A stretch of 64,000 nt of DNA from a virus (taxonomy: Duplodnaviria > Caudoviricetes), in IMG/VR virus record IMGVR_UViG_3300020374_000001. One strand, given 5' to 3'. The notes under the pieces are model-generated. The model saw only the letters and a program-made list of their open reading frames with translations. It was not told where the DNA came from and did no database searches. This document shows, piece after piece, positions 1 to 64,000 of this stretch (its first letter is position 1; each line of letters begins with the position of its first letter). A program made the position numbers and the translations under genes.

Positions 1-2
1 TT

Positions 3-893
3 CTTGCAAAAGAAGCAAGATATAGAGTATCAGGTCAAATGACATATAGAGGTATTAGTGGCAATGATGGTTTTGAAATGGTCATCAACGCAAATAGTGA
101 ACAGGATGCTGAAGATAAAGCATATAAAGAATTAGATAAAGCAAGAAGTAAAAGAAAAATCGGACCAGGTGGTGGCGGAAGTATAGAAGATGTTGATATA
201 GAAGAAGTAGAAAAAACAAATGATCGTTTAGATCCACCATCGCATTTTAGAGTAAGTCATTATGATCCATCTATGAAAGAAGGTAAGGCACCTTTTAGAT
301 TATCTTATGACGATAGATACGGCAAACACGCTGGTTTTGAAGACGCAAAGACTTTAGCAGATTTACAAAACAAGGCGGCTAATTTAAGAAAAAGAGGATT
401 TGTAATTAATAAAATGGGTAGAAATACATCACCTGTTAAAGAACAAAGAATAAGACCAAAAAGAATGGTAGAGTCAGACCCTATACAATACGGTCCTGAT
501 AAAGTTGCAAAGGCAATGAAAATTGCTGTAAAGAGTGATGGTAATTATAGTGGTGCAGTAAGAGAAATAGAAAAGATTGGTAAAGGTTTATCTAAAGTAT
601 CTACTATTGCAAGAGCATTAAAAACTGCTAATGAAGATGTACACGCAGGTGCTAGAATAGTGTATGAACAAATAAAAGGTCTTAAAAATAAGGCAGAAAA
701 AACAGGTATGCCATATGGCATATTAAAAAAAGTTTACGATAGAGGTATGGCAGCGTGGAGAGGTGGTCATAGACCAGGCACAACTCAACAACAATGGGCA
801 TTTGCTAGAGTAAACTCTTTTGTAACTAAATCATCTGGTACCTGGGGTGGTGCAGATAAAGATTTAGCAAAACAAGTAAGAGGGAAAAATTAA
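3..893 (+). CDS. 5'-truncated modular protein, putative internal head protein; C-terminal DUF5824-like module
   Basis: Frame is open from the window edge; C-terminal GILKKVYDRGMAAW..HRPG..QQWAFARVNSF motif recalled from T4-like and giant viruses; charged modules end in xxE. Confidence 0.5.
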   Translation, partial: LAKEARYRVSGQMTYRGISGNDGFEMVINANSEQDAEDKAYKELDKARSKRKIGPGGGGSIEDVDIEEVEKTNDRLDPPSHFRVSHYDPSMKEGKAPFRLSYDDRYGKHAGFEDAKTLADLQNKAANLRKRGFVINKMGRNTSPVKEQRIRPKRMVESDPIQYGPDKVAKAMKIAVKSDGNYSGAVREIEKIGKGLSKVSTIARALKTANEDVHAGARIVYEQIKGLKNKAEKTGMPYGILKKVYDRGMAAWRGGHRPGTTQQQWAFARVNSFVTKSSGTWGGADKDLAKQVRGKN

Positions 894-894
894 A

Positions 895-1662
895 ATGACA
901 AAGTATTTAAAAACAAAAGATGGTAGTATTGAAGACTTAGCAAAACAAATGCAAAATAAAGTTTTAGAGTCTGACTACCAAGATAAATTTAAAAAGGCGT
1001 TAGACAAAGAAGGTAAACCTTTAGGTCATATGTCAGGTGCAGAAAAGAAAGCATTTTTTAATAAAGTAGATAAAATGCACAAAGGTAAAGACGAAAACGC
1101 TATGTCTATGCCAGACGTAGATAGATTAAAAAAACAAGGTATGAAAAAAGAAGAAACTATTTCTGAAAGAGGAGGTGCTAATACATCTTCAAAACAAGGT
1201 AGTTTTGCTAAAAGTAGAAAACCAAAATACAGATTTGGATATAGAGTTGCAGAAAAAGATCCTGCAAAAGGAAAAGAACTAGAAGAAACTCATACTACTC
1301 AAACTGCTAAGGCAAACAAACAGCAAAAGGATGCTGGTGGTGAGAAAAGTCCTATAAGTCTTATGAAAAATAAATCTATTGATGAGATTACTGCTAACAA
1401 CGGTAAAACTTTTGCACAAATGAGAGCAGAAATAGATGAGGCGTGTTGGGATTCTCATAAACAAGTTGGTACTAAAATGAAAGGTGGCAAACAAGTCCCT
1501 AATTGTGTACCAAAGAATGAGGCAAACGATCCACAATCTGCTGATAAAGGTAAAAAAGAACAAGAAGCAGGCGAAGATACTAGAGATAAAAAGAAAAAAA
1601 CAATGTCAGGTCAAGTTGCAACTTCTCCTGAAATGAATCCTAAAGTAGATTACAAATACTAG
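895..1662 (+). CDS. Lys/Glu-rich putative head-internal protein
   Basis: Contains EACWDSHKQVGTKMKGGKQVPNCVP, a motif typical of marine T4-like phage proteins. Confidence 0.5.
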   Translation: MTKYLKTKDGSIEDLAKQMQNKVLESDYQDKFKKALDKEGKPLGHMSGAEKKAFFNKVDKMHKGKDENAMSMPDVDRLKKQGMKKEETISERGGANTSSKQGSFAKSRKPKYRFGYRVAEKDPAKGKELEETHTTQTAKANKQQKDAGGEKSPISLMKNKSIDEITANNGKTFAQMRAEIDEACWDSHKQVGTKMKGGKQVPNCVPKNEANDPQSADKGKKEQEAGEDTRDKKKKTMSGQVATSPEMNPKVDYKY

Positions 1663-1666
1663 AACT

Positions 1667-2155
1667 ATGAAACCACGTATCTATTGTGATATGGATGGTG
1701 TTCTTTGTGATTTTAAAACTGCCGCTCAAAAGGCAACAGGAATGCCCATAACAAAATGGATGTATTCTAGTAAGACTGAAAAGTGGCAACCTATCAAAGA
1801 CACCCCAAAATTTTGGCACACAATGCCGTGGCAGGCAGGTGGCAGATCGCTATGGTCTTTTATTTCAAAGTATAAACCTCATATATTATCAGCATACGTA
1901 GAAGAAAGTTTTGATCCTAATTGTATACCAGGTAAATCACATTGGGCAAGAACTAAATTAGGTATAGCACCTGGCAGAATCAATCTAGTTAAAAGAGTAC
2001 AGAAACAAAATTACGCAAAAGTAGCAGGTCAACCTGCGATTTTAATAGACGATTATAGAAAAAACACAGACCAATTCACACAAAGAGGTGGTATTGGTAT
2101 ACTTCACACATCCACACCAAATACACTAGCACAACTTAAAAAACTAGGTTTCTAG
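1667..2155 (+). CDS. HAD-family 5'(3')-deoxyribonucleotidase
   Basis: DMDGVLCDF motif I and ILIDDY motif IV. Confidence 0.8.
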   Translation: MKPRIYCDMDGVLCDFKTAAQKATGMPITKWMYSSKTEKWQPIKDTPKFWHTMPWQAGGRSLWSFISKYKPHILSAYVEESFDPNCIPGKSHWARTKLGIAPGRINLVKRVQKQNYAKVAGQPAILIDDYRKNTDQFTQRGGIGILHTSTPNTLAQLKKLGF

Positions 2156-2165
2156 TATCTTTTCT

Positions 2166-2173
2166 TATAAATA
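2166..2173 (+). promoter_or_regulatory. T4-type late promoter TATAAATA
   Basis: Exact gp55 consensus in the intergenic gap before 2228. Confidence 0.75.
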
Positions 2174-2227
2174 TAGCATATACTAACAAATTGAGTACCT
2201 TAACAATTTAACAAGGGAGAGAATAAT

Positions 2228-2512
2228 ATGTCAAGTTGGACAAAAGCAGATTCAGCAGCAGGAGCACCTTTATGGGCAGCGACTATGTTGAATGTAGCAC
2301 CTTCAAGTGCTAATAGAACTTCGTTATATCAAAACACTAGTGCTAATACTTTTATAAGTGGGGCAACTAATGGTTTGTTTAACTACAGCGCTTCTGAAAC
2401 GCAATCTGGTCAGGTTGCTCATTCAGGTTGGGTTCTAAAAACTACTGGTTCAGGTGGACGAGCAGGTAGAGTATCTTATACTACTCTAGTATGTTTAACA
2501 TCTAACTCGTAA
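2228..2512 (+). CDS. Small virion structural protein
   Basis: Late promoter and GGAG RBS; HSGWV...GGRAGRVSYTTLV motif; Ser/Thr/Gly/Ala-rich. Confidence 0.55.
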   Translation: MSSWTKADSAAGAPLWAATMLNVAPSSANRTSLYQNTSANTFISGATNGLFNYSASETQSGQVAHSGWVLKTTGSGGRAGRVSYTTLVCLTSNS

Positions 2513-2526
2513 TAATTAATTTATGG

Positions 2527-2548
2527 GGGCGCTTCGGCGCCCTTATAT
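2527..2548 (+). terminator. C(UUCG)G hairpin terminator
   Basis: GGGCGC-TTCG-GCGCCC followed by an AT-rich tail; identical hairpin at 38340. Confidence 0.75.
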
Positions 2549-2622
2549 ATACTATATGAACAAATTGATCTAGGTGTATGCCTAGAGTAGCATTCCCCAT
2601 AAGGGGTTAACAGGAGAAAAAA

Positions 2623-3090
2623 ATGGCAGATAAAAAAATAACGGCGTTGACCGATCTAGGTGACGCATTAGCAAGTGTGGATTTATTCCACATCATAGAC
2701 GATCCTTCGGGAACACCAATCAACAAAAAAGTAACAGCGGAAGATGTATTTAATAATATACCTTCTTGGTTAGGACTTAAAGACACAGCACAAACTATAA
2801 CAGGTGATGGTTCTTCATCATTAGCAGTTGCAGTAACAGGATCAACAACTCTTGTTAATGCTACAGCAGCTGGTTGTCCTTGTACTTTAGAAGATGGTGC
2901 TAACGGACAAGTAAAAATTATCATTAACAATTCAACTGGCGGAACAAACGCAGTATCAGTTACACCTGCAAACTTTAATGCTGGTTCTGGTACTAAAGTA
3001 AATATAGACGCACCAGGTAGAAGTGTTATGTTAATGTTTAAAAATAGTAAGTGGAATGTGATCGGTGGAAACGGTCAAGTAGTATCGTAA
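2623..3090 (+). CDS. Putative virion structural or fibre-associated protein
   Basis: AGGAG RBS; [13 protein letters not shown]-terminus; beta-rich composition. Confidence 0.5.
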
Positions 3091-3109
3091 TAATAAGGAG
3101 TATTAAATT

Positions 3110-3313
3110 ATGGCATTGAATGAAAAAATCTTGCAAGAAGAATTAGCAGTATTGCAAGCTGATTTTGATAAAACAAAAAAGAATGTAGAGAACCTAGAAA
3201 AAGAAGTTTCTACTCAAAGAAACAACTTAAACGCAATCTATGGTGCTTTACAACAAACTGAAAAACTTTATAAGTTAAGTAAGGGAGAAAGTACAGATGG
3301 TAAAAAAGTTTAA
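3110..3313 (+). CDS. Small coiled-coil protein (possible fibre chaperone)
   Basis: AAGGAG RBS; heptad pattern. Confidence 0.5.
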   Translation: MALNEKILQEELAVLQADFDKTKKNVENLEKEVSTQRNNLNAIYGALQQTEKLYKLSKGESTDGKKV

Positions 3314-3506
3314 ATCTTTTGTTGAACAAAAAGATATTGAAGACTTTGAAGAAGATGTTTTAGGAGAAAGTCCACCTAATACTGCTGACGCAATGAAACG
3401 TCATAAGGCAGGTAAGGCAGGGTTCGGAGACATCACCCATTTAAAAGCTAAGGGACTGATACCTCGTAGCGATGGTAAAAAGAAAGTATCAGACAAATAC
3501 AAATAG
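3297..3506 (+). CDS. Hypothetical protein with CTS-like N-terminus
   Basis: MVKKFKSFVE; GGAG RBS. Confidence 0.5.
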   Translation: MVKKFKSFVEQKDIEDFEEDVLGESPPNTADAMKRHKAGKAGFGDITHLKAKGLIPRSDGKKKVSDKYK

Positions 3507-3514
3507 AGGAAAAA

Positions 3515-3958
3515 ATGAAAACTTTTAAACAACACGTTAAAGAACATAAAGGTTCTGAAAAAACTGCTGCCGCTGTTGGATCACAAACTACAAATTCAGT
3601 AGAAGATTCTTCAATAGGAGCACATAATATTCAGGACGAGGCTGTTCTTCAAAAAGTTAACGCATTTGTTGGTTCTATTGCCGAAAGGGAATACTTACAA
3701 CCGCAATTTGCAGTTGACGAATTAAGAGAAAAACTACAACGAATAGGTCTTACTTGTGGAGATTGTAATATACAAGGTGAATCAGGTAAAACAACCGTTG
3801 AATTGAAACAATTTGGTGGAAGATTTGGTAAAGATACCGATGGTGCCGATATAAATGATGATGGTATATCTCATAGAAAAGAGGGTGGATTAAAGATGGA
3901 AGTATCTTATGAAACTCTAAAAAACGGAACATCAAAGGTCTACGCTAAATTAGTGTAG
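3515..3958 (+). CDS. Hypothetical protein with CTS-like N-terminus
   Basis: MKTFKQHVKE resembles the T4 internal-protein capsid targeting sequence MKTYQEFIAE. Confidence 0.55.
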   Translation: MKTFKQHVKEHKGSEKTAAAVGSQTTNSVEDSSIGAHNIQDEAVLQKVNAFVGSIAEREYLQPQFAVDELREKLQRIGLTCGDCNIQGESGKTTVELKQFGGRFGKDTDGADINDDGISHRKEGGLKMEVSYETLKNGTSKVYAKLV

Positions 3959-3960
3959 TA

Positions 3961-4323
3961 ATGTTCAAAGAGATAACCAAAGATAATTGGATGCTGTATG
4001 CACAGCAAAATTATGATAATCCTACACTTGAAAAAGAGAAGGAACTATATGATGATATTAAAAGATTCAAATATCTTAAAAGGTTATTTCGTAGATATAA
4101 GTTAACAGGTGAAATAAAAGTAAGACTAATTGTTAATCACGTCATAGTTTTACAAAATGTTTTTGGTGTAGAGGCCGCTTGTGTATTATTATTATACAAG
4201 ATAGACGAACAATATTGGTCAATACTAAAAACGGTTTTAAAACATTTAGATTACTTGTATCCACACGAACTAAAAGATGTTGAGATAGACGAGAACATTT
4301 TAAAATTGTTAAAGGAAATGTAA
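3961..4323 (+). CDS. Conserved T4-like phage hypothetical protein
   Basis: YDNP..DIKRFKYLKRL..RLIVNHVIVLQNVFG motif. Confidence 0.6.
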   Translation: MFKEITKDNWMLYAQQNYDNPTLEKEKELYDDIKRFKYLKRLFRRYKLTGEIKVRLIVNHVIVLQNVFGVEAACVLLLYKIDEQYWSILKTVLKHLDYLYPHELKDVEIDENILKLLKEM

Positions 4324-4808
4324 TGGCAAATAGACCAGTAGATTTATTGATCGCATATAGAGTTATTAAAATGCTAGTAACGCCTTTTGATAAACAACCT
4401 GCTTTTAAGTATGGTATAATTGATAAGAATGGTAAAGTATTAAAGAAATATAATACTATAAAAGGAACAAATGAAAAGCGTTCTTATACTATTTTACACA
4501 GGTTTGTTTTCAACTTAAAAAGAATACTTGCAAAAGTAGGTATTAGAGGTAAGTTAGGATCGTTTGCAGTTGCAGCCGCTTTATTATTAAAAGAAAACAA
4601 AAGATATTTTCAGCATAAAGAAGTAATAGAGTCTGCTGTTATAACATATCTAAAAGAAAATAATCTCTACGAAGAAATATTAAATGAAAGCAGAGAGATA
4701 CCAGAGGTAAATACAGATGATAAATTATTCTGTACTTGTTTTGGTGTTGATGTATTTGAAAGAGATGGAGAATTAGTATCGGAGTTTGAATATGCCCAAA
4801 CATTATAA
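4323..4808 (+). CDS. Conserved T4-like phage hypothetical protein
   Basis: LVTPFDK..AFKYGIIDKNGK..LHRFVFNLKR motif; TAATG coupling. Confidence 0.6.
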   Translation: MANRPVDLLIAYRVIKMLVTPFDKQPAFKYGIIDKNGKVLKKYNTIKGTNEKRSYTILHRFVFNLKRILAKVGIRGKLGSFAVAAALLLKENKRYFQHKEVIESAVITYLKENNLYEEILNESREIPEVNTDDKLFCTCFGVDVFERDGELVSEFEYAQTL

Positions 4809-5136
4809 AGAAATGATGGATGAAATCATCAACAAGATTGATGAAGACGCACCAGCAAATGCTGTTGGTGATGGAGGTAATGTTGCATTACCACCTAAAC
4901 ACGAACCAGGTGTTAAGAAAGATAAAAGAAAAGAAATAGATCCGTTAATGTATGCTAAACCTCTTAAAAGAAAAATAAAAGAGAGTGATGACAATAACAA
5001 TGTAGTATTACGAGGTGTTATTGAAAAGATAGAAAATATAGAACAAGCATTAGATGAAAAATTAAACGGTAAAACAGAATTTAAAATAGAAGATAAAGAA
5101 GAATATAAAACATTTAAGGACAAATATAATGGTTAA
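4786..5136 (+). CDS. Hypothetical protein (start may be 4792)
   Basis: DEDAPANAVG motif; overlaps neighbours as in an operon. Confidence 0.5.
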   Translation: MNMPKHYKEMMDEIINKIDEDAPANAVGDGGNVALPPKHEPGVKKDKRKEIDPLMYAKPLKRKIKESDDNNNVVLRGVIEKIENIEQALDEKLNGKTEFKIEDKEEYKTFKDKYNG

Positions 5137-5383
5137 AAGATTTAAAGAATATCTTGGTGTATCTACTATTAGAGTAAGTGGTTTAGACGCAATACAACCT
5201 ATGTCATCTTTGAGTAGAAAAGGTACGGACATTGCACCTAAAGGTAAAGGTGGAAGAGATAGACGTGCCGTAGGTTTAGTTGCAGGAACTGGTGATTCAG
5301 TTTCTACTTCAGCAGAACCTACTACAATGGATCCTACTATATCTATGGTAAACGCAAAAGTACAAGATAAGAAAAAGAAATGA
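5129..5383 (+). CDS. Hypothetical protein with CTS-like N-terminus
   Basis: MVKRFKEYL. Confidence 0.45.
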   Translation: MVKRFKEYLGVSTIRVSGLDAIQPMSSLSRKGTDIAPKGKGGRDRRAVGLVAGTGDSVSTSAEPTTMDPTISMVNAKVQDKKKK

Positions 5384-5391
5384 GATAATTT

Positions 5392-6060
5392 ATGTGGCCT
5401 CGTTATGTAGTGCGTGATAATTTTTTGAGTAAAAAACATTTTGATAGTATTAAAGATATTGAGTTTGATACAAAACCTAACGATTGGGATATCTATAAAC
5501 ATAAGATATACAATGACGGAAAAATAGAAATAGGTTTTCAATCTTCAACAGGTGTTTCATCTTATACTGCTGAAGATATTAGAGGATATGGTGCTAAGAA
5601 TAGACTACCTAAAAAAGTTACCGAAAAGATGTTAAGACAACATCAACGTAAAGAAGGTAACTCTCCTTTAAGTGAAGAAGATATTAGAGAAATACATAAT
5701 ACTTACCACGACCAGATGATAAACTGGTTAAAAGAACTCGCACCAGAAAAATTACAATATTATTGGTACACAGAATTAAATGTTGTAAACAATGGCAAAA
5801 ATCATATCTTTCCTATACATAGTGATAGTAGAGATAAATTATTAAGTGTAGTAATTTATATTGCACCTGAAGTGAATGAAGGCACGACCTTGTATGAGGA
5901 CAAGTCAGGTCAGAATCCAAAACAAATAGAATGGATTCCAAATCGTGCTTTTGTTTTTAGTAGAAACGATCATACCTGGCATAGTTATAAAGCAGATGGC
6001 AAAAATAATAGATTGACATTAGTTTATAATTTGCGATCAGATAAGTATTGGAAGAAATAA
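5392..6060 (+). CDS. 2OG-Fe(II) oxygenase
   Basis: HSD...GT...WHSY...R facial triad and 2OG-binding Arg. Confidence 0.75.
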   Translation: MWPRYVVRDNFLSKKHFDSIKDIEFDTKPNDWDIYKHKIYNDGKIEIGFQSSTGVSSYTAEDIRGYGAKNRLPKKVTEKMLRQHQRKEGNSPLSEEDIREIHNTYHDQMINWLKELAPEKLQYYWYTELNVVNNGKNHIFPIHSDSRDKLLSVVIYIAPEVNEGTTLYEDKSGQNPKQIEWIPNRAFVFSRNDHTWHSYKADGKNNRLTLVYNLRSDKYWKK

Positions 6061-6326
6061 TGTTTAGAATATTTGGATTATTATGTATAGTAAATTCATT
6101 AAATGCTGTAGATTGTACTACGCATTATAGAACTGATTTAAAAGTTTATAACACACGTGAAGAATGTGAGTTAGCACAAGCACCTATAATGGAAGATACT
6201 TTGAAACAATTTAAACATTTAGGTTTTGAATATCAAAGTTTTCAAATGGGTTGTGAAGAAATAACTGCCGAACAATTTAGACAATGGCAAATAGATAAGA
6301 TGAATAGTACAGATGATGAAATTTGA
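6060..6326 (+). CDS. Small Cys-containing protein
   Basis: ATG at 6060 coupled to the upstream TAA; four Cys (LLC, DC, EECE, MGC). Confidence 0.5.
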   Translation: MFRIFGLLCIVNSLNAVDCTTHYRTDLKVYNTREECELAQAPIMEDTLKQFKHLGFEYQSFQMGCEEITAEQFRQWQIDKMNSTDDEI

Positions 6327-7056
6327 TGAAACAGGTATCGTAAACTATCACGGTGAAGCAGTAAAATTTTATACGCCTACTAGAAAGACAGCAGGTAGAG
6401 TTAAGAAAATTTTTAGAAAAGAACCGATTACAATAACTTGGATGGATAATATGAAACCAGGTGATATTGTAATTGATATAGGGGCAAATGTAGGTATGTA
6501 TTCTCTTATGAGTGCTGTAAGTAGAAAAGCAAATGTATATGCGTTTGAACCTGAGGCAAGTAATTATAATTTACTATGTCAAAATATAAGATTAAATAAT
6601 GTACAACATAAAGTAACTGCTTATTGTGCTGGTAATTTAGACTATGATGGTTTTTCTGTTTTAAATATTGCACAAAATAGAGATGTAGGACCAGGTGGTT
6701 CTTGTCATACGGTTGACGAAGAAAAAAATTTTGATTTAAGTAAAATGAATGTTGCTTTTAAACAAGGTATTAATATAATTAAATTAGATACTTTTTGTAA
6801 GCAAATGAATATAGTGCCAGATCACATTAAGATGGATGTTGATGGTTTAGAACATAGAGTTATAGACGGTGCTGTAGATTCAATTCAAAAATCAAAAACG
6901 GTAATAATAGAATTGAATACAAACCTAACGGAACACAACAATGCTGTTGAAAAAATGAAATCATTAGGTTTTAAATTAGACGAAACGCAAGTAAAACAAG
7001 CATTAAGAACAGGTGGTACTTTCCTCAATGTAGGGGAACACTTGTTCTATAAATAG
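6313..7056 (+). CDS. FkbM-family SAM methyltransferase
   Basis: DIGANVG, AFEP and IKMDVDG motifs. Confidence 0.85.
   Translation: MMKFDETGIVNYHGEAVKFYTPTRKTAGRVKKIFRKEPITITWMDNMKPGDIVIDIGANVGMYSLMSAVSRKANVYAFEPEASNYNLLCQNIRLNNVQHKVTAYCAGNLDYDGFSVLNIAQNRDVGPGGSCHTVDEEKNFDLSKMNVAFKQGINIIKLDTFCKQMNIVPDHIKMDVDGLEHRVIDGAVDSIQKSKTVIIELNTNLTEHNNAVEKMKSLGFKLDETQVKQALRTGGTFLNVGEHLFYK
7048..7055 (+). promoter_or_regulatory. T4-type late promoter TATAAATA
   Basis: Exact consensus 16 nt before the ATG at 7072. Confidence 0.7.
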
Positions 7057-7071
7057 TAGAGGAAGAAATAT

Positions 7072-7659
7072 ATGGAACTATTAATAAGTTTAGCGATGAA
7101 GTTTTGGATGTGGACTATATTAATTATAGTTGTAATCCTAGGATCACTTATCAATTTACTTGATAAAAAGAAACCTAGATGCTACACATTCAAATCAAGT
7201 AAAATGCCAGTATTAATACCTATACCTATCAAAACAAAAGGTAAGGGTTTCTGGAAAGGTATACTTTTGTGGTTACTCGGTGTCAGACATTGGGAACTTG
7301 CTGAAGATTACCATTACGAATTAAACGACAAAAAATTTGTCATACCTGCTGGGTTTAAATTTGACGGTGCAAGCATACCTAAATTTTTGCATCCGTTTTT
7401 TTCACCTGTAGGAGTGTTATTAATGGGTGGTCTTGTACACGATTATGCGTATAAGTATCAAACATTATTAATGAAGAATAAGAAAGATACCCTTGGTGTT
7501 ATATCTCAAAAAAGAGCAGACGAAATCTTTAGAGATATTAATATCAATGTAAATGGTTTCTATCTTATGAACTATCTCGCATATTGGTCATTAAGAATAG
7601 GTGGCTTTGTTGCGTGGAATGGGCATAGAAAAAGAAATGCCAAAATAAAAGGAGTATAA
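7072..7659 (+). CDS. DUF1353-family membrane-anchored protein
   Basis: IPAGFKFDGASIP...LVHDYAY...ADEIF; N-terminal TM helix. Confidence 0.75.
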   Translation: MELLISLAMKFWMWTILIIVVILGSLINLLDKKKPRCYTFKSSKMPVLIPIPIKTKGKGFWKGILLWLLGVRHWELAEDYHYELNDKKFVIPAGFKFDGASIPKFLHPFFSPVGVLLMGGLVHDYAYKYQTLLMKNKKDTLGVISQKRADEIFRDININVNGFYLMNYLAYWSLRIGGFVAWNGHRKRNAKIKGV

Positions 7660-7661
7660 AA

Positions 7662-7763
7662 ATGTTTTTTACAATCGGAATAATTATCGGTATAGTTATT
7701 GGTTGGGTTGCAAACGAAAAATGGGACTGGATCAAAGACAAAGCCGTATTTTGGAAGAAGTAA
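7662..7763 (+). CDS. 33-aa single-TM protein (not in ORF track)
   Basis: AAGGAG RBS; MFFTIGIIIGIVIGWVANEKWDWIKDKAVFWKK. Confidence 0.55.
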   Translation: MFFTIGIIIGIVIGWVANEKWDWIKDKAVFWKK

Positions 7764-7766
7764 ATT

Positions 7767-8234
7767 ATGTTAGGAATTAGATTATTTTTAATTGGAATAC
7801 TCGCTAGCGCCGTAGTAGGCGCTGGCGTTTATGTGATGAAGTTGAGATCAGATAATGCTATTTTAAAAGCAAACGCTGTGAAAATGGAAGAAGCAATTTC
7901 AGATCAACAAGAACTAATCACACAACAAAAAGAAGATTTTAAAGAGATTATGGCTGCTAATCAAAAGATGAATGAGTTAGTAGGTAATCTTAAAAAAGAT
8001 TTAGAAGACCTTGATAAAAGGTTTAATAAAAACAATAGAGATTTTGGTAAACTTGCTTTAGAAAAAACAGGTGCCATTGAAAGAATAATTAACAAAGGTT
8101 CAGTAGCGGCTGCTAGATGTATAGAAATTGCTAGTGGTGCTGAACTTACTGAAGAGGAAATAAATGCTACAAAGAAGTCTGAAATTAATAGGGAGTGTCC
8201 TAGTATCGCTAATCCTAATTACGTCCCTTACTAG
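7767..8234 (+). CDS. Putative i-spanin (Rz-like)
   Basis: N-terminal TM, long coiled coil, C-terminal Cys; overlaps a lipoprotein gene. Confidence 0.6.
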   Translation: MLGIRLFLIGILASAVVGAGVYVMKLRSDNAILKANAVKMEEAISDQQELITQQKEDFKEIMAANQKMNELVGNLKKDLEDLDKRFNKNNRDFGKLALEKTGAIERIINKGSVAAARCIEIASGAELTEEEINATKKSEINRECPSIANPNYVPY

Positions 8235-8553
8235 TTGTTCGGGTGTAAAAGAGTTAACGATATTTAAGAAAAAAGTTGAGAGAGAAAAACTCAATATAGA
8301 CAAACCCACACCATTACAATTAGAACAATTGAGATGGATCATTATCACTAGTGAGAACGCTGAGGAAGTGTTTAAAAGACTAGAGGAAGAGGGTATTGAT
8401 CCTGTGCTATTTGGTCTAACAGACAAAGACTTTCAATTAATTGCCAAAAATTTTGCAAGGATTCGTAATCAATTAAAAATCACCAACGATTTGCTTGATA
8501 AATATAAGGAGTATTACGAACCTGAAGTAAAGGATGAAAAAGATGGCGAATAA
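8164..8553 (+). CDS. Putative o-spanin lipoprotein (Rz1-like)
   Basis: Lipobox LTS-C; overlaps the 3' end of the i-spanin candidate in another frame. Confidence 0.6.
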   Translation: MLQRSLKLIGSVLVSLILITSLTSCSGVKELTIFKKKVEREKLNIDKPTPLQLEQLRWIIITSENAEEVFKRLEEEGIDPVLFGLTDKDFQLIAKNFARIRNQLKITNDLLDKYKEYYEPEVKDEKDGE

Positions 8554-9001
8554 CAGATTAGATATATCGGACAGCACGGCTATCAGTATGCCTATGAGGA
8601 ATTTAATTTCCATAGTTGCTGCTGTTGCAGTTGGCGTTTGGGCATACTTCGGTGTGTTAGAGCGTATCACAATGCTTGAAACAAAATCTACACTTGCTGA
8701 AAAAGACTTAAATCAGGCAATAGAAACAATAGGTGCTGATTTAGAAAAGAATACAGAATTTAGAATTAAGTGGCCTCGTGGAGAAATGGGATCACTACCT
8801 GCTGACTCGGAGCAATTTATGTTGATTGAGCACATTGCAGGCCAAGTGGAAGCCATACAAAAACAAATGGAAAATATGATGAACAATGGGGTCAACATCA
8901 AAAGATTACAAGAGGATGTAAAAATCCTTAGAGAAGATGTTGAGAAATTAAAGGATAGTAATAGAAGTATTATCTATCAAAATGGGAGTAAAACACAATG
9001 A
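8543..9001 (+). CDS. Single-TM coiled-coil protein
   Basis: TM LISIVAAVAVGVWAYFGVL followed by heptads; start may be 8534. Confidence 0.55.
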   Translation: MANNRLDISDSTAISMPMRNLISIVAAVAVGVWAYFGVLERITMLETKSTLAEKDLNQAIETIGADLEKNTEFRIKWPRGEMGSLPADSEQFMLIEHIAGQVEAIQKQMENMMNNGVNIKRLQEDVKILREDVEKLKDSNRSIIYQNGSKTQ

Positions 9002-9303
9002 AAAAATTAACTAGTATATTATTTTTATTATTGTTTACAACTAGCGTATTTGCAGCTAAATTATATACTGGTGGAGAAAAGTATGAGAAAGATGGTGTTA
9101 TTGCTTTAACACTAACACTTAACGGAAAATTAATTGAATGGGTTTACAAAGAAAATTTAAGTCAATGCTTAAAATCTAAAAGGGTAGCAAGTAGAGAAGT
9201 AGGCGGCGAAAGAGTTATATTTGCTTGTAGATCAGTAAAAGCATTATTACAAGAAGACAAACAAGCAAAATACGGAATAAGGTTACTTAAAATATTAAAC
9301 TAA
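8998..9303 (+). CDS. Secreted Cys-pair protein
   Basis: Signal peptide ending VFA; ENLSQCLKSKR motif. Confidence 0.55.
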   Translation: MKKLTSILFLLLFTTSVFAAKLYTGGEKYEKDGVIALTLTLNGKLIEWVYKENLSQCLKSKRVASREVGGERVIFACRSVKALLQEDKQAKYGIRLLKILN

Positions 9304-9773
9304 TGACAAAACAATTTAAAATAGTTTTTATATATTTCATAACATTAGCATTTTTATCTTTCTTTGCTACTAAATTATTAGCAGATTGCACAGGTTGTGG
9401 TGATGATGGTCACCAAGTATGTCCTATTGAAAAGAAACATACACATAAAACTTTTATGAAAGAAGAACACAAAACTTCAGAGTCAACTCCTGAAGATGGT
9501 GTTGTATTTGCAGTATGTATCTTTGAACTAGGAGAAGACGGACAAAGAAAATTAGTTGACCACGTGGCAAGTGAAAACTTAATGGACTGCCTTAAAAATA
9601 AAAGAGAGGCAGAAAGAGAATACAAAGAAAATCCTGATAAAGAAGGTGTATTTAATATGACTTGTGATAAAGTAAATGCTAAAGTAAGAGTATTAGAAAA
9701 TGGTGAGTGGGAAATATTAGAGATCACAGGTAGACACGAGCAGGCATACGAAAGAAAAAAAGTTTACGAATAA
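9303..9773 (+). CDS. Secreted Cys/His-rich protein, paralog of 8998..9303
   Basis: Signal peptide; ENLMDCLKNKR motif. Confidence 0.55.
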   Translation: MTKQFKIVFIYFITLAFLSFFATKLLADCTGCGDDGHQVCPIEKKHTHKTFMKEEHKTSESTPEDGVVFAVCIFELGEDGQRKLVDHVASENLMDCLKNKREAEREYKENPDKEGVFNMTCDKVNAKVRVLENGEWEILEITGRHEQAYERKKVYE

Positions 9774-9777
9774 AATT

Positions 9778-9951
9778 ATGGAAGCTTCTGACGCAGTATT
9801 AATGTTGAGTAGATTATGGCCAATTTTTGTGGCATTTATTTTACTAATAGTCACCTTAGCGCAGGCACACTACCGAATCAAAGTATTAGAAGAAAAAGTT
9901 AAAGTCGCTTTTGAACTAATTAATAAACTTACAGACAAATTCAGTAAATAA
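9778..9951 (+). CDS. 57-aa single-TM protein (not in ORF track)
   Basis: MEASDAVLMLSRLWPIFVAFILLIVTLAQAHYRIKVLEEKVK... Confidence 0.55.
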   Translation: MEASDAVLMLSRLWPIFVAFILLIVTLAQAHYRIKVLEEKVKVAFELINKLTDKFSK

Positions 9952-9955
9952 TTCT

Positions 9956-9963
9956 TATAAATA
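9956..9963 (+). promoter_or_regulatory. T4-type late promoter for the curli-like operon
   Basis: TTCTTATAAATATA, same context as the promoter at 2166; GAGG RBS follows. Confidence 0.75.
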
Positions 9964-9984
9964 TACCTGTAAAGAGAGAGGTTT

Positions 9985-10452
9985 ATGGGAAAATTATCAC
10001 TAGCATTAGCGAGTATTTTAGTATTATTATCATTTCAATCAGCAAATTCAAGTGAACTTACTTTTGAGTTTGGGTCACCATCATTTTCTGGTAATGGTAA
10101 ATCATCACACTATCTCACAATTGAGAATATAGAGAAGACTAGAAAAGACGCTATCAAAGCACAAGAAAAAGCAGACAAAGAAAAAGCAGAAAACGAAGCA
10201 AAGAATACAGCAGTTGCTAAATTCAAAGCAAATGTTGAGGCAAGATTTTATACCGCTCTCGCAAAACAAATTACAGACAACGTATTTGGTACTGATGGTC
10301 TACAACAAGACTCAGGTACATTTACATCACCTACTGGTGGTGAAACCGTTGTATGGTCAACACCATCAGGCACAGGTAATGTTGTTGTAACCGTTACAGA
10401 ATCAGACGGAACCGTAACAACATTTACAATGCCTAAAGAGGACAACTCATAA
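9985..10452 (+). CDS. csgF: Curli assembly protein CsgF
   Basis: Signal peptide then SELTFEFGSPSFSGNG (CsgF N-terminal F.NPxFGG-like motif); directly upstream of csgG. Confidence 0.8.
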   Translation: MGKLSLALASILVLLSFQSANSSELTFEFGSPSFSGNGKSSHYLTIENIEKTRKDAIKAQEKADKEKAENEAKNTAVAKFKANVEARFYTALAKQITDNVFGTDGLQQDSGTFTSPTGGETVVWSTPSGTGNVVVTVTESDGTVTTFTMPKEDNS

Positions 10453-11468
10453 TGATAAAGTATATCGGAATATTCCTACTTTCTTTATTGTTAGTAGGTT
10501 GTGCTGGAAAAGCAAAGTTTGATGTAAGAACTCAAACGGTTGCTTATAAAGATTTATCAAATATAGAATCACCTAAAGGTGAACCTATTATAATTGCTGT
10601 CTATGATTTTTTAGATATGACAGGACAAAAGAAACCAGGTGGTTCTTTTGCGTCTATGAGTACGGCAGTAACTCAAGGATCGTATCAAATATTAATTAAA
10701 TCTTTACAAGACGCAGGCAATGGCGAATGGTTTAGAGTTGTTGAGAGATCAAGTTTACCTAGTTTATTACAAGAAAGAAAACTTATTAGATCAACAAGAC
10801 AACAAGTTAATGGTGAGGGTGCAGAACCTTTACCACCACTATTATTCGCAGGTGCATATATCACAGGTGGTATTGTTGGTTATGATTCAGATATTAAATC
10901 TGGTGGTTTTGGTGCTAGAGTATTAGGTATTCAGGCAAACAAACAATACAGACAAGATATAGTTACTATCATATTAAGATTAGTAAATGTACAAACAGGT
11001 GAAGTAGTAATATCTACAACGGTTGAGAAGACTATATTTTCTACATCAACAGGATCAGATATATTTAAATACTTTGATACTGATACAATGCTAGTTGAAG
11101 TTGAGGCTGGTTTTGCTAGAAACGAACCAGTTACTCTTGCAGTTAGAAAAGCAATTGAAAAAGGTGTAGTAGATGTTATTAATGCAGGTGTACAAAAAGG
11201 ACTATGGGAATTTGAACCTGTTAAAGAGGTAGTTGTACCAGAGATTATAGATTATGTTGATACTGAAACAGATATTTCAGTTGACATTGGTGAAGAAAAA
11301 GTAGAGAAAACTTACGAAGATTATCTTGCTGAAAAAGAGAAGGCAAAAGAAGAACGTAAGAAACAAATACAAGAAGAAGAAAAATTAAAAAAAGAATTAA
11401 AACAGGAGGAGAATGCTGATGAAACAGATAATGATAGCGATAGTGATTCTTCTGGCGACACTAAATAA
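10452..11468 (+). CDS. csgG: Curli secretion pore lipoprotein CsgG
   Basis: Lipobox LVG-C; AVYDFLDMTGQKK, STAVTQG, WFRVVER..L..LLQERKLIR, GGIVGYD, NEPV motifs. Confidence 0.92.
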   Translation: MIKYIGIFLLSLLLVGCAGKAKFDVRTQTVAYKDLSNIESPKGEPIIIAVYDFLDMTGQKKPGGSFASMSTAVTQGSYQILIKSLQDAGNGEWFRVVERSSLPSLLQERKLIRSTRQQVNGEGAEPLPPLLFAGAYITGGIVGYDSDIKSGGFGARVLGIQANKQYRQDIVTIILRLVNVQTGEVVISTTVEKTIFSTSTGSDIFKYFDTDTMLVEVEAGFARNEPVTLAVRKAIEKGVVDVINAGVQKGLWEFEPVKEVVVPEIIDYVDTETDISVDIGEEKVEKTYEDYLAEKEKAKEERKKQIQEEEKLKKELKQEENADETDNDSDSDSSGDTK

Positions 11469-12507
11469 TAGTTTCGCAGGTAACTCCGTTTATATCCAAC
11501 AAGATAATCAAAACAAATTAGGTTCTGTCTATATAAAACAAGACGGTACTAATAATAAATTTGGTATATCTACTTCAGCACCATTTGTAATAGATGGTCC
11601 TAATTTAACAATCACTATTAAACAATTAGGTAATTCAAACGAAACAGATGATACTGGCGATATGAAATTTAAAGGTGCTAATATGACCTTTGATTATATT
11701 GCAACAGGTGATTCAAATAAATTAAGATTAGATTTAGGCGATACAGACGCTGATGGACATTATTACGATATAGATGTTACAGGTTCATCAAACATAGTAG
11801 ATATAAGTGGTCATACAAGTGATGACATACAAGATACACACGTTGATTTAGATATAAGAGGAGACTCAAATGATTTTTGGGCATATGTTAGAGGTGACTC
11901 ACACTTCTTATATGTTCTTATGTCAGGAAATTCAAATGATGTAGAGTTTTATGGTGCAACGGTTTCAAGTGGTATGGTTGGTGCTAGTAAGGCAAATGTA
12001 ATGATTGGTCCTAATGTAGAATCACACGGACAATTTGCAGATACAACTGGTGATGAAGGTGCTACAATAGACATTTATATTATTGGTTCTTCAAATCAAG
12101 TACATATGGCAAGTTGGGGTAATGACAATTATCAAGTCCACGATGTTATAGGTGATTCAAATATTTTAGATGTACATCCAGACGCTATAGGTTCTCACGT
12201 AAGAATGGTTCAGTACGGCGATAATAATTATATGAAAACGGTTACAAGTGGTAACAATAACACTATAAGATATTATGGAAGTGGTGGAAGTAATAACGCA
12301 CAAATTTATCTTTACACAAGTGGTTCAATTGTAGAATTGAAACAAACAGGTGGCTCTAATACAGCAAATCTAACGGTCAATGGTGATTCAATTTATGATT
12401 ATACATTATTAGTTGACCAAGATGGTTCTGACACTTGCACATATTCATTTAATAGAAACGATCAAACTTCAGACACAACCGTTCAGTTAACTAATTCAGG
12501 TTGTTAA
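11413..12507 (+). CDS. Curlin-like (CsgA/CsgB-like) repeat protein
   Basis: Signal peptide; many ~11-aa beta repeats ending in (Q/x)xGxxN (QDGTNN, QLGNSN, TGDSN, TGSSN, QYGDNN, QTGGSN). Confidence 0.75.
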   Translation: MLMKQIMIAIVILLATLNNSFAGNSVYIQQDNQNKLGSVYIKQDGTNNKFGISTSAPFVIDGPNLTITIKQLGNSNETDDTGDMKFKGANMTFDYIATGDSNKLRLDLGDTDADGHYYDIDVTGSSNIVDISGHTSDDIQDTHVDLDIRGDSNDFWAYVRGDSHFLYVLMSGNSNDVEFYGATVSSGMVGASKANVMIGPNVESHGQFADTTGDEGATIDIYIIGSSNQVHMASWGNDNYQVHDVIGDSNILDVHPDAIGSHVRMVQYGDNNYMKTVTSGNNNTIRYYGSGGSNNAQIYLYTSGSIVELKQTGGSNTANLTVNGDSIYDYTLLVDQDGSDTCTYSFNRNDQTSDTTVQLTNSGC

Positions 12508-12508
12508 G

Positions 12509-14662
12509 ATGAGAAATCTTTATTTCATAGTATCATTTCTGGTACTTTTCTGTACTAGTGTTTTTTCTCAAATCACAAGTCCTAAAGTTGGCGAAATTGT
12601 AGGTCAAATGGGTTCTACTTTCAACGAAAGGGATGGCGGAACTGAAAAAGTTATAATGGGTTATGAATTGCAGATGAAAGACTTTTTACAAACAGGTGAA
12701 GATGGTGGTATGATAATAAGTTATGTAGATGGTACAAAGTTTACAATGGGACCTAATACAGAAAAAACAATTGATGAATTTGCTTTTGATACTTCAGTTG
12801 TTCCAATAGAATTAGCAATGAATGTATCAGTAAATGTAGGATCATTTACATATGAATCAGGTTCAGTATCTAATTTAGGTGGCGAGGTAAATATTAATGC
12901 TGGATTTGCCACGGTAACGGTACAAGGTACTGCTTTCTCAGCAAAGGTAGAAACTTCAGGTGTAGCAACTATTACTTTATTACCAGATAGTGATGGTGAT
13001 GTAGGTCAAGTTACGGTATCAACAGACGCAGGTTCTCAAACTATTACAAATGTTTACAATTCAGTTAAGGTTACATCAAACAATTTAACACCTACACCTC
13101 CTAAAATTGAAACAAATAAAAAAGATATTATAGAACTAGAACAATTTGAAGATGAAATAAAAGAAGATACATCTAAATCTTTTGGTGATACAGATAAGAA
13201 ATCTTCAATGTCTAAAGAAGAATCTAAAGCACAAGATATGGAAGAGGCATTAATTAATGAAGATGTTAGTATTGTAGAAGATACAAATGCTATTGTTCAA
13301 ACAGATATGTCAGTTAGTGAAACAGATTCAATGATTGAAACTCAATCAAAAGAAGAAAAGGCAATGGATACTGCTGCTGTAGAAAGTGAAGTAGATACAT
13401 CTTATTACGATCAATGGGAAGAAGATTTAAAAGAGTGGGATATCATAGATGAAAATAATGAAATATCAGTATGGGATGCTGATGGTGAAAAGAAAATGGA
13501 TTGGGATGACGCAAAACAAATGTACGCAGAAATGGATCAAGCATACTTTGACGCCATTGGTTGTTCAGATTGTACTTGGGATACTATTAATTGGGATGAA
13601 GTAAATTGGGATGATGTTGATTGGGATGCTTATGATAAGGCATATAATGAAACTTTAGAGAAGTATGGTCTATCATCTTGGAATGTAGAAACAGAATCAG
13701 TTGACGTAGTTGAAGAAACAAAAGATGAAACAGAAGCAGGTGTACAAGGTTATACTTGGGAAGACTTTGCAATGGATGACTCTTACTATTCAAATGCAGA
13801 ATACTTAAACAACGGTGGTCCACCTAAATTAACACAAGCAAATTATTGTGATTATAATGGTTATGATTCATCTTGGTGTAACCAAGAATACCTTGACTAC
13901 TTAAACGAATGGTATAAAGATGACTGGACTTTAAAGGTTATTGAAACCTCTTGGACTAAAAAGTCTAAAGAGATATTTGGTAAATTATATGGGTGGTGTG
14001 GAACTTATCCTAATTGGGAGATGTGTGCCGATCAACCTAAACCTTGGAAGATAAAAGATTTAAAAGACAAATATATTGCAGATTGGACTTGGGACGATTG
14101 GGATATTTACTGGCAAAAAATGAATGATTGGTGGTATGCAGGTTGGGAAGATGAACAAGCGGAAGATAGTTGGGAAGATGAATATGCTTACGAGGATGAA
14201 TACGATTTAGACGCAGAAACGGAACAATGGTTAGCAGATATAGACAATCAATGGGATTGTGAATGGTACGGATACTATTGGGATAAGGCAAACTCATCTT
14301 GTGGAACCGAGTGGGTTGATAATACCGAAGTAGAAACAGAAATAACTGCTAGTGGTGAAGAATTAAATTACCATACAGGTGATATAACACAAACTATTAC
14401 AACATCAAACGAACTTACAGGTTCATCTTCAGAAACTAGAACTGGTAGATACTCTACATTAAATAATGAATTTGACGCAACTGCCTCAACTTCAGGTGAT
14501 TACACTATAATTAATAGATATAATGATAATCATAGATCATATGTTAAAACTGAAACAGCAAACGAAGCAGACATACAAATACTACAAGACAAAGAGGCAC
14601 AACACCTTGATGTAGGTAGTAGTGAAAGTCAAAACAATATCACTATAATACAGACAGACTAA
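12509..14662 (+). CDS. Exported FecR-domain protein with acidic Trp/Cys-rich extension
   Basis: Signal peptide; D.LQTG..G...I...DGTKFTMGPNT...A.VTVQGTAF FecR signature. Confidence 0.75.
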   Translation: MRNLYFIVSFLVLFCTSVFSQITSPKVGEIVGQMGSTFNERDGGTEKVIMGYELQMKDFLQTGEDGGMIISYVDGTKFTMGPNTEKTIDEFAFDTSVVPIELAMNVSVNVGSFTYESGSVSNLGGEVNINAGFATVTVQGTAFSAKVETSGVATITLLPDSDGDVGQVTVSTDAGSQTITNVYNSVKVTSNNLTPTPPKIETNKKDIIELEQFEDEIKEDTSKSFGDTDKKSSMSKEESKAQDMEEALINEDVSIVEDTNAIVQTDMSVSETDSMIETQSKEEKAMDTAAVESEVDTSYYDQWEEDLKEWDIIDENNEISVWDADGEKKMDWDDAKQMYAEMDQAYFDAIGCSDCTWDTINWDEVNWDDVDWDAYDKAYNETLEKYGLSSWNVETESVDVVEETKDETEAGVQGYTWEDFAMDDSYYSNAEYLNNGGPPKLTQANYCDYNGYDSSWCNQEYLDYLNEWYKDDWTLKVIETSWTKKSKEIFGKLYGWCGTYPNWEMCADQPKPWKIKDLKDKYIADWTWDDWDIYWQKMNDWWYAGWEDEQAEDSWEDEYAYEDEYDLDAETEQWLADIDNQWDCEWYGYYWDKANSSCGTEWVDNTEVETEITASGEELNYHTGDITQTITTSNELTGSSSETRTGRYSTLNNEFDATASTSGDYTIINRYNDNHRSYVKTETANEADIQILQDKEAQHLDVGSSESQNNITIIQTD

Positions 14663-14670
14663 ATAGTCTT

Positions 14671-16368
14671 ATGAACAAGTTTACTTCCACGTGGGCAGTA
14701 GTGGTAAGTGTGATTATATTATTGGCGTTAAAAGTATATAATCCAATACCTTTACAGACCCTACAATTAAAAACATTTGACTTATATCAAAAGTTTGGTA
14801 ATAATTATAAATCAAAAAGTCTAGTCTTAATAGATATATCAGATAATTCATTAAACTTATATGGTCAATGGCCGTGGAAAAGAGATCAATTAGGTCGTGC
14901 TGTTATTAAAGCATATCAAAATGGTGCCGCTTTAGTTTTCTTAAATGTAGTTTTTGTACATAAAGATAGACTAGGTGGTGATGAAATGTTTTTAAAAATG
15001 ATCTCAAAGTATCCTGTTATCTTAACAGAAACTAAAGACGCAAAAAATTTAATCAGTATAAAAAGAAAAGTATTAGGTGTAGGTAATGTAGATGTACCTA
15101 TTGATGTTGATGGTACTATTAGAAAATTACCTTTAGAAAATTCTGTACCAGAAACAATACTAAAAATTATTAAGTTTAAAATACCTAAACAAGATGATAT
15201 ATGGATAGATTTTAGACATCAAATACCTAGAATAGATCACGCAGAATTAGATTGGTCATCTGTAAAAGGTAAAATTGTATTCATAGGTGCTACGTTTTCA
15301 GGTTCAACATATGTATTAACACCTGATGGTCTAAAAAATCCACACGATATAATGGCAATGTCAACTGAAACTTTATTATCAGGTAAGTATATTCAAAGAC
15401 CTGATTGGTTGCCTAAATTAGAATGGATAGGATTTATATTAGGTCTACTTGCATTTGTATTGATTATACCTAGAGTAGGTTTACTATGGTCAGCAGTATT
15501 ACTATTTGGTGCATATGCTGATATTGCTTTAGGTTCTGCTTATCTATGGCATAGTAAAATGATAATTACAGACTGGTCTTATATTGCAATTGCAATGACT
15601 ATTGTATGGACACATTTAATATATAATAACTTTGCAAGAGAGAATAGATTAAAGTTACAAATTAAAAAACAATTTGAACATTACCTAGAACCTAAAATGG
15701 TTAAGAAACTACAACAGAATCCTGACTTACTAAAATTAGGTGGTGAAACAAAAGAACTAACATTTTTATTTTGTGATATAAGAGGATTTACACCATTGTC
15801 AGAAAAGTATCAAAAGAATCCTGCAGAATTAACAAAAGTAATTAATAGATTTTTAACACCTATGACAGAAATAATTATGAGAAATGGCGGAACAATTGAT
15901 AAATATATGGGTGATTGTATAATGGCATTTTGGAATGCGCCTATTGACACACCAAAACACAAAGAGTTAGCAATAACTTCAGCACTTGAAATGATGGATA
16001 AATTAGATTATTTAAATAATATGAATGGTTTTGGAGATCAAAATAAAATAAATATAGGTATCGGAATCAATACAGGAAAATGTATTGTCGGTAATATGGG
16101 TAGTAAACAAAGATTTGACTATTCAGTTATAGGTGATCCTGTAAACTTGGCAAGTAGATTAGAGGGAGTTTCTAAAAACTATGACGCCACATTGGTAGTG
16201 GGAGAAGATACCTACCGTGATATATCTACATTATATAACTTTAAACTTTTAGACGAGGTACAAGTAAAAGGTAAATCTAATAAAGTTTCAATATACACAA
16301 TAGAGAGAGAAAATGGACTACGGAACAATAAATCTAATATTAATCACAGGACTTCTAATTTGGTATAA
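14671..16368 (+). CDS. CHASE2-domain class III adenylate cyclase
   Basis: N-terminal TM; CHASE2 motifs (IDI..SL..YGQWPWKR, DVDGTIR, GKIVFIG); 3 TMs; cyclase motifs FCDIRGFT, DKYMGDCIMAFW, DYSVIGDPVNLASRLEG, VKGK. Confidence 0.92.
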   Translation: MNKFTSTWAVVVSVIILLALKVYNPIPLQTLQLKTFDLYQKFGNNYKSKSLVLIDISDNSLNLYGQWPWKRDQLGRAVIKAYQNGAALVFLNVVFVHKDRLGGDEMFLKMISKYPVILTETKDAKNLISIKRKVLGVGNVDVPIDVDGTIRKLPLENSVPETILKIIKFKIPKQDDIWIDFRHQIPRIDHAELDWSSVKGKIVFIGATFSGSTYVLTPDGLKNPHDIMAMSTETLLSGKYIQRPDWLPKLEWIGFILGLLAFVLIIPRVGLLWSAVLLFGAYADIALGSAYLWHSKMIITDWSYIAIAMTIVWTHLIYNNFARENRLKLQIKKQFEHYLEPKMVKKLQQNPDLLKLGGETKELTFLFCDIRGFTPLSEKYQKNPAELTKVINRFLTPMTEIIMRNGGTIDKYMGDCIMAFWNAPIDTPKHKELAITSALEMMDKLDYLNNMNGFGDQNKINIGIGINTGKCIVGNMGSKQRFDYSVIGDPVNLASRLEGVSKNYDATLVVGEDTYRDISTLYNFKLLDEVQVKGKSNKVSIYTIERENGLRNNKSNINHRTSNLV

Positions 16369-16405
16369 CATATCAATATATAATTGGATAGAACGAGAAT
16401 TTTAA
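16313..16405 (+). CDS. 30-aa hydrophobic protein overlapping the cyclase 3' end
   Basis: GAGAGAG RBS-like; MDYGTINLILITGLLIWYNISIYNWIEREF; TAATG coupling to the next gene. Confidence 0.45.
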   Translation: MDYGTINLILITGLLIWYNISIYNWIEREF

Positions 16406-16836
16406 TGCCAGATACAGACATAAGAGTACAACTCGAATCACTTACAAAAGATATAGAAAATATTAATAATATTCAAGGTCGTTTAGATACTGCCATTGAT
16501 AAATTAACAGATGTATCAACGTCTATTAAATCAATGTTAGCAGTACACGAAGAAAAAATACAAAGACAAGAACAAATAGACGATATTATATTTAAGAAAT
16601 TAAAAGATAGAGATAGAGAAGTTGACGAAGTTTTTAGAGACCTACAAAGAGAAATGGATCAAGTGGAGAAACGATTATTAAACGAGATTAGGTCTTTACG
16701 TAATGATTTAACTGGTAGAGTAGGAGTCCTAGAAAAGTATAGATGGATTATACTAGGTGGATTCATTGCTGTAGGGTGGATATTATCTAAAAACTTCAAA
16801 TTTATAATGCAAATGATGTCTGGAACAGGTATTTAA
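16405..16836 (+). CDS. Coiled-coil protein with C-terminal TM (conserved T4-like; holin-like candidate)
   Basis: MLAVHEEKI motif; LEKYRWIILGG TM. Confidence 0.5.
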   Translation: MPDTDIRVQLESLTKDIENINNIQGRLDTAIDKLTDVSTSIKSMLAVHEEKIQRQEQIDDIIFKKLKDRDREVDEVFRDLQREMDQVEKRLLNEIRSLRNDLTGRVGVLEKYRWIILGGFIAVGWILSKNFKFIMQMMSGTGI

Positions 16837-16898
16837 CTTTTTATCTGTAGGAAAATTCGGCGACAATTTTTTGACTGAAAAAGTCGGTCATATTACGC

Positions 16899-16927
16899 TT
16901 GACTTTTTTAGTGAAATGTAGTATATT
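16899..16927 (+). promoter_or_regulatory. sigma70-type early promoter
   Basis: TTGACT-17-TATATT. Confidence 0.7.
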
Positions 16928-16937
16928 TAATACTGCT

Positions 16938-17939
16938 ATGTCAAGTTATATTGATCTAAAATTTATTAATGATGTTTCAAGTAGATTAAGTCAGTTTAAA
17001 AAGAAAACTGATTACTTATTCAACTTCAGATGTCCTCATTGTGGAGATTCACAAAAGTCCAAAACAAAGGCGAGAGCATATCTTTATCGTGTAAAAAATG
17101 ATATGTTTTTTAAATGTCATAATTGTGGACTAGGGCAAAACTTTGCCAACTTTTTAAAATTTGTAGACCCTAAATTATATTCTGAATATGTTTTAGAGAG
17201 ATACAAAGGATCGGCACCTGCGACACCGACACCAAAGTTTGATTTTAAACCAGTCAAGTTTAAAGATCAAACAATACTAGATGATCTAAAATCTATTTCT
17301 GATTTGTCTGAAGATCATCCTGCTAGATTATATTGTATAAAACGAAAGATACCTAAAAAGTATTTTGATATTCTATATCTATGTAATAAGTTTATGACTT
17401 TAGTTAACAAAGTAAAACCAAAAACTTACAAAGTTATTAAAGATCATCCTAGACTTATCATACCGTTTTTTGATACAACAGGAAAGTTGTTTGCTTTTCA
17501 AGGTCGTGCTTTCGGTAAAGAACAACCAAAGTATCTAACAATTAAACTAGATGAAAACAAACAAAAAATTTACGGTCTGGAACGAGTTAACTTTACAAAA
17601 GAGGTTAGAATCGTTGAAGGCCCGATTGATAGTTTATTTATTGATAATTGTCTTGCTGCCGCTGGCGCTGATTTATTTTTAAAAAATAAAATATCTAATG
17701 AAAAAGTTTTATACATATTTGATAACGAACCTCGGAATAAAGAGATCGTTGATAGAATGTATAAAGTGATTGAAAATAATTTTAACATTGTTATATGGCC
17801 AGATGATATACAACTTAAAGATGTAAACGATATGATTATCAATGGCACAAGTCCTAGTGAAATTGAAAATATTATAAGTAAGAACACATACAGCAAATTA
17901 TCGGCATTAACAAAATTAACTCATTGGAAAAAGGTTTAA
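16938..17939 (+). CDS. gp61: DNA primase (T4 gp61)
   Basis: Zn finger RCPHCGDS...KCHNC; TOPRIM VEGPIDS, FDNEPRN, KDVND; ATG start MSSYID. Confidence 0.93.
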   Translation: MSSYIDLKFINDVSSRLSQFKKKTDYLFNFRCPHCGDSQKSKTKARAYLYRVKNDMFFKCHNCGLGQNFANFLKFVDPKLYSEYVLERYKGSAPATPTPKFDFKPVKFKDQTILDDLKSISDLSEDHPARLYCIKRKIPKKYFDILYLCNKFMTLVNKVKPKTYKVIKDHPRLIIPFFDTTGKLFAFQGRAFGKEQPKYLTIKLDENKQKIYGLERVNFTKEVRIVEGPIDSLFIDNCLAAAGADLFLKNKISNEKVLYIFDNEPRNKEIVDRMYKVIENNFNIVIWPDDIQLKDVNDMIINGTSPSEIENIISKNTYSKLSALTKLTHWKKV

Positions 17940-20246
17940 ATGGTACAAGAAATTATTAACGTAGTGAAACGAGGCATCCGAGGAAAAGAACCTTTAAACA
18001 TTGAAAAGATACACGATATGGTAGAGTATGCTGTTGAAGATATATCAGGTGTATCATCTTCACAAGTTGAAATGCAAAGTGGTCTACAATTTTATGATGG
18101 AATGTCCACAGATGAAATACAACAAATTTTAATTAAGTCTGCCGCTGATTTAATCTCTTTAGAAAATCCTAACTATCAATACGTTGCTGCTAGACTATTA
18201 CTTTATAGTTTAAGAAAACAAGTTATAGATAAACTTTGGGATCACCCACACATATACGAACATACTAAAAAATGTATTGAGAAAGGTGTATATGATCCTT
18301 CTATATTAGAATCATATGAGAAAAAAGATTTTGATAGAATGGAGAACTGGATTAATCACAATAGAGATTATGATTTTACTTACGCAGGATTAAGACAAGT
18401 CATTGACAAATATCTAGTACAAGATAGATCAAGTGGTGAAGTTTTTGAAACACCACAATTTATGTATATGATGATTTCTGCTACACTATTTGCTAAGTAT
18501 CCTAAAAATAAAAGAATGTCATATGTTAAAAAATACTATGACGCAATATCTCAATTTAAAATAAACATACCAACACCAGTAATGGCAGGTGTAAGAACAC
18601 CTATTAAACAATATGCAAGTTGTGTATTAGTTGATGTTGACGATACTTTACCAAGTATCTTTTCAAGTGATATGGCAATTGGTAGATATGTTGCTCAAAG
18701 GGCAGGTATCGGTATCAATGCAGGTAGAATAAGAGGTATCAATAGTAGAATAAGAGGTGGTGAAGTACAACACACAGGTGTTATTCCGTTTCTTAAAAAG
18801 TTTGAGTCAACCGTTAAATGTTGTACACAAAACGGTGTAAGAGGTGGTTCTGCTACCGTACACTTTCCTATATGGCACCAAGAAATAGAAGACATTATAG
18901 TTTTAAAAAACAATAAAGGTACTGAAGATAATAGAGTTAGAAAATTAGATTACTCTATACAACTATCTAAATTATTTTATGAAAGATTTATTAATGAAGA
19001 AGATATAACTTTATTTTCACCACACGAAGTACCTGAATTATATCAAGCGTGGGGTACACCACAATTTGATGAACTATACGAAAAGGCAGAAAGAAAATTA
19101 TCTGTAACTAAAAAGAAAGTATCAGCACAAGATTTATTTTTTGACATATTAAAAGAAAGAGCAGAAACAGGTCGTATATACATTATGAATATAGATCATT
19201 GTAATGACCACTCATCTTTTAAAGATAGAATAACTATGTCAAACTTATGCCAAGAAATTACCCTCCCTACTGATCCCATACAACACATTGATAAAGAAGG
19301 TGAAATAGCACTATGTATTTTATCTGCTATCAATGTGGGATTAATAAACAAAAGAGAAGAATTAGAACCTTTATGTGATTTAGCAGTTAGGGCGTTAGAT
19401 GAAATTATAGATCATCAAAAGTATCCTATAAATGCTGCTGAAATATCTACAAAGGCAAGAAGAAGTTTAGGTATAGGTTATATCGGACTTGCACATTATC
19501 TTGCTAAAAAAGGTTATAGATACGACCAGAAAATGGCGTGGAGACAAGTTGATAAACTTACCGAGGCATTTCAGTATTATCTATTAAAAGCAAGTAAAGA
19601 AGTTGCACAAGAAAAAGGCAAGTGTGATTACTTTGACAAAACAAAATATTCCGATGGTGTTCTTCCCATAGACACTTACAAGAAAGAGGTGGATGAGATT
19701 GTAAATCGTAATCTAACTTATGATTGGGAGTGGTTAAGGAAAGAAATTAAAGAACACGGCCTACGACATAGCACACTCACGGCCCAAATGCCATCAGAAT
19801 CCTCTAGTGTGGTATCAAATGCTACAAACGGCATTGAACCACCTAGAGATTATTTAAGTGTTAAGAAAAGTAAAAAAGGTCCTTTGAAACAAATAGTACC
19901 TGATTATAAAAGATTAAAAAATAATTATAGTTTGTTATGGGATATGAAAGAGAACGAAGGATATATAAATATCGTTGCTGTAATGCAAAAGTATTTTGAC
20001 CAAGCGATAAGTGGTAATTGGTCATACAATCCTGAAAATTATGAAGACAATCAAGTGCCTGTATCAGTAATGGCACAAGATTTATTGACAACTTATAAAT
20101 TAGGTTGGAAGACTTCTTATTATCAAAATACTTATGACGCTAAAAAAGATATTGACGAACCAGTACACGGAATTGGTTGGATAGATGAAACAAAAGAACC
20201 AGAACAGAAAGAGGAAGACGAGAATTGTGACTCGTGTACAATATAA
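17940..20246 (+). CDS. nrdA: Ribonucleotide reductase class Ia alpha subunit
   Basis: ATP-cone, TPVMAG, ASCVL, SNLCQEI, ALCIL, KTSYY, C-terminal CDSC. Confidence 0.97.
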   Translation: MVQEIINVVKRGIRGKEPLNIEKIHDMVEYAVEDISGVSSSQVEMQSGLQFYDGMSTDEIQQILIKSAADLISLENPNYQYVAARLLLYSLRKQVIDKLWDHPHIYEHTKKCIEKGVYDPSILESYEKKDFDRMENWINHNRDYDFTYAGLRQVIDKYLVQDRSSGEVFETPQFMYMMISATLFAKYPKNKRMSYVKKYYDAISQFKINIPTPVMAGVRTPIKQYASCVLVDVDDTLPSIFSSDMAIGRYVAQRAGIGINAGRIRGINSRIRGGEVQHTGVIPFLKKFESTVKCCTQNGVRGGSATVHFPIWHQEIEDIIVLKNNKGTEDNRVRKLDYSIQLSKLFYERFINEEDITLFSPHEVPELYQAWGTPQFDELYEKAERKLSVTKKKVSAQDLFFDILKERAETGRIYIMNIDHCNDHSSFKDRITMSNLCQEITLPTDPIQHIDKEGEIALCILSAINVGLINKREELEPLCDLAVRALDEIIDHQKYPINAAEISTKARRSLGIGYIGLAHYLAKKGYRYDQKMAWRQVDKLTEAFQYYLLKASKEVAQEKGKCDYFDKTKYSDGVLPIDTYKKEVDEIVNRNLTYDWEWLRKEIKEHGLRHSTLTAQMPSESSSVVSNATNGIEPPRDYLSVKKSKKGPLKQIVPDYKRLKNNYSLLWDMKENEGYINIVAVMQKYFDQAISGNWSYNPENYEDNQVPVSVMAQDLLTTYKLGWKTSYYQNTYDAKKDIDEPVHGIGWIDETKEPEQKEEDENCDSCTI

Positions 20247-21344
20247 ATGAAATCAGTATTTAACAAAGATAAAAATTTAGACGCAACAAAACAATCAATG
20301 TTTTTTGGTCCTGATCTTGCAGTACAAAGATATGATACTATGAAGTATCCTATTTTTGATAAGTTAACTCAACAACAATTAGGATATTTTTGGAGACCTG
20401 AAGAAGTATCTTTACAAAAAGATAGAAACGATTACCTAGAATTAAGAGAAGAACAAAAGTTTATCTTCACATCAAACTTAAAGTATCAAACTATGTTAGA
20501 TAGTGTACAAGGTAGAGGACCTTGTCTAGCATTTTTACCTTTTGTATCTTTACCAGAATTAGAAAGTGCTATTATAACTTGGGACTTTATGGAAACAATT
20601 CATAGTAGAAGTTATACATACATTATTAAAAACTTATACTCACAACCAGGTGATGTATTTGATACTATTATAGAAGATGAAAAAATTGAAAAGAGAAGTA
20701 AGTCAGTAACTAAAACTTATGATGAACTTATTGAATTAGGATATAAATGGGCAACAGATAAAAAAGTTGATCTATATGAACTAAAGAAAAAATTATATCT
20801 TGCAATGGTAACGGTAAATATATTAGAAGGTTTAAGATTCTACGTATCATTTGCTTGTTCATTTGCATTTGGTGAATTAAAAAAACTAGAAGGTTCTGCT
20901 AAGATTATATCATTTATTGCTAGAGATGAAAGTCAACACCTTGCAATGTCGCAAAGAATAATTAACAACTGGAAAGATTTTGAAAACGACAAAGATTTTC
21001 ATAAGATTATAAAAGAAACTGAAAAAGATGTTTATAGAATGTATGATGAGGCAGTACAAGAGGAGAAGCGTTGGGCAACTTACTTGTTCTCTAAAGGTTC
21101 TATGATAGGTTTATCAGAAAAACTATTACATAAATTTGTAGAATATACAGCAAATAGAAGAATGAGAGCAATACAATTAACACCTACTTACGACCAAAAA
21201 ACTAATCCTTTACCTTGGACAGATCATTGGTTAAATAGTAAGGGTACACAAAACGCACCACAAGAAACAGAAATAGAAAGTTATGTAATAGGTGGCATAA
21301 AACAAGACGTTAAGAAAGATCAATTTAAAAAATTTAAATTATAA
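20247..21344 (+). CDS. nrdB: Ribonucleotide reductase class Ia beta subunit
   Basis: FWRPEE, DSVQ, ETIHSRSY, EGLRF, DESQH, APQETE. Confidence 0.97.
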   Translation: MKSVFNKDKNLDATKQSMFFGPDLAVQRYDTMKYPIFDKLTQQQLGYFWRPEEVSLQKDRNDYLELREEQKFIFTSNLKYQTMLDSVQGRGPCLAFLPFVSLPELESAIITWDFMETIHSRSYTYIIKNLYSQPGDVFDTIIEDEKIEKRSKSVTKTYDELIELGYKWATDKKVDLYELKKKLYLAMVTVNILEGLRFYVSFACSFAFGELKKLEGSAKIISFIARDESQHLAMSQRIINNWKDFENDKDFHKIIKETEKDVYRMYDEAVQEEKRWATYLFSKGSMIGLSEKLLHKFVEYTANRRMRAIQLTPTYDQKTNPLPWTDHWLNSKGTQNAPQETEIESYVIGGIKQDVKKDQFKKFKL

Positions 21345-21356
21345 GGAGTTTATATT

Positions 21357-22928
21357 ATGAAAAGTAATAAGATTTTAATAGTAGGTGGTGGAAGTGCAGG
21401 TTGGATGACGGCCGCAACTTTGATTAAGGCATTTCCTGATAGAGATATAACCGTTTTAGAATCACCTAACTATCCTACGGTAGGTGTAGGTGAAAGTACA
21501 ATAGGTAAAGTTAAACAATGGACAAAGTTTTTAGAAATAGACGATAAAGAATTTTTAAAACATACAGACGGTATTATAAAATATAGTATTGGTTTTACAA
21601 ACTTTAATGGTGTAGATAAAGGTGGTCCTAATCAGGCACAATTTCATTATCCTTTTGGCGAAGTTGTAACTAAAGGTACATTAACAAATTATAATGATTG
21701 GTGGATGAAAAAGGCATACAAACCTGAAACACCAGTTTCAGATTATGCAAATTGTTTTGCTCCTGTTATGACATTAGTAAATCAAAATAAAGGTGCAATG
21801 GAATTTATGGGTTTTGAAACTGCTAAAGATTCTGCATATCATTTTGACGCTACTAAATTTGGATTATGGTTGAAAGATCATTATTGTTTACCTAGAGGTG
21901 TTAAACATATATTAGAAGATGTAAAAACTATTGAACAAGATGAAGACGGTATTGTATCTTTAAATAAAAAACATAAGGCAGATTTATATGTTGATTGTAC
22001 AGGTTTTAAATCTATGTTATTAGGTGACGCATTGAAAGTACCGTTTCAACCTATTAAAAATTTACCTAATAATAAGGCGTGGGCAACTAGAATACCTTAT
22101 AGAGATAGAGAAAAAGAATTAAGACCATTTACTAATTGCACAGCATTAGAAAACGGTTGGTCGTGGAACATACCTCTATGGAGTAGAATGGGAACTGGTT
22201 ATGTTCATAGTGATAAATTTGTAGATAAAGAAACTGCTTTAAAAGAATTTAAAACTCATTTAAAAAATACTTGGGGTGGTAATGTAGAAAATTTAGAATA
22301 CAGATATATTAATATGAGAACTGGTATACACGAAAGATTATTTGAAAAAAATGTTGTTGCAATAGGTTTATCTGCTGGGTTTATTGAACCATTAGAAAGT
22401 AATGGTTTATTTTCAGTACACGAATTTTTGATAGAACTTGTAAGAAATTTAAGAAGAGGTGAAATTACACAATGGGATAGAGATAATCATACCTTTGCTT
22501 GTAAAGCAATTTATTCTGGTTTTGAAGAATTTGTAGGATTACATTATGCTATGTCAACAAGAAATGATACGCCATACTGGAAAGCAAATAATAATAAAGT
22601 ATGGGAAGATAGTTTAAGAGATATGAATCCTAAAATGTTTCTTGGATACTTACAGGCAGCATTGCAAAGAGCAAAGTATTATGAATTTCCTGTTGACCCA
22701 ATTGAAAGAAAAGGTAATAGTGGTTTACACTTTATAGCAGCTGGTTGTAATTGGGCACCAGATGATTTACCTAATTCAGTATATCGTGCTCATAAGAGTA
22801 TAAAAGAAATAGCGGAAATTATGAAACCATATATAGCAAGATTAGAAGATCAAAAAAACGCTTGGATAAGTGAAGCGTCAAAACTTCCTAGTTACGAAGA
22901 ATTTATAAAGACAAACTACTATGATTAA
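21357..22928 (+). CDS. prnA: Flavin-dependent tryptophan halogenase family protein
   Basis: GGGSAGW, VGVGEST, conserved Lys (IIKYSI), WSWNIP, GFIEPLES. Confidence 0.88.
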   Translation: MKSNKILIVGGGSAGWMTAATLIKAFPDRDITVLESPNYPTVGVGESTIGKVKQWTKFLEIDDKEFLKHTDGIIKYSIGFTNFNGVDKGGPNQAQFHYPFGEVVTKGTLTNYNDWWMKKAYKPETPVSDYANCFAPVMTLVNQNKGAMEFMGFETAKDSAYHFDATKFGLWLKDHYCLPRGVKHILEDVKTIEQDEDGIVSLNKKHKADLYVDCTGFKSMLLGDALKVPFQPIKNLPNNKAWATRIPYRDREKELRPFTNCTALENGWSWNIPLWSRMGTGYVHSDKFVDKETALKEFKTHLKNTWGGNVENLEYRYINMRTGIHERLFEKNVVAIGLSAGFIEPLESNGLFSVHEFLIELVRNLRRGEITQWDRDNHTFACKAIYSGFEEFVGLHYAMSTRNDTPYWKANNNKVWEDSLRDMNPKMFLGYLQAALQRAKYYEFPVDPIERKGNSGLHFIAAGCNWAPDDLPNSVYRAHKSIKEIAEIMKPYIARLEDQKNAWISEASKLPSYEEFIKTNYYD

Positions 22929-23097
22929 GACAAACAAACATTGTTCCAATTGCAACACTAAATATAGCGTAAGTTGGGACGAAGATAAAAACGACATAGA
23001 ACCTTGGACTTGTCCTTTCTGTGGATATGAAGTAGAAGATGAGGAAGATAGTGAACACGAAATACCAGAAGAGGCAGACCACGATAGTTGGAATTGA
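22921..23097 (+). CDS. 58-aa zinc-ribbon protein (not in ORF track)
   Basis: CSNC...CPFCG plus acidic tail. Confidence 0.65.
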   Translation: MIKTNKHCSNCNTKYSVSWDEDKNDIEPWTCPFCGYEVEDEEDSEHEIPEEADHDSWN

Positions 23098-23611
23098 TTA
23101 TAGTTTGACCAGTCCTTGTGTCTGTGTCAATGATGGAGAGAATATTATGTTTTATTATTTAACAAAGAAAAAGAAACACCTAGGCAAAATTGCTGATAAT
23201 ATTATAGGTGAAGAACATAAAGAATACAATACACCAATAGAAAGATTTTCTAATATCTCTAGTTGGGTCGTATCTAAATTACCAAAATCAATCAAAGTTT
23301 TTATAGAAGGATATTCCTTCGGTTCAAAAGGTCAAGCACTATTTCAAATTGCTGAAAATTGTGGTATATTAAAATATAGATTACAAGAATTAAATATACC
23401 TTACGATACTATTGTACCTAGTGTTGTTAAAAAAGGTGCAACAGGTAAAGGTAATGCTGATAAGGATATGATGTACGAAGCATTTTATAAAGAAACTAAT
23501 ATTGATTTGAAAAAATTATTTGATACTGATAAAGTAGGCAACCCTATATCAGATATTGCAGATAGTTATTTTATACAAAAGGTAGGTTATGAAAATAGCA
23601 ATAGTAACTAG
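23051..23611 (+). CDS. RuvC-like Holliday junction resolvase
   Basis: GIDYSLTSP, FIEGYSFG, KKGATGKGNADK, DIADS; GTG start assumed (23039 alternative). Confidence 0.75.
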   Translation: MNTKYQKRQTTIVGIDYSLTSPCVCVNDGENIMFYYLTKKKKHLGKIADNIIGEEHKEYNTPIERFSNISSWVVSKLPKSIKVFIEGYSFGSKGQALFQIAENCGILKYRLQELNIPYDTIVPSVVKKGATGKGNADKDMMYEAFYKETNIDLKKLFDTDKVGNPISDIADSYFIQKVGYENSNSN

Positions 23612-24374
23612 TCTTAATAGAAAACTATACGATTATTACGCACATAGATTTTACAAGACATATAATTGGCCGTTTGATTGTTATATTTACCACGAAGGTT
23701 GGATACCTGAAATTGATCCAATGAGAAATATCTTCCATAGAGATATACACGACACAAATCCTACCCTTAAAAAATTTGCAGAAAGAAACGAAAATAGAAA
23801 TCAGTTTAGTACAATAAGAGGTACTGATAATAGTCAGATAGTATATGGTTTAGATTTTATTAAAGACGCAATAAGATTTAGTTATAAAGTATATGCAAAG
23901 ACACACTTAATGCTAGAAGGTAATTATGATTATGTATTTTGGATAGACGCAGATGTAGTATTTAAAAGAATGATGACCGAAGAAATAATATTGAGAGATA
24001 TACTACCTGAAGATAAAACTATTTGTTACCTAGATAGACCTGCCCCACCATTTTATCCTGAATGTGGATTTGTAGGTTATAATCTAACTAATAAACATAC
24101 ACAAAGATTTGTACAAGAATTAAGAAACACATACGAACAAGATTTACTTTTCAATGAAAAACAATGGCACGATTCATATGTTTGGAATGAAGTAAGAAAA
24201 AGAACTTTGAATGGTCAACCTCAAATGGATTTGACAGGTAGAAGAAAAGATGGTCACGTGTGGCCAGAATCAATAATCGCACCTTACACGGCGCATTTAA
24301 AAGGTAAAAGAAAAAAAGATGCTGGTGTTGATGAACGAGATAAACAAGTTAATGAAGGAGATTATAATGACTAA
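23589..24374 (+). CDS. Glycosyltransferase (GT-A)
   Basis: RFSYKVYA, WIDADV DxD motif, WHDS, HLKG. Confidence 0.7.
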   Translation: MKIAIVTSLNRKLYDYYAHRFYKTYNWPFDCYIYHEGWIPEIDPMRNIFHRDIHDTNPTLKKFAERNENRNQFSTIRGTDNSQIVYGLDFIKDAIRFSYKVYAKTHLMLEGNYDYVFWIDADVVFKRMMTEEIILRDILPEDKTICYLDRPAPPFYPECGFVGYNLTNKHTQRFVQELRNTYEQDLLFNEKQWHDSYVWNEVRKRTLNGQPQMDLTGRRKDGHVWPESIIAPYTAHLKGKRKKDAGVDERDKQVNEGDYND

Positions 24375-24663
24375 TTTGTATTTAGGTGGAGAAGATTTAC
24401 CTGATGATTATACAGACGAGAATGGTGCTCAGTATAATATAGAAAATAAAGAAGATGTAGATAGAGATACACACGACCACGATATGACTTATGAAAATGA
24501 AGGCAAAAGAGATTTAAGTCCTATGGTTAGAATATCAGTTGCTGAATATGATAAATTAAGAGATCAAACTAAATATATTACAGACCCTACTTTAATAGGA
24601 TACATAGATAAGATGGAGTTTTTCTTAAAAGAAATAAGAAAACATATTGTTAGGAAATATTAA
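24367..24663 (+). CDS. Hypothetical protein
   Basis: GAAGGAG RBS before ATG 24367. Confidence 0.5.
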   Translation: MTNLYLGGEDLPDDYTDENGAQYNIENKEDVDRDTHDHDMTYENEGKRDLSPMVRISVAEYDKLRDQTKYITDPTLIGYIDKMEFFLKEIRKHIVRKY

Positions 24664-24980
24664 TGGCATACGAATACGATTCAAACTCAAAACCTAAAAT
24701 GACTAAAGAAGAATCTGATAGATTGATGAAAGAGTTTTTAGAAAGAGGTGGTAAAGTAGAGAAATGTGAACCAGGTTATCCTTTGAATGTAGGTAGTTTA
24801 GATAAAAGTAAAAAACCTGCTTGGACTAGACAAGAAGTAAAAGAGGGTAGAGCAAAAGGTAATGCACCTATGCCAGACTTAAGCACATATAAACCAGGAT
24901 CGTACCACGATTATGATGTAGGGGGAGATAAACCACCACGTTGGGAATATCAACCTAAAAATAAGATGGCAGGTAAATAA
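24663..24980 (+). CDS. Protein with SutA-like RNAP-binding motif
   Basis: LMKEFLERGGKVEKCEPG. Confidence 0.45.
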   Translation: MAYEYDSNSKPKMTKEESDRLMKEFLERGGKVEKCEPGYPLNVGSLDKSKKPAWTRQEVKEGRAKGNAPMPDLSTYKPGSYHDYDVGGDKPPRWEYQPKNKMAGK

Positions 24981-25651
24981 TGATTAGAGTTTTTATAGGA
25001 TATGATGATAATGAAAAAGTAGCATTTAGTGTATTGAGTCATAGTTTACTTAAACACTCAACACAACCTATTGCTATTACACCAATAAGATTACAAAATA
25101 TAAAAGATGTATTTGTAAGAGAAAGATTAAAGATACAATCAACAGAATTTGCTTTTAGTAGATTTCTTGTACCTTATCTATGTAACTATTCAGGACACGC
25201 AATCTTTATGGATTGTGATATGTTATCTAGGTCAGATATATCAGCATTATGGAGACAAAGAACTACGAAGTATGCTGTTCAATGTGTACAACACGATTAT
25301 ACTCCTACTAGTACGGTAAAGTTTTTAAATCAACCACAAACACCTTACCCTAAAAAGAATTGGTCTAGTATGATGATATTTAATAATGCTAAATGCACAG
25401 CACTTACACCAGATTATGTTAATAGTGCCTCAGGATTAGAACTACATCAATTCAAATGGTTAGAGAATGAAGATTTAGTAGGTAAGGTTGACGAAGAATG
25501 GAACTGGTTAGTAGGTGAGTATGAACATAATCCACACGCAAAATTAGTACACTATACCGAAGGTGGACCATACTTTAAGAACTACAAACATTGTGATTAT
25601 TCCGAAGAATGGTTTGACACATTTAAAGAAACAACAAGAACGGATATGTAA
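24980..25651 (+). CDS. GT8-like glycosyltransferase
   Basis: FIGYD, STEFAFSRF, FMDCDM, KNWSS, WNWL, HYTEGGP. Confidence 0.8.
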   Translation: MIRVFIGYDDNEKVAFSVLSHSLLKHSTQPIAITPIRLQNIKDVFVRERLKIQSTEFAFSRFLVPYLCNYSGHAIFMDCDMLSRSDISALWRQRTTKYAVQCVQHDYTPTSTVKFLNQPQTPYPKKNWSSMMIFNNAKCTALTPDYVNSASGLELHQFKWLENEDLVGKVDEEWNWLVGEYEHNPHAKLVHYTEGGPYFKNYKHCDYSEEWFDTFKETTRTDM

Positions 25652-26163
25652 TGGATAATTTATACGAGATATATTTGGAACAAGCAAAGTTAATGCACAA
25701 GGATCCAAAAGTATGGAAAGGGCATATGATAAAAAGATATATGCCACAGATAAAAGAAATAATAGAAAAACATAATGTAGATACAATACTAGACTATGGT
25801 TGTGGTAAGGCACAACATCATCCAGATGGTTGGAATAGTTATAAGTATGACCCAGCAGTACCTCAATTTGAAAAGAAACCAGAGGCAGGTCGTAAGTTTG
25901 ATTTAGTAATTTGCATAGATGTATTAGAACATATACCAGAGGCAGATTTACCTAGAATAATAAAAGAGATATTTGATTATTCAGGCAAGTATGTATTTGC
26001 TACTGCCGCTGTTAAAGAGGCAGGTAAAACATTACCTAATGGTATGAACGCTCACGCAACGGTACAACCTGAAGAATGGTGGAGAGAATTATTTAAACCA
26101 TATGAAGGTAGATTTACTTTAGATTTTACAACTAAAAAACCTACGAAGAAAAAGAGATATTAA
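25651..26163 (+). CDS. Class I SAM methyltransferase
   Basis: LDYGCGK, YDP, DVLEHIP. Confidence 0.85.
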   Translation: MDNLYEIYLEQAKLMHKDPKVWKGHMIKRYMPQIKEIIEKHNVDTILDYGCGKAQHHPDGWNSYKYDPAVPQFEKKPEAGRKFDLVICIDVLEHIPEADLPRIIKEIFDYSGKYVFATAAVKEAGKTLPNGMNAHATVQPEEWWRELFKPYEGRFTLDFTTKKPTKKKRY

Positions 26164-27155
26164 TGAAGACTATTGCCGTCTATGCTAATACCTGTGCTCT
26201 AGGTTCATATAAAGAATTATGGCCAAAAGCATTTTATCAAGGTCTACAACATCATCAATCAGATTGGCACTCAACATATGTAACTAATAGAAAACTTAAT
26301 GACTCTGAATATGCCTGGTGTTTTGCATATCAAGTTAAAGGTGATATTAAACAAAGTGATACAAGTCATAGAAGACAAATCATAGACAAATACGAACCTA
26401 CTGGTAAGATATTCTTTTTAGATTCAGATGTATTAATATCATATGATGGATTTGAATTAGATAAACCTAGAATAAAAGCAATGACATTAGCAAATAAAAG
26501 ATGGACAAGACAACCTTATTCAAGTATATACGCTAATAAAGGTGCAACATATTTTGAAAAAGAATTTATAGAAGGTGCAATGAATCGTTGGGAAGAGATT
26601 AAACATCATAAGAACATAGAAGTTAAACCTTATAACGGTAAAGGTGAACATATATTAATTACTTGCAATAGAGGAACTGAAGGTTACTCAGCAGAAAAGA
26701 AAAATGCAACAGAATATGCTATAGAAACAATAGAAGAAATAAGACGATATTCAAAACGACCTATCATAGTTAGATTTCATAGAGCATTATCAGGCACACA
26801 ACAAAAAGATTTTGATAGATTAACTAATTATATAGGAGATAGAAAAGACATAACAATTCAATCAAAAGCAAACAATAATTATCCAGATATTGTACCTGTG
26901 ATAAAGAATGCTTATGCTGTATGTACTTGGTCATCATCTTCAGCGACACCAGCAATATGTGAAGGTAAACCATTGTACGTAAAATCTAAAAATTGTTTCT
27001 TTTATGATATGAATAGTGGTGATATAAAAGATATTGAAGAACCTAATATAAAGGACAAAAGAGATAAGTGGTTTGCTAATTATGCTGCTACACATTATAA
27101 TTTAAAAGATTTAAATACTGGATACTATTTTGGTAAAGTTAAAAATTTGATATGA
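26163..27155 (+). CDS. Capsule-biosynthesis (KpsS/KpsC-like) glycosyltransferase-like protein
   Basis: C-terminal IIVRFH...AVCTWSSSSATPAICEGKP. Confidence 0.5.
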   Translation: MKTIAVYANTCALGSYKELWPKAFYQGLQHHQSDWHSTYVTNRKLNDSEYAWCFAYQVKGDIKQSDTSHRRQIIDKYEPTGKIFFLDSDVLISYDGFELDKPRIKAMTLANKRWTRQPYSSIYANKGATYFEKEFIEGAMNRWEEIKHHKNIEVKPYNGKGEHILITCNRGTEGYSAEKKNATEYAIETIEEIRRYSKRPIIVRFHRALSGTQQKDFDRLTNYIGDRKDITIQSKANNNYPDIVPVIKNAYAVCTWSSSSATPAICEGKPLYVKSKNCFFYDMNSGDIKDIEEPNIKDKRDKWFANYAATHYNLKDLNTGYYFGKVKNLI

Positions 27156-27156
27156 T

Positions 27157-28047
27157 ATGGTTATTTGCGTTGATAGAGTTAGAAAAAAAACAGATAAATT
27201 TTTAGATACAATTTATAAATCAAATCCTAAAAATGAATATGTTAAAAGTGATACAATAGATGTATCAGTTAAGACACCTCGTGTTGTTAGAGGTATTACT
27301 CGTATAGATTTAATTAAACAATTTTTAGATAACAATATAGATTTTTATTATATTGATACAGGATATATGGGTTGTTATCCTAAAAAACTTTGGCATAGAT
27401 TTACAAAGAATAATTTTCAAACATTAGATCATCTAAACTACAAACAATTAGATTTCTTAACAGACATAAATTTATTGAAAAAAAGATTTCGTAAAATTAT
27501 GATGGTTGATTATGATAGTTATAAACCTAAAAGACCAGTAGAAGGTGATAGTATATTAATAATACCACCATCAGCAAAAGTATTAAGATGTTTGACCGTA
27601 ATGAAACATACAGATTTCACACAGGAACAATACATTGATTATATAACTAAAGAGATTAGAAAATATACTGATAAGAGAATTGTTGTTAGACAGAAACCTA
27701 ATAGAGATGAAAGAACTAGATCAGGTCAGAATTTAAAAGATCAATTAAAAAGAGATAAAGTACATTGCCTTGTAGCATTTAATAGTATCGCTGCTTTTGA
27801 GGCAATACAAGAAGGTTACCCAGCAATAACATTAGGACCAAATGCTGCTAGTTTTTTATCAGAAAAAGAATTAAAGAATGTAGATAAACCTTATTTTGCA
27901 GATGATGATAAGATAAGAGAACATAGTTTATATCTTTCAGCGTGTCAGTTTCAAATGGAAGAATTTAGAAATGGATATGCAGTAAAACAAATAGAACAAT
28001 TACAACACGATCAAACATATAATTATTTTAAATTTAAATGCCAATAA
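27157..28047 (+). CDS. KpsS/KpsC-like glycosyltransferase-like protein
   Basis: YIDTGY, VVRQKP, LVAFNSIAAFEAIQEGYP. Confidence 0.5.
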   Translation: MVICVDRVRKKTDKFLDTIYKSNPKNEYVKSDTIDVSVKTPRVVRGITRIDLIKQFLDNNIDFYYIDTGYMGCYPKKLWHRFTKNNFQTLDHLNYKQLDFLTDINLLKKRFRKIMMVDYDSYKPKRPVEGDSILIIPPSAKVLRCLTVMKHTDFTQEQYIDYITKEIRKYTDKRIVVRQKPNRDERTRSGQNLKDQLKRDKVHCLVAFNSIAAFEAIQEGYPAITLGPNAASFLSEKELKNVDKPYFADDDKIREHSLYLSACQFQMEEFRNGYAVKQIEQLQHDQTYNYFKFKCQ

Positions 28048-29057
28048 AGTTTCTTATACCAGGTTATAAAGGCGATCAATTAGAAAGAGCGTCATATAGA
28101 TTTAGAGCAACCATACCTCTAAAAGGTATGCGACCTGAAGATGGTATAATCAGTAAAGTAGAAGAAGCAAAACAAGGTGATTTAGTTGTGTTAGCAAAAA
28201 AGTCAACACCTAAAGATGTATATTATTTAAAATCAAATAAGATAAAATGTGTATATGATATATGCGATAATAAATGGAAGAAATATATATCACAAAAATG
28301 GATCAATAGAGTAATAGCACCTCACAATCATATATGTGAAAACGTAGATGGTATAGTTACAACAAGTGCTGCTATGAGAAATTTAATAATGCGACATACT
28401 GGAAGAAACTCTATTATTATTTCCGATCCAGTAGAAGCAACCAAAGTAGAACCTAAAGTTAGATTAAAAAGTAGAAGATATTTTAATATATTTAATTTTG
28501 GCAATAGTAAACACTTTCAAAAAGTACATTGGGATGAATTTGTACAAGGATTGTTTGATACAGAAATAGATAATTTTGTTATACATTGTATGCTTAATAG
28601 ATCAAAGAAATTTAAAGCAATGTATAGTCATTGGATAGAAAAAGGTAAAATGGTTATACACGAATATAATTTTGAAAAACAATATGAATTAATGAAAAAT
28701 TGTGATATAGTATTTTTACCTATCGTTTGTAATAGTATGTTAAACTTAGCAGATATTAGGTCTAAAAGTCCTAACAGAATAATGGATGCAATATATTCAG
28801 GCAAACCTGTAATTACAAATGAGGGAATAGATAGTTGGTTATCTTTTAAACAATATGCTAACTTTATAGGATTTGCTAGAGCGTTTGATTATGGTTCAAA
28901 TGTACAGGCATTTAGGGCGTTGATAAATACACCTAAAGAAGAAATGAATGAGAAAATAAGACAAGGACAAAAATATATAGATGAAAACCACACGCCTGAA
29001 ATTATAGGCAAACAATGGATTGATTTGGAAAACAAAGTGGGTAAAGTAGGATTTTAG
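28038..29057 (+). CDS. GT-B glycosyltransferase
   Basis: ASYRFR, YDICD, DIVFLP..KSPNRIMDAIYSGKPVI. Confidence 0.65.
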   Translation: MPIKFLIPGYKGDQLERASYRFRATIPLKGMRPEDGIISKVEEAKQGDLVVLAKKSTPKDVYYLKSNKIKCVYDICDNKWKKYISQKWINRVIAPHNHICENVDGIVTTSAAMRNLIMRHTGRNSIIISDPVEATKVEPKVRLKSRRYFNIFNFGNSKHFQKVHWDEFVQGLFDTEIDNFVIHCMLNRSKKFKAMYSHWIEKGKMVIHEYNFEKQYELMKNCDIVFLPIVCNSMLNLADIRSKSPNRIMDAIYSGKPVITNEGIDSWLSFKQYANFIGFARAFDYGSNVQAFRALINTPKEEMNEKIRQGQKYIDENHTPEIIGKQWIDLENKVGKVGF

Positions 29058-30089
29058 ATGAAAAGAATATTATTAACAGGTGGTGCAGGATTTATAGCAC
29101 ATCATACAATCAGACATTTACTACAAAATACTGATTGGGAAATAGTTTCATTAGACAGATTAGATTACTCTGGCAATTTAAATAGAATTGCAGATATGAT
29201 GAATGAGTTTGATAAAGAAACACAAAAGAGAGTAAGAATAGTTTACCACGATTTACGAGCAGAGGTAAACGAAATGTTAACAGCAGATTTAGGTAAGTTT
29301 GATTACATAGTACATATGGCTGCCTCATCACACGTAGATAGATCAATTGAAGACCCTATGTGTTTTGTTTTAGATAATGTAGTTGCAACTTGTAACATAT
29401 TAAACTTTGCTAGAAAACAAGAAAATTTAGAAAGATTTATTTACTTCTCAACAGACGAAGTGTTTGGACCAGCACCTAAAGGTGTTAACTATAAAGAACG
29501 TGATAGATATAATTCTACAAATCCTTATAGTGCTACAAAGGCAGGTGGTGAAGAACTTGCAGTAGCATTTCAAAACACATATGATATGCCAATCTATATC
29601 ACTCACACAATGAATGTGTTTGGCGAAAGACAACATCCAGAAAAATTTATACCAATGACAATTAAAAATGTTAGAGAAGGTAATATGGTAACTATTCATA
29701 GTGATAGAGATAAGAAAGTACCAGGCAGTAGGCATTATATACACGCTAAAGATGTTGCAGATGGTTGTTTATTCTTAATACAAAATCAAAATAAAATAGA
29801 TCAATTAGATAAAGATTATGGTGGTGCAAAGTGTCCTAAATTTAATTTAGTAGGACCTGTTGAATGGGATAATTTAGAACTTGCACAAAAGATTGCTAGG
29901 GCACAGAATAAAGAACTTAAATATAAAATGGTTGACTTTCATACTAGTAGACCTGGACACGATTTACGTTATGCGTTAGATGGTGGTTTAATGAAAGAGT
30001 TAGGTTGGGTGCCTAAAGTATCAATTGAAGATAGAATAAACGGAGTAGTACAATGGACATTAAATAATGATAGGTGGTTAAAAGTATGA
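29058..30089 (+). CDS. rfbB: dTDP-glucose 4,6-dehydratase-like extended SDR
   Basis: TGGAGFI, AASSHVDRS, STDEVFG, YSATK, RPGHDLRY. Confidence 0.85.
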   Translation: MKRILLTGGAGFIAHHTIRHLLQNTDWEIVSLDRLDYSGNLNRIADMMNEFDKETQKRVRIVYHDLRAEVNEMLTADLGKFDYIVHMAASSHVDRSIEDPMCFVLDNVVATCNILNFARKQENLERFIYFSTDEVFGPAPKGVNYKERDRYNSTNPYSATKAGGEELAVAFQNTYDMPIYITHTMNVFGERQHPEKFIPMTIKNVREGNMVTIHSDRDKKVPGSRHYIHAKDVADGCLFLIQNQNKIDQLDKDYGGAKCPKFNLVGPVEWDNLELAQKIARAQNKELKYKMVDFHTSRPGHDLRYALDGGLMKELGWVPKVSIEDRINGVVQWTLNNDRWLKV

Positions 30090-30721
30090 AATTTATAAAA
30101 GGTTGGTATCTACCAGATTCAGATACGCATTTTGAACATTATATAAAAGATGGTAGTTATCAAACTATTCATAGAGAAACAATATTAAGATATATTAAGA
30201 TGAAGAAACCTGAATTAAAAAATTGTATTGATATAGGATCACATATAGGTTTCTGGTCAAAAGATTTTACTAATACATTTAAACATACATATGCTTTTGA
30301 TCCTATACCACAAGTAAGAGAATGTTATGTAAAGAATATTACAAACAATAACTATACATTATATCCATATGCTTTAGGTAGAGAAGAAAGTAAAAAGATG
30401 TTTTTATATAGTCCTAGTGAAACAGGTAATACACACGTCAGCGATAGAGGTAATTTAGAAGTAACTATTAAAACACTAGATAGTTTTGCTTTAGAAGATA
30501 TAGATTATATTAAGATAGACGCTGAAGGATATGAAATAGAGGCATTAATAGGTGCTAAAAAACTTATAGAGAAGTGTAAACCTTTTATACACATAGAGGC
30601 AAAGAAGAAAGTAATGGTAAAACAAAATATAACTATGAATGATATTAAAGATTTTTTTGAAAGTATTAACTATGAACAAGTATTATCTGTTAAATCAGAA
30701 TTACTTTACGCACCAAAATGA
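30086..30721 (+). CDS. FkbM-family methyltransferase
   Basis: DIGSHIG, IKIDAEGYE. Confidence 0.85.
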   Translation: MKFIKGWYLPDSDTHFEHYIKDGSYQTIHRETILRYIKMKKPELKNCIDIGSHIGFWSKDFTNTFKHTYAFDPIPQVRECYVKNITNNNYTLYPYALGREESKKMFLYSPSETGNTHVSDRGNLEVTIKTLDSFALEDIDYIKIDAEGYEIEALIGAKKLIEKCKPFIHIEAKKKVMVKQNITMNDIKDFFESINYEQVLSVKSELLYAPK

Positions 30722-31533
30722 TTATAACACATAAAATAAAATGGAATAAATGCCTATCACATAAGATATGGCCAATGATAGAAAAAGGTTGGCCAGATGA
30801 AGGTCGTCCTGTACACTTTTTTTGGGGTCTAGCAGGTAATAATATTGCTGGAATAAGAGATTGTATGGAAAAGAATGAGGAATATTATTTTGTAGATACA
30901 GGTTATATATCTAGTCAGATTACAAGATATCCTGAACCTAAAATACTAGATGAAAAAAGAACTTATTTTAGAATATGTAAAGGTAGTTTTCATACAAATA
31001 AAGGTAAAGTAAATACTCCTGCTAGATTAGAAAAATTAAGACGATTAGGTATAAACGCAGATTTCAAAGGTTGGCGTGCTGATGATAGAGGTAAACATAT
31101 ATTATTATGTCCATCATCACCTACGGTCACCTTTCAAATGAATGGTATAACACAAGACGAATGGGTAGAAGTAGCAAAACGAGAGATTGCAAAACATACA
31201 GATAGAGAGATTAGATTTAGAAATAAACCTAGACCTGGTAATCAATGGTGGGGTACCGATATAAAAGATGATTTAAAAGGTTGCCACGCATTAGTAACTA
31301 ATTATAGTCTATCCGCTTTTGATGCTATATTTAATTATGTACCAGTATTCGCAGAAGCAAATAGTGTAATGGGTCCTGTAACTAGTAGAGATATTAGTAA
31401 GATAGAGAAACCATTAAAACCAGGTGGTAAAACTATTGAAGATTGGTTAAAGTTTGTTGCAGAAAATCAATTTACTTTAGAAGAAATGGCAAATGGTACA
31501 GCATACGAAACATTAAAATATCAAAACGAATAA
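30718..31533 (+). CDS. KpsS/KpsC-like glycosyltransferase-like protein
   Basis: FVDTGY, RFRNKP, LVTNYSLSAFDAI..VP; paralogous to 27157..28047. Confidence 0.5.
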   Translation: MIITHKIKWNKCLSHKIWPMIEKGWPDEGRPVHFFWGLAGNNIAGIRDCMEKNEEYYFVDTGYISSQITRYPEPKILDEKRTYFRICKGSFHTNKGKVNTPARLEKLRRLGINADFKGWRADDRGKHILLCPSSPTVTFQMNGITQDEWVEVAKREIAKHTDREIRFRNKPRPGNQWWGTDIKDDLKGCHALVTNYSLSAFDAIFNYVPVFAEANSVMGPVTSRDISKIEKPLKPGGKTIEDWLKFVAENQFTLEEMANGTAYETLKYQNE

Positions 31534-32252
31534 TGAAGAATGTAGTTTGTTTATATTGGGGTAACAAATACAAAGTAGAATATGTAAAGATACTCTACAA
31601 TATGGTACAAAGACATTTAACTATACCTCATAAGTTTATCATTTATACTGAACACGTAAAAATGCCTAAAATTGTAAAAGGCGATAACGTAGAAGTAAGA
31701 AAATTACCATTTTACGATTACTCTGGTTGGTGGAATAAACTAACATTATTCAGTCCTAAAGCAAACCTAGAAGGTGATTGTTTATACTTTGATTTAGACG
31801 TTGTTATAACAGAAAATATAGATTGTTTCTTTACATACGAAGAAGATAGTAAAGTTGTATTGATGAGAGATTTCAATTTATCAACTGAAGGTTTTAATTC
31901 TAGTATAATGAGATTCAACAATAAAGTAATGACACCTAAAGTATGGGATTTATATCAATCAGAAAAGAAAAGATTTGATAGATTACAAGGTGACCAAAAT
32001 GTTATATCAGAATGTATTAAACAGACACCTGAAGACTATAAGATATATCCAGATGAATGGACATTTAGTGCTAAATGGTATGATAGATATAATCCTAGAT
32101 TTGGTCGCAGTAGATGGACCTTTGAACAATATCCAGGTGCTAAAGTCGCAGTATTTCACGGTAAACCTGATCCACTCCAACTGGTAGACGTACATCCACA
32201 CGAATCATACGATCCTAAAAAGATAGAATGGGTGAAAAACCATTGGAAATAA
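31533..32252 (+). CDS. Glycosyltransferase (GT-A)
   Basis: CLYWGNKY, GWWNKL, FDLDVV, NSS, GDQ, FHGKP. Confidence 0.75.
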   Translation: MKNVVCLYWGNKYKVEYVKILYNMVQRHLTIPHKFIIYTEHVKMPKIVKGDNVEVRKLPFYDYSGWWNKLTLFSPKANLEGDCLYFDLDVVITENIDCFFTYEEDSKVVLMRDFNLSTEGFNSSIMRFNNKVMTPKVWDLYQSEKKRFDRLQGDQNVISECIKQTPEDYKIYPDEWTFSAKWYDRYNPRFGRSRWTFEQYPGAKVAVFHGKPDPLQLVDVHPHESYDPKKIEWVKNHWK

Positions 32253-32257
32253 AGGGT

Positions 32258-32272
32258 GTTCTCGTTTTGTTC
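32258..32272 (+). promoter_or_regulatory. Alphaproteobacterial LexA-box-like site GTTC-N7-GTTC
   Basis: GTTCtcgttttGTTC; second copy at 40373. Confidence 0.55.
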
Positions 32273-32317
32273 TCCTATATACATCAAAAAGTCGCATAAA
32301 ATAAGGGTTTTTAGTGC

Positions 32318-32346
32318 TTGACTTTAGGGTCAATCTCCTATAATAT
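32318..32346 (+). promoter_or_regulatory. sigma70-type early promoter
   Basis: TTGACT-17-TAATAT. Confidence 0.75.
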
Positions 32347-32394
32347 AAGAGTATATGAAAACAATCACTAACACTAACAAAGAGGTAAAACACT

Positions 32395-32583
32395 ATGTCT
32401 AAAGTAAAACAATATTATACAGACGTTGCTGAAAAAGCAGTTGATAAGATAATCTTACAAGTTAAACAAAACTTGATTTCAAAAGAAAGTGCAATTACAG
32501 ATATTATGAAAGTTGATAATCTTAACTTAATAGGTATTGACGAAAACAATGTTGATGAAGTAATTGAAATGGAGTGTGCTTAA
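32395..32583 (+). CDS. Early hypothetical protein
   Basis: GAGG RBS; first gene after the promoter. Confidence 0.6.
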   Translation: MSKVKQYYTDVAEKAVDKIILQVKQNLISKESAITDIMKVDNLNLIGIDENNVDEVIEMECA

Positions 32584-33059
32584 TGAATAATAAATTAGAC
32601 CAAAAGAAATTTGACGATATTTACTTTGAAGGTAAACCTATGTACGATAAAGTTAATGGTGGTACTTTCAATGTGGTCTATTTAAGAGAGTACATTGATC
32701 CTGAATGTGAAAGTGAAACTTTTGCTGCTTATGAAACTATTTACAGAAATGTACCTAATAAGTACCTTGAAAAATTTAATAACGAAAAAATGAAAATGAA
32801 GATGTTAAAACATTGTGATTGGAACTACAAAGATAGTGCTACTAATTTTACTAATGTTTCTAACATAGAAATTAAAACAGAAAAAGAATATTACACTTCT
32901 TACTATGATGTATTTGGTGATATTACTGAAGAAAAAGATAAAAAAAGAATGTGGACTGATTATGGTCAGAATTGGGATAGACAATCTTTGAGAAAAGATT
33001 TTAATCCTGAATTAACTAAATCAAAAGTTTTACATTATAATAATAAAGAGGTAAACTAG
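32583..33059 (+). CDS. Hypothetical protein
   Basis: TAATG coupling. Confidence 0.55.
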   Translation: MNNKLDQKKFDDIYFEGKPMYDKVNGGTFNVVYLREYIDPECESETFAAYETIYRNVPNKYLEKFNNEKMKMKMLKHCDWNYKDSATNFTNVSNIEIKTEKEYYTSYYDVFGDITEEKDKKRMWTDYGQNWDRQSLRKDFNPELTKSKVLHYNNKEVN

Positions 33060-33391
33060 TGAAATATAAAGAAGATCAAATATTAGATGAAATAAAAAAG
33101 TATATTGAATCAACCTATACTGAACATTATAGTACAACCGAAGATGGTTTCCAAGTACAAGATATGTTAAGACATTTAGGTATTGATAAAGATTTCTGCC
33201 AGGCAAATGCAATTAAATATCTTGCTAGATACGGTAAGAAAAACGGTAAGAATAGAAAAGATTTATTAAAGGCAGTCCACTATGTAATATTATTAATGAG
33301 TAGTGAAGATGAAGAATTAATTAAACAACAAACGGATCCATCCCACAACCAATGGGGTGCGAACGGTGAACCACAAGGGAGGACACAATAA
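33059..33391 (+). CDS. DUF3310-like protein
   Basis: HY...FCQANAIKYLARYGKK...DLLKAVHY; GTG start. Confidence 0.75.
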   Translation: MKYKEDQILDEIKKYIESTYTEHYSTTEDGFQVQDMLRHLGIDKDFCQANAIKYLARYGKKNGKNRKDLLKAVHYVILLMSSEDEELIKQQTDPSHNQWGANGEPQGRTQ

Positions 33392-33927
33392 TGGCAAAAG
33401 TAGAAACAGATGTTTATACATTTAAAGATGATGTAGGTAAAAACCTATACAGAAAGAAAACATATTATACACTTGTTATTGAACAAGATGTATTGGCGAA
33501 TAATAAAGATGAGGCAGATCAAAAGTTTTTAGATCACGGTGGTATAAACCATAGTAAGATAGGTAAAGATATAACAGACGCCAACGAAGGTGTTGAAACA
33601 TATATGGTAGACGCTAACTATACAGATTGCGAAACATCAAAGTATATCGGTAAAGTTAAATATGATACTGATACTTACAATCAAACTTTAGAAGAGGCAA
33701 TGGAGGCAGAAGATATACACATTGATACTTGGGCAGATGAAAACGAACCACATCAATTAACTAAAATCAAATTAAAAATGACACCTGAAGAAGAAGATAA
33801 GAATGCTAATGTTGTTAGAGATAAAGACGGCAATGCTATTGCAGTAGAGTCAATGTATGGTACTAAAGAAGAATCAGATGTTGATGTTGCTTTAAACTTA
33901 CAGGCAGATTCAGAAAGAGGCAAGTAA
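33391..33927 (+). CDS. Acidic hypothetical protein
   Basis: GGAGG RBS; coupled ORF. Confidence 0.55.
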   Translation: MAKVETDVYTFKDDVGKNLYRKKTYYTLVIEQDVLANNKDEADQKFLDHGGINHSKIGKDITDANEGVETYMVDANYTDCETSKYIGKVKYDTDTYNQTLEEAMEAEDIHIDTWADENEPHQLTKIKLKMTPEEEDKNANVVRDKDGNAIAVESMYGTKEESDVDVALNLQADSERGK

Positions 33928-34136
33928 TGGCAATATCAGATTATTCCTCACACGATTGGCGTAAGCATACAGACAGCGCTGTTGTAGTAGATAAGAATAA
34001 GGCAATGCTTAAAGTTAATGAGTGTAAAGTATATTTTACGGATCCTAAAGATTTAAAGGATTACGAAGTTGATCTATCCAGATTGATAAGAGTTTTTGTA
34101 AACAATATAACAGATCATAGAAGGAGTGTTAAGTAA
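33927..34136 (+). CDS. Hypothetical protein
   Basis: Coupled ORF. Confidence 0.55.
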   Translation: MAISDYSSHDWRKHTDSAVVVDKNKAMLKVNECKVYFTDPKDLKDYEVDLSRLIRVFVNNITDHRRSVK

Positions 34137-34291
34137 TGGGTTTAGAAATGTTTATTTTATGCCTTTTAATACTAATGGGTGCAACCGCAGTAATATATTC
34201 AGTAGAGGTATATGCTTATGTTTGCCTAGTATTAGGGTCAATAATGAGATCAATTAAGAACTTTATTGATACAACTTTAGGTAGAAAATAA
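34136..34291 (+). CDS. 51-aa membrane protein (not in ORF track)
   Basis: AAGGAG RBS; hydrophobic sequence. Confidence 0.5.
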   Translation: MGLEMFILCLLILMGATAVIYSVEVYAYVCLVLGSIMRSIKNFIDTTLGRK

Positions 34292-34393
34292 TGAGTGATG
34301 TACTACTCGTGGAGGGGTCGAATCGTCAATCCTCGGTCATCCTCGGACGATTAAATACTAGAAAATCGTTGATTTTACTCACTTTTTCTATGC

Positions 34394-34422
34394 TTGACAA
34401 AAGCAACGATTTATGATACTAT
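34394..34422 (+). promoter_or_regulatory. sigma70-type early promoter
   Basis: TTGACA-17-TACTAT with TGn extension. Confidence 0.75.
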
Positions 34423-34462
34423 TAATCAATAAACTAACAATATAAGGGAGAAATATACAAAT

Positions 34463-34780
34463 ATGTCATTTAAATACGATAAAGAGAACTTATTTAAAGA
34501 GTTTGATGTTGCAAAACAGAAAGACATTAAACTATCAAAACTAGAAACATTAGAAGAAAAAGAGAATGATGTTTATAAGAATAGAATACAATTCTTAAAA
34601 GAACATATAGAACTAAAGAAAACAAATCCATCTTACTATTCAGATGTAGATATTAATTTTGACAACTTGTTGAGTACATACTTAACAACTAATCCTAGAG
34701 AAACCTTTTACCAAAAAGTATTCGGTAGATCATATGCTGAAGTAAGAGCAGATTCAGAACCACAATCAGTTAATGACTAA
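34463..34780 (+). CDS. Early hypothetical protein
   Basis: GGGAG RBS. Confidence 0.6.
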   Translation: MSFKYDKENLFKEFDVAKQKDIKLSKLETLEEKENDVYKNRIQFLKEHIELKKTNPSYYSDVDINFDNLLSTYLTTNPRETFYQKVFGRSYAEVRADSEPQSVND

Positions 34781-35048
34781 AAAAATCAAAGAGAAATATA
34801 AAAGTATTATGAGACCATCTTTTCTAAAGACACTTAAAGGATTCAAATTTCCTGACTTGACTTTAGATATAAACGGTCTTAAAAGAAATTCTATACCTAC
34901 GAGTGATAGAATCCCAGGTGCTTGTGTTAAGAGAACTTTACCAAAAGTACAAATGCCTGCTGGTAAAACAATCGGTATTGCTTACAACAAAGGTAATTAT
35001 CAAGTTGTTGACGCTGCCGATATTAAAACAATGGGAAGGAAAGTATGA
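34773..35048 (+). CDS. Basic hypothetical protein
   Basis: IAYNKGNYQV motif recalled from T4-like phages. Confidence 0.55.
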   Translation: MTKKIKEKYKSIMRPSFLKTLKGFKFPDLTLDINGLKRNSIPTSDRIPGACVKRTLPKVQMPAGKTIGIAYNKGNYQVVDAADIKTMGRKV

Positions 35049-35290
35049 AGAAAATACTATTAGTTTTATTCATCGCTGGATGCTTTACGTTTCAAATGTA
35101 TGCCGAGTCATTAGCAGATGAAAAGAAAACAATAACTCCAAAGGAGTTTGCTACAACAATAAGTGAAGTACCTAATAAAGTAGGTAACTTTCTTACAAAT
35201 GAAGTTGAGAAAACAAAAGAGTATCAAAAGAAAAGTTGGGCAGAAATGAAAACAAAATGGCCATTTACAATGTTCAAAGGTAAAGAATAA
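35045..35290 (+). CDS. Small exported protein
   Basis: Signal peptide. Confidence 0.5.
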   Translation: MKKILLVLFIAGCFTFQMYAESLADEKKTITPKEFATTISEVPNKVGNFLTNEVEKTKEYQKKSWAEMKTKWPFTMFKGKE

Positions 35291-35496
35291 TGAACGGTGA
35301 TTTTGTGTGTACAAGTGCCAATGATGGCACACATTATTTCAGACCTATTTCTGCTAGAGCACAAACGCTTTGGCAGGAAAAAGGTTTTAATAATTATGTA
35401 ATTGATAATAACGAAGACTATTATATTGTTAAGAGTGTTAATAGTCAGAAAATTTGTGATGAGATTAGAAAAAATAATATGGATTTTACTAGTTAG
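35290..35496 (+). CDS. Hypothetical protein
   Basis: Coupled ORF. Confidence 0.5.
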   Translation: MNGDFVCTSANDGTHYFRPISARAQTLWQEKGFNNYVIDNNEDYYIVKSVNSQKICDEIRKNNMDFTS

Positions 35497-35941
35497 TTTA
35501 TCGCTAACTAATTGTGCTAATATAAACAGATCCGAAGTAGGTGCTGTTTTAGGAACAACTACAACTACTGCTAGTTGTGTACATATGGGTGTAACTGATC
35601 CTTATGTAGTTGCTGGTTGTGCCGTAGTTGGTGCGTTTGCTGGTGCTGAGATTATGTATAAGAGTGATTATGATGTACACAATGCTGTATTTGTAGATCA
35701 TTTAAACAATGGTCCAGGAACACAAAGTTATACTAATTGGTATAATCAAAAGTCAGGTAACTCTGGCGTAATCAAAATAACTAGATCATACCTAGAAGGT
35801 CCTCTTAAATGTAAAGACTATGACGCTACTATTGATATAGCAAATCAATGGCCGTTGATAGGTATAGGCGGAGTGAATAGAAGAGTCGTGTTTGGTACTG
35901 CTTGTCAGACACCAGACGGAAAGTGGTTTGAAAAACAATGA
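35459..35941 (+). CDS. 17-kDa surface-antigen-like (RT0821/Lpp0805) lipoprotein
   Basis: Lipobox LTN-C; glycine zipper; W.N..SGNSG..C..Y...GTACQTPDGKW. Confidence 0.7.
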   Translation: MRLEKIIWILLVSLSLTNCANINRSEVGAVLGTTTTTASCVHMGVTDPYVVAGCAVVGAFAGAEIMYKSDYDVHNAVFVDHLNNGPGTQSYTNWYNQKSGNSGVIKITRSYLEGPLKCKDYDATIDIANQWPLIGIGGVNRRVVFGTACQTPDGKWFEKQ

Positions 35942-36450
35942 AAGATTTAATTAAACAATATTTTTGGATATTTTTTATTGCTACTATTTTATTATTATGT
36001 GGTATAGCAGTTGCTCAATCGTGTGTAGATTGTGATTTAAATAAAAAAGCATTTGAAAAACAAGCAAAAGTTATATCAGTAGAAGGTGATATAGATACAA
36101 TTAATTATGATAAAGTCACCGAGATATTAGAGAAATTAGAAAAAACAGATAACGGAGTTTATTACGATAAGATTAAAACAATAGAACCTAAAAAAGTTGA
36201 TGGTCAATATTGCTATATAAAAGTTGTCATTAAACAAAAAGGTGATACTATTGTTAAAGAAGAAATTTTGGAGTGTGCCGATGGTAGAAAAAAGTTTGAT
36301 GGTCCTAGTTATTGGGAACTATTTGCTCAATTCTATTACCGTGATGTTAATACTCCAGAATATTGCCGATATTATACTCGGCCAAAACACGCTTTTAGGT
36401 CGTTCGGAAAAGTGTGTATGAACAAGGACGGTGAATGGGAGGTAGAATGA
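35938..36450 (+). CDS. Exported Cys-rich protein
   Basis: Signal peptide; C-terminus C..Y...GKVCMNKDGEW echoes the upstream lipoprotein. Confidence 0.55.
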   Translation: MKDLIKQYFWIFFIATILLLCGIAVAQSCVDCDLNKKAFEKQAKVISVEGDIDTINYDKVTEILEKLEKTDNGVYYDKIKTIEPKKVDGQYCYIKVVIKQKGDTIVKEEILECADGRKKFDGPSYWELFAQFYYRDVNTPEYCRYYTRPKHAFRSFGKVCMNKDGEWEVE

Positions 36451-36590
36451 TTAAAAATTTAATCATAATCGGACTCTTTGCTATCGTATTTACTCAAACG
36501 GACATTGGTATTACTGATGTTTTCAACTATGTTGAATTGGCGCTTGACAAAATACAAGAGATAGTATATACTATGAAAAGGAGTGTGTAA
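36447..36590 (+). CDS. 47-aa membrane protein (not in ORF track)
   Basis: GGAGG RBS; ATGA overlap. Confidence 0.45.
   Translation: MIKNLIIIGLFAIVFTQTDIGITDVFNYVELALDKIQEIVYTMKRSV
36544..36572 (+). promoter_or_regulatory. sigma70-type early promoter
   Basis: TTGACA-17-TATACT. Confidence 0.7.
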
Positions 36591-36596
36591 AATAAG

Positions 36597-37214
36597 ATGA
36601 TGAAGAAGATGAAGATATTATCAGTATTATTAATGTCAGTATTGCTGACCAATTGTGCTGCTAATTATAAGATAAAGAAAGAGTCAGGCAACAAAGTTGT
36701 TGATAGTGTACCAAAGTGGTATATGGCTGACATAAACGAGTCGAAGGCGTGTGATAAGAAAATCTTTGGTAAAGACAAAGATAAAGTTTGTATCTACGGT
36801 GTAGGTACTGCTGTGTCTCCAGACTTGAACCTTGCAATAGAGAAGGCAAAAATGATCGCTAAGGCGGAACTTGCTGACATTATTAAAGGTGAAATGAACA
36901 AACAATCAAAACAATTTATTACTGAACTTGGTAAAACAGAAACCAAGACAATAGTAAGTGAAGTTGAGTCTGTTCTAGTCAATGTAATTAAGGATACTAA
37001 AGTTAGAGGATATGAAATCTTTGAACAAGATGTAACCTTAACAAAGAATAACTATTATCGTGCTTGGATAGGGTTAAGACTTCCAATGGGTGAGTTTAAC
37101 AAAATGTATAACTTCACTATTGAGGAGGCTGTTGACGCCTATAACTTAAAAGAAAAGGCAAATATCGCCTACGAGAACCTAATAGGTAATGAAAATGCAG
37201 ATAACAATTTATAG
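36597..37214 (+). CDS. LPP20-family lipoprotein
   Basis: Lipobox LTN-C; VPKWY...YGVGTA.S.DL..A..KA...AKAELA. Confidence 0.7.
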   Translation: MMKKMKILSVLLMSVLLTNCAANYKIKKESGNKVVDSVPKWYMADINESKACDKKIFGKDKDKVCIYGVGTAVSPDLNLAIEKAKMIAKAELADIIKGEMNKQSKQFITELGKTETKTIVSEVESVLVNVIKDTKVRGYEIFEQDVTLTKNNYYRAWIGLRLPMGEFNKMYNFTIEEAVDAYNLKEKANIAYENLIGNENADNNL

Positions 37215-37461
37215 TAAAAATGATTGTGTATATTGTACCAAGGCCAAGAACTTGGTGAAAAACCTTGGCCTTGAATACAACGAACTGAAGTTAGAGAAAG
37301 ACTTTGATAATGATCCTGGCAAATTGCTAGAACACATTGGTAAAAATGTAAGGCAAATGCCACAGATCAAAATTGATGATGAACTAATTGGTGGTTATAA
37401 TCAACTAGTAGAATATTTTGAAAAACAAGGGAAAGTAAATTTCAAAGGTGAAGTTAAGTAA
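37195..37461 (+). CDS. nrdC: Glutaredoxin
   Basis: CVYC, MPQI, IGGY. Confidence 0.88.
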   Translation: MQITIYSKNDCVYCTKAKNLVKNLGLEYNELKLEKDFDNDPGKLLEHIGKNVRQMPQIKIDDELIGGYNQLVEYFEKQGKVNFKGEVK

Positions 37462-37466
37462 TAATA

Positions 37467-37957
37467 TGGCAGATGATGGCAAAATCATACCGTTTCCTAC
37501 GGATAAGATTGTAAATCCTAGAACTAGAGAACTTGATGAACAACGTAGAAAAATGGGTGAGAAGGTTGCTAAACAAATACAAGAACAACAAACTAAAAAA
37601 TTTGTTGAAACTGCCGTTGATGATATTAGTATGGGATTATTAAAAAACTTTGTTGACTTAGCAATGAAAACAAATAATCCAGACTTTACAAAAGACTTAG
37701 CATTATTAGTAGATGTAATGCGTGGTATGATTTATAGAGATTTCAAACTACCACATCCTGCTCAGAAATTAGCAGACAAGATGGTAGTATTAAAACAAAA
37801 TAAGGCAGGTACCGTATCAGCAAAACTTAATTATGCTGAGGTACTAGATAAACCTGTGAGAAATAATAGACCTATTTCTCCAGATGTTAACAAAGAATTA
37901 AAGGATCTAAATGAAACACAAGGTTTCTTTGAACCTGATGGTAATTTAGATGACTAA
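37467..37957 (+). CDS. Hypothetical protein
   Basis: KIIPFP N-terminal motif; start uncertain (37448 alternative). Confidence 0.5.
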
Positions 37958-38061
37958 AAGAATTGCACAAGCAATCGCCGTGTCTGGTTGTAAAATTGAC
38001 AGAAAGAGAGGGTTAAACAATAATGTTTAATTTTTTTAATAATAATAAAGGAGAAGAAGAT

Positions 38062-38325
38062 ATGGCAAGAGCTAAAACTTCAAAAACTACAAAGATCAGA
38101 AACCTGTTTGAAACAGGTGTAGATGTTTCTTGGAATCATTTAAGAAACAAATTTGATCTTAAATCACCTGCCGCTATGGTAGGAAAATTAAGAAACGAAG
38201 GTTTAATGATCTACGAAAACAGATCATCTAACGGTGTTTCTTATAGAGTTGGTACGCCTTCAAAAGCAATTTTGATCGCTGGTATGAACAAAGTGTTCGG
38301 TAAACAAGTCGCTTACTCAGCATAA
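38062..38325 (+). CDS. Small basic winged-helix-like DNA-binding protein
   Basis: AAAGGAG RBS; P.AMVGKLRNEG..IY.N...YRVGTPS. Confidence 0.55.
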   Translation: MARAKTSKTTKIRNLFETGVDVSWNHLRNKFDLKSPAAMVGKLRNEGLMIYENRSSNGVSYRVGTPSKAILIAGMNKVFGKQVAYSA

Positions 38326-38339
38326 TTAAAATAAGTATT

Positions 38340-38355
38340 GGGCGCTTCGGCGCCC
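38340..38355 (+). terminator. C(UUCG)G hairpin
   Basis: GGGCGCTTCGGCGCCC, identical to 2527-2542; no U-tract. Confidence 0.6.
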
Positions 38356-38382
38356 ATACACAACTAATAAAAGAGAGGAAAA

Positions 38383-38673
38383 ATGAGATCAGCAATTTTT
38401 AATAAGTCTAATGCAGATTTAGAAAAAGCGTGTAATGAGATTATTAATACAACTCAAAAGAATAAATCTATTAAAGTAAAACCTGCTTCGTTTGTAGGAT
38501 ATATAAAAAGTTTTATGATTTTTGCAATTAATAATGATACATTATATACAAACTATTTAAAAGGTCTAGGTCCTAAAAGAAAACAGGAATTAGATAATGT
38601 TTCTGAATTACAGGAAAAAATAGACAAGTATAATGATAACGCAGATTCTATAAAAGATTTTAATAGTATATAA
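38383..38673 (+). CDS. Hypothetical protein
   Basis: GAGG RBS. Confidence 0.55.
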   Translation: MRSAIFNKSNADLEKACNEIINTTQKNKSIKVKPASFVGYIKSFMIFAINNDTLYTNYLKGLGPKRKQELDNVSELQEKIDKYNDNADSIKDFNSI

Positions 38674-38675
38674 TA

Positions 38676-38873
38676 ATGGATTTTGAACACGGATTATTAA
38701 TGGGATTCATAGGTTGCACGTCAACCGTTGTAGGTTTTTTAATTGCTTTTTATTTTGCAAATAGAAATTTTCAAAAGTCGCAACAAAAAAACAAACCACT
38801 ATCAAGTGTAGAAGAATCATTAAGACAATTAAATGAAGGACCTGGCAGTAAGGCAGGTGATGATTGTCAGTAA
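38676..38873 (+). CDS. Single-TM protein
   Basis: Hydrophobic N-terminus. Confidence 0.5.
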   Translation: MDFEHGLLMGFIGCTSTVVGFLIAFYFANRNFQKSQQKNKPLSSVEESLRQLNEGPGSKAGDDCQ

Positions 38874-39019
38874 GAATTAAAAAATCAGAATACCAAGATT
38901 ATGCTGATTGTATTAGAAGCGATCAAGTTTCAGCAGCAGGTGTTGTTGCATTATTCAAAGACAAAGCATTTTATAAATGGTATAAAAAGAAATATTTAAA
39001 TGATACTAGTAGACCTTAA
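38864..39019 (+). CDS. 51-aa hypothetical protein (TTG start, not in ORF track)
   Basis: Fills the gap before rnh; YADCIRSDQV. Confidence 0.4.
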   Translation: MSVRIKKSEYQDYADCIRSDQVSAAGVVALFKDKAFYKWYKKKYLNDTSRP

Positions 39020-39845
39020 TCAAGTTTTAATATCAAACCTTATGGCACAAGTAAGAGGTAAGGCAGATGTTAAACCTAACAAAGAAATGATTAGGTTTAT
39101 GGTACTGAACTCATTAAGAGGTATCAACGTAAAGTTTAAAGACGAGTATGGTGAAATGGTACTATGCTCAGACGCAAGTGATCCTTGGCGTAAAGATTTT
39201 TTTCCTAATTACAAACATAGTAGAAAAGCTGCTAGACAAGATGGTCCATTTGATTGGGATAACATCTTTAATATAATAACAGAAATTAAAAAAGAAGTAC
39301 AAGAGAACTTTCCATACAAAGTAATGTATGTTGAGAATAGTGAGGCAGATGATATTATTGCTTCAATTATAAAACTACAAGAGGAAACTATATATCTTAT
39401 AGTGTCAGGTGATAAAGACTTTATACAACTACATCATTATGGTAATGTGTATCAATGGTCGCCTTTACTAAAAGGTTTCATAGGTGAACAAGAGGATCCT
39501 ATCAAATTTTTAAGAGAACAAATAATCAAAGGTGATAGGTCAGATGGTGTACCTAATATATTAAGTGATGATGAAATATTTGTAAGAGGTGAAAGACAGA
39601 AACCTATAAGAGCAAAACAATTAGAAGAATGGTCTAATGTAGATAACATACCATTAGGATCAGAAACAAAGAAACACTATAACAGAAATAAGAAATTAAT
39701 AGATTTATCGCAGATACCAAAAACGATAGAAACTAACATTATAAATACATATAAGAACTATAAAGTAAAAGACAGGTCGCTCCTGTTACCTTACTTCATA
39801 GGTAAAAAACTGAAGACATTGATAGATAAAATTAATGACTTTTAA
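39000..39845 (+). CDS. rnh: T4-type RNase H (5'-3' flap exonuclease)
   Basis: ILVD, WRK..FP.YK..R, EADDII, SGDKDF.QL, GDRSDGVPN. Confidence 0.93.
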   Translation: MILVDLNQVLISNLMAQVRGKADVKPNKEMIRFMVLNSLRGINVKFKDEYGEMVLCSDASDPWRKDFFPNYKHSRKAARQDGPFDWDNIFNIITEIKKEVQENFPYKVMYVENSEADDIIASIIKLQEETIYLIVSGDKDFIQLHHYGNVYQWSPLLKGFIGEQEDPIKFLREQIIKGDRSDGVPNILSDDEIFVRGERQKPIRAKQLEEWSNVDNIPLGSETKKHYNRNKKLIDLSQIPKTIETNIINTYKNYKVKDRSLLLPYFIGKKLKTLIDKINDF

Positions 39846-39857
39846 AATGAGGATATT

Positions 39858-40352
39858 ATGGCTATAACAAACACACAATTAAATACTCAAATGGGTACAG
39901 AAGGTTCAGGTGCTCCTACGGTACACGAGATTTTTACAAGAATCAATAACGCAAAAGACAAACCTGCTAAAATTGCAATATTAAGACAATTTGATAATAA
40001 TGCAATGAGGCAATTGTTGAAAGCTGCTTTTGATCCTAAAATCAAGTTTGACTTACCAGAAGGAAATCCACCTTATATTAAGAACGAGGCGCCTGCTGGA
40101 ACTGAACATACAAGTTTAGCATCCGAGGCAAGAAAACTATATCACTTTATTGTAGGTGGTAATAACACAATAAACAAGTTGAAAAAAGAAACTATGTTTA
40201 TTCAGATGTTAGAAGGATTACACGAACAAGACGCTGAAGTCCTAATGGCGATTAAGAATAAAACACTTAACAATGCCTATAAAGGTTTAACAGCAAATCT
40301 AGTTAAAGAAACATTTAACTGGAATGACGACTTCGTTAGAATCAACAAATAA
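39858..40352 (+). CDS. Conserved T4-like hypothetical protein
   Basis: LPEG.PPY...ETMFIQMLEGLH..DAE. Confidence 0.6.
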   Translation: MAITNTQLNTQMGTEGSGAPTVHEIFTRINNAKDKPAKIAILRQFDNNAMRQLLKAAFDPKIKFDLPEGNPPYIKNEAPAGTEHTSLASEARKLYHFIVGGNNTINKLKKETMFIQMLEGLHEQDAEVLMAIKNKTLNNAYKGLTANLVKETFNWNDDFVRINK

Positions 40353-40372
40353 AAGACACATTTTATAGGGGT

Positions 40373-40387
40373 GTTCACGCTTTGTTC
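40373..40387 (+). promoter_or_regulatory. Alphaproteobacterial LexA-box-like site GTTC-N7-GTTC
   Basis: GTTCacgctttGTTC, overlapped by an AGGGGTGT/ACACCCCT inverted repeat. Confidence 0.55.
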
Positions 40388-40434
40388 TCATAGCACACCC
40401 CTAAAAACCCTTTAAAATCAACGATTATTAACGC

Positions 40435-40463
40435 TTGACTTTACTCATAAAGTATGCTATAAT
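40435..40463 (+). promoter_or_regulatory. sigma70-type early promoter
   Basis: TTGACT-17-TATAAT with TGn extension. Confidence 0.8.
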
Positions 40464-40472
40464 AAATACATT

Positions 40473-40808
40473 ATGAGAAAACAATTATTTTATACTTTTA
40501 TAGTATTCGTATATATTTGGTCTTGGAGTATTTTTAATGCTGTCAATGCCAATGAGAGAATAGAAACTACAACTGGTCACGTGATAGTTGAAACCGTAAA
40601 AGGTTCAGACATAGATCAGATGAAGATTTTAGAAGGCGAACTACAAAACTTAGCACATAAGTTTGCTTTAGAAATCATACCTATTATAGAGGCGAGTTTG
40701 CCTTTAATTATGGATAGAGTTATGACAGATTTGAGATTAGAATTAGATAAACAGCACAAATGTTTATTGCTTAAAGATAGTAAGATCAAAGACAAGGATT
40801 GTCAATGA
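40473..40808 (+). CDS. Exported or membrane-anchored hypothetical protein
   Basis: Hydrophobic N-terminus; near-leaderless. Confidence 0.55.
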   Translation: MRKQLFYTFIVFVYIWSWSIFNAVNANERIETTTGHVIVETVKGSDIDQMKILEGELQNLAHKFALEIIPIIEASLPLIMDRVMTDLRLELDKQHKCLLLKDSKIKDKDCQ

Positions 40809-40960
40809 TAGAGTTATTTTTAGAAATACCGATGGAACTACAAGTAATAATTTTGTCGTGTATAACAATGGGAGTTATTCAATTTATCAAAGATGAAAAA
40901 GAAAAAACTAGACAAAAATATGAAAGTGAAAAAAGTATTAAAGCGAGAACTAGCAAGTAA
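40805..40960 (+). CDS. 51-aa membrane protein (not in ORF track)
   Basis: ATGA overlap; hydrophobic segment. Confidence 0.4.
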   Translation: MIELFLEIPMELQVIILSCITMGVIQFIKDEKEKTRQKYESEKSIKARTSK

Positions 40961-41306
40961 TCGTAAATATAAAACTACCTATAAAGATATTAAAAAGTAT
41001 TTCAAAGTGCTTAATAAAGCATTATTCAAAAACATATTACAACCTTTCAATGATATTCAATTGAAAGATTTGAAATGGCAAAAATGCTATGGTCAAGTTA
41101 TACAATGGGAATGGAAAGGAAAAGGCACACAACAATTTCATTTACAGATGTTGCCTTTTTATAGAAATAAAAAAGAATTTGTTGAAACTCTTGCTCACGA
41201 AATGATACATTTATGGCAAATGAATCACAAGGGCGACACAGGTAATCATAATAAATTATTTTATTCATTTAGACCGAAGTTAAATAGACTTGGTTTAGAT
41301 TTATAA
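40893..41306 (+). CDS. SprT-like zinc metalloprotease
   Basis: LN..LF, TLAHEMIH.WQ, H.KLF. Confidence 0.75.
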   Translation: MKKKKLDKNMKVKKVLKRELASNRKYKTTYKDIKKYFKVLNKALFKNILQPFNDIQLKDLKWQKCYGQVIQWEWKGKGTQQFHLQMLPFYRNKKEFVETLAHEMIHLWQMNHKGDTGNHNKLFYSFRPKLNRLGLDL

Positions 41307-41327
41307 TACAAGAGAGAAAGATATATA

Positions 41328-41627
41328 ATGGCGAGAAAAGTGAAAGAGTTAGATCCGTATATCAAGGCAAGAGTCGGTGAGGCGTTGCTTAAATTAGAAG
41401 GTCTAATTAAACCATCAAACTTACCTGGTACGAGTAGATTATATTACACAGGTCAATGGGCAAAGGACATTTATGATAACTATACACTTAAACAGGCGGC
41501 AGTTATTTTTAAAAAAGTAGAAAAATTAAAATCTAATTTAACTTTTTATCAATCAAAACTAGAAACATTTAAAGACCACGAAGGACAAGAGTGGACAGGA
41601 TACGATTATTATGCCAAAAAAAATTAA
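41328..41627 (+). CDS. Hypothetical protein
   Basis: ORF in operon context. Confidence 0.55.
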   Translation: MARKVKELDPYIKARVGEALLKLEGLIKPSNLPGTSRLYYTGQWAKDIYDNYTLKQAAVIFKKVEKLKSNLTFYQSKLETFKDHEGQEWTGYDYYAKKN

Positions 41628-42288
41628 TTGGGACAATATATTAAACAAGGCGTGGTTATACACGAAGATATTTTTTGTATCAGGTATAATATGTGCTTTA
41701 GTATTTGCTTGGGGTACATTTAATCCTAACAAATGGTCAAAACAAAAAGTAAATGCTGAACTAGAACATTTTTACCTAGAGAAAATTAAAGATTTAGATT
41801 TAAGAGAACCTGAATTTACCTACAATGATGATATACAATTTGTTAGAGCAATGCACAAATGTATAGATTATATAAATTTCACAACACCTAAAGATAAAAG
41901 AGTACCTTGGGAAATGATTATAGGTCAGGCGGCATTAGAGTCTGGTTGGGGTTCAAGTAGATTTGCAGTTAAAGGTAATAACTTATTTGGTATTAGAACA
42001 TTTACAGAAACCGTATCGCATTTAAAACCATCAGGTGTAGAAAAATGGTCAGGTTGGGGTGTAAGAGTATTTGCTAGTAAGTGTGATAGTGTAAAAGAAT
42101 ATATTAGATTATTAAATGAGCATCCTGCTTATAAAGAATTTAGAGTCAAAAGACAACTTATGTTAGATAAAAATAAACCATTAGACTCGTTTGTATTAAT
42201 CAAAACACTAGACGCATTTTCAACTACAAAAGATTATGACAAAAGAGTCATAAGAATGATTAATAAGATCAGACAATTAGAGAAATAA
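41611..42288 (+). CDS. GH73 glucosaminidase (FlgJ/Bax-like) with N-terminal TM
   Basis: QAALESGWG.SRFA..GNNLFGI; LN.HPAY..FR. Confidence 0.85.
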   Translation: MPKKINWDNILNKAWLYTKIFFVSGIICALVFAWGTFNPNKWSKQKVNAELEHFYLEKIKDLDLREPEFTYNDDIQFVRAMHKCIDYINFTTPKDKRVPWEMIIGQAALESGWGSSRFAVKGNNLFGIRTFTETVSHLKPSGVEKWSGWGVRVFASKCDSVKEYIRLLNEHPAYKEFRVKRQLMLDKNKPLDSFVLIKTLDAFSTTKDYDKRVIRMINKIRQLEK

Positions 42289-42296
42289 ATAATCCA

Positions 42297-43346
42297 ATGT
42301 TTTTAACTTTAATAACATTTATATCAGCGATCGCTATATCTTTAATAGCGGCAGGATATTCTATACTAGGACTAGCAACATTATTTGCTGGTGCTGCCGT
42401 ACCTATTATTGCAATGGGATCAGCATTAGAAGTAGGTAAGTTAGTTGCCGCTAGTTGGTTGTATCATAACTGGCGAGAAGGAATACCTAGGGCATTAAAA
42501 GCATATCTATTTACAGCAATTATTGTATTAGTATTCATAACATCTATTGGTATCTTTGGTTTCTTATCAAAGGCACACCTAGATCAAGTTAGACCTACAG
42601 GTAATAATGAGGTACAGATTGCATTAATAGATAAACAAATAAATCAACAAAATCTAATTATAGATAGAGCAGAAAATACACTTGATAGATTAGACAAGGC
42701 GTTAGATGTTTACATAGCAAAAGAATATGTAAGTAGAGGATTAAAAGAACGTAAGAAACAAAAAGAAGAAAGAGATTTTTTAAATGGTGAGATTAAAAAG
42801 GCAATGGATGAGATTGCTAGACTCACAGCAGAAAAAGGTAATATAGAAATAGAACAATTGAAGATTGAAGCAGATGTAGGACCTTTAAAATATGTTGCAG
42901 AATTAATTTATGGCGATAATGCAAAAGATCATTTTGACTCAGCAGTTAGAATTATCATATTAATATTAATATTTGTATTTGACCCATTAGCAGTTTTACT
43001 ATTGATCGCTGCTAACATATCATTAAGACAATGGAGAATAAAGAGAAATGAAAAACAAAAGATCAAAGACGAGGAAGAGAAGTCTGCCAAAAAACAAAAA
43101 GATTGGCAGAAAGAAGCTATTAACGCAAAAGTTAGAGCGAAAAACTACCGAGATAAGCAAAAAATTTATAAAGACTTTTTTAACAAGTTAGGCAAAAGAC
43201 AATTGACTAATAGAGATTATGAAGACTTTTTTAGCAATATGGGCGCTGAAGAATTGAAAAACCTAGGTCTGGATCCAGATGAGATCAGACTTAAATTAGA
43301 TCAAATAATGGAGTTTAATGACCCGAATAACAATCCTAATAAGTAG
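42297..43346 (+). CDS. Conserved multi-TM coiled-coil membrane protein
   Basis: LEVGKLV, GIFGFLSKAH, EADVGPLKY, VFDPLAV. Confidence 0.65.
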   Translation: MFLTLITFISAIAISLIAAGYSILGLATLFAGAAVPIIAMGSALEVGKLVAASWLYHNWREGIPRALKAYLFTAIIVLVFITSIGIFGFLSKAHLDQVRPTGNNEVQIALIDKQINQQNLIIDRAENTLDRLDKALDVYIAKEYVSRGLKERKKQKEERDFLNGEIKKAMDEIARLTAEKGNIEIEQLKIEADVGPLKYVAELIYGDNAKDHFDSAVRIIILILIFVFDPLAVLLLIAANISLRQWRIKRNEKQKIKDEEEKSAKKQKDWQKEAINAKVRAKNYRDKQKIYKDFFNKLGKRQLTNRDYEDFFSNMGAEELKNLGLDPDEIRLKLDQIMEFNDPNNNPNK

Positions 43347-43623
43347 TTTACTATTACTAAATGCGTGTGGTACTTTACCTGCCGTTGTAGGTACATCTAC
43401 TACTACATACGAATCATATAAGACAATTACCTATATTAAGGGTGGTGTTGATCTAGGTCTTGCCGCTAACGATAAAAAAACAACAGACGATCAGTTTTTA
43501 TCTAAAATTACAGGTTATGATTGCAAGATTCGTAGGGTTTTGAAAGACGGATTAGAGGCAATATGCCAAGAAGTAGAGTATAATCAGAAACATCCTGTGC
43601 TTGACAATGGTGAAAAAAAGTGA
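43318..43623 (+). CDS. Lipoprotein
   Basis: Lipobox LNA-C. Confidence 0.6.
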   Translation: MTRITILISSLLLLNACGTLPAVVGTSTTTYESYKTITYIKGGVDLGLAANDKKTTDDQFLSKITGYDCKIRRVLKDGLEAICQEVEYNQKHPVLDNGEKK

Positions 43624-43629
43624 TATATT
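43601..43629 (+). promoter_or_regulatory. sigma70-type early promoter
   Basis: TTGACA-17-TATATT. Confidence 0.7.
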
Positions 43630-43635
43630 AGTAGT

Positions 43636-43782
43636 ATGAATTTAATCTATACAAAACAAAGACAAAATGAACTAGTAAACAATGCCGCTAAGTGTATGAA
43701 TAAGGCACAATCAAAGTGGGCAAAGATGTTCTGGACAGGTGTATGGAAACAATTGTGTATAAAGTTTGGGAAAGTTAATTAA
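43636..43782 (+). CDS. 48-aa leaderless hypothetical protein (not in ORF track)
   Basis: ATG begins 7 nt after the -10 box; TAATG coupling to the next gene. Confidence 0.55.
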   Translation: MNLIYTKQRQNELVNNAAKCMNKAQSKWAKMFWTGVWKQLCIKFGKVN

Positions 43783-44351
43783 TGAATATATTTTACGTAG
43801 ATAAAAATCCTGTAACCGCTGCTAAGATGATGTGTGATAAACACATAATCAAAATGATATTAGAATCTGCTCAAATGCTATGTACAGCAAAAAGAGTGTT
43901 AGACGGCAAAGAATATTTTGATACAACTAAAAACGGTCGTAAGATAAAAAGATGGCGATTAGATGATCCTGATGAAGAAGCAATTATATACAAGGCAGGT
44001 TGGTTAGGTCACCCTAGTACACAATGGGTTATGAAATCTGCTTACAACTATGTATGGTTGTATAACCATATGATGGCACTAAACCAAGAATACAAATTAA
44101 GATGGCAAAAGAAAGTTAATCATACATCAATTGATAAATTGAGTTTTATATTACGTAACCCACCTAAAAATGCTAGAATAGATGTTGTGGGTACAGACGC
44201 TACACCAGCAATGCCAGATCATTGTAAGATACCAGGTGACGTTGTAGGGTCATATAGAAAATACTATATACTAGAGAAAAGAAGATTTGCTAAATGGGAA
44301 AAACCAAATGCAGTAATGCCAGACTGGTACAAAGAAGGAATAAATGCTTGA
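43782..44351 (+). CDS. Pyrimidine-dimer DNA glycosylase/endonuclease V family protein
   Basis: MNIF..D..P..AA..CDKH..KMILESAQML, HP...W, AMPD, YRKYY. Confidence 0.75.
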   Translation: MNIFYVDKNPVTAAKMMCDKHIIKMILESAQMLCTAKRVLDGKEYFDTTKNGRKIKRWRLDDPDEEAIIYKAGWLGHPSTQWVMKSAYNYVWLYNHMMALNQEYKLRWQKKVNHTSIDKLSFILRNPPKNARIDVVGTDATPAMPDHCKIPGDVVGSYRKYYILEKRRFAKWEKPNAVMPDWYKEGINA

Positions 44352-44961
44352 TTATATATTAAGAGGTGGTGTAACACAACACGCTGATTTTTTCTCACCA
44401 GAAAAATTTGAAAGTATAAAGGAAGATATAAAAACTTTTAAATGGGAAGAAACACATCAACCATTAAAAATGAAATATGGTAATAGATTTCAAGGAATGC
44501 CTTGTTATCAATATGAGTACAAAAAAGAGAATGATTATATAATTAATAGATTAGAAAGTATTATACAATATAATATTACTGATTTTAATTTAATTGCAAG
44601 AAAAATTTTAATAAGTGAAATAAAAGCATCCACACAAGACTTTAGTAAATATGGTTTTGTACATAGAGATTATCCTGCTGATACACCACAAGAACCTTTA
44701 ATTGCAGGTATGATGTATTTTGACCAATCTTATGATGGTGGTACAGCATTTTTTCATAATCAAATGGAGAAGGCACCTGACTCATATGTAAGTGCTTTTC
44801 CTAATAGATTAGTTTTATATCACGGTGGTAGATACCACGCAAATTGTTTTGATTATACAATGGAAGAAAGAATAACATTTTCCTTTTTCTTTAAATTAAA
44901 ACAAATGGAACAACCAAAACAAGATATACAATTAAACAATGAGAGGATACCTATAATATAA
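44344..44961 (+). CDS. 2OG-Fe(II) oxygenase
   Basis: HRD...GGTAF...PNRLVLY...YH. Confidence 0.7.
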   Translation: MLDYILRGGVTQHADFFSPEKFESIKEDIKTFKWEETHQPLKMKYGNRFQGMPCYQYEYKKENDYIINRLESIIQYNITDFNLIARKILISEIKASTQDFSKYGFVHRDYPADTPQEPLIAGMMYFDQSYDGGTAFFHNQMEKAPDSYVSAFPNRLVLYHGGRYHANCFDYTMEERITFSFFFKLKQMEQPKQDIQLNNERIPII

Positions 44962-45119
44962 TGGCACAAATGGATGATATGGAACAATTGAGTTACGAAG
45001 AAAGTAAAAGACAAGCAAAAGAAAGACGAGATAAAGGTAAGAATATGATTAGACCATTTACTTTTGATGAAGAAAAAATATTAAGGGACGGTCTATTTCA
45101 TAATAACGTAGAGGATTAA
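44961..45119 (+). CDS. 52-aa hypothetical protein (not in ORF track)
   Basis: TAATG coupling. Confidence 0.45.
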   Translation: MAQMDDMEQLSYEESKRQAKERRDKGKNMIRPFTFDEEKILRDGLFHNNVED

Positions 45120-45122
45120 TAT

Positions 45123-45350
45123 ATGACAGAATTTACTAACGGAATATTTAAAACAATTGCAAGTACGAGTGCTGGTAGAGCATTAGTATATACATTAGGT
45201 CATATTATAATTGCAATGGGTGTTGTTAGTATTGTAACTGGTGCTAGTCTATTTGAGGCAGGCATAGTTGCGTTGGTTGAACCAACAATAAATGGTGTGT
45301 GGTATTATGCACTAGATAAAATGTGGAGTACATATTTAAATGGCAAATAA
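45123..45350 (+). CDS. DUF2061-like membrane protein
   Basis: Two TMs; ALVEP.IN.VWYY.LD..W. Confidence 0.6.
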   Translation: MTEFTNGIFKTIASTSAGRALVYTLGHIIIAMGVVSIVTGASLFEAGIVALVEPTINGVWYYALDKMWSTYLNGK

Positions 45351-45498
45351 AAGAGAAAAAATTTATGAAAGAAATCCTAATACAGGAGTTATTAGATGGC
45401 GATATACAGATGAGTCGCCTGACAAATTTGGATGGCCAAACTATGGTAGAATATTAAAGGAGAAGAAAAATGCGAAAAGAAATAATAGAAGGTCTTAA
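45340..45498 (+). CDS. 52-aa hypothetical protein (not in ORF track)
   Basis: KIYERNP.TG.IRWR. Confidence 0.45.
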   Translation: MANKREKIYERNPNTGVIRWRYTDESPDKFGWPNYGRILKEKKNAKRNNRRS

Positions 45499-45667
45499 AA
45501 AACACGCTGAAGGACATATAGCAAAACACAAAGCAAATGTTGAAGTGTTATTAGAGAAAACTGCTGGTATAGCAGAGCATCCTGATACACTAGAAACAAT
45601 TGAAAAAGAGTTAGGTATAATTGCTGAGTATGATGACCAATTAGAAATGTTGAATAAATATTTTTAA
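45470..45667 (+). CDS. Conserved phage hypothetical protein
   Basis: HKANVEV.L....GIAEHPD. Confidence 0.6.
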   Translation: MRKEIIEGLKKHAEGHIAKHKANVEVLLEKTAGIAEHPDTLETIEKELGIIAEYDDQLEMLNKYF

Positions 45668-45990
45668 TGCCACAATATACTTTCTTTAATAAAAGAACTC
45701 GTAAAGAGTTTACAGACTTTATGAGCATATCTGAAAAAGAAGAATACCTAGAGAAGAATCATCATATTTCACAAGTTATTGTTCCAATAAATATAGTTGC
45801 AGGAGTTTCAGGACTCACACATAAAAATGACCAAGGTTGGAAAGAAAATATGTCAAGGATTGCTGAGGCACATCCTACTAGTCCACTTGCCGCTAGATAC
45901 GGTAAGAAATCAACAAAACAAATTAAAACAGAACAAGCATTAGCAAAGAATAAAAAAAGAATAGCAAGTAGAAAATATAGGAAAAAATAA
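45667..45990 (+). CDS. FmdB-like small protein
   Basis: MPQYTF.N..T...F..FMSISE. Confidence 0.55.
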   Translation: MPQYTFFNKRTRKEFTDFMSISEKEEYLEKNHHISQVIVPINIVAGVSGLTHKNDQGWKENMSRIAEAHPTSPLAARYGKKSTKQIKTEQALAKNKKRIASRKYRKK

Positions 45991-46382
45991 TGGCAAAAGA
46001 TTTACCAGATTATATGCGAGAATTTGATACTTCAGATGATTGGGGTTTTACTCCAGTTACATCTAAACCTGAATCAAGTAAACCAAGTATTGATCCTAAA
46101 GTAGTAGAAGGAACTAATATAGAATTATCTAAAGTAAAATCAGATGTTGGCGATATTAAGTCAATGATGAATGAGATAATGCAGATAGTAGCAGAAAAAG
46201 ATACTATCACAAAAGAAATATCAGACGAAGACACTAAAAAAAGATTTAAAGATATTGAGAAAATTGTATTGCCGTTTTTATACAATCTTTCTAAATCAGA
46301 CGAACCATATATACATTGGCCAAATAGAGGACCAATTATAAAGGCACAAATAGAGAAAATACTAAAACTTACAAGGGGATAA
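45990..46382 (+). CDS. Conserved T4-like hypothetical protein
   Basis: DWGFT...LPFL.NL....YIHWPNR. Confidence 0.6.
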   Translation: MAKDLPDYMREFDTSDDWGFTPVTSKPESSKPSIDPKVVEGTNIELSKVKSDVGDIKSMMNEIMQIVAEKDTITKEISDEDTKKRFKDIEKIVLPFLYNLSKSDEPYIHWPNRGPIIKAQIEKILKLTRG

Positions 46383-46383
46383 T

Positions 46384-46554
46384 ATGTCAGCAAAAGCAAA
46401 ACATAAAGAACTAAAAAGAGCAGTTAGAGATATGGAAGAAAAAAGAAATAACGATAGATCAACAGGCACTTGGTATGATTTAAGAACTCTAAAGAAAATG
46501 AAATTAAAAGCAAAGGAAAAAATAAATGAAACTAAGCAACAACTTTTCGCTTAA
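46384..46554 (+). CDS. 56-aa basic helical protein (DUF465-like; not in ORF track)
   Basis: H.EL...V...LKKMKLKAKEKI. Confidence 0.5.
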   Translation: MSAKAKHKELKRAVRDMEEKRNNDRSTGTWYDLRTLKKMKLKAKEKINETKQQLFA

Positions 46555-46996
46555 GGAAATGACTGCCTCTCAAACGGCAGACAGACACGGTATTACGAAT
46601 AATCCTAGCGAAGATCATATGGATAATTTAAAAAAACTATGTGAGAATATACTACAACCTGTCCGAGATCATTATGGGAAAGTAGTATCAGTATCTAGTG
46701 GATACCGTTCACCAGAGTTATGCGTAAAGATTGGGTCAAGTTTAAAATCACAGCACGCCAAGGGCCAGGCGGCGGATTTTGAAATCTTTGGTGTGCCTAA
46801 TGCTGAATTAGCAAAATACATCATAGATAATTTAAATTTTGACCAATTGATATTGGAATTTCATAAACCTGAGGAACCTAATAGTGGGTGGATTCATTGT
46901 TCCTATAAGAATGATGAAGACAACAGAAAACAGGTGCTCAGAGCATATAGAAATGATGATGGTAAGACGGTATATGAACCGTACGACCCTAGTTGA
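46526..46996 (+). CDS. Peptidase M15A (Zn peptidase, candidate endolysin)
   Basis: LS.NFSL.E, SSGYRS, SQH..GQAAD, WIHCS. Confidence 0.85.
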   Translation: MKLSNNFSLKEMTASQTADRHGITNNPSEDHMDNLKKLCENILQPVRDHYGKVVSVSSGYRSPELCVKIGSSLKSQHAKGQAADFEIFGVPNAELAKYIIDNLNFDQLILEFHKPEEPNSGWIHCSYKNDEDNRKQVLRAYRNDDGKTVYEPYDPS

Positions 46997-47080
46997 GCAG
47001 TTGAAACTCTTAACAATGAACAAGTAAAGGAACGCAATAAACTTGTGTCCCATTATATGTTACACAGGTCTATATAGCGC

Positions 47081-47109
47081 TTGACTTTTTGACAATATAA
47101 TGTTATATT
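47081..47109 (+). promoter_or_regulatory. sigma70-type early promoter
   Basis: TTGACT-17-TATATT. Confidence 0.7.
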
Positions 47110-47117
47110 AATATATT

Positions 47118-47813
47118 ATGAGTAAATTTAAATTTATAGAAGTCAACAAAGACTTATTACCGAAAACAAAAGGTAGACGAATAGATGGTCATAGATTTTA
47201 CGAAATTGATGGCAAGAACTATCCGTCTATCACAACCGTTTTAAATATCAGAAAAAAAGAAGGATTAACAAAGTGGCGTGAGAACGTAGGAGAAGGCGCT
47301 GCTAATTGGGAAATGGCACGAGCAGCCAGACGAGGTAAATCTACACACACTTTGATAGAACAATATCTTAAAAGTGAAACTCCTAGTGAGAGAAGTGTAT
47401 TACCATTAGGTCTATTTAAGTTATTAAAACCATACGTAGATCAGATTAACAATATTCATTTACTAGAATCAATAATGTATTCACATAAACTTACCGTTGC
47501 AGGTCAAGTTGATTGTGTTGCTGAGTACAATGGTAAATTATCAGTAATAGATTTTAAAACAGCAAATAAAGAACGACAAGAATCTTGGATAGATAATTAT
47601 TTTTTACAATGTACCGCTTATGCAATTATGTATGAGGAGATATTCAAAAAACCCATAGAACAAATTGTAATCTTACTTGCAGGTGAAGATGGTTCAGTTG
47701 CTTGTTATAAGAAAAATAGAAAAGACTACGAAGAGTCGCTGGGTAAAGCTATACAAGACTTTTATAAATATTATGAAAATATAAACAAAGATAAGATAGC
47801 GATTTCTAAATAA
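47118..47813 (+). CDS. PD-(D/E)xK exonuclease
   Basis: YPSITTVL, RG...H...E, AGQVDC, IDFKT, Q..AY. Confidence 0.85.
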   Translation: MSKFKFIEVNKDLLPKTKGRRIDGHRFYEIDGKNYPSITTVLNIRKKEGLTKWRENVGEGAANWEMARAARRGKSTHTLIEQYLKSETPSERSVLPLGLFKLLKPYVDQINNIHLLESIMYSHKLTVAGQVDCVAEYNGKLSVIDFKTANKERQESWIDNYFLQCTAYAIMYEEIFKKPIEQIVILLAGEDGSVACYKKNRKDYEESLGKAIQDFYKYYENINKDKIAISK

Positions 47814-47842
47814 AAACATCTTATCAAAACAAGAAAGATAAG

Positions 47843-48190
47843 ATGAAAAGACTAATACTAATTTTAAGTTTACTTTGTGCCAGTATAGTATATGCTGAAG
47901 AACAAAAGACTTATAACTTCTGGTGGGAAACTATTCCTGCTGTTTGTTCTACTTCAGACGAAATACAAAGGTGGGCAAACGATAAAAATATGATACCTGT
48001 CAACGTAAGTGTTGGCAAAGAAAATGGTTCACCAGATGGTAAAGTTGTTTATATTGTTATATACTGGTTAAATGATACAGGAGAAACATTTGCTTCAGTA
48101 TCTACACCTGACGATCCAGGCAATGCTTGTATAGTGTTCAGGACTTTTGATTTAAGAATTAACTCGGGTTTACAAAACCCAGGTTTATAG
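47843..48190 (+). CDS. Exported Cys-pair protein
   Basis: Signal peptide. Confidence 0.55.
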   Translation: MKRLILILSLLCASIVYAEEQKTYNFWWETIPAVCSTSDEIQRWANDKNMIPVNVSVGKENGSPDGKVVYIVIYWLNDTGETFASVSTPDDPGNACIVFRTFDLRINSGLQNPGL

Positions 48191-48199
48191 AATTAGACG

Positions 48200-48433
48200 T
48201 TGAGAGTAAGATAATAACTAGTGAGGACGTGGGGGCAGTACCCACCACCTCCACCAATTTAGAACACATAAATGTGTGCTGTAAGGGGGTGAGTTAGATT
48301 CGACTGCTACTAAAACTTACTGGAGTTTAATCGCTGACACCGTAATGTCAAATTATAAATGCTAACGAAAGTTATGCTTTAGCAGCGTAAAGTTGCTTAG
48401 GGTTTGCCTGTACCTCGTAACAGAAACAGGCAT
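48200..48433 (+). ncRNA. ssrA: Circularly permuted (two-piece) tmRNA, alphaproteobacterial type; tag (A)ANESYALAA
   Basis: T-arm GTGGG-GGCAGTA-CCCAC then CACCTCC-A-CCA (ends 48256) lies upstream of the 5' strand GGGGGTG (48285); G3.U70 pair; D-loop GATTCGAC; tag frame 48361-48390; outer ends approximate. Confidence 0.93.
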
Positions 48434-48550
48434 ATATAAAGATATGATGACCCAGGCGACACCAATCAAAATTTCAAACAAATATTACAGAATACCTAAC
48501 ACAAAGGTTAGGTGGGCCCCTATTGTGGTTCCGCTAGCGTGGGACCACAC

Positions 48551-48579
48551 TAGACTTTTCCTGCCTAATATGATATAAT
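48551..48579 (+). promoter_or_regulatory. sigma70-type promoter
   Basis: TAGACT-17-TATAAT with TGn extension. Confidence 0.65.
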
Positions 48580-48588
48580 GAATCAATT

Positions 48589-48804
48589 ATGAATAGTAAA
48601 GAATTTAGTCTAAAGATAGAGTCAGTAGTAAAAGAAAAACGAGTATCTTATATGGACGCTATAATAGACTATTGTAAGATGAATGACATTGACGTAGGAA
48701 CGGTTAAGACTATGGTCAATAAGTCATTAAAAGAAAAAATAAAACACGAGGCAGTCAATTTAAAAATGCTCAAAGAAAAGAAAGGTGGCATATTGCCAGT
48801 ATGA
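48589..48804 (+). CDS. gp33: Late promoter transcription co-activator (gp33)
   Basis: F...IE..V.E....YMDAI..YC....ID......V.K.LKEKI..EA. Confidence 0.8.
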   Translation: MNSKEFSLKIESVVKEKRVSYMDAIIDYCKMNDIDVGTVKTMVNKSLKEKIKHEAVNLKMLKEKKGGILPV

Positions 48805-48938
48805 ACGGATTAGAAATGTTATACCACATACTATTTGTTGAGTGGGACAAAGGTTTATGGGGCATAATAATTTTAGGATTTGTAATTGCTGTTGCAAGTA
48901 TAATATATGATATTGGCTGTGAAATTAATAATGAATAA
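48801..48938 (+). CDS. 45-aa membrane protein (not in ORF track)
   Basis: ATGA overlap; one TM. Confidence 0.45.
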   Translation: MNGLEMLYHILFVEWDKGLWGIIILGFVIAVASIIYDIGCEINNE

Positions 48939-48955
48939 GAAGAGGAAAGATAATA

Positions 48956-49492
48956 ATGGACGGTGAAGAAGTAAAGAAAACTATACCTGAACATAGTTTT
49001 AGATGTAGATTTGAACATAAAGCAATTTATATCTGGAAAGATATTACAACAGATATGATGTTCAAAGATAAGAAAATAGTAATATTTGGATTACCAGGTG
49101 CATTTACACCTACGTGTTCAAACGAACAATTGCCACAATACGAGGCACAATACGAAAGATTTAAAGAACTAGGTATTGATGATGTATATTGTATATCAGT
49201 TAATGATGGTTTTGTAATGAGAAGTTGGGGTGCAAGTATGACACCTAAAATAGAAAAAGTATTTTTATGTCCTGATGGTGATGGTAAATTTACTGAACAA
49301 ATGGGAATGTTAGTTGATAAACCTGCTAATAAATTTGGTAAAAGAAGTTGGAGATATTCTGCTTATGTTGACAATGGTGTAATAAAGAAAATGTTTATTG
49401 AACCAGGCAAGAATGACAAGAGCGAAGATGAAGATCCATTTGAAGTAACAGACGCTGAAACAATGTTAAAATATTTAAAGGACAATAAGTAA
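48956..49492 (+). CDS. Peroxiredoxin (Prx5 type)
   Basis: PGAFTPTCS, SVND.FVM..W, RSWRY. Confidence 0.92.
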   Translation: MDGEEVKKTIPEHSFRCRFEHKAIYIWKDITTDMMFKDKKIVIFGLPGAFTPTCSNEQLPQYEAQYERFKELGIDDVYCISVNDGFVMRSWGASMTPKIEKVFLCPDGDGKFTEQMGMLVDKPANKFGKRSWRYSAYVDNGVIKKMFIEPGKNDKSEDEDPFEVTDAETMLKYLKDNK

Positions 49493-49495
49493 TCA

Positions 49496-50107
49496 ATGTA
49501 TGGAGGGTTTGATGTTTTTAGAGTCTATATGGCAGTTAAATTACATTTTACTACCAATTATGATTATTTTGACTATGATGGTAAGGTGAATATCAAACTA
49601 GATACATTTACAAAAAGAAATGACAGATATTTTTTTCATAAACTTTCTACTAAATACAAACAAGACGAAATACTTGATTTCTTTGTTGCAAATTTTATTG
49701 ACAAAGACAAGAACTGGATTGGTAACTTACTAGAGAATGATGGACGAGAAATATATCTTAATTATAAAAAAGTTAAAGACAATTTTAAATTTCATTTTAG
49801 AAACGACTTTGTTAATATTCTTAATGACTTTGGCAGTAAGCGTCTTTCTTTTGATGATGGTTTCGTTTGCCATAATGGACAACATCCACGACTTTTACGT
49901 TTACTTATTCAGAAAAGAACGTCTTTCCAAACCTTCGTTGTGCTTGACCAAGTCTTATCGTTTATCAAAAATTGGAATAAGGAAATTAAAGAGAATATTG
50001 TCTGGCCTAAAATCGCACATAAGGTTGCCAAGTTGAAACCTTTTATAAAATATAACTTAACAGAATGTAAATTAATAATGAAAGAGGTGATTAAAAATGA
50101 AACCTAA
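49496..50107 (+). CDS. gp59: Helicase loader (gp59)
   Basis: Y.AVKLHFT..YDYF.Y.GK, F.KR.DRYFF.KL; lies between gp33 and gp32. Confidence 0.85.
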   Translation: MYGGFDVFRVYMAVKLHFTTNYDYFDYDGKVNIKLDTFTKRNDRYFFHKLSTKYKQDEILDFFVANFIDKDKNWIGNLLENDGREIYLNYKKVKDNFKFHFRNDFVNILNDFGSKRLSFDDGFVCHNGQHPRLLRLLIQKRTSFQTFVVLDQVLSFIKNWNKEIKENIVWPKIAHKVAKLKPFIKYNLTECKLIMKEVIKNET

Positions 50108-50891
50108 AATAGAGTTTATATCTTTAATATCAGGTGTAGATAAAACTATGCCTATTATAGAGGCGTCTAAACATAAACCATCTTGGATTAAGAAGGCGGC
50201 CGCAGATTTTAAAAAGTTGGGTTCTATTACTCAACAACATAGAGGTGGGCAAGAAATGTATGCCGATCCTAATATGCAAAAATTTAGTCCAGATGAAACA
50301 AAACATACATCAAAATGTCCTGCCTTACAACTATATCACAATACAGGTTATATTTTAAGAACACATACAGATATTATATTAGATGTAAGTCCTGATGGTG
50401 AGTATTTTCAATCAAAAACACCTGGTAGTAACCGAGATAGCAGACCACTTGTAACATCACATATGGATCAATCATTTTATCCTTTCTTTGAAAACTGGCC
50501 AAAAGGCACAATGAAAAAAGTATTGAAGTTTGATTTACCTTGGGTAGCAAGAATACCTAAAGGATATAAAATGTTGCAAATGCACCCTATGTACCAAGAC
50601 GAAAATAGATTTACTACTTTGTCAGGTATATTAGAACCGCATTTAGGACACGCTGCTATAGGAACAATACCTTTCTATTGCCACTTCACAGGTGTTGAAA
50701 CAATTAAGGCAGGAACACCAGTTGCTCAATTTGTATTAATACCAGATGATAATAATGAAATGAAAGTAATTGATTTTGAAGATGATAAAAATTATATCAA
50801 AGAGAGATCAATAAACTATTTACAATTACAAGAATCATTTAATAGAAATTATAATAAAATGAGAGAGTTTTGGAAAAAATATGGCTGGTAG
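50097..50891 (+). CDS. Hypothetical protein (dUTPase-like beta-clip fold possible)
   Basis: P.W, KCPA....TGY, PW...P.GY, IKAGTPVAQ. Confidence 0.45.
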   Translation: MKPKIEFISLISGVDKTMPIIEASKHKPSWIKKAAADFKKLGSITQQHRGGQEMYADPNMQKFSPDETKHTSKCPALQLYHNTGYILRTHTDIILDVSPDGEYFQSKTPGSNRDSRPLVTSHMDQSFYPFFENWPKGTMKKVLKFDLPWVARIPKGYKMLQMHPMYQDENRFTTLSGILEPHLGHAAIGTIPFYCHFTGVETIKAGTPVAQFVLIPDDNNEMKVIDFEDDKNYIKERSINYLQLQESFNRNYNKMREFWKKYGW

Positions 50892-51738
50892 AGTATTCTG
50901 TATAGGTAACGGTGAAAGTAGAAAACATTTAGATTTAGAAACATTAAGACCATACGGCAAGATATATGGTTGTAATGCTCTATATAGAGATTTTACACCA
51001 GACGTAATTACTGCTGTTGATATGGGCATAATGCACGAGATATACAATACAGGTTATGCACAAAATAATCAATGTGTGTTTAGAGATTGGAATACAATGC
51101 CTGGTGAAATGTACGAACAATTATTATATGCAGGTCAAAACTATTCTGACCAAGATTATGATTTGATTAAAAAAGAAAATGTAATCAATTCTAATGAAAG
51201 AGGTGACCGTAAAGAATTTGTTATGCACGGTTCTAATTTAGCAGGTGTAGTAGAAATATTAAAGAAGAATAAAGATAGAGAAAAAAAAGAAGTTAATCAT
51301 ACATCAATAAATGTAAGTTGGGTTACAAGTGATGATAAGGTAAGAGCAGTAAACGACCATATGATAAACAATGAAGGCAATACTAAAGATAGAGGTTGGG
51401 CAGCAGGTCCTACTTCAGGTTGGTTTGCTGTGAATGATTGTAAACCTGAAGAAGTATTTTTATTAGGACACGATTTAGAGAGTTACAACGATCAGTTGAA
51501 TAACCTATACAAAGATACAAAACATTATGGTTTAAAAGAGGCACACAAGACACCTAGTATAAACTGGATTAATCAATGGTTAGAACTGATAAGAGAAAAT
51601 CAAAACACTACATTTTATAAGGTAAATCCACACGGAAGTGATGGTACTGACCCTATTAGTTTCATACCAGACGCTTGGGCAAGAGAGAAAAATATTAAGT
51701 ACATAGACTATACCACGCTTGACAAAATGCTCAAATAG
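50881..51738 (+). CDS. Hypothetical protein, GT29/MptE-like Rossmann fold
   Basis: CIGNGESR, YGCNALYRDF.PD, GW.AG, LLGHD. Confidence 0.5.
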   Translation: MAGRVFCIGNGESRKHLDLETLRPYGKIYGCNALYRDFTPDVITAVDMGIMHEIYNTGYAQNNQCVFRDWNTMPGEMYEQLLYAGQNYSDQDYDLIKKENVINSNERGDRKEFVMHGSNLAGVVEILKKNKDREKKEVNHTSINVSWVTSDDKVRAVNDHMINNEGNTKDRGWAAGPTSGWFAVNDCKPEEVFLLGHDLESYNDQLNNLYKDTKHYGLKEAHKTPSINWINQWLELIRENQNTTFYKVNPHGSDGTDPISFIPDAWAREKNIKYIDYTTLDKMLK

Positions 51739-51747
51739 TGTTATATT
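51719..51747 (+). promoter_or_regulatory. sigma70-type early promoter
   Basis: TTGACA-17-TATATT. Confidence 0.7.
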
Positions 51748-51753
51748 GGTAAT

Positions 51754-51912
51754 ATGTTTGATGTTTTAATATACAGAATTTTAGATAAAGTTGAAACTAC
51801 TTGTAAAAAGGTTAGAGAATATATGATTAACAAGTCATTACCTAATCCTTGTAAGTCTGCTTCTGAATGGCGAAAAGATTATGAAAAGTGGAAGAAAAAC
51901 TCTACTAAATAA
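51754..51912 (+). CDS. 52-aa leaderless hypothetical protein (not in ORF track)
   Basis: ATG begins 7 nt after the -10 box. Confidence 0.5.
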   Translation: MFDVLIYRILDKVETTCKKVREYMINKSLPNPCKSASEWRKDYEKWKKNSTK

Positions 51913-51976
51913 TAATGATCCCGATTATATAGGGAACACAAATACAACGAATATAAAAATATAGGAGAATACGAAT

Positions 51977-52861
51977 ATGGATTTTGAAACTTTAAAATCA
52001 TCATCAAGTAATTTTGATAAACTTACAAAGGCACTTGAATCGAACCTCAATCCTGAGGATTCATCAAATAAAAACAAATACCAAGACGACAGATTTTGGA
52101 AACCAGAGTTAGATAAAACTGGTAACGGTTATGCTGTTATTAGATTTTTACCTGCTGTGTCAGGCGAAGACTTGCCTTGGCAAAGAGTATGGTCTCACGC
52201 TTTCCAAGGACCTGGTGGTTGGTATATTGAAAACTCATTAACAACATTAAATCAAAAAGATCCTGTGTCTGAAGAAAACACAAGACTTTGGAATACAGGT
52301 GTTGATAGTGATAAAGAAATCGCTAGAAAGAGAAAAAGAAAATTATCTTACTACTCAAATATTCTAGTGGTATCTGACCCTAAACATCCAGAAAACGAAG
52401 GCAAAGTTTTCTTATACAAATTTGGTAAAAAGATATTTGATAAGATTACTGAAGCAATGCAACCTGCTTTTGAAGACGAGGCGGCAATCAATCCGTTTGA
52501 CTTCTGGAAAGGTGCAAACTTTAAATTAAAAATCAGAAAAGTTGATGGTTATTGGAACTATGACAAATCTGAATTTGAAGGCGTGTCAGCACTTGCTGAT
52601 AATGATGACAAGATTAAATCAATCTGGTCAACACAACACGCTTTAAAACCATTTTTAGCAGCAGATAATTTTAAAACCTATGAGGAACTCAAAGAGAAAC
52701 TGAATAGGGTGTTATCGGGTGCTAGAAAAACTGAAACCGTTGCTGTTGCAGACCTCCCGCCTTCAACTAACGGTTCAGGAAAAAGTATAAATGAAAGTCC
52801 TGTTGCTAGTGATGATGACGATACAATGTCATACTTTAGTAAATTAGCAGAGGACGAGTAA
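51977..52861 (+). CDS. gp32: Single-stranded DNA-binding protein (gp32)
   Basis: DDRFWK...GNGYAVIRFLP, WYIENSLTT, FGKKIFDK, GANFKLK, acidic tail. Confidence 0.96.
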   Translation: MDFETLKSSSSNFDKLTKALESNLNPEDSSNKNKYQDDRFWKPELDKTGNGYAVIRFLPAVSGEDLPWQRVWSHAFQGPGGWYIENSLTTLNQKDPVSEENTRLWNTGVDSDKEIARKRKRKLSYYSNILVVSDPKHPENEGKVFLYKFGKKIFDKITEAMQPAFEDEAAINPFDFWKGANFKLKIRKVDGYWNYDKSEFEGVSALADNDDKIKSIWSTQHALKPFLAADNFKTYEELKEKLNRVLSGARKTETVAVADLPPSTNGSGKSINESPVASDDDDTMSYFSKLAEDE

Positions 52862-52887
52862 TACTCTCTCTCTTGGTAAATACTTTT

Positions 52888-52920
52888 AGGGCGCTTTAGG
52901 TAACTAAAGTGCCCTTTTTT
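52888..52920 (+). terminator. Rho-independent terminator
   Basis: AGGGCGCTTTAG-GTAA-CTAAAGTGCCCT followed by a T-run. Confidence 0.85.
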
Positions 52921-52923
52921 AAG

Positions 52924-52931
52924 CATAAATA
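52924..52931 (+). promoter_or_regulatory. Late promoter variant CATAAATA
   Basis: Between the terminator and the first gene of the tail module. Confidence 0.6.
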
Positions 52932-52937
52932 TAGCAT

Positions 52938-53465
52938 ATGCCTAGTATATTAGATCCATTAGTAGATAAACAAGGTGGTGCAAGAAAAGGCGCTGCTTGG
53001 TACAGAAATGCTGTTGCTTCTATCGCAGATAGAGTATCAGCAAGAAGACTAATGAATCAAGGCAGATTATTAGGTAGACCTAGTGTAGGTCGTTTAAATA
53101 TGTTCTTTTATGACCCTAAATATAAGAAGACGTTACCATATTATGATACATTTCCTCTAGTATTACCTATTGAGAGAATACCAGGTGGATTTGCAGGCAT
53201 TAATTTTCATTATTTAAGACCTGGTGCTAGATTTACTTTGTTAGAAAGATTACAAAGATTTTCTACAAAAGGTAGAGAAGTAACTAGTAGAAATAGTTTT
53301 GATGTAAGTTATGATAGGGTAAAGAACATACCATTGGTAAAGAATACGATTAAAAAATATTTGTTTAATCACGTGAGATCAAGTTTTTTAAGAATTGATT
53401 ATGACAAAGCAGCATTATCTGTTTATTTACCTGTGGCACAATTTAGGAAAGGTAGTCCATACTAA
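52938..53465 (+). CDS. gp2: DNA end protector (gp2)
   Basis: F.YDPK.K.TLPYYD.FPLV, GINFHYL, K.YL..HVRS. Confidence 0.85.
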   Translation: MPSILDPLVDKQGGARKGAAWYRNAVASIADRVSARRLMNQGRLLGRPSVGRLNMFFYDPKYKKTLPYYDTFPLVLPIERIPGGFAGINFHYLRPGARFTLLERLQRFSTKGREVTSRNSFDVSYDRVKNIPLVKNTIKKYLFNHVRSSFLRIDYDKAALSVYLPVAQFRKGSPY

Positions 53466-54448
53466 TGGCAATATTAAGAGGCGGAAAAAGAATTGGTGGT
53501 TATGATGTACGTATCGGTATACCACGAGATAAATCGCTTGATGACGTAGCAGGTGATAAGAGATTACAAAGACGACAAGGTGGTAATCCTGAAACCACTA
53601 TGGGTCGTTTTCAATCTTATGTAAATGAGGCAGAAGGATTTGCTAGAAAGGCAAGATTTTATGCTGAGTTTGCTTTACCTAAAGGTGTAGATAGTGGTAG
53701 TATATTTTCAGAAGGTTTTGAAGATACATCATTAGCAGCATTAGAGAAAACATCTTTTCCATCACAAGAAGATTTACTTGCTGTTCAACAGGCAAATGGT
53801 AGACGAGTAAGAGCATTTTGTTCTTCTATTAGTATGCCTGAAAGAGAAATGGTAACTAAAGAAGTTAGACACGGAAATGCACCTGCTAGAAATATAGTTT
53901 ATGATATGAAATCAGCACCTATATCAGCAACATTTTATGCTGATAAGTTTATGAGAGAAAGAAGTTATTTTGAATTATGGCAGAAAGCCGCTATGTCAAC
54001 CTCATCTACATTTAATACAAACTATTATGAAAACTATGTTTCTAATTTAAACATATTTCAATTAGGACAATTTGCAAGCAGACAGGAACGTGATGATATA
54101 ACTTATGGTGTACAATTGATAGATGTTTATCCTACAAAGGTAGGTGCAATAGAATATTCCCACGATGCTAATAGTATTCAAACCGTTGATATAGATTTTT
54201 CATTTAGATACTGGATTAATTACTTTATAGATAGACAAGGTAATATAGAATTAGGTAGTCCTCTTGGTAGGGTGCCTGAAATTAAAAACAATAGAGGAAT
54301 TTTTGGTAGTTTAATAAATAAATTGCCACCTGAATTGAGAAGGGCAGGTAGAGATGTACTTAACGATTTAAGACGTAGAGTACCTTTAGGTAGAGTAACT
54401 GGCGGAAGAGTATTTCCACCATTTAAAATACCACCACTAAATATTTAA
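53465..54448 (+). CDS. gp54: Baseplate tail-tube initiator (gp54-like)
   Basis: Tube-fold motifs C.S.SMP, TFY.D...ER..FE.WQ, YP..VG; synteny. Confidence 0.65.
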   Translation: MAILRGGKRIGGYDVRIGIPRDKSLDDVAGDKRLQRRQGGNPETTMGRFQSYVNEAEGFARKARFYAEFALPKGVDSGSIFSEGFEDTSLAALEKTSFPSQEDLLAVQQANGRRVRAFCSSISMPEREMVTKEVRHGNAPARNIVYDMKSAPISATFYADKFMRERSYFELWQKAAMSTSSTFNTNYYENYVSNLNIFQLGQFASRQERDDITYGVQLIDVYPTKVGAIEYSHDANSIQTVDIDFSFRYWINYFIDRQGNIELGSPLGRVPEIKNNRGIFGSLINKLPPELRRAGRDVLNDLRRRVPLGRVTGGRVFPPFKIPPLNI

Positions 54449-54465
54449 TATAATAAGGAGTTATA

Positions 54466-55203
54466 ATGGCGTTACCAATAGTTGAAACACCACGATATGA
54501 GTTGACTTTACCATCTAGTGATGTAAAGGTTCAGTATAGACCTTTTCTTGTTAAAGAAGAAAAAATTTTATATATGGCACTTGAATCAGGTGATGAACAA
54601 CAAATGCAATCGGCAACAAAAGATATTTTGAAGTCGGTTACATACAACAAAATAGATGTTGAAACTCTACCAACTTTTGATGTAGAGTACATTTTCTTAC
54701 AAGTTAGGGCAAAATCTGTAGGAGAAGTTGCAAAGTTTAAAATTATATGTCCAGACGATAAGACAACCTATGGCGATGTGGAGGTTGACATATCAAAAGT
54801 TGAGGTGCAAGTTGATGACGCACACTCTAACGATATAATATTAGACGAAAAAAGAAAATTAGGTGTAGTAATGAAATATCCTAATATGAAAGTGTTATAT
54901 ACAACACAAGGTATTAAGACACTTAAATATGAAGATGTTATAGGTTTAATTATAGGATGTGTTGATTACATTTATGAAGGAGAGAAAAACTTTCCTACTA
55001 CTGAATCAACAAAAGAAGAATTGAAAGATTTTTTTGAAAATTTATCTCAAAATCAGTTTACTAAATTGAGAACTTTTTTTGAAACAATGCCTAGATTACG
55101 ACACGAAACAAAAGTGAAGAACCCGAAGACAGGAGTTGAGAGTAAGATCACCTTCAGCGGGTTACAAGATTTTTTCGGATTGGCCTCTCCCACAATAGCC
55201 TAG
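54466..55203 (+). CDS. gp26: Baseplate hub assembly protein (gp26)
   Basis: MALP...P.YEL.LPS....YRPFLVKEEK, FDVEYIFL..RAKSVGE, GLQDFF. Confidence 0.88.
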   Translation: MALPIVETPRYELTLPSSDVKVQYRPFLVKEEKILYMALESGDEQQMQSATKDILKSVTYNKIDVETLPTFDVEYIFLQVRAKSVGEVAKFKIICPDDKTTYGDVEVDISKVEVQVDDAHSNDIILDEKRKLGVVMKYPNMKVLYTTQGIKTLKYEDVIGLIIGCVDYIYEGEKNFPTTESTKEELKDFFENLSQNQFTKLRTFFETMPRLRHETKVKNPKTGVESKITFSGLQDFFGLASPTIA

Positions 55204-55370
55204 AGGCGATATACGAAGTAAATTTTGCACTTATGCAACACCATAAGTATTCACTAACTGAAATTGAGGCAATGATACCGTGGGAACGTGATGTATATGT
55301 TTCATTATTGATTAAATATATTAAAGAAGAAAACGAAAGAAAAAAACGAGAACGAGAAAAGGCAAAGTAA
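55176..55370 (+). CDS. gp51: Baseplate hub assembly catalyst (gp51), in the -1 frame of gp26; first ATG only at 55233
   Basis: SLEAIYEVNFALMQHHKYSLTEIEAMIPWERDVYV; not in ORF track. Confidence 0.8.
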   Translation, partial: RIGLSHNSLEAIYEVNFALMQHHKYSLTEIEAMIPWERDVYVSLLIKYIKEENERKKREREKAK

Positions 55371-55672
55371 TGATAGAAAAAATTAAAAACTTATTCGGAT
55401 CAGGTTGGTCTGGAATCAAATATGGTATAAAACAATTATGGCATTTCATTGAGGTAGAGATACCTGAATTGATGTCTAACTGGAGATTAGTACCTAGACT
55501 TTTAATGGTTGCATATGCTTGGGCATTTTTAGATGTAATCAATTGGTTTATGGCACTAGAGAATCCTAATAACGCACAGGCAGGGTTAGTGTCAGTAGTT
55601 GTAGGGGCAGGCGCTGGGTGGTTTGCAATATACGTTAACGGTAAACCTTCTAAAGTTAAAAACAAGGACTAA
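55370..55672 (+). CDS. Two-TM membrane protein (holin-like candidate)
   Basis: WRLVPRLL...WFM.L..P..AQAGLVSVVVGA. Confidence 0.5.
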   Translation: MIEKIKNLFGSGWSGIKYGIKQLWHFIEVEIPELMSNWRLVPRLLMVAYAWAFLDVINWFMALENPNNAQAGLVSVVVGAGAGWFAIYVNGKPSKVKNKD

Positions 55673-55675
55673 ACA

Positions 55676-57235
55676 ATGGCATTACCAAAAATAGAACCAT
55701 TATCATCTGAATTTGAGGTAACAAAAGATGACTCAAATGCTGTCAAGTTAGAGATAGAGAAACTAGGTCAAGCAATATTTGAAAAAACAAATACTAGTTT
55801 AAAATCTGCTACACAGGCAGTTATAAGTGATGTACCTAGTATGATACAAACACTTACACAAGAGATAGAAAGTGGTCCTATTGATACTTTTGGTAATGCT
55901 ATTAACAAATTAGTTAGATTAACACAAGATTTAGGTATAAACCTATATGACTATAACGAACAATTAGGAAAAACGGTAGATAGATTTATAGGTAAACAAG
56001 AAGATTTAGAAAAAGAATTATCTAGTTTAAGAGAAAAAGGTATTAGAGCAGAAATTAATGAGAGAGGTGACGCTATTAAAATATTGACACAAAAAGAAAT
56101 ACAGGCATATGAAAAAGATAGAAAAGAAAATTTAAAGTCAATAGAGAAAAACAAAGAAGAAATAGAAACTAGAACAGAAATTTTAAATAATTTAAAAGAA
56201 ACAGAAAAAGTAAAAAGAAAAGAAATAGAAAACGAAATTAAGAGTAGAAATAGAAATATAGAAGGTTTAGAAAAAGAAAACGAACAAATAGATAAAAGAA
56301 CTAATACAACGGCAGATACAGGTAGAGATATAGGTGGGTTCAGTAAAATTGCTGAATTGAAAGAGGCATTTATGGTAATACCTGATACTATTGCTGAAGT
56401 TGCTACTGGATTTAAAGACGTAGGTAAATCTATATTTCAAGGTATCGCTGCCTTTATAGGTAACCCAATGAAAGCAATTAGTAAAGCATTTAAGGGTATA
56501 GCAAACTTGTTTAGAACTGCTAGATTAATGATTGCATTAAAAGTATTAGCAGTTATAGCAGCGCTTCAATTTGTTGCAGAAAGAATTGAAATGATAGGTG
56601 ATGTATTTAGGAATATATGGGGAAAAATAACAGATTTCTTTAAGGGTATTATTGACTGGTTTAAAAACTCAAAAATAGGTAAATTATTAGGTTTCGGCAA
56701 AGGTGATGGTGATGAAAAACCTGAAACAAAAGGTTATAACAAGATGTCAGATGATGGTATGTATGGTATAGGTGAAGATGGATCAGAAATAGCAACTACA
56801 AATAAAGTAGATGAATTTTTACCAATGTCAAATGACCCTGCTAATGCACCTGTACTTGATCCTGTTACAAATAAATTTATACAACCTGGTGAGGAAGGTT
56901 ATGAAAAGGCAAGAGCAAATAGATTACAAAATACACAAGATTATGAAACAGACGCACAAAACTTTTTAGCAAGTGGTACAGGCAAAACTATTGATGATAT
57001 GAAAGTTGTATCAGGTAATGTTACAGCAGATGGTGAGTCAACACCTAAACAATTATCTACACTATTGGATGCTCAGAAGGCCGCTGAAAGTGGTAATATC
57101 ATAAATGTACAAAATAATAATCAGATTGCTAATAACACTTCAGGTGGCAGTAATGCAACAATAGGATTTAGTACACACTTACCAGATGAATCTTTTATAA
57201 ATGTTAGAAAAGATAATACTACACAATCAATTTAA
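55676..57235 (+). CDS. Tape-measure / tail length determinant (gp29-like)
   Basis: Coiled coil, amphipathic W/F repeats, N-rich C-terminus; position after gp26/51. Confidence 0.6.
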   Translation: MALPKIEPLSSEFEVTKDDSNAVKLEIEKLGQAIFEKTNTSLKSATQAVISDVPSMIQTLTQEIESGPIDTFGNAINKLVRLTQDLGINLYDYNEQLGKTVDRFIGKQEDLEKELSSLREKGIRAEINERGDAIKILTQKEIQAYEKDRKENLKSIEKNKEEIETRTEILNNLKETEKVKRKEIENEIKSRNRNIEGLEKENEQIDKRTNTTADTGRDIGGFSKIAELKEAFMVIPDTIAEVATGFKDVGKSIFQGIAAFIGNPMKAISKAFKGIANLFRTARLMIALKVLAVIAALQFVAERIEMIGDVFRNIWGKITDFFKGIIDWFKNSKIGKLLGFGKGDGDEKPETKGYNKMSDDGMYGIGEDGSEIATTNKVDEFLPMSNDPANAPVLDPVTNKFIQPGEEGYEKARANRLQNTQDYETDAQNFLASGTGKTIDDMKVVSGNVTADGESTPKQLSTLLDAQKAAESGNIINVQNNNQIANNTSGGSNATIGFSTHLPDESFINVRKDNTTQSI

Positions 57236-57666
57236 AACTTAACACCTAATTCTTTTTCAGTAATTATTTTAAATACAGCACCGTTGTCTTCAGCATATGA
57301 TGTTGCCGCTCTCCACTTTGCCTGATTTTTAATAAATTCAAAACTCTCACGCATATATGATCTAGTTTTCTTTTTAGGTGGTTTAGGACGAGTTATTTGA
57401 CGAGAAGGTTTAATCTCAATCAACATTTTTTTACCTTTGTCTGTTTTGATTATGAAGTCTGGAAAGTATCTATGATATTTCTTGTCAATAGGATTGAAAT
57501 ATCTGATAGGTAATTCTTCACTTGCCCAATTTGTTATGCCAGGATTGTTGTCGCAATAGACCATAAATCTACGCTCTAAAAGTGAACGATAGACTATGTT
57601 ATTTGGGTTGCCAACATATTTTTTAGGATTCGTTGGTTTATATATTCCTTTAAAAGACTTCTTCAT
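57232..57666 (-). CDS. gp4: Head completion nuclease (gp4)
   Basis: NP.KY.G....I.YRS..E, W.SE, RYFPDF, EIKP, N.AKW. Confidence 0.9.
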   Translation of the reverse strand: MKKSFKGIYKPTNPKKYVGNPNNIVYRSLLERRFMVYCDNNPGITNWASEELPIRYFNPIDKKYHRYFPDFIIKTDKGKKMLIEIKPSRQITRPKPPKKKTRSYMRESFEFIKNQAKWRAATSYAEDNGAVFKIITEKELGVKF

Positions 57667-57670
57667 ATCA

Positions 57671-57695
57671 TATAAATAGTTATAACAATATTTAG
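57671..57695. promoter_or_regulatory. Back-to-back late promoters: TATAAATA (+, for gp48) and CTAAATA (-, for gp4)
   Basis: 57671-57678 on +; 57689-57695 on -. Confidence 0.65.
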
Positions 57696-57708
57696 TAAGG
57701 ATATAAAA

Positions 57709-58872
57709 ATGGCTTGGACTTCAAAAGTAGCAAATGTAATCAAAGGCAGAATAGGTAGTGCTATTGCTGGTGCAATAGGTAATAAGATAATGAACTCGTT
57801 TGCTAGTCAAGGGCAGACATCTAAAGTCGCTGCTAAACTATTAAACAAATCACCGTTAGAAATAGGTAACAATTCTCCTACAGCACATATGTTAGAGAAT
57901 CCATATCAATATGGTACGGTATTCTATCCACAAGAAACAAGTAATTTAGGTGATGGTCATTATGTTATATTTGATATATTAGCACATAAGAGATCAAGGT
58001 TTAAAAACAAAACTTTTGATAATGGTGTATTAGCACCAAAAAGAGGCAGTAATTATTTTGAAAATGCAGGAGCAGCTGCTACTCAAGCAAAAAGAATTAG
58101 AAGTATTAAATCCAGAGGCATAGCAATGACGAATAGAGTCAAAGGTGTTAACTCTGGTATATTTTCAAAAGCAGAATCAAATCACACCTACGTAACAGAT
58201 AGTATATTATTGTATATGCCACCTGAAGGTATGAAATTTAGTTATAATGCTGAATATGAGGCATTAGAAACTGGTGTGGCAGGTGATTTTGCACAAGGTT
58301 TAATGGGATTAATAAATGCAGATAACTTTGAAGAGTCTATTAAATCAATAGGTAAAGGTTTATCAGGAGTAACAGAATTAACTAAAATGGCAGGTTTTGG
58401 TGCCTTAGCAATTATACCTGGGTTTGAGAACGCAAGAGGATTGTATGATAAATTTAGAGGTCAGGCAAAGAATCCTAATTTAGAATCAGTATTTAAATCA
58501 GTACCTTTTAGAGAGTTTAATTTTCCTTTTACGTTTGCACCGAAGAACGAAAAAGAAAAAGATAGTGTACACAAGATATTACAATTGTTTAGATTTCATA
58601 TGTTACCACAACATAAGAATGACGCAAATGGTTATTTTGATGTGCCATCAGAATTTCAAATAACTTATATGTATAGAGATAATGAGAACGCATATTTACC
58701 TAAAGTTAGTAGATGTGTATTAAAAAATTGTGAAATAAATTATGCACCTGACAATGTTGTATCAACACTAACACCAGACGAAAGAGGTGCTCCGCCTACT
58801 ATTACAACAATGAACTTGACATTTGGTGAAACAGAAATTATGACAAAAGAAACGGTAGCACAAGGATACTAA
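57709..58872 (+). CDS. gp48: Baseplate tail-tube cap (gp48)
   Basis: LYMP, NP.LE..F...FR.F.F.F...PKN..E, P.EF.I.Y, L.F.E. Confidence 0.8.
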   Translation: MAWTSKVANVIKGRIGSAIAGAIGNKIMNSFASQGQTSKVAAKLLNKSPLEIGNNSPTAHMLENPYQYGTVFYPQETSNLGDGHYVIFDILAHKRSRFKNKTFDNGVLAPKRGSNYFENAGAAATQAKRIRSIKSRGIAMTNRVKGVNSGIFSKAESNHTYVTDSILLYMPPEGMKFSYNAEYEALETGVAGDFAQGLMGLINADNFEESIKSIGKGLSGVTELTKMAGFGALAIIPGFENARGLYDKFRGQAKNPNLESVFKSVPFREFNFPFTFAPKNEKEKDSVHKILQLFRFHMLPQHKNDANGYFDVPSEFQITYMYRDNENAYLPKVSRCVLKNCEINYAPDNVVSTLTPDERGAPPTITTMNLTFGETEIMTKETVAQGY

Positions 58873-58873
58873 T

Positions 58874-59398
58874 ATGTATTTTGACAGATTCCCAAAAGGT
58901 AATTATATATTACCAGGCACACAAACTTATAAGTTAGTATCAGACTTATTCAGACGTGTAAAAATAAGAGATAAAATTAAGAACGAGGCAAGTATCTATA
59001 CAGAATATTTTGTATCAAGTGGTGAAAGACCTGAACATATTGCACAAAAACATTTTGGCAATCCTGAATTACATTGGGTAGTATTAATAACAAATAATAT
59101 AGCGGATGCCTTATATGACTGGCCAATGTCTTTTTCAGCATTTGAAGAATACATCAAAGACAAATACGATAATGCTGAGGCAATACATCATTATGAAAAA
59201 GTACAATCAAGTGGACCTCAAACATCAATTGATTACTCACACTTGATTGAATGTAATAGTACAGACCCTGGTGCTCAGGCAGTATCAAATAGAGAATACG
59301 AACAAAGAATACAAGATAATAAGAGTAGAATTAAGTTATTAGAACCAGCATATTTGCCTGTATTGATAGAAGAATTTGAAAGATTAATGAATGAATAA
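58874..59398 (+). CDS. gp53: Baseplate wedge subunit (gp53)
   Basis: YF..FP, GERPE.IA...G...LHWV.L..N, WP, HHYE, EYE...N...IKLL. Confidence 0.88.
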   Translation: MYFDRFPKGNYILPGTQTYKLVSDLFRRVKIRDKIKNEASIYTEYFVSSGERPEHIAQKHFGNPELHWVVLITNNIADALYDWPMSFSAFEEYIKDKYDNAEAIHHYEKVQSSGPQTSIDYSHLIECNSTDPGAQAVSNREYEQRIQDNKSRIKLLEPAYLPVLIEEFERLMNE

Positions 59399-59400
59399 TT

Positions 59401-60882
59401 ATGTACGATTCAATAGATACAAATAGATTAGATAAGGCAGGAAGATTTGCTTTAGATGATATTGCCTTAATCTCATATCAATCAGCAGACGGTTCAAATC
59501 AAAATCCTAAATCAGTTTCAGTTAGATCGCTAGTAATGGAGATTAACATATATGAGTCTTTAGAAGGACCAGGCATATATGGTAATGTTATTCTCGCAGA
59601 TGGTCAAGCAGTATTAACACACTTACCTTTAACAGGATATGAACAAATAGAATTTAAATTAGCAACGCCAGGGTGCAGTAAGGGATATGATTTCTCTATG
59701 TTAACAGGACACCCTATGCACATATATAAAATTTCAGATAGACAACCTACTACACCTAGCGCACAAGTTTATATGTTGCACTTTTGCAGTAAAGAAATGT
59801 TGAACAATGAAATGACTAGAGTCAATAGAACTTTAACAGGTTCAATAGATCAAATGGTGATTGACATATTCAGAAATGATATAGAAAGTAAAAAGAATTT
59901 AATTGTAGAAGAAACAAAAGGTCTACACAAATTTGTTATGCCTAGAATGAAACCATTTAGGGCAATATCTAAACTATCTAATTGTGCTGAACCATTAAAA
60001 TACAAATCAAGTGGTATGTTATTCTATGAAGACAGCACAGGATATAGATTTAGAAGTATAGAGAATATGTTAGCAATTGCTGGGTCAGCAAGACCTGTGG
60101 TTGCTAAGTTTCAACAGAAACCTCGTAATGTAAAAGGTGGTACAGGTGATACAGATGTTATAAAAGAAATGCAGACCGTGGATGCTTATGCAGTAAAAGA
60201 TCAATACGACACATTAAAGAACTTATCAAACGGTGTATTTGCTAGTAAGATGATAACACACGATACATTTAACAAAACCTTTTCAGAAATCAATTTTGAC
60301 TACAATACATACTTTCCTACTATATTTCACACGGAACACGATGGCAAGGGTGGCCTGGTTGATAATAAGGGTCAATTACCTATATTTAACTACAAAGATA
60401 ATCAAATGATTTCAGACAAACCTGAAGGCACAATGAACTTTGTATCTACAACAGAAAAGATACAAAACGATTATGAAGGACCAGAAGGTGAACGTATCTA
60501 TCCTGCTAGTATGGCACAGAAACTATCATTTAAGAGTCAGGTGTTGTCATTAGATTGTAAAGGTTTCACAGGTCTATCAGTAGGTGATTTATGCAGTTTT
60601 GAAATACCAGCATACGAACCAGCAGGAACAGATAACCCATTGCATATAGACCCATATATGAGTGGCCGTTATGTAGTAAGAAAGATACATCACAAAATTA
60701 GTACAACAAAAGATAACCACATAATGAATTTAGAACTAATTAAAGACGCAGTAAGAGTAGCATATCCAGAAGAAAACCTAGATATACTATCAAAGAAAGA
60801 AAACCAAGATTCGCTTACATATCTACAATACGAACTAGACGATACAATAATAGATATTGCGAGCAATGAGGTAATGGCTTAG
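59401..60882 (+). CDS. Baseplate hub protein (gp27-like)
   Basis: NIYES...G, LPLTG.E, FYE..G..F.S, SGRY.V..I.H; between gp53 and gp5. Confidence 0.6.
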   Translation: MYDSIDTNRLDKAGRFALDDIALISYQSADGSNQNPKSVSVRSLVMEINIYESLEGPGIYGNVILADGQAVLTHLPLTGYEQIEFKLATPGCSKGYDFSMLTGHPMHIYKISDRQPTTPSAQVYMLHFCSKEMLNNEMTRVNRTLTGSIDQMVIDIFRNDIESKKNLIVEETKGLHKFVMPRMKPFRAISKLSNCAEPLKYKSSGMLFYEDSTGYRFRSIENMLAIAGSARPVVAKFQQKPRNVKGGTGDTDVIKEMQTVDAYAVKDQYDTLKNLSNGVFASKMITHDTFNKTFSEINFDYNTYFPTIFHTEHDGKGGLVDNKGQLPIFNYKDNQMISDKPEGTMNFVSTTEKIQNDYEGPEGERIYPASMAQKLSFKSQVLSLDCKGFTGLSVGDLCSFEIPAYEPAGTDNPLHIDPYMSGRYVVRKIHHKISTTKDNHIMNLELIKDAVRVAYPEENLDILSKKENQDSLTYLQYELDDTIIDIASNEVMA

Positions 60883-60977
60883 AGAAGCTAAGAGTCAAAA
60901 TTTTTTTTGACTAAAGACTAGAGCAGGCCATATGCCACAATATGAGAGAAAACAATTAACTGAGCAAAGATAATAAA

Positions 60978-61286
60978 ATGAATATAAAAACGCAGATTAT
61001 AGACACCAGCAAGAGATGTAAAGACAAATTTAATAATATGATAGAAAATACTCTCTATAAGTACGACTGCTATCTGGAGTATAATAAACTACACAACTTC
61101 TACAAGGGGCAGTATGATATAACTAGACAGATCAAAGCTAAAGTCAGTCTAGCGACTGCCTGGATCAATAATAAGTATAGTAATGTTGACTTCTCAAAGG
61201 CCGCTATGGGGCATAGTGATTGTATTATACATAATAGTGAGGTATCAGACGAGTTGCGTAGGAAAGGTAAAAATAGTATTAAATGA
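60978..61286 (+). CDS. Hypothetical protein (doubtful)
   Basis: ORF only; weak RBS and no recognisable motif. Confidence 0.3.
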   Translation: MNIKTQIIDTSKRCKDKFNNMIENTLYKYDCYLEYNKLHNFYKGQYDITRQIKAKVSLATAWINNKYSNVDFSKAAMGHSDCIIHNSEVSDELRRKGKNSIK

Positions 61287-61330
61287 CATATAGCGTTGTC
61301 ATTAAAAATAAACATATATCGGTAAATTAA

Positions 61331-62455
61331 ATGGCATTTCTCGGAATTTCAGAATTTAAATGGTTTGTTGGCGTTGTTGAAGATCGCCACGATCCGCAGA
61401 AACTAGGCAGGCTGCGAGTACGTTGTCTAGGCATACACACAAGCGATAAAACAAAGATTGCCACAGCAGACTTGCCTTGGGCGTCTGTTTCATTGCCGAC
61501 TACAGCAAGTGGTATCTCTGGTCTTGGCCAGTCACCGTCTTTTATTGTAGAAGGTAGTTGGGTGTGGGGATATTTTAGAGATGGTTCAGATTTATTACAA
61601 GAGTTAGTTATCGTAGGCACATTACCTGGCAAACCTAGTGAATTAGGAAAAACGGCCAGCGGCTTTTATGATCCTAACAGCAGACTGGATGCTGATGGCC
61701 AACCGACTGGCGTGTCCATTTATCCAAAACAGGCATCAGAGCCAGATACAAATAGATTAGCAGTTAATGATACTACAAAAGAACACAGCAGTTTAACAAG
61801 TCGTAAGGCGGCCAGACTAGAAAATATACCTACAGCAGACTTTGATGAAATCAGTCCTAATATAACGGCCAGCGATACTGATAACTGGTCTCAACCTAGT
61901 ATTACATACAACGCCGTCTATCCTTACAATCACGTATTTGAATCAGAAAGCGGCCACATAAAAGAGTTTGATGATTCGTTTACCGTTGACAAAGACGGCG
62001 TTAGAACAAATCATTATAGAATACACGAAAGACATAACAGCGGTACTTCATACGAAATAGATATCCACGGCAATAGAATAGACCTCAATACGGCCAGTTA
62101 TTTTAATATAACAAACAAAGATAACAAACATTATATAAAAGGTAATAGTGATGTAACCATAGACGGCCGCCATAAAGTTTATATTAACAAGAGTGGTATT
62201 GCAGATAACAATTACGATATACAAGTAGGGCCAAACGCAAATGTTAATATACAAGTAGATAACGGCAACCTTAATGTAGTAACAAAAACAGGCCAGTTTA
62301 ACTTTGATGTAGGGGCAGACTTTAATTGTAATGTTGCAGGGAATTATAATTTAAATGTACAAGGTAATGAAACAAAGACCGTTGAAGGTACTACTACACA
62401 TAATACGACAGGATCAACAACTATTAGAGGTTCTACAATAGATTTAAATCCTTAG
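61331..62455 (+). CDS. gp5: Baseplate hub / needle protein gp5 (no lysozyme domain)
   Basis: WFVGVVEDR.DP..LGR.RVR OB fold, YPYNHV.ESESGH..E.DD, VxG beta-helix repeats, IDLN end. Confidence 0.9.
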   Translation: MAFLGISEFKWFVGVVEDRHDPQKLGRLRVRCLGIHTSDKTKIATADLPWASVSLPTTASGISGLGQSPSFIVEGSWVWGYFRDGSDLLQELVIVGTLPGKPSELGKTASGFYDPNSRLDADGQPTGVSIYPKQASEPDTNRLAVNDTTKEHSSLTSRKAARLENIPTADFDEISPNITASDTDNWSQPSITYNAVYPYNHVFESESGHIKEFDDSFTVDKDGVRTNHYRIHERHNSGTSYEIDIHGNRIDLNTASYFNITNKDNKHYIKGNSDVTIDGRHKVYINKSGIADNNYDIQVGPNANVNIQVDNGNLNVVTKTGQFNFDVGADFNCNVAGNYNLNVQGNETKTVEGTTTHNTTGSTTIRGSTIDLNP

Positions 62456-62587
62456 AGGATTTTGCTAGAAAGCTCGGGTATTGAAATATGGCCAGCTTTT
62501 TTAATCTATAAATGCAATAACATCCCAGACACATATACTGGCCCTATTTCTTAATTAAATAACTAAAAATTTTTTCGGTTATTTTTA

Positions 62588-62776
62588 TTAACTACCATAG
62601 TCGGATACATAGTCTTTTAAGTCATCAAACTTACTAGATAAATCTACGGTATCCACTTCTATCAAGTCCTCGTTATCACCTAGTGATTCGTTATAATCAT
62701 CTATTAACTTAAACATTTCTGTTTCAGTCTTATCTAATAACGATTTGACTTTATCATCAAGTTTTTCTATATTCAT
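62588..62776 (-). CDS. Small acidic early protein, leaderless
   Basis: MNIEKLDDKVK...; ATG begins 8 nt after the -10 box on the minus strand. Confidence 0.55.
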   Translation of the reverse strand: MNIEKLDDKVKSLLDKTETEMFKLIDDYNESLGDNEDLIEVDTVDLSSKFDDLKDYVSDYGS

Positions 62777-62783
62777 AATATAC

Positions 62784-62812
62784 ATACTATCACATTTTCT
62801 CTTGGTGGTCAA
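62784..62812 (-). promoter_or_regulatory. sigma70-type early promoter on the minus strand
   Basis: GCTTGACC-17-TAGTAT with TGn extension. Confidence 0.7.
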
Positions 62813-62881
62813 GCGTTAATATAGTGAAATTTTTGACACAATTTTTCACTAAATAAAGTAAAGGTTTATAGGGAGGTTCTT

Positions 62882-63097
62882 ATGGGTATGACACCTATAC
62901 AACGATATAGACTTAAACAAAGTCTGGCACGGATTCGTAATAAAAAGCAGTATTTACTAGAAATAAAGAAACAACAGAAAAAACGTAAAAAATTTTTTCG
63001 GAAGTTTAAAAAGATACTACAAGTCGGTTTCTGGTTCTTTCTAGTAAAAGGTGTATTCTGGTTATTAGTGCTTTTTGGCGTTGTGAAAATCCTTTGA
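62882..63097 (+). CDS. Very basic protein with C-terminal TM
   Basis: GGGAGG RBS; ACTAAATA late-promoter variant at 62848. Confidence 0.5.
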   Translation: MGMTPIQRYRLKQSLARIRNKKQYLLEIKKQQKKRKKFFRKFKKILQVGFWFFLVKGVFWLLVLFGVVKIL

Positions 63098-63352
63098 ATT
63101 ATACATAGTGATGTTGGAACGCTCCAAGAAGTGCTCCAAGTACCATAGACCGCAAAAATCGCCGAATCGAAGCAACTTAAAAAAAAAAATCGGAAATTTC
63201 TCTAATAATCTTAAAGAAGTGTAAACTCTAAATAATTTAAGAATACAGCAAAGTAAACACATTTCTAAATGTCTGGCCATTCTTATGGCAATATAGTCTG
63301 TATCTTTTATATTAAAGTTTTGTTAAGTACCCTTTTTCTATGTTAAATATAT

Positions 63353-63370
63353 GTGATAGTTTTATGACTA
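63353..63370 (-). promoter_or_regulatory. Pho-box-like site upstream of pstS
   Basis: Minus strand TAGTCAT-AAAA-CTATCAC, 14/18 identical to CTGTCATAAAACTGTCAT. Confidence 0.4.
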
Positions 63371-63410
63371 TCAATTATTAACTCTCTAAAGTAAAACATA
63401 GGAAACCTAA

Positions 63411-64000
63411 ATGAGAATATTAACAACTATTATATTATTATGTTTGATGACAACTATATCATATGCAAGAGAACAAATTAACATAGTCGGTAGTTCTACC
63501 GTTTATCCTTTTTCAACCGTAGTCGCAGAAAGATTTGGTAAGTCAGGTTTTAAAACACCTATTATTGAATCAACTGGTACTGGTGGTGGAATGAAACTAT
63601 TTTGTAAAGGCATTGGTACAAATACACCAGATATGTCAAATGCAAGTAGAAAGATTAAATCAAAAGAATTAACATTATGCAAGAATAACGGTGTAACTGA
63701 TATTACACAAGTTATTGTTGGATTAGATGGTATTGCTTTTACAAGTTCAGTAAAAGGACAATCATATAATTTTACAAAAGAACAACTATGGCAAGCAATG
63801 TCTGATCTAGGAAGTAAACCTACTAAATGGTCTGATATTGATCCTAGTTTACCAGATTATAAAATAGCAATACTTACACCACCTGCTACAAGTGGTACAA
63901 GGGATGCTTGGAATAGTTTAGTAATGAAAAAAGGATGTCCAGAAAGTATCTTAAAAGAACAAGGCAAAAAAGCGTGTTATCTATTAAGAGAAGATGGACC
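63411..64000 (+). CDS. pstS: Phosphate ABC transporter substrate-binding protein (3'-truncated; not in ORF track)
   Basis: Signal peptide; VGSSTVYPF, ESTGTGGG.K.FC.G, NASRKIK, DGI, PP.TSGTRD. Confidence 0.92.
   Translation, partial: MRILTTIILLCLMTTISYAREQINIVGSSTVYPFSTVVAERFGKSGFKTPIIESTGTGGGMKLFCKGIGTNTPDMSNASRKIKSKELTLCKNNGVTDITQVIVGLDGIAFTSSVKGQSYNFTKEQLWQAMSDLGSKPTKWSDIDPSLPDYKIAILTPPATSGTRDAWNSLVMKKGCPESILKEQGKKACYLLREDG

Follow-up and report, generated by a model that had tools for sequence, protein, structure and literature searches.

The five-gene cassette described here lies in a 64,000-nucleotide stretch of viral DNA (the window). We favor reading it as a pelagiphage curli (type VIII) secretion module in which contact between a FecR domain and the CHASE2 domain of a receptor cyclase changes cAMP synthesis, and give this reading a probability of roughly 0.5. 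The cassette itself is already known. A pelagiphage type VIII secretion (T8SS, curli) module was first mentioned by Zaragoza-Solas et al. 2020 (PMC7029224). It was published with its FecR and adenylate cyclase genes by Wittmers et al. 2022 (PMC9599517), and it is annotated in the GenBank records of Pelagibacter phage HTVC008M and Methylophilales phage Melnitz; the novelty implied by an earlier note on this DNA was therefore overstated. With a length of about 6.4 kb in the phage genome, the cassette is found in great abundance in ocean viromes.

The positions of the open reading frames and the conservation of the promoter box agree with the tight, late-type operon proposed in the earlier note. 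At 9956-16368 on the + strand, a late-type box is followed by csgF, csgG, a curlin gene, a FecR-domain gene and a CHASE2 cyclase gene, joined in that order by a 1-nt overlap, a 56-nt overlap, a 1-nt gap and an 8-nt gap. The box, TATAAATA (9956-9963, + strand), is the T4-type late promoter consensus and stands 29 nt 5’ of the csgF ATG. In 26 of 28 related loci the octamer precedes csgF by 27-52 nt, despite differing flanking sequence. Within the window the octamer is under-represented, with 7 copies found and 17.6 expected, and all seven are on the coding (+) strand. The cassette is probably transcribed late from this T4-type promoter. As for the spanin and holin-like genes said to flank it, an Rz-like spanin (7767-8234, phrog_739) is indeed encoded about 1.7 kb 5’ of the cassette, but the downstream side, rather than being holin-like, holds DNA primase and ribonucleotide reductase (RNR) genes. 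A 57-aa ORF with a single transmembrane (TM) segment at 9778-9951 has no family match.

The first two genes encode components of a curli secretion channel, as had been proposed, and both match their Pfam families. The product of csgF (9985-10452, + strand; 155 aa) has a signal peptide and a mature N-terminus that starts SELTFEFGSPSFSGNG; it matches PF10614 (E 1.8e-12; 48 bits against a cut-off of 25.8) and is 38% identical to CsgF of HTVC008M. The csgG gene (10452-11468, + strand) encodes a 338-aa lipoprotein (lipobox LVGC) that matches the CsgG family over its full length (PF03783, E 7e-52) as well as the E. coli CsgG structures 3x2r/6l7a (E 5.4e-49), and whose C-terminal tail is acidic and Lys-rich from about residue 265. 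The residues aligned to the constriction positions of E. coli CsgG, which we take to be Tyr, Asn and Phe in that protein, are Gly, Ser and Met in the phage. Together, the CsgG lipoprotein and CsgF would form an outer-membrane channel.

The presumed secreted fibre subunit is encoded next (11413-12507, + strand), as a 364-aa protein with a signal peptide and about 20 G-x-x-N turns. Its own match to the Pfam curlin repeat (PF07012) is under threshold (E 0.097); 10 of 16 orthologues match the family, the best at E 6e-6. The AF2 model is an all-beta solenoid (pTM 0.74) whose top PDB match is Pontibacter CsgA (8c50; Z 21.9, 257 residues aligned, 22% identity). The second-best match has a Z of 16.5, which places CsgA 5 Z units above generic beta-helices. 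Because of the orthologue profile matches and the CsgA-type fold of the model, we keep the label of curlin at the level of family and fold, and the description of a curlin-like repeat protein can be sharpened to that of a CsgA-like curlin.

The fourth gene (12509-14662, + strand) encodes a 717-aa protein with a signal peptide, a FecR domain at about residues 25-200 and a variable acidic linker at about 200-295. Further along, two parts are conserved in the alignment: a region at about 295-600 that is rich in Trp/Asp and contains four Cys pairs, and a beta-rich C-terminus. Against Pfam FecR (PF04773) the window protein reaches E 0.025 and 15.5 bits, where the cut-off is 24 bits; 10 of its 14 orthologues match (best E 3.4e-8), and the homologue in a related viral locus, L040, matches at 1.5e-10. 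The AF2 model is of low confidence in the FecR region (pLDDT mostly below 60, residues 1-130), and its residues 101-201 match the C-terminal signalling domain of PupR (6ovm; Z 8.9, rmsd 2.2, 89 aligned) and 4m0h (Z 8.6), with the next-best structure at Z 5.6. These orthologue matches and the PupR-type fold are why we retain the FecR label at the level of family and fold. By profile and model, then, the protein is Sec-exported with an N-terminal FecR/PupR-type domain, in line with the exported FecR-domain protein of the earlier note. No TPR or beta-barrel family was matched in Pfam, and no barrel was seen in the poor AF2 model. The conserved Cys pairs of the central region, four in number, point to a periplasmic domain that is folded and disulfide-bonded, which disfavors passage of that part of the protein through the narrow CsgG channel.

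The last gene (14671-16368, + strand) encodes a 565-aa receptor adenylate cyclase, with Pfam matches to CHASE2 (PF05226, E 2.3e-28, residues 14-261) and Guanylate_cyc (E 1.4e-24) and a match to P. aeruginosa CyaB (3r5g, E 2.5e-33). In the predicted architecture, TM1 is followed by a periplasmic CHASE2 domain (about 25-246), then by three more TM segments and the class III cyclase domain (about 360-545); hydrophobic segments lie at 2-29 and 246-318. The full class III residue set (both metal-binding Asp, the Lys and Asp that specify adenine, and the Asn and Arg that act on the transition state) is found in the motifs FCD369, DK411Y, MGD415 and VN492LASR496, plus D483. D369, K411, D415, N492, R496 and K533 do not vary across 36 relatives, and D483 is nearly invariant. 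The metal Asps, the ATP-specifying Lys and the Asn/Arg of VNLASR pointed out previously are thus all there and conserved, and the protein is, judged by these residues, a catalytically intact inner-membrane class III adenylate cyclase.

The FecR and cyclase genes are regular members of the phage module. A relative of CsgG is encoded in at least 579 viral stretches. In the best 80 of these, 55 of 56 informative loci had FecR and 50 of 50 had the cyclase, so the notion that the two are usually absent from phage csgFG loci does not hold. In these best 80, the cyclase gene follows csgFG on the same strand in 32 loci and precedes it, divergently oriented, in 18; since it is near csgFG in both arrangements, the linkage persists through rearrangement. 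The five genes occur together in every close relative with a contig that extends far enough. The window cassette has the gene order and common orientation of the module of Wittmers et al. (csgF, csgG, curlin, FecR, cyclase) and the same type of host genome, a SAR11-type, T4-like marine myophage that is closest at the DNA level to Mosig and HTVC008M. The cassette proteins are 33-45% identical to those of HTVC008M, and CsgE and CsgD are absent from both. HTVC008M, Melnitz and the related loci L039 and L040 have six-gene versions; a second curlin gene between FecR and cyclase is frequent in myophage modules, variable and not required (PMC9599517). The window represents a five-gene form, with one long curlin (364 aa), no second curlin and a FecR gene that abuts the cyclase gene. 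Its FecR protein, which has the Trp/Asp-rich, Cys-paired region, is 717 aa long compared with 341-392 aa in the six-gene form, and this long type occurs in 25 of the 55 FecR-bearing viral loci. The sites differ as well: the cassette runs from the spanin block to primase/RNR in the window, and from ssb to baseplate genes in HTVC008M and Melnitz. With the curli system of E. coli and Salmonella (csgBAC-csgDEFG) the phage shares CsgG, CsgF and a CsgA-type beta-solenoid subunit; it differs in lacking CsgE (not found in related phages either), CsgD and a recognizable CsgB or CsgC, in its much longer curlin and different constriction-aligned residues, and in the addition of FecR and cyclase.

In bacteria the pair stands apart from curli secretion. 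At 80 bacterial loci encoding relatives of the phage cyclase, a FecR-like gene lay within 8 kb in 27 (53 were without one), immediately upstream on the same strand in 16, and CsgG was found in none (0/80). A CHASE2 cyclase thus does not always have FecR as a neighbor, and other loci examined likewise had none. Pfam confirmed FecR in eight of the nine neighbor proteins checked, the rest of the protein being of TPR or cadherin/RTX type; at the Sinorhizobium sp. and Rhizobium leguminosarum loci, the gene directly upstream of the cyclase encodes a FecR-TPR protein of about 1200-1290 aa. One cyclase relative from a metagenome (45% identical) adjoins ABC, TolC-like and HlyD-like parts as well as a divergent FecR-cadherin protein. 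We infer from these neighborhoods that FecR plus CHASE2-cyclase is a stand-alone bacterial sensor pair, mostly of Alphaproteobacteria, which the phage lineage combined with a CsgGF-curlin set. The pair, also a self-standing bacterial module, is not an iron regulator accompanied by a stray cyclase. The bacterial proteins are large and belong to the envelope or surface; their FecR domain is N-terminal, and their C-terminal part varies (TPR, cadherin/RTX, LysM).

Two published systems offer points of comparison. In Sinorhizobium meliloti, NsrA is needed for CyaK-dependent cAMP signalling, and the NsrA/CyaK (CyaD1, CyaD2)/Clr system has in common with the phage an extracytoplasmic partner and an inner-membrane CHASE2 class III cyclase, the FecR-domain partner being encoded next to the cyclase in the window too. 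The phage FecR protein differs in having no visible TPR or beta-barrel part, the phage pair is coupled to CsgGF and curlin, as in none of the 80 bacterial loci, and the search of 25 records of related phages gave no Clr/CRP-type receptor. In Burkholderia and Pseudomonas, the biofilm-related BiofilmReg operon likewise places a periplasmic FecR protein, of LysM-FecR type, beside a CHASE2 sensor; it signals through a histidine kinase and response regulator rather than a cyclase, and it is without a secretion pore or curlin (PMC5192318).

We consider contact between the periplasmic FecR domain and CHASE2 the likeliest mechanism because bacterial FecR domains sit N-terminally on variable envelope or surface proteins. 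FecR may report on the envelope or surface, as perceived by the remainder of the protein, or on how curli secretion is proceeding, and its input to CHASE2 would alter cAMP synthesis in the infected cell. By analogy with the bacterial systems, a FecR-to-CHASE2 relay is plausible. This part of the surface-sensing relay envisaged previously is favored by the recurrent pairing in 27 of 80 bacterial loci, whereas its first step, from secreted curlin to the FecR protein, found no link: a profile comparison by hhalign showed the C-terminal region of the FecR protein to be unlike the curlin (probability 1.4%). The trans-envelope character of the system is unproven. How cAMP would be read is less apparent. 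The cNMP-binding domain (PF00027) was looked for in 25 records of related phages, of which 7 are complete or no less than 90% complete, and found in none. In the SAR11 family, the likely hosts, only 2 of 41 genomes searched had it; class III cyclases were likewise found in only 2 of those 41. This weakens the suggestion that the phage tunes host CRP regulons. Given that the phage records searched, and most of the genomes from the likely host family, show no standard cAMP-binding domain, the reader, if the phage makes cAMP, must be something unrecognized.

It is possible, though we think it unlikely, that the cassette is mainly a curli fibre factory serving aggregation (‘sibling capture’) or superinfection exclusion, with FecR and the cyclase regulating the expression or function of the T8SS from the inside out in place of CsgD/CsgE, and not relaying a signal from the surface. 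This reading has been published (Wittmers et al. 2022, PMC9599517) and fits a truly CsgA-like curlin, the lack of CsgE in related phages and cassette genes that co-occur at near 1:1 frequency. Melnitz-infected cells, however, showed no clumping (Buchholz et al.). Inside-out regulation also sits poorly with an operon already behind a conserved phage late-promoter box, with a bacterial FecR-CHASE2 pair that occurs without CsgG, and with the scarcity of cAMP-responsive transcription factors, of which the related phage records gave none and the host family few, which leaves transcriptional control by cAMP without a visible route.

Buchholz et al. suggested a role in lysis for the Melnitz CsgGF, and an ungated CsgGF pore might act in a secretin- or pinholin-like way, with the FecR-cyclase pair timing its opening or lysis, perhaps upon superinfection. 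The late-type promoter box, the position of the cassette after a spanin/DUF1353 block in the window and in L039, and a phage lysozyme about 1.6 kb upstream in L040 agree with this. We nonetheless judge it quite improbable: the cassettes of HTVC008M and Melnitz lie away from lysis genes, the downstream neighbors in the window are primase and RNR, an outer-membrane pore does not depolarize the inner membrane, and the conserved full-length curlin would be superfluous. For the sensing of superinfection and the tuning of lysis timing put forward in the earlier note, nothing was found in support, the supposed holin-like flank being primase. More improbable still is that a CsgE-less CsgGF serves as an open pore for nutrients or cofactors, with FecR as an iron or siderophore sensor and the cyclase as an unrelated host-takeover gene. 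The absence of CsgE from related phages and the altered constriction residues would suit such uptake, which has been proposed in the literature, including by Wittmers et al. It leaves unexplained the conserved curlin and the linkage of the cyclase across two arrangements; moreover, FecR is paired with CHASE2, as in bacteria without an iron-transport context, and neither a TonB-dependent transducer nor an ECF sigma factor was seen beside the FecR gene at the loci examined.

It is tempting to speculate beyond a FecR-CHASE2 contact that changes cAMP synthesis, although we hold the following extension doubtful. The phage may import a whole outside-in cAMP pathway into hosts largely without cyclases and cNMP-binding proteins, in which CHASE2 reads the periplasmic FecR domain of a surface-connected protein and an unrecognized phage receptor reads cAMP to set a late decision (lysis timing, superinfection response or release). 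The FecR/CHASE2 pair might then be a general monitor of outer-membrane secretion systems, T8SS here and TolC/HlyD-type systems with FecR-cadherin/RTX proteins elsewhere. Cultured phage and host pairs exist in HTVC008M with HTCC1062 and Melnitz with H5P1, and near-identical cyclase variants number more than 120 among the matches listed.

The operon described in the earlier note stands, with five tightly coupled genes on the + strand within window 9956-16368. csgF (9985-10452; Pfam CsgF, E 1.8e-12) is followed by csgG (10452-11468; Pfam CsgG, E 7e-52); the CsgG protein carries a lipobox and aligns to E. coli CsgG structures with E 5.4e-49. The product of the third gene (11413-12507) is 364 aa long, with a signal peptide and some 20 G-x-x-N turns. 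A signal peptide is also present on the 717-aa product of the fourth gene (12509-14662), and the fifth (14671-16368) encodes a 565-aa protein with CHASE2 (E 2.3e-28) and class III cyclase (E 1.4e-24) domains. Going from csgF to the cyclase gene, the first two junctions are overlaps of 1 and 56 nt and the last two are gaps of 1 and 8 nt.

The stretch belongs to a T4-like marine myophage whose closest DNA relatives are the Pelagibacter phages Mosig and HTVC008M. A TATAAATA box lies 29 nt 5' of csgF. Related loci vary in flanking sequence and upstream neighbours, and 26 of the 28 keep the box 27-52 nt before csgF; as had been claimed, it fits a putative T4-type late promoter. The window holds only 7 copies of TATAAATA against 17.6 ± 4.6 expected from shuffles, a strong depletion, and all 7 are on the + (coding) strand, which suggests selection against stray late promoters. 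The proposed spanin and holin-like flanks were borne out on one side: upstream there is an Rz-like spanin gene overlapped by a lipoprotein ORF, and the holin-like part is unsupported because the downstream genes are a DNA primase and then a ribonucleotide reductase. At 16384-17939, two adjacent ORFs match the single DNA primase-like family phrog_451, the 150-aa ORF covering positions 8-113 (the N-terminal part) and the 346-aa ORF positions 122-461; the primase has either been split or exists as a two-gene arrangement.

The cassette is the five-gene, long-FecR form of an already published module. In the same order, the cultured phage HTVC008M carries csgF, csgG, a "curlin-associated protein", two hypothetical proteins and an "adenylate/guanylyl cyclase", and the Melnitz annotation lists CsgF, CsgG, a curlin repeat protein, a FecR domain protein, a second curlin repeat protein and a cyclase. 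Curli genes were reported by Zaragoza-Solas et al. 2020 (PMC7029224), a role in lysis was suggested by Buchholz et al. 2022, and the complete module, FecR and adenylate cyclase included, was described in podo- and myo-pelagiphages by Wittmers et al. 2022 (PMC9599517), who also cover its global distribution and expression. CHASE2 and NsrA/CyaK go unmentioned in these three accounts, and a literature search found no later functional study of the module.

Linkage among the genes is close to universal in the phages compared. In 28 IMG/VR loci with CsgG 68-95% identical to that of the window, all five genes are present wherever the contig extends far enough. At least 579 viral stretches encode CsgG, and in the best 80 of them FecR is found at 55 of 56 informative csgFG loci and the cyclase at all 50 that are informative for it; FecR and cyclase genes are therefore not usually absent from phage csgFG loci, the outcome that the earlier note had named as speaking against its reading. 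In this same best-80 set the cyclase gene lies downstream in the same orientation in 32 of 50 loci and upstream and divergent in 18 of 50, and the FecR protein is either short (341-392 aa, six-gene type, 30 loci) or long (706-850 aa, five-gene type including the window, 25 loci). The inverted cyclase gene, directly 5' of csgF, is seen in loci L006-L014, L029 and L030 and in the 18 of 50 within L124-L199, about one third of the relatives, and the short divergent spacer still carries csgF's TATAAATA box. No CHASE2 histidine kinase was found near viral csgFG; every CHASE2 match was the cassette's own cyclase (76 loci, podophage versions not among them).

The labels 'curlin-like' and 'FecR' hold at the level of family and fold, judging from profile matches and predicted structures. 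The third protein of the window falls short of the Pfam Curlin_rpt threshold (E 0.097), and the family matches 10 of its 16 orthologues (top E 6e-6). Its AlphaFold2 model (pTM 0.74) is strand-turn-strand throughout. Foldseek returned nothing from the PDB at E <= 0.001, and an exhaustive structure search run after it gave Pontibacter korlensis CsgA (8c50) as top match (Z 21.9 over 257 aligned residues, at 22% identity), with generic beta-helices ranking below at Z 16.5. The orthologue matches and the fold of the model thus support the curlin-like identification. The fourth protein is likewise under the threshold for Pfam FecR (E 0.025), which matches 10 of its 14 orthologues (top E 3.4e-8). Modelled at full length (717 aa) by AF2, the protein gave a poor result, with a mean pLDDT of 54.7; within this model, residues 101-201 resemble the C-terminal cell-surface signalling domain of PupR (6ovm; Z 8.9, rmsd 2.2, 89 aligned) and 4m0h, also an anti-sigma factor of FecR type (Z 8.6), the match after these scoring 5.6. 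Signal peptide, orthologue matches and this predicted PupR-type fold together argue for the exported FecR-domain protein that had been proposed.

Beyond the FecR domain, the orthologue alignment shows a variable acidic linker, a conserved Trp/Asp-rich region and a conserved beta-rich C-terminus, for which we identified no family or fold; the protein atlas gave no usable match. The Trp/Asp/Glu-rich region (residues ~295-600, window 13390-14310) has four invariant Cys pairs, is predicted to be mostly helical (pLDDT 70-85), occurs only in the long-FecR, five-gene form and had no PDB match above Z ~4.5. We also considered whether the C-terminus might be a strand of curlin, or a second curlin fused to the protein; an hhalign probability of 1.4% and BLAST matches to HTVC008M curlins at E ~0.4 leave that reading unsupported.

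For the secretion components, a phmmer search of the PDB with CsgF matched no CsgF chain, and the Pfam identification stands. CsgE was not found in related phages. The window CsgG has Gly, Ser and Met at the loop positions aligned with Tyr, Asn and Phe of E. coli CsgG, the residues of the channel constriction. It also has an acidic/Lys-rich tail beyond residue 265, through which its relatives reach 305-474 aa.

The fifth protein has an N-terminal TM segment, CHASE2, three more TM segments and the class III cyclase domain, and its best alignment is to CyaB of P. aeruginosa (3r5g, E 2.5e-33). The metal-binding D369 and D415, the adenine-specifying K411 and D483, and N492, R496 and K533 are invariant or nearly so in 36 phage and metagenomic relatives, so that the metal Asps, the ATP-specifying Lys and the Asn/Arg noted earlier are all in place. 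Since these catalytic residues are complete, the cyclase should be active and ATP-specific.

We put the chance at roughly one half (0.5) that the cassette joins a curli-type secretion system to a bacterial-type FecR/CHASE2 pair, mostly of alphaproteobacterial kind, that would act as a sensor and turn envelope state into cAMP. The earlier note had drawn this as a relay from an exported beta-solenoid through the FecR protein and CHASE2 to cAMP; its observation is confirmed and its interpretation partly supported. The FecR-to-CHASE2 step draws its support from analogy and gene context. Signalling by CyaK, a CHASE2 cyclase, is documented to depend on NsrA, and an operon of a LysM-FecR protein and a CHASE2 kinase has been described (PMC5192318). 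The 80 best-ranking bacterial loci with a relative of the cyclase are mostly alphaproteobacterial; a FecR-like ORF lies within 8 kb in 27 of them and immediately 5' on the same strand in 16, and none has CsgG. Pfam FecR was confirmed in 8 of 9 partner proteins checked, as an N-terminal domain of 1200-1400-aa proteins. It is joined to TPR repeats in Sinorhizobium sp. and Rhizobium leguminosarum, the loci on which we examined the FecR content of NsrA-type proteins, and to cadherin, Big_9 or RTX parts in Methylobacterium and Bradyrhizobium. Because the bacterial domain is fused to such differing partners beside a CHASE2 cyclase, FecR looks, by analogy, like a constant adaptor to CHASE2 and the remainder of the partner protein like the variable part. 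A predicted complex of CHASE2 (26-246) and the FecR domain (22-200), run without controls, scored 0.00 against a mark of 0.32, a result that does not bear on binding either way.

A CHASE2 cyclase 45% identical to that of the window also occurs in a different envelope cassette of metagenomic origin (L031:1-10399; also L032 and L033), together with a TolC-like OEP protein, an HlyD-like protein and a 234-aa fragment of an ABC transporter. A divergent gene there encodes a protein, at least 876 aa long, in which cadherin repeats follow an N-terminal FecR domain. The DNA here is AT-rich, at 32-36% GC, and an SNase endonuclease of phage type is encoded next to it. This cassette resembles a counterpart of the curli one built on type I secretion.

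Lysis timing, superinfection sensing and uptake are speculative rivals to this working model. The suggestion that the cassette tunes host CRP regulons is weakened, because the cNMP-binding family PF00027 was not found in the complete HTVC008M and Melnitz genomes or in 23 IMG/VR cassette-bearing records (five at least 90% complete), and is rare in the bacterial family compared. That family is the one of G451, a 1.3-Mb genome assigned to SAR11 because it matches the targets of two 16S probes exactly, at sites 276 nt apart; the host-side counts depend on this call. PF00027 and class III cyclase domains each occur in 2 of the 41 genomes of this putative host family; the phage and host sets are samples that include incomplete genomes. 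Another genome, G003, proved not to be SAR11, its order having 42 species and no probe match. This 1.4-Mb alphaproteobacterial single-cell genome encodes, on contig C4 (L066; also L121 and L122), a cyclase relative a few kb from two cNMP-binding proteins. The L066 region also encodes an RTX protein whose N-terminus matches the phage FecR-domain HMM (E 6.6e-17) and does not match Pfam FecR; the locus may be a bacterial version with cAMP readers next door.
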